From: a virus
Taxonomy: Duplodnaviria; Heunggongvirae; Uroviricota; Caudoviricetes
Strand: one strand, 5' to 3'
DNA: 6,019 bases
Virus record (IMG/VR): IMGVR_UViG_2541047433_000011
In this document: positions 1 through 6,019 of the stretch, in pieces
How positions within the stretch are numbered: the stretch's first letter is position 1
Layout of the letters: each line of letters begins with the position of its first letter
Translations under genes and position numbers: made by a program
The notes under the pieces: model-generated
What the model was told of the DNA's origin: nothing
The model's input: only the letters and a program-made list of their open reading frames with translations
Databases searched by the model: none

Positions 1-51
1 CACCATCCTTCATAACCACCCCAATACAAGATGATAACATTGGCTTACAAC

Positions 52-80
52 TCATAACAAAAGCAATTCAATGCCGTCAA
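52..80 (-). promoter_or_regulatory. Weak sigma70-like promoter candidate (TTGACG -35 at 80..75; poor -10 TTATGA/TATGAG at 17-18 bp)
   Basis: Read directly on the minus strand. The -35 is good but the -10 matches TATAAT at only 3-4 of 6 positions. It lies downstream of the terminator at 150..178 and upstream of a possible ORF running off the left edge. Confidence 0.2.
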
Positions 81-149
81 GAGGTTACAGGCTAAAAAAA
101 CTCTATTACATAGCAGCCAGCATGTTTACCGTACAAGTACAACTCAGGG

Positions 150-178
150 CATAAAAAAACCCACTCGGCAGCGGGTTT
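150..178 (-). terminator. Rho-independent terminator (tR'-like), minus strand
   Basis: Minus-strand RNA 5'-AAACCCGCU GCCG AGUGGGUUU-3' forms a 9-bp stem (one G.U pair) with a 4-nt loop, followed directly by a 7-U run (UUUUUUUAUG). On the plus strand the stem has an A-C mismatch and the U tract is interrupted, so it is mainly a minus-strand terminator. Confidence 0.6.
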
Positions 179-211
179 ATACATTTTTTACAACATACCA
201 AATTTGCATGA

Positions 212-240
212 AGTATATGGCTTTTAATCCAGTTTTGCAA
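212..240 (-). promoter_or_regulatory. Candidate late promoter (pR'-like): -35 TTGCAA (240..235), 17-bp spacer, -10 TATACT (217..212)
   Basis: Both hexamers match consensus at 5 of 6 positions with optimal 17-bp spacing. The promoter overlaps the Q stop codon (224..226). The predicted start near 205 would give a transcript of about 50 nt ending at the 150..178 terminator, the arrangement expected for a Q-utilisation module. A -10-like TATGTT sits at about +9..+14 of the predicted transcript and could act as a sigma-dependent pause element. Confidence 0.4.
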
Positions 241-913
241 TATTTTGCTGTAAAAATGCTGCCTTTTGTTTTGAACGTGTTCTCGTCACAAGCAATAAAG
301 CATCACTATCAAGCTGTAGAAAAATGTGCTTCATTGCAACCCAGCGTTCAGTAAATGTCTCGGACCAGTTTTTTGTTGTCACTCCCACCAATGATGCCAG
401 TGTCTGGTATTCATAGGCCTCACGCCCTGCAAGTTCGCTCTTCACATCCTGTGCAGCCAGCCAGATTAACGTCTTCAAACGTTCCAGTGTCTTACCTGCA
501 ATTTTCCTGGTACCCAACAGAGTCTTAAACTCGCTCCATGCCCACTGCGTTATGGTGACCTGATGTTCCCAGCGAACGCTTTCGCTGTAACACCAAAGCA
601 ACCATGCTTTCTGATGTTCATCGAGAGACAAAACCGCGCGGCGCCATGAAGAGGTTGAGAATTCAACCGGGCTGACCAAAGCAATGGATGAACCTTTTGC
701 GTACGACTGCTTACCGGAAATCGGCGGATTATCCAGCGTAATCATCCTGCCAGTTACCTCATCCAGAATGCGCGGCTTCTTTCGTTTGTATGTACCAGTA
801 TCAAATTGTGCATGCTCCAGCCAGGCTTCAAGCTGTCCTTTCGTTGCTCCGCTCAAATCAGCGGTAGCCACAATGAGTTGCTCGCGGACATACTGTAAAT
901 ATTGGGTATTCAT
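224..913 (-). CDS. Putative late-gene antiterminator Q-family protein (229 aa)
   Basis: ATG at 913..911 with an AAGGAG ribosome-binding site; the start overlaps the ylcG stop (ATGA). It is the last gene of the nin operon directly after rusA-ylcG and is followed by a promoter plus terminator, as expected for Q. The size fits the longer (about 230-250 aa) Q family, but I cannot confirm the family from sequence alone. Confidence 0.6.
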   Translation of the reverse strand: MNTQYLQYVREQLIVATADLSGATKGQLEAWLEHAQFDTGTYKRKKPRILDEVTGRMITLDNPPISGKQSYAKGSSIALVSPVEFSTSSWRRAVLSLDEHQKAWLLWCYSESVRWEHQVTITQWAWSEFKTLLGTRKIAGKTLERLKTLIWLAAQDVKSELAGREAYEYQTLASLVGVTTKNWSETFTERWVAMKHIFLQLDSDALLLVTRTRSKQKAAFLQQNIAKLD

Positions 914-1047
914 GCGGCAGCTCCTTTCAGTGTTTTGGCGTAATTCTTCAGTATCCGGTAATCGGTCAAAACAGAACCAGGAAAACGATATAAGCGCAGG
1001 CGCATCCAGCGGTGGCGAAGACGTTCTGCCATATAAGACTCAAACAT
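910..1047 (-). CDS. ylcG: Small protein YlcG-like (45 aa); absent from the ORF track
   Basis: Hand translation from ATG 1047..1045 gives [45 protein letters not shown]. The start overlaps the rusA stop (TGATG) and the stop overlaps the Q start (ATGA). Position between rusA and Q matches ylcG of DLP12. Confidence 0.6.
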   Translation of the reverse strand: MFESYMAERLRHRWMRLRLYRFPGSVLTDYRILKNYAKTLKGAAA

Positions 1048-1409
1048 CATTCATTCCCCAGTTCGGTGATGGTCAGCTCCAGCTTCCCACCTTTGGTAAC
1101 GGGCATCTTCACAACACGGTAATCAACGACCTGAGCATCATCCAGCCAGAAACCTGCTTTGGTGAGTGCGTCAAAAGCGGCTTTTTGCAGATTATCCAGG
1201 TCACGGCGACGGCGATCCGGCATGTGGCACTCAATACGGATTTTCACTGGCATAGCCAGGCCGATATCCAGCATGGAGCCTTTGATGATTCGGGCGACGT
1301 TATCACGGTATGCCTGCCCTTCTGCGCTGATGTGCGTGCGCCCGCGATTATGCCGGTAGTAGCGATTATTGCTCGGAGGCCAGGGTAATGTGATGCTGTA
1401 GGTATTCAC
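1047..1409 (-). CDS. rusA: Holliday junction resolvase RusA (120 aa)
   Basis: Translation [26 protein letters not shown]...ELGNE is near-identical to my recollection of E. coli RusA. It starts with GTG at 1409..1407, overlapping the ybcO stop (GTGA), with a GAGGGGG ribosome-binding site. Confidence 0.93.
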
Positions 1410-1696
1410 GCCTTAATAACCCCCTCTTTCAGCCAGATAACCTGTGTTCTCGCCATACCTTCCAGCGCGCATTCTTTTGCATATGCAGCATCGACAAAAT
1501 GTGTGCGGCGGTCGATTTCGTCGTGGCAGGCAGAACATGCAATGGTGGCAATCAAGTCTGGCGGTTTGGTACCGGTGCCGCACAATCCAGTCAGCCGGAT
1601 ATGTGCCAGTACAGACGTTTCAGGGTTGCCATTACATACGCCAGGGATTCTTACTTGGCATTCCCGACTACGCGCTGCTTTTCTCAAATCAGCCAT
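1406..1696 (-). CDS. ybcO: YbcO, DUF1364 zinc-binding putative nuclease (96 aa)
   Basis: Translation [28 protein letters not shown]... with multiple Cys/His matches my recollection of DLP12 YbcO. The true start is ATG 1696..1694, preceded by a strong AGGAGG and overlapping the ninE stop; the ORF-track start at 1735 is a TTG extension. Confidence 0.85.
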
Positions 1697-1859
1697 GATT
1701 CCTCCTTGCTGCCAGTCGCAACCATTTTTTATCAACCAGGCTGGCGGTATATCCGAGCAGTGTTGGTATTTCGGATGGCTTCAGCTCAGGTTTACGCTTA
1801 CGACGATTTGGTACTTTGTAGATGTGTCCGTTCATGACACGAATAAGCGGTGTAGCCAT
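1689..1859 (-). CDS. ninE: NinE (56 aa); absent from the ORF track
   Basis: Hand translation from ATG 1859..1857 gives [56 protein letters not shown], recognised as lambdoid NinE. It has an AGGAGG ribosome-binding site; the start overlaps the ybcN stop (TAATG) and the stop overlaps the ybcO start. Confidence 0.85.
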   Translation of the reverse strand: MATPLIRVMNGHIYKVPNRRKRKPELKPSEIPTLLGYTASLVDKKWLRLAARRNHG

Positions 1860-2314
1860 TACGCCTCCTGCTTGTCACGCAGCAGCTGGAACTCGCAGCT
1901 CTGTGGAATAGTCAGGTGGCAGCCAATATTCATCGCCCAGGCTTCAACCTTACACAGGAAGACATACATCTCTCCGGTACCAAGATCGGAGGTATGGCGT
2001 AACGACTGGATAGTAGTGATTTCGCCGGTTACGACATCAACCAGGTCCTTGGTTTCATAACCGAGGTATGTGTGTTTGAGAGCATCTTTTACCCATGCTG
2101 AAGTAGCGAACGATTTCCCCCTGCTGATGAGGTATTCACTGATTTCGCTGTACCACATGTGGCTGAGTGCATTCTGGGAAAGACTGCGTCTCTCGCGCCA
2201 CGGTTTAAGCACCATGCGAAAGCATTTGCCGTCTTCCAGATAAGTCTGGATCTGCTGACCGACAGCGGTGAAGTTACCGCGATGTAATTTGATGCCATCT
2301 TGTGGGAGGTTCAC
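1859..2314 (-). CDS. ybcN: YbcN, NinB-family recombination/DNA base-flipping protein (151 aa)
   Basis: Translation [48 protein letters not shown]... matches my recollection of DLP12 YbcN. GTG start at 2314..2312 with a GGAGGTG ribosome-binding site, overlapping the stop of the upstream mini-ORF (GTGA). Confidence 0.88.
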
Positions 2315-2409
2315 GCTTCACCTCCGCAGAGATCAAACGCTGGATGCAAGACATCGCAGGTGCATTTCTGCATCTGTGACAAGGTAAGGAGTTCAGATTG
2401 TGGTCGCAT
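2311..2409 (-). CDS. Small ORF (32 aa, [32 protein letters not shown]), possibly ylcH-like; absent from the ORF track
   Basis: ATG at 2409..2407 is preceded by an in-frame stop and an AAGGGGA ribosome-binding site; its TGA overlaps the ybcN GTG start. Size and position upstream of ybcN fit ylcH of DLP12, but I do not recognise the sequence itself. Confidence 0.4.
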
Positions 2410-2428
2410 TTAAGTCCCCTTAAATGCG
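2405..2428 (-). promoter_or_regulatory. Perfect 10-bp stem / 4-nt loop hairpin covering the ribosome-binding site and start codon of the ylcH-like ORF
   Basis: Plus strand CGCATTTAAG (2405..2414), loop TCCC, CTTAAATGCG (2419..2428). On the minus-strand mRNA the loop and 5' arm hold the GGGGA ribosome-binding site and the 3' arm holds the ATG (2409..2407). Confidence 0.4.
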
Positions 2429-2433
2429 CAGAA

Positions 2434-2462
2434 GTCACCGGAGTTGTTCAAGCTCCGGTGAC
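2434..2462 (-). terminator. Perfect 10-bp stem / 9-nt loop hairpin, possible weak terminator at the end of the inserted module
   Basis: GTCACCGGAG (2434..2443), loop TTGTTCAAG, CTCCGGTGAC (2453..2462). It is GC-rich, but on the minus strand it is followed only by UUCUGCGCAUUU and on the plus strand by AUUAUUAU, so neither strand has a clean U tract. Confidence 0.3.
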
Positions 2463-2504
2463 ATTATTATGGAAGGTTGATACTAAAAAATCAAAAATTG
2501 AATA

Positions 2505-2696
2505 TCATTGGCGATAGTCTAGCTTGTGATATCCACAAGCTACTTCAATGAAGCGACGAGTAACATTTTGTGTCATCCATGTTTTTTCAGTTAAGTGCCA
2601 CACCCAGTTCAAAATTTGCTGATGTGTTGAACATGTACTAAGCGGGATGTTGTATTCATAAGCAACATTGATTCCGCAAAATCGGTGTCGTGTCAT
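2505..2696 (-). CDS. Hypothetical 63-aa ORF, doubtful; possibly a gene remnant
   Basis: ATG start but no recognisable ribosome-binding site, and no similarity I can recall. It lies in the stretch where K-12 DLP12 carries ybcL/ybcM, and contains a 9-bp inverted repeat at 2520..2542. Confidence 0.2.
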   Translation of the reverse strand: MTRHRFCGINVAYEYNIPLSTCSTHQQILNWVWHLTEKTWMTQNVTRRFIEVACGYHKLDYRQ

Positions 2697-2815
2697 GACC
2701 GATTCACGTTGACCTGCGCCCTGTTGAGTGCCTGGGGATATTCTTGCTCGATAGTTAATATCATAGTAGTTACTTTACTTTCATACCATAGCACGGTTGA
2801 AAAAGTGATTATTAC

Positions 2816-4342
2816 TCAAAAATAAACCTCACCATCAACCATATATTTGAGAGCACTTATCGCCTGCTGGGCGGATATTACTTTCATTAAAGGATAGTGT
2901 TTAAAAACAATGCCATTCATAAAATAGATATCACAGGTTTTATTATCCGTATTAATTATGATTTTTTCGAATATTTTATAGGCAAGTGTACGGCATAACT
3001 CTCGTCCATTTTTACTGGTTAAGTCAATAGCATAAAAATCACTGAATGAATTTACACCTTTACTCTTCAAAGTTTTCAATGATACCAAAGCTCTTCGTAA
3101 TTCCTTATCTAATAGTCTTATTTTCTCTGCTATAGCGGTAACTTCAGGCGCGACAGACAATGCAACGATTAAATTATTAATTTTCATCTGAAGCTCAATA
3201 ATTTTTAACTCTAAAGTTTCATTAGCATCTTTCTTGTTTTCAACTGGTTGAATTTTGCTACAATTAAAAAGCAATTCATTAATGATATTATAATCAACCA
3301 AATCTCTCTTTATTGATGGCCTGTCACATCGATGTAATCTTCTCATCGGACAAACATAATAGCCATGCAAACTTCCAGATACCGCATGAACAATCATGGT
3401 ATTACCACAAGCCTCACACTTCATAACTGTTCGAAGTAGATTTATTAGCATAGGATTCTTGCTACTATTGCTAATACCAAAAGGTGCCAACCGAATTTCC
3501 TGTACAGCGTAAAACAAATCATCTGATATGACTCTGGGATAATAGCCAGCGATTTCACTTATCCCTTTCCCTCTTGCACGATATGAAGGTACGCATATAC
3601 CTATCAGAGCTTTATTCGCTAATAATTTTTCAATTACAGAAGGCCCCCATGCACTTTCTTTTCCTGAGAAATTCTTTACAGCATGATCATTTAAATACTT
3701 GGCTATTGCATTCAATGAGCGCCTTTCCATCCTGAGTTTAAAAATTAGCTCAATAGTTTTCACCCTGTCGGGGTCTGGAACAAAAGCCGTTCTTTTGTCA
3801 TCTAAGGAGAGCCATCTCGGACAAGACGCCGTCATAATCGTACCTGATTCCAGTGCATCCTGCCGTTTTTTCTTCCATGATAATTTAACCCGACTTGACT
3901 TTATCTCGCTTTCTTCATTTGCCCTTTGTGCTATAAGTATGGCTTTTATTAATGAATATGGCTCATTCAAAGAGTCAATATTATAGACTGTATTGTCGCA
4001 AAGAGTTATAACATCAATACCGTGATTCAAAATCAATTTCAGACGTTCAATCGCTTCACCGACTTTTTCTCTTGAAAGTCTGTCCAGACTTTCAACTAAC
4101 AATGTAGTTCCTGGCAATATATAACCATGCTCTATAGCATCTAAAAATTCCGAAAAAGCTCCTGATTGTGCATGCTTTCCTTTGAATGCACTTAATCCTA
4201 AATCTTCATATGTTATGGTATCAAGATAATAATCACTATTTACCTTTAACCATTCAGCAATAAGTCTTCTCTGTCGGTTTAATGAGTCGCCAGACATCTG
4301 ACCTGGTGATGAAAATCGCATATATGCTATGGCTTTTTTCAT
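2816..4342 (-). CDS. ybcK: Large serine recombinase YbcK (508 aa)
   Basis: The N-terminus AIAYMRFSSPGQ carries the resolvase catalytic-serine motif (compare Y-x-R-V-S-T-x-x-Q), and ESLDRLSR matches the resolvase DRLGR-type motif. A C-terminal Cys cluster (CEACG...YYVCPMRRLHRC) suggests a zinc ribbon, followed by a Lys/Glu/Leu-rich tail. Matches my recollection of DLP12 YbcK; AGGTG ribosome-binding site before ATG 4342. Confidence 0.9.
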   Translation of the reverse strand: MKKAIAYMRFSSPGQMSGDSLNRQRRLIAEWLKVNSDYYLDTITYEDLGLSAFKGKHAQSGAFSEFLDAIEHGYILPGTTLLVESLDRLSREKVGEAIERLKLILNHGIDVITLCDNTVYNIDSLNEPYSLIKAILIAQRANEESEIKSSRVKLSWKKKRQDALESGTIMTASCPRWLSLDDKRTAFVPDPDRVKTIELIFKLRMERRSLNAIAKYLNDHAVKNFSGKESAWGPSVIEKLLANKALIGICVPSYRARGKGISEIAGYYPRVISDDLFYAVQEIRLAPFGISNSSKNPMLINLLRTVMKCEACGNTMIVHAVSGSLHGYYVCPMRRLHRCDRPSIKRDLVDYNIINELLFNCSKIQPVENKKDANETLELKIIELQMKINNLIVALSVAPEVTAIAEKIRLLDKELRRALVSLKTLKSKGVNSFSDFYAIDLTSKNGRELCRTLAYKIFEKIIINTDNKTCDIYFMNGIVFKHYPLMKVISAQQAISALKYMVDGEVYF

Positions 4343-4586
4343 GGTGACACCTGCTAACTTATGCTTTTATAAACCTTAGTGGTGAGATATAATTTTTGTT
4401 TAATTTTTATTTAAAAAGACAATTACGATCACACTATCTTGAATATACAACAATAATCGTATTGCAATTTGCTTACGCAATAATCTTGAAGGCACAAAAG
4501 AATACACAAAAACTAAAAACATTAACAAAAGCGGCCCATGTAAAGATATGAACCGCCATATTGCAGTCTTTTAAAAGAAATTATTT
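4343..4586 (-). promoter_or_regulatory. AT-rich emrE-ybcK intergenic region, likely holding the ybcK promoter
   Basis: A 244-bp non-coding stretch that is extremely AT-rich and has many -10-like hexamers (TATATT, TATATC, TATAAA). No single promoter can be assigned with confidence. Just after the emrE stop there is a weak GCGG/CCGC stem followed by UUUUGUU on the minus strand (about 4524..4557). Confidence 0.3.
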
Positions 4587-4919
4587 TTAATGTGGTGTGC
4601 TTCGTGACAATAAATTAATAACCAACACACCGGCACAAATCAACATCATGCCTATAACGGCTGGCAGGTCCAGCCGTTGGCCGAAAAACCCCCATGATAG
4701 TAAGCTAATCAGGACAATACCGACTCCTGACCAGATAGCATAAGCAATCCCTGTAGGAATATAAGCCAGCGTCTGAGCTAATAACCAGAATGATGCACAA
4801 TAACAAATAATTGTACCAACAGATGGCCATAACCGTGTAAAACCTTCTGAAAACTTCATTAAGGTTGTACCAATGACCTCTGCAAGTATTGCACCACCAA
4901 GATAAATATAAGGGTTCAT
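4587..4919 (-). CDS. emrE: SMR-family multidrug efflux transporter EmrE (110 aa)
   Basis: Translation MNPYIYLGGAILAEVIGTTLMKFSEGFTRLWPSVGT... is recognised as EmrE, including the essential Glu14. The true start is ATG 4919..4917 with an AGGAAAG ribosome-binding site; the ORF-track start at 4973 is a TTG extension. Confidence 0.95.
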   Translation of the reverse strand: MNPYIYLGGAILAEVIGTTLMKFSEGFTRLWPSVGTIICYCASFWLLAQTLAYIPTGIAYAIWSGVGIVLISLLSWGFFGQRLDLPAVIGMMLICAGVLVINLLSRSTPH

Positions 4920-4934
4920 AACATATTCTTTCCT

Positions 4935-4969
4935 GTTCAAACTGGAGAGAATTGTACTACAGTTTGAAC
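4935..4969 (-). repeat. Perfect 10-bp inverted repeat with 15-bp spacer between ren and emrE
   Basis: GTTCAAACTG (4935..4944) and CAGTTTGAAC (4960..4969) are exact reverse complements. No U tract follows on either strand, so it is not an intrinsic terminator. It sits directly upstream of the emrE ribosome-binding site. Confidence 0.5.
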
Positions 4970-4986
4970 TCAACTCACCTGTTTCA

Positions 4987-5289
4987 TCATTGTGTACCCA
5001 TTGATGTTCTTTTATATACCCTCAATACCCGTTTCATCGCGGCACTCTGGCGACACTCCTTAAAAATCAGATTCGTGCTCACCTTTCCTTCCCGTTCTTC
5101 TCTGGTAGCGAACCGGTAATACACCGTTCGCCAGACCTTACCATCAACGACCAGGATTCCTGCCCGCGCCATTTTAGCCGCAGCCTGATTTATGCTGGTT
5201 ACGGTTGCACCTGTTACCGCGGCAACGTCCTGTGCACAGAAGCTCTTATGCGTCCCCAGGTAATGAATAATTGCCTCTTTGCCCGTCAT
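4987..5289 (-). CDS. ren: Ren protein (100 aa), intact
   Basis: Translation MTGKEAIIHYLGTH...VWRTVYYRFATREEREGK... is recognised as lambda Ren. ATG 5289..5287 overlaps the P stop (ATGA), with an AAGGAG ribosome-binding site. Confidence 0.9.
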   Translation of the reverse strand: MTGKEAIIHYLGTHKSFCAQDVAAVTGATVTSINQAAAKMARAGILVVDGKVWRTVYYRFATREEREGKVSTNLIFKECRQSAAMKRVLRVYKRTSMGTQ

Positions 5290-5987
5290 ACACTTGCTCC
5301 TTTCAGTCCGAACTTAGCTTTAATTTCTGCGATCTTCGCCAGAGCCTGTGCACGATTTAGAGGTCTACCGCCCATAACAGGAAGTTGTTTTACTGGTTCA
5401 GGTATCGTCTCACCACGGTTAATTCGCGCTGTCATACAGGTCAGTTCATCGGCAGCCTTGCGCCGTAATTCCGCGTCAGTCAGCGCATTGGCCCGCATGT
5501 TCTGGTACAGGTTGGTAACCAGCCAGTAGTGCGCGTTCGATTTCCACGGATAAGACTCTGCATCCGGATACAGGCCTCGCTTCCGGCAATACTCGTAAAC
5601 CATATCAACCAGCTCGCTGACGTTTGGCAGTCCGGCGATAACGGATGCTTCTTCCCGGCACCATGCAACAAACTGCCCGGGTGATGGAAGAAATGGTCGA
5701 TTCTGCCGACGGGCTACGCGCATTCCTGCGTTAACCTGTTCCATCGAGGTGATCCCGTTTTCCCGGAAAGCCAGAACCCACTGGCGGCGGATTTCGTTCA
5801 GTTCGTTCTGGTCACGGTTAGCCAGACTCGCCGGGAAAGTTGCCAGTAACTGGCTGAACACACCGTTGATGATCTGCGCTACCTGCTGTACCTGCGGCTT
5901 TTCGTCGTACTGTTCCGGCATGTTGTTGGCGATCCGACGCATCTGCTCACGGTCAAAGTTAACCATCTGTGCGGCGATGTTTTTCAT
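5286..5987 (-). CDS. P: Replication protein P (DnaB helicase loader, 233 aa)
   Basis: Translation MKNIAAQMVNFDREQMRRIANNMPEQYDEKPQVQQVAQIINGVFSQLL... is near-identical to lambda P across its length. The start overlaps the O stop (ATGA). Confidence 0.95.
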   Translation of the reverse strand: MKNIAAQMVNFDREQMRRIANNMPEQYDEKPQVQQVAQIINGVFSQLLATFPASLANRDQNELNEIRRQWVLAFRENGITSMEQVNAGMRVARRQNRPFLPSPGQFVAWCREEASVIAGLPNVSELVDMVYEYCRKRGLYPDAESYPWKSNAHYWLVTNLYQNMRANALTDAELRRKAADELTCMTARINRGETIPEPVKQLPVMGGRPLNRAQALAKIAEIKAKFGLKGASV

Positions 5988-6019
5988 AAATCCACCCCGT
6001 AAATCCAGTCAGTGTTTGT
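5984..6019 (-). CDS. O: Replication initiator O, 3' end (last 11 codons plus stop); truncated by the window edge
   Basis: The minus-strand frame reads ...TNTDWIYGVDL*, with the stop overlapping the P start codon as in lambda O-P. The assignment rests on position plus this short C-terminal peptide. Confidence 0.6.
   Translation of the reverse strand, partial: TNTDWIYGVDL

Follow-up and report, generated by a model that had tools for sequence, protein, structure and literature searches.

What is the function of the 90 or so bases that follow the Q gene in this stretch of viral DNA, the whole of which (6,019 nucleotides) is referred to here as the window? The preliminary description had read them as a module of the pR'-qut-tR' kind, and this reading is supported by the Q82-family gene beside them, by homology to pR' of phage 82 and by conservation across the family. 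It is probable, at roughly 85% in our estimate, that they are the late-gene regulatory region (pR', qut and the first terminator) of a phage-82-type lambdoid prophage, in the allelic form of phage 434. Switches of this kind have been known since the late 1980s from work on phage 82, in which the late-gene region and a pause at +25 were described (Goliger & Roberts 1987/1989, as cited in PMC9191641), and the exact DNA, with its terminator marked, is already present in the phage 434 record. New are the assignments of promoter, start and pause element that we propose for the 434-type allele from its sequence, a family-wide architecture with two leader classes, and a link to the small RNA IsrJ.

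The gene upstream of these bases, described earlier as Q-like, encodes a full-length protein of the Q82 family that matches the PF06323 profile from end to end (Table 1); this was the only Q profile matched, the lambda Q family (PF03589) giving no match to the window Q. The DNA of the Q region is about 95% identical to that of phage 82 Q (X92588.1) and of phage 434, and the window Q itself is about 94% identical to phage 82 Q. The -35 element and the first part of the 17-bp promoter spacer fall in its last six codons, ATT GCA AAA CTG GAT TAA; the Q stop codon (226-224, minus strand) lies within the spacer.

Table 1. Coordinates of the Q gene, the proposed regulatory elements and the downstream gene in the window
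Feature	Position	Strand	Basis
Q antiterminator gene, 229 aa, Q82 family	224..913	minus	PF06323, E 8.6e-97, profile positions 1-216 of 220
pR' -35 element, TTGCAA	240-235 (-35..-30)	minus	sequence inspection and promoter scan
Promoter spacer, 17 bp, containing the Q stop codon; candidate Q-binding element (QBE)	218..234	minus	analogy with the placement of the 82 QBE
pR' -10 element, TATACT	217-212	minus	sequence inspection and promoter scan
Predicted transcription start, A205, with initial AAA	205-203	minus	7 bases past the -10 element; AAA as in 82 pR'
Extended -10-like TGgTATGTT, predicted sigma70-dependent pause-inducing element	200-192 (+6..+14)	minus	register of 82 pR' (PMC5001585, PMC3326312)
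Predicted pause position, G at +24 and U at +25	182 and 181	minus	register with 82 pR' (PMC5001585, PMC9191641)
Intrinsic terminator, tR' equivalent	150..178; hairpin 178-157 (+28..+49), T-run 159-153 (to +53)	minus	terminator scan and folding
Predicted short terminated leader RNA, about 53-55 nt	151..205	minus	predicted start and terminator
Start (ATG 40-38) of a 247-aa putative membrane protein gene, the first past the terminator and truncated at the edge of the window	1..40	minus	annotation of phage 434 and of an O157:H7 prophage whose DNA is identical

The two promoter hexamers match the consensus at 9 of 12 positions in a promoter scan (4/6 in the -35 and 5/6 in the -10 element), and sites of this quality number 13 in the window against 12.6 expected. 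The coordinates, the spacing and the overlap with the last Q codons that had been proposed for a TTGCAA/17 bp/TATACT promoter therefore stand, but its description as near-consensus and strong is unjustified from sequence alone, because 9/12 sites occur there at chance level. A second promoter-like site (TTGTTA-18-TATCAT, 60-31, minus strand) would start transcription within the downstream open reading frame and is treated as chance. The open reading frames at 106-240 (minus strand, 44 aa) and 208-354 (plus strand, 48 aa) are mechanical overlaps without support.

In phage 82 the QBE is located between the -35 and -10 elements, and the segment of 82PR' from -31 to +30 suffices for Q action (PMC4914094). 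By analogy, the window spacer may be the QBE of this allele. Among 24 diverse loci TTGCAA(AA) is almost invariant, and the -10 elements of relatives read TATATT, CATATT, GATATT or TACTTT at an unchanged spacing of 17 bp. Also conserved in the 24 loci, beyond the hexamers, are A at -29, -28 and -23, T at -21 and AA at -19/-18; these A/T positions of the spacer are, on the pattern of conservation, candidate contacts within the Q82 binding element. In distant members, the stretch equivalent to window 218-240 reads TTGCAAAATGCAACAAAATG.

The properties of 82 pR' provide the register in which the bases beyond the start can be read. Wild-type 82 pR' begins AAA (PMC5001585) and has a sigma70-dependent pause at +25/+26 (PMC9191641, PMC3326312). 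Its -10-like pause element is nearer consensus than that of lambda and includes an extended -10 TG (PMC5001585), a 'discriminator' at +15-17 reads GCC (PMC5001585, PMC3326312), and U occupies +25, with a one-base insertion at +18 shifting a G into the pause position (PMC5001585). The -10-like TATGTT that the preliminary description had placed at about +9 to +14 is found at exactly these positions (197-192, minus strand) and is preceded by TG at +6/+7 (200-199). All 24 representative loci have either TGnTAnnnT or AGnTAnnnT at +6..+14, and T at +23 and a pyrimidine at +25 are also conserved in relatives. By analogy with phage 82, pausing near +25 would be expected in the window allele. The discriminator is the one feature of 82 pR' among these that differs, being GTA (191-189) rather than GCC. 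Mutation of GCC at +15..+17 cut the 82 pause 2- to 5-fold (PMC5001585), and the window pause may therefore be weaker or shorter than that of 82. As GTC is found at the same place in locus L012 and in phage phiNP, GTA and GTC are read as allele variation that does not exclude membership of the family.

The record for phage 82 (X92588.1) ends at the Q stop codon, and the '82-type' label of the PhiR47_2 sequence rests on its match to published properties: both PhiR47_2 and the O157 icd-site prophage were taken as 82-type because they fit every published property of 82 pR', including GCC at +15-17. Both align with the window through +27. The window has in common with phage 82 the Q family, a -35 TTGCAA lying over the last Q codons, the 17-bp spacing, the AAA start, a TG-extended -10-like element at +6..+14, G+24/U+25, and an intrinsic terminator thereafter. 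It differs from the 82 type at about 20% of bases between -14 and +22, and the homology ends at about +27. As the terminator hairpin of the window starts at +28 and not at +50, the terminated RNA would be about 54 nt in length, compared with about 80 nt for the 82 type, and it does not have the 5' hairpin (around +13..+38) of long leaders.

Phage 434 (OL657226.1) is much closer. Window 1-260 (minus strand) is identical to it except for one extra T in the U-tract, and that phage has a Q82-like Q gene, a terminator annotated at the same place and the same downstream 247-aa membrane protein gene. The record annotates neither a pR' nor a pause element, marking instead a CII box and paQ on the other strand. 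The N-terminal two thirds of the window Q is partly 82-type, unlike that of phage 434. The T-run at 153-159 (minus strand) is polymorphic, with T7, T8 or T9 among otherwise identical copies from viral contigs and phage 434.

The terminator hairpin (178-157) has the arrangement AAACCCGCU/GCCG/AGUGGGUUU. It had been described as a 9-bp stem with a 7-U tract; hairpin and T-run are indeed present, but that description counts the same three U residues twice, and the structure is either a 9-bp stem (one G-U and four G-C pairs) with a 4-U tail or a 6-bp stem followed by seven U. The entry in the terminator scan has 9 pairs, 4 of them G-C, and is one of 9 terminator-like sites in the window, where 4.6 would be expected. 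The leader folds better than its shuffles (z = -3.1), the hairpin contributes about -12 kcal/mol, and it appears in both the minimum-free-energy and the centroid structure. RNA release would be expected near +52..+55, and the location given earlier, about 30-55 nt past the start, agrees with a hairpin at +28..+49 and a U-tract to +53. An extra 5' helix at +8..+27 in the minimum-free-energy fold was set aside; it consists of A-U and G-U pairs only, is not in the centroid and, by inspection, is not conserved in other compact leaders.

The elements of the module are thus present in one register and homologous to those of 82 pR', and their conservation extends across the family. Expressed as a composite motif (TTGMAA-N18-A-N3-T-N11-TGNTANNNT), they are found a single time in the window, whereas 200 shuffles gave no match, and the combination is far beyond chance. 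Of 110 loci (102 picked because they have a Q relative or match the window), 99 contain the same motif exactly once, in the orientation of Q and at the 3' end of that gene. In the first 20 loci compared, promoter and pause element were present in all and a terminator in 18. A group of 17 loci in which Q is 62-76% identical (from Citrobacter, Raoultella, Enterobacter, Leclercia, Franconibacter and others) consistently has the same -35 element, 17-bp spacing, -10 element, A start and TGnTAnnnT or AGnTAnnnT at +6..+14, and a terminator by our criteria in all except the pair L008/L009. Even at 31-48% Q identity, the whole arrangement is kept in five phages (Cronobacter phiES15, Hafnia yong2, E. 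coli LLS, Aeromonas pAEv1818 and Citrobacter phiNP), with hairpins that start at +25..+30; homologous hairpins (AACCCGCC...GCGGGTT) begin at +28..+30 in distant relatives. In three of these phages (yong2, LLS and phiNP) TTGCAAAA lies past the Q stop codon, and because TTGCAA is kept even there, conservation of the -35 element is not a coding effect. A limit of this arrangement is seen in N15, PY54 and VP882 (27-30% Q identity), which have no such module directly after Q; the architecture is therefore not universal for PF06323-like proteins.

A control scan searched viral contigs with the motif alone and yielded 120 usable matches, of which 74 were at most 900 nt downstream of a Q82-family gene and 46 had no such gene. 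A terminator within +130 accompanied 72 of the 74 matches behind a Q82-family gene and 3 of the 46 others (Fisher p = 2e-26), and two of these three were Gifsy-like isrJ-type leaders.

The preliminary description had also regarded the module as a compression of the lambda arrangement, from roughly 190 to roughly 50 nt. Relative to lambda this holds, but it is not special to this locus: because hairpin starts are bimodal among 59 distinct leaders (15 at +25..+34 and 37 at +45..+54), the Q82 family has two standard classes of leader, and the compact leader is one of them. The five distant relatives that were examined all belong to the compact class (hairpin start +25..+34). Eighty viral contigs with a Q that is 92-96% identical divide into 45 with the compact, 434-type leader, 26 with the 82-type leader and 7 with a third type that has no terminator within 120 nt; the junction between leaders in these 80 close relatives is always near +27. 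The Q82 switch is therefore a fixed architecture to +27 followed by interchangeable terminators in two length classes. Three viral contigs with the third leader type (L080, L058 and L086) have an 82-type qut to about +27 and no recognizable terminator within 120-220 nt.

Other features of the leaders and of the DNA beyond them vary by lineage. Long-class leaders (L002, L005-L007, L010 and L014-L021) have an extra 5' hairpin at about +13..+38, which uses +13..+18; it falls within the Rfam isrJ consensus structure and is lacking from the compact class. The arms of this hairpin are TGCCA/TGGCA, GTCG/CGAC or ATGCTGCC/GGCGGCAT in different lineages, changes that look compensatory in the sequences compared. 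tRNA genes follow the first terminator in L004, L005, L008, L011 and L021 (up to four in L008, and tRNA-Arg in Gifsy-1), an arrangement also of Stx phages, and matches to Rfam isrI are found further downstream in L006, L012 and Gifsy-1.

The genes around the module comprise DLP12-like P, ren, emrE, ybcK, ybcN, ninE, ybcO, rusA and ylcG, and the window probably belongs to a DLP12-like, defective prophage. As in DLP12, emrE (an SMR efflux pump) and ybcK (a 508-aa serine recombinase) are located between ren and the ninB-like ybcN, at 2816-4973 on the minus strand. The window ends about 205 nt past the start site, and the late genes are known from identical DNA elsewhere: in the O157:H7 prophage with identical DNA, genes for DUF3927/TciB, holin, lysozyme, Rz and terminase come behind the membrane protein gene. 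Window 1-330, which holds the Q 3' end and the leader, has matches in 774 of 5426 complete E. coli genomes, at 80% or more of its length in 618. Among complete genomes, the best match to the window as a whole is the O157:H7 icd-site prophage (99.1% identity over window 6019-191, 97% coverage), the megablast alignment to which stops at 191, within a divergent stretch. No complete E. coli genome was found to combine the window backbone with a 434-type leader.

The Q gene is itself composite. Nucleotides 1-233 and 342-436 agree at every base with the 82-type allele of the O157 icd-site prophage, and nucleotides 234-341 and 437-690, together with the leader, show the same full agreement with the 434 type; this patchwork of two alleles suggests gene conversion between resident prophages. 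The C-terminal 85 residues of Q, where there are about 14 differences between alleles, are co-inherited with the qut allele, which to judge from these sequences could reflect either linkage or DNA-binding specificity.

For the window allele, the start site, pause, Q binding and readthrough are predicted by analogy, and the sequence of events would be as follows. RNA polymerase containing sigma70 would initiate constitutively at A205, and the bound sigma70 would recognize the non-template TGgTATGTT at +6..+14, scrunching adding a few bases before a pause near +25 (T181). Without Q, the polymerase would escape, and the hairpin at +28..+49 and the U-tract would release an RNA of about 54 nt. With Q, the 229-aa protein would bind the promoter-spacer DNA and board the paused complex with the help of NusA, boarding by Q82 being NusA-assisted (PMC12360218). 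The Q-modified polymerase would then read through the terminator into the late genes, that is, the membrane protein gene and then the lysis genes. The pR'-qut-tR' region of lambda, source of the 6S RNA, and the pR'-tR' region of Stx phages, source of StxS, follow the logic that is proposed for the window (PMC9388147, PMC7547250): a late promoter that fires constitutively, a sigma-dependent promoter-proximal pause, loading of Q, a terminator that is likewise constitutive, and a short RNA as by-product. Their Q families are unrelated to Q82 (PF03589 in lambda), and there is no sequence similarity; the lambda pause is at +16/17 and the lambda leader is about 194 nt long, and pR'-qut-tR' of lambda is analogous in function only.

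The late promoters of lambda, 21, phi80, 82 and P22 give rise to short RNAs, and StxS, an RNA of this kind, is functional (Sy et al., PMC7547250). IsrJ, an experimentally detected 74-nt RNA of Salmonella with reported invasion and translocation phenotypes (PMC2330248), appears from its sequence to be the leader RNA of a Q82-type pR'. The Rfam family isrJ (RF01393) gives an exact fit to long-class leaders that begins three bases ahead of the AAA start and extends to the terminator, with scores of 44-80 bits in L019, L006, L007 and L020 and 100 bits in Gifsy-1; the 5' end used for IsrJ (Rfam/Padalon-Brauch) is likewise 3 nt upstream of the equivalent start A. IsrJ of Gifsy-1 has a promoter homologous to that of the window (TTGCAA-17-TATATT, AAATCTGATAT...) and ends at the first terminator; unlike the window leader, it belongs to the long class, with the extra 5' hairpin and an unrelated terminator. 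Homology of the window leader to isrJ is limited to the first 27 nt or so, and isrJ was absent among the window matches even at E <= 10 (gathering score 37 bits). No Rfam family matched the leader; scores for Phe leader (24 bits), STnc240 (23.5), tsr31 and others are far below gathering and represent hairpin-driven noise. A literature search for the leader sequence found it in no paper.

In Gifsy-1 (L021; NC_010392.1, reverse complement, 4013-4121) isrJ is preceded by ATTGCAAAACTGGATTAA-N11-TATATT, which comprises the last six Q codons (ATTGCAAAACTGGATTAA) and the promoter. An IsrK/C4-like antirepressor (orf-anrP) cassette lies between the Q82-family gene STM2617 (AntQ) and the isrJ promoter, and AntQ diverges from the Q82 family after about residue 218. 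The IsrJ, IsrK and AntQ literature that we found does not name the isrJ promoter as the cognate qut site of AntQ.

Several other explanations have to be weighed against a late-gene switch. The hairpin might merely end the Q (early) operon, the promoter-like and -10-like hexamers being chance occurrences. It is ordinary for an operon to have a terminator behind its last gene, and promoter-like sites of such quality are indeed at chance frequency in the window; the absence of the composite motif from the shuffles, its retention in one register by 99 of 110 loci (in distant relatives also at non-coding positions), and the match to a promoter studied in vitro (PMC5001585) nevertheless make this explanation extremely unlikely. 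It is extremely unlikely, too, that the TTGC-N6-TTGC box on the plus strand (235-248, TTGCAATATTTTGC) is a CII-dependent antisense promoter, paQ. A CII site and a paQ -35 signal are marked at this place in the phage 434 record, and the box, which fits TTGY-N6-TTGY, is present in the window; but the pattern is one of low specificity, with three such boxes annotated within 4 kb of the 434 record, its upstream TTGC half is not conserved in relatives (e.g. CAAGATATTGCAA and CAGAGTATTGCAA), and no -10-like hexamer is seen by eye at the usual distance. The comparison of sequences thus disfavors both of these explanations through conservation, and the two that follow are compatible with the identity of the module.

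A switch that is recognizable in its elements may drive nothing, and the module could be a non-functional relic in this prophage. The DLP12-like context, a kind that is often defective, the patchwork Q and a combination of sequences not found in complete E. coli genomes, where the best match has 97% coverage and stops at 191, would all suit such a fate. Set against them are a Q that is full length with an end-to-end family match, cis elements that are all intact and identical to those of the viable phage 434, and the fact that the C-terminal 85 residues of Q and qut are both of 434 type, and we consider loss of function unlikely. The remaining explanation, which partly overlaps the preferred one, is that the short RNA is itself the main selected function, a constitutive trans-acting prophage small RNA like StxS or IsrJ, with the switch only as its origin. 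That by-products of pR'-tR' can become Hfq-dependent regulators is demonstrated by StxS (PMC7547250), the long-class homologue IsrJ has its reported phenotypes (PMC2330248), and the leader ends in a terminator hairpin and U tail in the manner of typical small RNAs. However, leaders past +27 are mosaic and unrelated between the classes, conservation resides in DNA elements (-35, -10 and pause element) and not in a seed-like stretch of RNA, and the window leader has no match in Rfam; a selected RNA as the principal function is thus improbable. A related proposal, by analogy, is that the leader of about 54 nt may be a constitutive prophage small RNA with a trans role in its E. coli host, in parallel with IsrJ and StxS, and that the compact class may represent the minimal natural Q82 cassette; this we put forward tentatively and consider unlikely.

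Under the late-gene reading, a widespread group of E. coli prophages has its late switch located, with exact coordinates predicted for the start, pause and terminator. The mechanism of the Q82 family is an acknowledged open point (PMC9388147), and the PDB holds no structure of any Q82-family protein; a minimal cassette and covarying alleles of Q and qut are useful for these reasons. If the compact module is indeed a minimal natural cassette, consisting of a promoter, a pause at +25 and a hairpin from +28, it would offer a clean substrate for the Q82 closed-nozzle question left by Yin et al. 2022. As a by-product, the comparison offers a reading of the Salmonella small RNA IsrJ as the leader transcript of a Q82-type switch.

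Follow-up and report, generated by a model that had tools for sequence, protein, structure and literature searches.

A conserved structured leader RNA with a small upstream ORF at the entrance to the nin region of lambda-like prophages

Related systems and the nin-region locus

Translational coupling through a masked initiation site is exemplified by the coat-to-lysis/replicase arrangement of MS2 and by overlapping gene pairs of E. coli. As in the leader described here, the stop codon of the upstream gene overlaps the start codon of the downstream one (GTGA/ATGA), and the downstream Shine-Dalgarno sequence and start lie in a hairpin that a terminating ribosome can open. The leader also resembles MS2-type coupling in that the initiation site of its upstream ORF is itself enclosed in a hairpin. 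It differs in that this ORF encodes a tiny, poorly conserved peptide and is threaded through a further hairpin (H3), in possessing a predicted promoter as well as a 5' hairpin whose loop is conserved, and in that coupling is here a prediction. The proposed type of mechanism (structured leader, upstream ORF, masked ribosome site) is a familiar one.

In lambda, the same map position, between the accessory genes that follow ren and the first Orf/NinB-family gene, is occupied by the intrinsic terminator tR2. Both tR2 and the first hairpin of the leader, H2, are stable stem-loops, and in K-12 RNA 3' ends lie just downstream of H2; however, tR2 has a T-run and neither an adjacent promoter nor an upstream ORF, whereas H2 has no U-tract and keeps a conserved loop. 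Another point of comparison is provided by the ompA-type 5'-terminal stem-loops, which, according to Emory, Bouvet and Belasco in 1992, reportedly stabilise E. coli mRNAs. These share with H2 a variable stem and a location at or near the 5' end (a predicted location in the case of H2), but they need no particular loop, whereas H2 keeps CUGRRCA.

The put RNAs of HK022 comprise two hairpins next to a promoter. Together with the N/boxB nut sites they are, like the leader, promoter-proximal stem-loops of lambdoid early or delayed-early transcripts in which the loop is conserved and the stem variable. The put and nut sites lie downstream of pL or pR, whereas the leader lies in the nin region; furthermore, boxB loops have 4-5 nt, whereas the H2 loop has 7-9 nt and no boxA before it, so that H2 does not have the composition of an N-utilisation site. 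The assignment of H2 to the nut/boxB type was rejected, the phi80 nutL core (CACG-UAAA-CGUG) being unlike it. Homology of H2 and the second hairpin, H1, to lambda tR2 or to HK022 likewise gained no support: a covariance model of H2+H1 gave no match at the lambda nin locus and none in the HK022 genome, in whose record the put sites are unannotated.

The leader has previously been described only by two GenBank feature lines and one line of a supplementary table. The 1996 record of phage 82 (X92588) already annotates putative -35 and -10 elements, marks the homologue of H2 as a repeat_region with the remark 'possible regulator-binding site', and lists the ylcH homologue as orf33, while the phi80 record (JX871397) marks the homologue of H1 as 'IR4'. 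Both records flag these features as inverted repeats only and give no strand, RNA structure, covariation or link to translation. Rfam covariance models, run over the whole window and both strands, gave no match at E <= 1; the locus thus offers a well-supported structured RNA that is absent from Rfam and has an experimental 3' end in a public dataset.

The window, that is, the whole stretch of 6,019 nucleotides analysed here, is part of a lambda-like prophage with its genes on the minus strand (Table 1), and it is 100% identical to E. coli O157:H7 prophages, in which the small ORF carries the annotation of a hypothetical protein. In comparisons with other phages and prophages, similarity spans positions 2250-2496 and ends there. 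The similar sequences include phage 82, phi80, HK639, HK225, 4A7, phages of Enterobacter and Klebsiella, and about 2400 genomes of E. coli. With a 651-base query, 2395 of 5426 complete E. coli genomes matched in part, including the DLP12 prophage of K-12 and the O157:H7 prophages. The leader stands at the entrance of the nin region in a large share of the lambda-like prophages of Escherichia, Enterobacter, Citrobacter, Klebsiella and their relatives.

The sequence upstream of the leader varies between phages and prophages, and the homology does not depend on the genes found there; in HK639, the leader is followed by a different NinB/Orf gene. The initial annotation had linked the first hairpin to transcripts leaving an inserted module. 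Because the shared homology starts at about 2495 and covers both hairpins, with a conserved promoter directly upstream of them, sequence comparison assigns them instead to a nin-side module with its boundary near 2495, and not to the emrE-ybcK insert.

Table 1. Positions of genes, promoter elements and RNA hairpins in the window
Feature	Position	Strand	Remarks
Replication protein P	5286-5987	-	
ren	4987-5289	-	
emrE	4587-4973	-	
ybcK	2816-4342	-	Serine recombinase
Gap			About 400 nt between ybcK and the ylcH-like ORF
Predicted -35	2489..2494	-	TTGATT; consensus scan; homology shared across phages begins here
Predicted -10	2466..2471	-	CATAAT; consensus scan
H2	2434..2462	-	10-bp stem, 9-nt loop CUUGAACAA; 5' end of predicted transcript
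Spacer	2428..2433	-	UUCUG(C), conserved; K-12 RNA 3' ends equivalent to 2429 and 2428
H1	2405..2428	-	10-bp stem, GGGA tetraloop
ylcH-like upstream ORF	2311-2409	-	32 codons
H3	2357..2376	-	CAGAUGCA-GAAA-UGCACCUG, inside ylcH; 7 pairs, conserved A.C mismatch, GNRA loop
H4	2314..2339	-	Pairs ybcN Shine-Dalgarno GGAGG (2325-2321) and part of the GTG start
ybcN	1859-2314	-	Orf/NinB family (weak NinB Pfam match); first nin-region gene after the leader
ninE, ybcO, rusA, ylcG		-	In this order after ybcN
Q antiterminator	224-913	-	

Hairpins H2 and H1 and the predicted promoter that precedes them

The initial annotation had singled out two adjacent perfect 10-bp hairpins as improbable by chance, and its coordinates proved to be exact. 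In H1, arms at 2405-2414 and 2419-2428 enclose a 4-nt loop; in H2, arms at 2434-2443 and 2453-2462 enclose a 9-nt loop, and 5 nt separate the two structures. When the window was shuffled 2000 times with dinucleotides preserved, perfect hairpins (10 bp or more, loops of 3-12 nt) arose at a mean of 0.063 per window, and not one shuffle (0/2000) held two of them within 60 nt. Folding as minus-strand RNA, a check that had been suggested with the original observation, gave -18.3 kcal/mol (z -6.5) for H2, which contains 7 G-C pairs, and -13.3 kcal/mol (z -4.7) for H1. Jointly, H2 and H1 reach -31.6 kcal/mol (z -8.2), and 0 of 200 shuffles were equally stable.

Comparative analysis was based on 65 distinct leader copies drawn from 80 viral contigs, annotated phages and species representatives of Escherichia, Enterobacter, Citrobacter, Lelliottia, Trabulsiella and Huaxiibacter. 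The minimum-energy H2 stems of 42 distinct variants contain 52 G.U pairs against 1 A.C, and the H1 stems 9 against 0. Since a G.U pair of the opposite strand would appear as A.C, the 52:1 excess points to minus-strand RNA. The same asymmetry contradicts a plus-strand terminator reading of H2, which a terminator scan had called.

A covariance model was built on the window-type copies, and every copy was then aligned to it. Both-side changes are present in 15 of the 20 pairs of H2 and H1 (8/10 in H2 and 7/10 in H1, where 100% of the cells are paired). Over both hairpins, the paired cells amount to 97.9%; sliding the partners lowers this fraction to 30-43%, and 0/500 shuffles come up to the observed value. 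These covariation figures overstate independence, as the alignment is fitted to the structure and leans towards the model and the sequences are related. Unrelated stem sequences include GUCACCGGAG, UCUGCCAG, GUCGCAGUCGG, GUUGCGUCCGG and CAGCCAG for H2, and AUUUAAG, UAAACG, UUUGAG, AUAUGAUU and CUUCGAUG for H1, and because so many of them occur, the two RNA structures are little in doubt. H2 and H1 are conserved RNA structures on the minus, mRNA-sense strand, with compensatory changes and with G.U pairs confined to one strand, which bears out the earlier view that the hairpins act on minus-strand RNA. There is high confidence that these minus-strand structures are functional and form one leader together with ylcH.

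The two parts of H2 have evolved differently. Its stem ranges from 5 to 13 bp across copies, with 5-6 bp in the Klebsiella type. Its loop is conserved as (C/U)CUGAACA(A/C), with the variants CUGAGCA and CUGGACA (in summary CYUGARCA or CUGRRCA), and the CUGRRCA loop is common to copies of the E. coli, Enterobacter, Citrobacter and Klebsiella types.

Upstream of H2, the predicted -35 and -10 hexamers are separated by a 17-bp spacer. Among 52 distinct upstream variants, TTGAnn is kept in 48 and the 17-bp spacer also in 48, while nATAAT is found in nearly all. In two copies that have no -35 (L143 and L115), the -10 has turned into the extended consensus TGTTATAAT, which fits the way promoters evolve. 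Hexamers at this spacing, conserved among relatives, match the sequence pattern of a sigma-70 promoter. In E. coli-type copies, the -10 ends 3-4 nt ahead of H2, and its placement in the window predicts a start at about 2459 (A), the fourth stem nucleotide, within the 5' arm. The Klebsiella-type copies have exactly 6 nt from the -10 to H2, so that transcription is predicted to start at the first stem nucleotide. From these features we infer an active sigma-70-type promoter with a start near 2459; the ROSE and EDL933 start-site tables list no entry for the locus. The predicted start falls inside the E. coli-type H2 and leaves its outer 3 bp upstream, and the full 10-bp stem would therefore be present only in read-through transcripts coming from upstream.

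Many relatives carry a canonical intrinsic terminator (a G+C-rich stem followed by a T-run, for instance GGCCTCTTCGGAGGCCTTTTT or CCCCTCTCCGGAGGGGTTTT) 5-25 nt before the leader promoter, among them L095, L267-L270 and most of L192-L265. With a terminator just ahead of the -35, the unit in these relatives looks like terminator, promoter and leader. The window itself has no terminator just before the -35, and its upstream neighbour is the ybcK recombinase module.

Two further features were noted around the promoter. On the minus strand at 2477-2494, the -35 forms one half of a dyad, TTGAT-N8-ATCAA, that extends across the promoter spacer. The spacers of most relatives have a conserved ATAATCAAC, which is a second -10-like CCATAATCA repeat; the window keeps the 3' half of the dyad (GTATCAAC) and not the ATAAT repeat. 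This feature might be the site of a regulator or act as an alternative -10. Some 25 nt further upstream than the -35, positions 2520-2542 form another perfect hairpin, the third, with 9 bp, a 5-nt loop and -12.3 kcal/mol when folded as minus-strand RNA; it has no U-tract and lies outside the phage-conserved region. An unannotated ORF of 63 codons (2505-2696), for which no family match was found, overlaps this hairpin with its 3' end.

The small ORF ylcH and the start of ybcN

The Shine-Dalgarno sequence of the small ORF, AAGGGGA, consists of the last three paired nucleotides of the 5' arm of H1 plus its loop, and the ATG (2409-2407) is located in the 3' arm. AAG and AUG are paired, and GGGA is unpaired. 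The initial annotation had described this hairpin as enclosing and burying the ribosome-binding site: the enclosure of the site and of the AUG is correct, but the GGGA forms the loop and is displayed rather than buried. The upper stem of H1 is A/U-rich in all versions and is accompanied by a G/C clamp and the GGGA tetraloop, and the start codon, AUG or GUG, keeps its place in the 3' arm. Tetraloop and start-codon position are maintained over at least six different stem sequences, and where AUG has become GUG, the 5' arm shows a matching change. Fold energies range from -11 to -17 kcal/mol across versions, which should limit initiation on ylcH.

The K-12 homologue of the ORF is annotated as ylcH. 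The ORF is intact in 63 of the 65 distinct variants, with 29-34 codons, and it is probably translated. Its N- and C-terminal thirds are freely variable, and its conserved core coincides with the position of H3. Searches of the product against Pfam and NCBIfam returned no family, and there is essentially no literature on ylcH. The stop TGA (2313-2311) overlaps the GTG start of ybcN (2314-2312), as had been noted before, and an (A/G)TGA stop/start overlap is found in 62 of 65 variants, whichever Orf/NinB-type gene is downstream.

H3 reads CCGAUGGC-GAAA-GCCACCGG in Klebsiella-type copies, which retain both the GNRA loop and the A.C mismatch. Comparison of these copies with the E. coli type shows changes on both sides in 3 of the 7 pairs, although much of this covariation may come from a single split between the two clades. 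The peptide encoded over H3 changes from SQMQKCTC to SPMAKATG between the same types. Judging from these comparisons, what is conserved at H3 appears to be the RNA structure and not the peptide sequence. A longer version of H3, in which AUGCAGAAA pairs with UUUUCUGCAU in single-sequence folding, was dismissed, as it has no compensatory change and is broken in the Klebsiella type.

The same stretch is met in a bacterial CRISPR array. In Enterobacter sp. BIGb0383 (NZ_RJKQ01000002.1; L142:5414-6299), a type I-E-like array has at least 15 repeats of about 29 nt with a 61-nt period. One of its spacers, at about 5506-5537 (TTGTCACAGATGCAGAAATGCACCTGCGATTTC), matches the conserved ylcH/H3 core of the leader, which means that this invariant part of lambdoid phages is a target for bacteria.

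At the distal end of the leader, H4 was assessed through the minimum-energy folds of 81 distinct variants belonging to three sequence classes. At least 3 of the 5 Shine-Dalgarno nucleotides are paired in all 81 variants and at least 4 in 78, and the start codon is paired in 80. Three unrelated anti-Shine-Dalgarno sequences occur among these variants, and 97% of the cells are paired, with G.U changes. A downstream Shine-Dalgarno sequence paired in 81/81 variants, combined with a stop/start overlap in 62/65, corresponds to the sequence pattern of coupled gene pairs. The proposal that ybcN is gated through the small ORF is thus very plausible, with H4 as an additional hairpin that pairs the ybcN ribosome site and start.

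A C/A-rich stretch (CCACAAUCUGAAC; 2380-2404, minus strand) directly follows the AUG and makes up the first codons of ylcH; in phage 82-type copies it reads CACACACAAUCC. Most lineages have an ACAA core in it, which is missing in the divergent Enterobacter copy L104, and in window-type copies the CUGAAC known from the H2 loop recurs here. The stretch may enhance translation or be targeted by a small RNA. A relation to the AgvB anti-sRNA, which this C/A-rich sequence had suggested, was rejected, given that AgvB and related sRNAs are located downstream of pR' and not here; the Pas sRNA was also set aside, having no link to the leader apart from the nearby RusA gene.

Proposed mechanism and alternative roles of H2

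A translationally coupled ylcH-ybcN leader with its own promoter is the explanation that we consider probable, with moderate confidence. The leader, of about 150 nt on the minus strand, would carry the four conserved hairpins in the order H2-H1-H3-H4 and run into ybcN. Transcription would start at its own sigma-70-type promoter, at the predicted start near 2459, which would put H2 at the 5' extremity of the transcript; there it may be recognised as a 5'-terminal stem-loop that protects or marks the RNA. In K-12, a small fraction of the RNA would end 5-6 nt past H2, by weak termination or by cleavage or trimming. H1 would serve as a translation-initiation hairpin, presenting the Shine-Dalgarno sequence in its GGGA loop while keeping the AUG paired, so that ylcH translation would be limited. 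Ribosomes would then translate ylcH through H3 as far as the ybcN start codon, the peptide sequence being of little importance. H4 would keep the ribosome site and start of ybcN paired, so that translation of ybcN would occur mainly after a ribosome completing ylcH has melted this hairpin. The part assigned to H2 is the weakest in this scheme, and simple 5' protection does not account for its conserved loop.

Term-seq 3' ends, which had been proposed as a further check, were looked up at the homologous locus of K-12 in the supplement of Adams et al. 2021 (PMC7815308). The supplement gives 3' ends at 572349 and 572350 (+) of NC_000913.3, which are curated, belong to the class 'orphan' and lie 19 nt upstream of ylcH (PMC7815308). 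When mapped, they fall 5 and 6 nt past the homologous hairpin, in the sequence ...GGUGACUUCUG. Their scores, about 1600-1900, are among the lowest in the list, and the locus does not appear in the Rho-dependent list of the same study (PMC7815308). The proposed check thus came out positive for K-12, and these ends may result either from weak termination or from cleavage or exonuclease trimming at a stable hairpin.

The position of the K-12 ends, in a region not listed as Rho-dependent, invites the view that H2 is a terminator or attenuator, the counterpart of lambda tR2, that stops transcripts from the upstream genes or from its own promoter before they reach the nin genes and is read through only with an antiterminator such as N-modified polymerase. 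The stability of the stem (-18.3 kcal/mol) agrees with such a role, as do the place of H2, which is the one held by tR2 just before ninB in lambda, and the result of the terminator scan, in which the minus strand showed no further terminator-like site from the leader to Q. However, the stem is followed by UUCUGCGC (UUCUGCGCAUUU on the minus strand), or by GGUUGCGC or ACGAUUAUCC in other variants, with no U-tract, and the scan does not call H2 on the minus strand. Klebsiella-type copies have only 5-6 bp without a U-rich flank, a real terminator often precedes the promoter, which would make a second one redundant, and the conservation of the loop with variation of the stem is the opposite of what terminators show; for these reasons termination is unlikely to be the conserved role of H2. 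In addition, the 3' end signal is close to the lowest listed scores. The terminator or attenuator account is rated as unlikely, and the initial suggestion that the first hairpin could simply stop upstream transcripts does not agree with the missing U-tract, the conserved loop and the short Klebsiella-type stems. Taken as a whole, the interpretation given in the initial annotation is partly supported.

The conservation of the loop over deeply diverged stems would fit a cis-regulatory RNA in which H2 docks a trans-acting phage or host protein, or another RNA through loop-to-loop contact. The factor would control whether transcripts from a repressor-independent promoter continue into the nin genes and Q, for instance by put-like modification of the polymerase or by attenuation. 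In the H2 loop, a YUNR-type CUGA turn precedes RCA, both H1 and H3 have conserved GNRA loops, and two hairpins stand beside a promoter as in the HK022 put RNAs; the stretch from the leader to Q without a terminator-like site and the lack of an Rfam family are also compatible with it. On the other hand, the H2+H1 model has no match in the HK022 genome or at the lambda nin locus, the phi80 boxB (CACG-UAAA-CGUG) is unlike H2, and no particular protein is linked to the leader. A search of the window and of phi80 for a complement to the H2 loop found none that is conserved, the matches being coincidences in coding regions. This docking account is regarded as quite unlikely. A role of H2 as a DNA operator, a dyad-symmetric regulator site overlapping the transcription start, is highly improbable. 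Its DNA is a perfect dyad, and in some variants the arm TATCACCGG resembles a lambda operator half-site. The phage 82 record places its 'possible regulator-binding site' downstream of the putative -10. Nevertheless, the 52 G.U pairs against 1 A.C indicate selection on one strand only, the arms vary freely around a conserved centre, and the outer GTCA/TGAC motifs shared by the E. coli and Klebsiella types are spaced about 10-12 bp differently in the two.

A more far-reaching form of the docking idea, with H2-H1-H3-H4 as an undescribed leader RNA family of lambdoid phages whose H2 loop docks a trans-acting protein or RNA, is a distinctly improbable one. If it were true, the docked factor would decide whether transcripts of an internal promoter that is repressor-independent end after about 30 nt or continue into the nin recombination genes and the late-gene activator Q. 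The late genes of the prophage would thereby have a second control point that does not involve N.

If the promoter of the leader is active in lysogens, the leader would set the levels of the Orf/NinB-type recombination mediator, the RusA resolvase and Q without induction. An active promoter would bear on prophage-host recombination functions and on the silence of rusA in K-12, an old puzzle, and possibly on spontaneous late-gene expression.

Elsewhere on the minus strand of the window, terminator-like sites with T-runs are located at 4530-4557, after emrE, and at 157-178, after the Q gene. Inside ybcK, an inverted repeat with perfect 11-bp arms and a 2-nt centre (TTGAAAGTCTG/CAGACTTTCAA) occupies 4072-4095; apart from H2 and H1, it is the only perfect stem of 10 bp or more in the window.

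Follow-up and report, generated by a model that had tools for sequence, protein, structure and literature searches.

The ybcK gene and its product

The window analyzed here, a 6,019-nucleotide stretch of DNA from a virus (Caudoviricetes; IMG/VR record IMGVR_UViG_2541047433_000011), contains on its minus strand a 508-aa ORF with an ATG start (ybcK, 2816..4342) that is assigned to the large serine recombinases (LSRs) by Pfam, PHROG, and NCBIfam matches. It had been recorded in E. coli before; in matching genomes it is labeled "recombinase family protein", and it is one of the few predicted site-specific recombinases of E. coli K-12 without known function, listed among 16 in PMC5426353. No study of YbcK recombination activity was found in the searched literature.

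Three Pfam matches, all exceeding the curated cut-offs, cover the N-terminal and central parts of the protein: a resolvase (catalytic) domain (aa 4-161, 3860..4333; PF00239, E 5e-19), which contains the Ser11 codon (4310-4312) and a D87-R88-L-S-R91 motif (4070-4084); a Recombinase domain (RD; aa 191-284, 3491..3772; PF07508, E 2e-14), for which the family profile aligns to the RD of SprA; and a zinc-ribbon domain (aa 302-357, 3272..3439; PF13408, Zn_ribbon_recom, E 8e-8) with the ligands C309, C312, C331, and C339. AlphaFold secondary structure places after these a predicted coiled-coil arm (helices aa 369-397 and 401-426, 3065..3238) that has an A-P-E/D-V turn and aligns to the SprA coiled coil, and a structured, conserved C-terminal domain of beta strands and a helix (aa 444-508, 2819..3013; pLDDT 82-94); PHROG 2371 spans aa 348-508. 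All of these features lie on the minus strand.

In an alignment of 22 family members (40-61% identity), R9, S11, Q15, D87, R88, L89, S90, and R91 are invariant, as are the four zinc-ribbon cysteines, and R447, C470, G477, and P484 are conserved in the C-terminal domain; the catalytic and zinc residues are kept unchanged across genera. Judging from motif position, the R9/S11/D87/R88/R91 set is probably equivalent to R8/S10/D67/R68/R71 of gamma-delta resolvase. A preliminary description of this DNA had claimed a full LSR layout, catalytic intactness, and a DRLSR-type motif, and these claims agree with the domain matches and the invariant positions. The S-x-x-Q motif that it named must be replaced by R9-x-S11-x-x-x-Q15 as the nucleophile motif, because position 12 varies within the family, and what it took for a charged C-terminal tail is not a simple tail; it is predicted to be the coiled coil (about aa 369-426) followed by the structured domain of aa 444-508.

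The description had also proposed a comparison with LSRs by fold and profile, which supports the assignment. The AlphaFold model (pLDDT 79) gives full-length Foldseek matches to SprA (9dxd/9dxh), PhiC31, Bxb1, and LI integrase (4kis), its N-terminal fold matches serine recombinase catalytic domains, and the family profile matches SPbeta SprA; a single-sequence PDB search with YbcK gave no match, so that these matches come from the profile and fold searches only. YbcK thus resembles SPbeta SprA, PhiC31 Int, Bxb1 Int, and Listeria LI/A118 Int in its four-part architecture, catalytic residues, and full-length structural matches, with an identity of 14-19% to such phage integrases in structural alignments. 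Its match to PHROG 95 ("integrase") is strong (E 7e-120); PHROG 125 ("DNA invertase") matches the N-terminal half only and far more weakly. The sole NCBIfam match is XisF, at 46.9 bits, far under the 375-bit cut-off, and SpoIVCA (CisA) of B. subtilis emerged as its counterpart in a published remote-homology search; in contrast to the XisF/SpoIVCA excisases, there is no site-flanked interrupted gene here. By profile and predicted structure, YbcK is a complete, intact LSR, with resolvase, RD, zinc ribbon, a predicted coiled coil, and the catalytic residues present.

The gene was found in 1426 of 5426 complete E. coli genomes (26%) and in 12 isolated phage records, plaque-forming phages included. 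Apparent matches on plasmids proved to be mislabeled chromosomes of 1.3 and 4.9 Mb. Sampled copies are intact in 87 of 88 cases; several O157 strains carry IS1203 within ybcK. Across 50 alleles dN/dS is 0.05-0.09, and polymorphic codons are more often synonymous-only (79) than amino-acid-changing (46). The gene is under purifying selection and is not a decaying relic.

Flanking DNA and phage context

The invariable upstream neighbor in E. coli is emrE (4587..4919, minus strand; PF00893, E 3e-35), which encodes an SMR efflux pump and is linked to ybcK in all sampled loci. A terminator scan identified an intrinsic terminator (4530..4557, minus strand; a 10-bp stem, then TTTTGTT) that separates the two genes. 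Between it and the start codon lies the AT-rich ybcK leader (4343..4529, minus strand), which contains a small annotated ORF (4400-4522, the ylcJ region). In 1402 of 1406 genomes the leader runs without a break; its nucleotide diversity (pi) is 0.006-0.035, against 0.044 at ybcK third codon positions, and the 125 nt adjoining the ATG are more conserved than those positions. An RNA switch or RBS-occluding fold was sought in the leader, but no fold was significant, with z-scores of about 0 in E. coli and in seven relatives, and an Rfam scan of the window found nothing. A Rho/NusG-dependent terminator has been reported in the 5' UTR of K-12 ybcK (PMC4150792), and the gene is silent in K-12 (PMC4150792, PMC10954037).

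About 66 nt past the ybcK stop (2750..2815, minus strand) are common to most E. coli variants; beyond them the flanks diverge into different cargo sets. Flank breakpoints fall at window positions 2750, 2777, and 2807, and diversity rises to 0.2-0.4 directly after the stop codon. These 66 nt and the upstream stretch of about 240 nt that includes the leader (4343-4586) are the only noncoding DNA that always accompanies ybcK. The adjoining segment (2495..2749, minus strand) is the remnant of a variable cargo slot, with a 63-aa ORF (2505-2696; PHROG 2559) and a deleted copy of a P22AR-C-like ORF; other phages fill the slot with at least 10 alternative gene sets. Whatever the cargo, the ybcN backbone resumes at a fixed boundary (2405..2494, minus strand), where a promoter-like TTGATT-17-CATAAT (2494-2466) precedes two conserved hairpins (2462-2434 and 2428-2405); this boundary is not ybcK-specific. 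Downstream of ybcK, ybcN is found within 0.5-3.3 kb in all 84 E. coli loci with enough flank.

E. coli O157:H7 genomes 99-100% identical to the window carry it in a prophage at icd that has its own tyrosine integrase and excisionase; ybcK is internal, with ren/emrE on one side and ybcN on the other. This prophage, with a truncated O and no immunity region, is defective. The isolated and viable phage Perceval also combines the two: Int/Xis occupy the canonical place and emrE-ybcK lies in the nin region, between ren and ninB/ybcN. Examined as a phage integrase, ybcK neither adjoins the prophage/chromosome junction nor is the sole integrase of its element, whereas the SprA, PhiC31, Bxb1, and LI enzymes adjoin attP and are the sole integrases of their phages. 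YbcK is not the integrase of the prophage that carries it, as the preliminary description had thought likely from its internal position; the gene is an accessory of the nin (delayed-early) region in lambda-like phages that integrate by their own tyrosine integrase.

The description had further stated that the substrate of YbcK is not evident from the window, and no att-like site pair was recognized there. Searches for direct and inverted repeats around ybcK returned short, chance-level matches, none significant at the block ends in the window, and the window holds a single copy of the emrE-stop motif CATTAAAAATAATTT. The two regions that the description had put forward for recombination assays (2405-2700 and 4920-4990) are poor candidates; both are also present without ybcK. 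Segment 2405-2494 is part of the ybcN upstream module and occurs in prophages lacking ybcK, emrE has the 4935-4969 inverted repeat beside it also where ybcK is lacking from the genome, and 2495-2749 is one of the interchangeable cargo remnants.

Two further candidates for element boundaries were rejected. One is a remnant of the emrE 3' end, considered as a right-hand boundary common to ybcK elements; of the 10 E. coli cargo classes, the alpha/beta-hydrolase class alone carries it (13 of 86 loci), and a direct emrE-hydrolase junction was looked for and not found. The EC958-type arrangement emrE-ybcL-ybcM beside fliE resembles a clean "empty site"; it is a deletion-riddled remnant, and its 8-9% divergence and quuD fragment mark a degraded prophage from which ybcK may simply have been deleted. 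When YbcK and the two small neighboring ORFs were compared with the PADLOC defense models, no family matched at E <= 0.01.

Relatives of YbcK

Relatives of YbcK (40-61% identity) invariably border on cargo genes, whether in phage nin regions, after tail-fiber genes, or on plasmids. Those of 60% identity are found in nin regions beside DinI, KGG, SIR2, or colicin-immunity genes; others follow tail-fiber genes and adjoin UmuD'-like or UmuDC genes, and plasmid members stand alone between cargo modules. Only the LSR gene and 40-120 nt upstream of it are common to the different contexts. In four independent lineages the LSR-plus-cargo block is flanked by a backbone gene and its diverged partial duplicate, the duplicated genes being DUF1367, lambda-P-like, DUF2280, and the emrE 3' end. 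Insertion of a circle by a Campbell-type event would produce partial duplicates of this kind. The two DUF1367 copies differ almost only synonymously, which shows that both were formerly functional alleles.

CcrA/CcrB (SCCmec), TnpX (Tn4451), and TndX (Tn5397) are LSRs that move a cargo element, not a phage, and are encoded at one end of it; in these systems the ends of the element are defined, circular intermediates occur, and the targets are known. Relatives of YbcK similarly stand at the head of small cargo blocks, a likeness of layout. Compared with such transposons or cassettes, the family has partial duplicates in four lineages, whereas in E. coli ybcK is single-copy at one location, and block boundaries vary between contexts.

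The serine recombinases Pin (e14), PinR, PinQ, Gin, and Cin are, like YbcK, accessory to a tyrosine-integrase prophage, and some YbcK relatives directly follow tail-fiber and tail-fiber-assembly genes, the classical invertase position. Invertases, however, are about 190 aa long, end in a C-terminal helix-turn-helix, and flank an invertible segment, whereas YbcK has 508 aa with RD/ZD and a coiled coil. Considered as a DNA invertase of the Hin/Gin/Pin type, ybcK has no flanking inverted repeats and shows no inversions at 86 loci, and there are no inverted HSPs among the 86 downstream flanks that would mark an invertible segment.

Possible roles of YbcK

The reading that we prefer, with rather low confidence, is that YbcK may be a recombinase that moves an accessory cassette and is silent in lysogens. 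By analogy with other LSRs, YbcK dimers would bind two sites of 40-50 bp through the RD and zinc-ribbon domains, and their coiled coils would synapse the two sites; Ser11 would then cleave both strands at a central dinucleotide, with subunit rotation preceding rejoining. In the lysogen, ybcK would be silenced by the emrE terminator, the Rho-dependent leader terminator, and AT-rich silencing, and YbcK would be produced only when antiterminated pR transcription traverses the nin region. The least certain step is the role itself: the putative cassette would be headed by ybcK, which lies between emrE and interchangeable cargo, and YbcK would insert or exchange it between phage and plasmid backbones and would not integrate whole phages. 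Because the DNA more than 66 nt past the stop has been replaced, the window may hold at most one YbcK site, which would account for the invisible cognate pair.

Observations consistent with such a role are the intact LSR residues, purifying selection, and prevalence of the gene, its co-residence with a tyrosine Int/Xis, its silencing, the association with cargo across the family, the jump in diversity at the stop codon, and the partial duplicates in four lineages. Others point away from it. There is no att-like pair and no significant repeat at the block ends, and block boundaries differ between contexts; the emrE 3' remnant is confined to a single cargo class, and the candidate empty site is a prophage remnant. 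In E. coli, the single copy, fixed place, and unbroken leader, with no inversions or permuted prophages seen, amount to no trace of recent YbcK activity. The partial duplicates could stem instead from ordinary recombination between diverged phages, an origin with which the once-functional state of both DUF1367 copies agrees, and the arrangement at one locus (L027) does not fit a simple single-crossover insertion.

Alternatively, YbcK might be a second integrase for the whole phage, with attP beside ybcK (for example in the conserved leader) and attB in the chromosome, making lysogeny possible when the primary site is occupied. We regard this as unlikely. The PHROG 95 match and the conserved leader adjoining ybcK are in keeping with it, as is the location of relatives at prophage ends beside ssrA, lepA, or another prophage. 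It also draws on Ec03, an LSR from E. coli that Durrant et al. (2022) validated and whose attP/attB pair was used experimentally (PMC10083194). YbcK is 33% identical to Ec03 over 374 aa, is of similar length (the Ec03 gene has 1521 nt), comes from the same species, and shares idiosyncratic motifs around the zinc ribbon. Unlike Ec03, YbcK has no recognized att pair, and the pair computed for the LSR cluster that includes a 61%-identical relative is that of a tyrosine-integrase prophage, as detailed below. The constancy of ybcN after ybcK (84 of 84 E. coli loci) and of emrE before it, together with the unbroken leader, indicates that no prophage is permuted at ybcK, and in Erwinia at least one other phage gene separates the relative from the chromosome.

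Less probable still is an action of YbcK in trans, in the lytic cycle, on the DNA of the host or of a rival phage, for instance to rearrange or disable a competitor or a host locus, as a further nin-region recombination function beside NinB, RusA, and NinG. The position between P/ren and ninB-rusA-Q recurs in two 60%-identical subfamilies in phages of different genera, strong purifying selection maintains ybcK in viable phages, and the partial duplicates left beside relatives are in phage genes (P, DUF1367, and DUF2280), all of which such a role could explain. Against it, there is no known target and no match to a PADLOC defense model, ybcK is present in a minority of lambdoid phages only, and plasmid members of the family occur without phage context.

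We consider it improbable that ybcK is a functionless relic hitch-hiking with emrE in cryptic prophages. The defective O157 prophage, the IS1203 insertions, the silence of the gene in K-12, and the failure to find a site would all suit a relic; the low dN/dS, the excess of synonymous-only codons, the intactness of nearly every copy, the invariance of catalytic and zinc residues across genera, and the presence of ybcK in plaque-forming phages do not. A DNA-binding regulator or structural factor that has lost recombination is very improbable: no recombination product or site is detectable and overexpression alters solvent tolerance and cell shape (PMC7181518), but the conserved Ser11, Arg/Asp catalytic set, and coiled coil would be superfluous for a pure DNA binder.

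The cassette role can be extended to the family as a whole, whose members would then be "moron integrases", with phage and plasmid accessory slots, not the bacterial chromosome, as their natural substrate. This broader proposal is doubtful; if it is true, these enzymes would insert or swap small cassettes (an efflux pump, DinI/UmuD'-type SOS modulators, defense genes) and would be the source both of the partial duplicates beside relatives and of the hypervariable slot that begins at the ybcK stop. Cassette movement by YbcK would likewise supply a mechanism for part of the turnover of morons in the nin region, and would make YbcK an E. coli-native LSR with a new site specificity for the genome-engineering toolbox. 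In any case the gene is not prophage debris; viable lambda-like phages that can integrate without it carry it as a conserved, constrained component, and it raises the question of what use a second, serine-type recombinase is to a lambdoid phage.

The published computational att assignment for the LSR cluster that includes the 61%-identical relative is flagged here as that of the carrier prophage's tyrosine integrase. The attB/attP pair has a 26-nt identical core at the 3' end of SdsR/RyeB, and this sdsR/ryeB site is occupied by a tyrosine-integrase prophage, so that the pair is that of the carrier phage and not of the LSR.

The ybcK gene and its product

The window is the replication-to-antiterminator stretch of a lambda-like prophage, with all genes on the minus strand: P (5286-5987), ren (4987-5289), emrE (4587-4919) and ybcK (2816-4342), then, across a gap of 500 bp, a ybcN/ninB-like gene (1859-2314), followed by ninE, ybcO, rusA and ylcG, and by Q (224-913). 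Within roughly 2400-4990 the GC content drops to 30-40% from a level of about 50%, consistent with foreign accessory DNA.

The ybcK ORF is complete (508 amino acids); Pfam identifies three large serine recombinase (LSR) domains, each above its curated cut-off, and in PHROGs the protein matches phrog_95, an LSR integrase family (E 7e-120). Full-length relatives (505-523 amino acids, 40-61% identity), retrieved by searching 5.8 billion proteins, come from Atlantibacter, Yersinia, Erwinia, Pantoea, Kluyvera, Citrobacter and Ewingella; R9, S11, Q15, D87, R88, R91 and the four zinc cysteines are invariant across 22 aligned relatives. An AlphaFold model built on a 22-sequence alignment (pLDDT 79) places a two-helix coiled coil after the zinc ribbon, followed by a structured C-terminal domain. 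Its top PDB matches are full-length serine integrases (SPbeta SprA, PhiC31, Bxb1 and a Listeria integrase), and SprA is also found at the sequence level with the YbcK family profile. Domains, family, residues and fold agree with the preliminary description of an LSR with intact layout and catalytic residues, with two amendments: the motif read as S-x-x-Q is R-x-S11-x-x-x-Q, and the supposed charged C-terminal tail is a domain. The manner in which YbcK would cut and rejoin DNA is inferred from its family.

Of 5426 complete E. coli genomes, 1426 carry the gene, nearly always as a single copy; it is also present in 12 records of isolated lambda-like phages. A sample of 88 from E. coli, drawn from IMG/VR (80 copies) and from reference loci, has 87 intact copies and 50 nucleotide alleles; pairwise dN/dS is 0.05-0.09, and 79 polymorphic codons are synonymous-only versus 46 that change the amino acid. 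ybcK is under strong purifying selection, and YbcK is established as an intact LSR under selection.

The literature searches turned up no work on the activity of YbcK. The protein has been listed among 16 site-specific recombinases of K-12 (PMC5426353) and paired with SpoIVCA by remote-homology search (PMC6637259), and its overexpression raised sabinene tolerance (PMC7181518). Ec03, a validated E. coli LSR, shares 33% identity with it (PMC10083194).

Accessory status and expression

E. coli O157:H7 genomes match the window at 99.1% identity overall and at 100% across positions 2316-4990. One such genome has the prophage at icd; a tyrosine integrase and an excisionase of its own are encoded at the junction, and lambda-type head and tail genes are present. 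In the isolated lambda-like phage Perceval, tyrosine integrase and excisionase genes occupy the classical position, and emrE and ybcK lie between ren and ninB. Among E. coli loci with enough flank, emrE is always upstream of ybcK and ybcN lies 0.5-3.3 kb after it (84 of 84), and 1402 of 1406 genomes have an uninterrupted ybcK 5' end and leader. No prophage shows permutation at ybcK, and hence YbcK has not been used to integrate these phages. Together with the internal position of ybcK and the tyrosine integrases, this bears out the preliminary view that YbcK is unlikely to be the integrase of this phage, and establishes it as an accessory gene.

An intrinsic terminator follows emrE (4557-4530, minus strand). 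Between this terminator and the ybcK start lies an AT-rich leader, whose last 125 nt are more conserved, at a pi of 0.006-0.035, than ybcK third codon positions (0.044); a search of the leader for RNA structure gave nothing significant. In K-12, a Rho/NusG-dependent terminator is reported in the ybcK untranslated region (PMC4150792) and Hfq/polyphosphate binds ybcK (PMC10954037). Because of both terminators and this binding, we infer that ybcK is silent in lysogens; by analogy with lambda, it would be transcribed from pR solely under N antitermination. Such expression of the nin region, ybcK included, is unlikely in the O157 host, because its prophage (L001 25794-28090) lacks the repressor/N region and has a truncated O, which abuts the excisionase and integrase genes; these losses make the prophage defective. 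In several O157:H7 strains (H4-H11 and H26; e.g., NZ_CP038360.1, 3089769-3093757) ybcK is interrupted by the IS3-family element IS1203, and is thus dispensable in this cryptic prophage.

Candidate recombination sites

As first described, no substrate is evident from the window; no cognate site pair was recognized there. The two regions proposed for recombination tests, 2405-2700 and 4920-4990, are poor candidates, since a promoter-hairpin module in the first (2405-2494) is also found in prophages lacking ybcK and an inverted repeat in the second (4935-4969) is kept with emrE in genomes lacking ybcK, so that neither is tied to ybcK. The repeat (13 nt, 92% complementary, 9-nt spacer) lies between ren and emrE and probably belongs to the 5' control region of emrE.

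The promoter-hairpin module comprises a sigma-70-like promoter upstream of ybcN (TTGATT-17-CATAAT, 2494-2466) and two conserved hairpins (2462-2434 and 2428-2405), all on the minus strand. The stems carry G-U-type and compensatory changes in the sense of that strand: C-to-U changes preserve G-U pairs in the first, and the second has three differing stems around a constant GGGA loop. Neither hairpin is followed by a U-run, and Rfam gave no match to the module. The module may serve the nin region as a regulatory RNA element, e.g., a processing or antitermination signal.

This module is the single sharp boundary at which all cargo variants downstream of ybcK rejoin. Diversity rises sharply to 0.2-0.4 directly past the ybcK stop codon; about 66 nt are common to most variants, and beyond them E. 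coli phages carry at least ten cargo sets, including ybcL-ybcM (K-12), an alpha/beta hydrolase, a P22AR-C-like 107-amino-acid ORF followed by varied genes, and IS elements (variants at loci L008, L095, L097, L113, L115, L159-L161 and L176). In the window, the slot (2495-2815) is reduced to a remnant with a 63-amino-acid ORF (PHROG 2559). About 2600 E. coli genomes have emrE without ybcK, most with emrE at 92% identity. In the one such genome examined, EC958 (L007 4168-6419), emrE, ybcL and ybcM are contiguous and adjoin fliE; as a 100-bp piece of the 3' end of quuD also lies in it, the block looks like an old, deletion-riddled lambdoid prophage remnant.

A computed attB and attP have been published for LSR cluster10915 (103 proteins), whose representative is a 61%-identical YbcK relative (phylogeny table and supplementary file 3, PMC10083194). 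Both sites contain an identical core of 26 nt, located at the 3' end of the SdsR/RyeB sRNA gene, which lies downstream of yebY. A prophage occupies this location in E. coli strain R1 (L240 1436-1594), with tyrosine integrase and excisionase genes right at the junction, and the relative resides in a nin region; the assignment to the LSR is therefore probably wrong, the pair being the carrier prophage's site and uninformative on the LSR's substrate.

ybcK was already known and annotated, and the preliminary finding is correct; what is added is evidence that the gene is functional and accessory, the removal of the proposed sites, and two better candidates: the leader (4343-4586) and the 66 nt that follow the ybcK stop codon.

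Possible roles and the contexts of relatives

As the role of YbcK we tentatively favor that of a recombinase that moves cassettes, because in phages and plasmids the family occurs only at cargo edges, different contexts share the LSR gene alone, and partial duplicates flank LSR blocks. The 60%-identity subfamily also lies in nin regions (typically LSR-DinI-DUF1367-NinG-Q); other relatives lie at the late end of prophages of myovirus and siphovirus type, after genes for tail fibres and their assembly, adjoining ssrA, lepA or another prophage and accompanied by UmuDC or a conserved pair (an 80-amino-acid protein and a UmuD'-like protein); and on Duffyella and Pantoea plasmids each member is a lone gene flanked by cargo modules. 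These contexts have in common only the LSR gene and 40-120 nt upstream of it.

In four independent lineages an LSR-plus-cargo block lies between a backbone gene and its diverged partial copy: DUF1367 (first 60 codons, 85% nucleotide identity, differences nearly all synonymous; L089 9652-9851/12633-12831), a lambda-P-like gene (384 nt, 76%; L186 9296-9672/12231-12607), DUF2280 (248 nt, 84%; L027 9273-9519/16149-16394) and the emrE 3' end, of which a 38-55-nt remnant lies 286 nt past ybcK in E. coli of the Perceval/SE15 class (SE15, L095: -264..-227 before ybcK, +286..+323 after it). Single-crossover insertion of circular DNA would leave such duplicates, but recombination between diverged phages can also produce them, and L027 departs from the simple single-crossover arrangement. 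Against cassette movement, E. coli has no sign of recent activity and the block ends are not definable.

A back-up integrase is unlikely, and a recombinase acting in trans during lytic growth quite unlikely. That ybcK is a relic is improbable and contradicted by dN/dS; a non-catalytic role is very improbable.

In Pantoea coffeiphila the LSR gene is directly followed by a tandem duplication of some 1.25 kb (L027 11740-13876) and then by a DUF3800 gene; the two ORFs of the duplication (208 and 142 amino acids) have no Pfam match. SOS/translesion-type accessory genes recur beside YbcK relatives, as the 80-amino-acid and pre-cleaved UmuD'-like pair, full UmuDC-like operons or DinI (L002 9092-9684; L090 12207-12772; L092 9212-9845; L183, L195; L013, L193, L194, L012, L179; L089, L182, L189-L192, L235).
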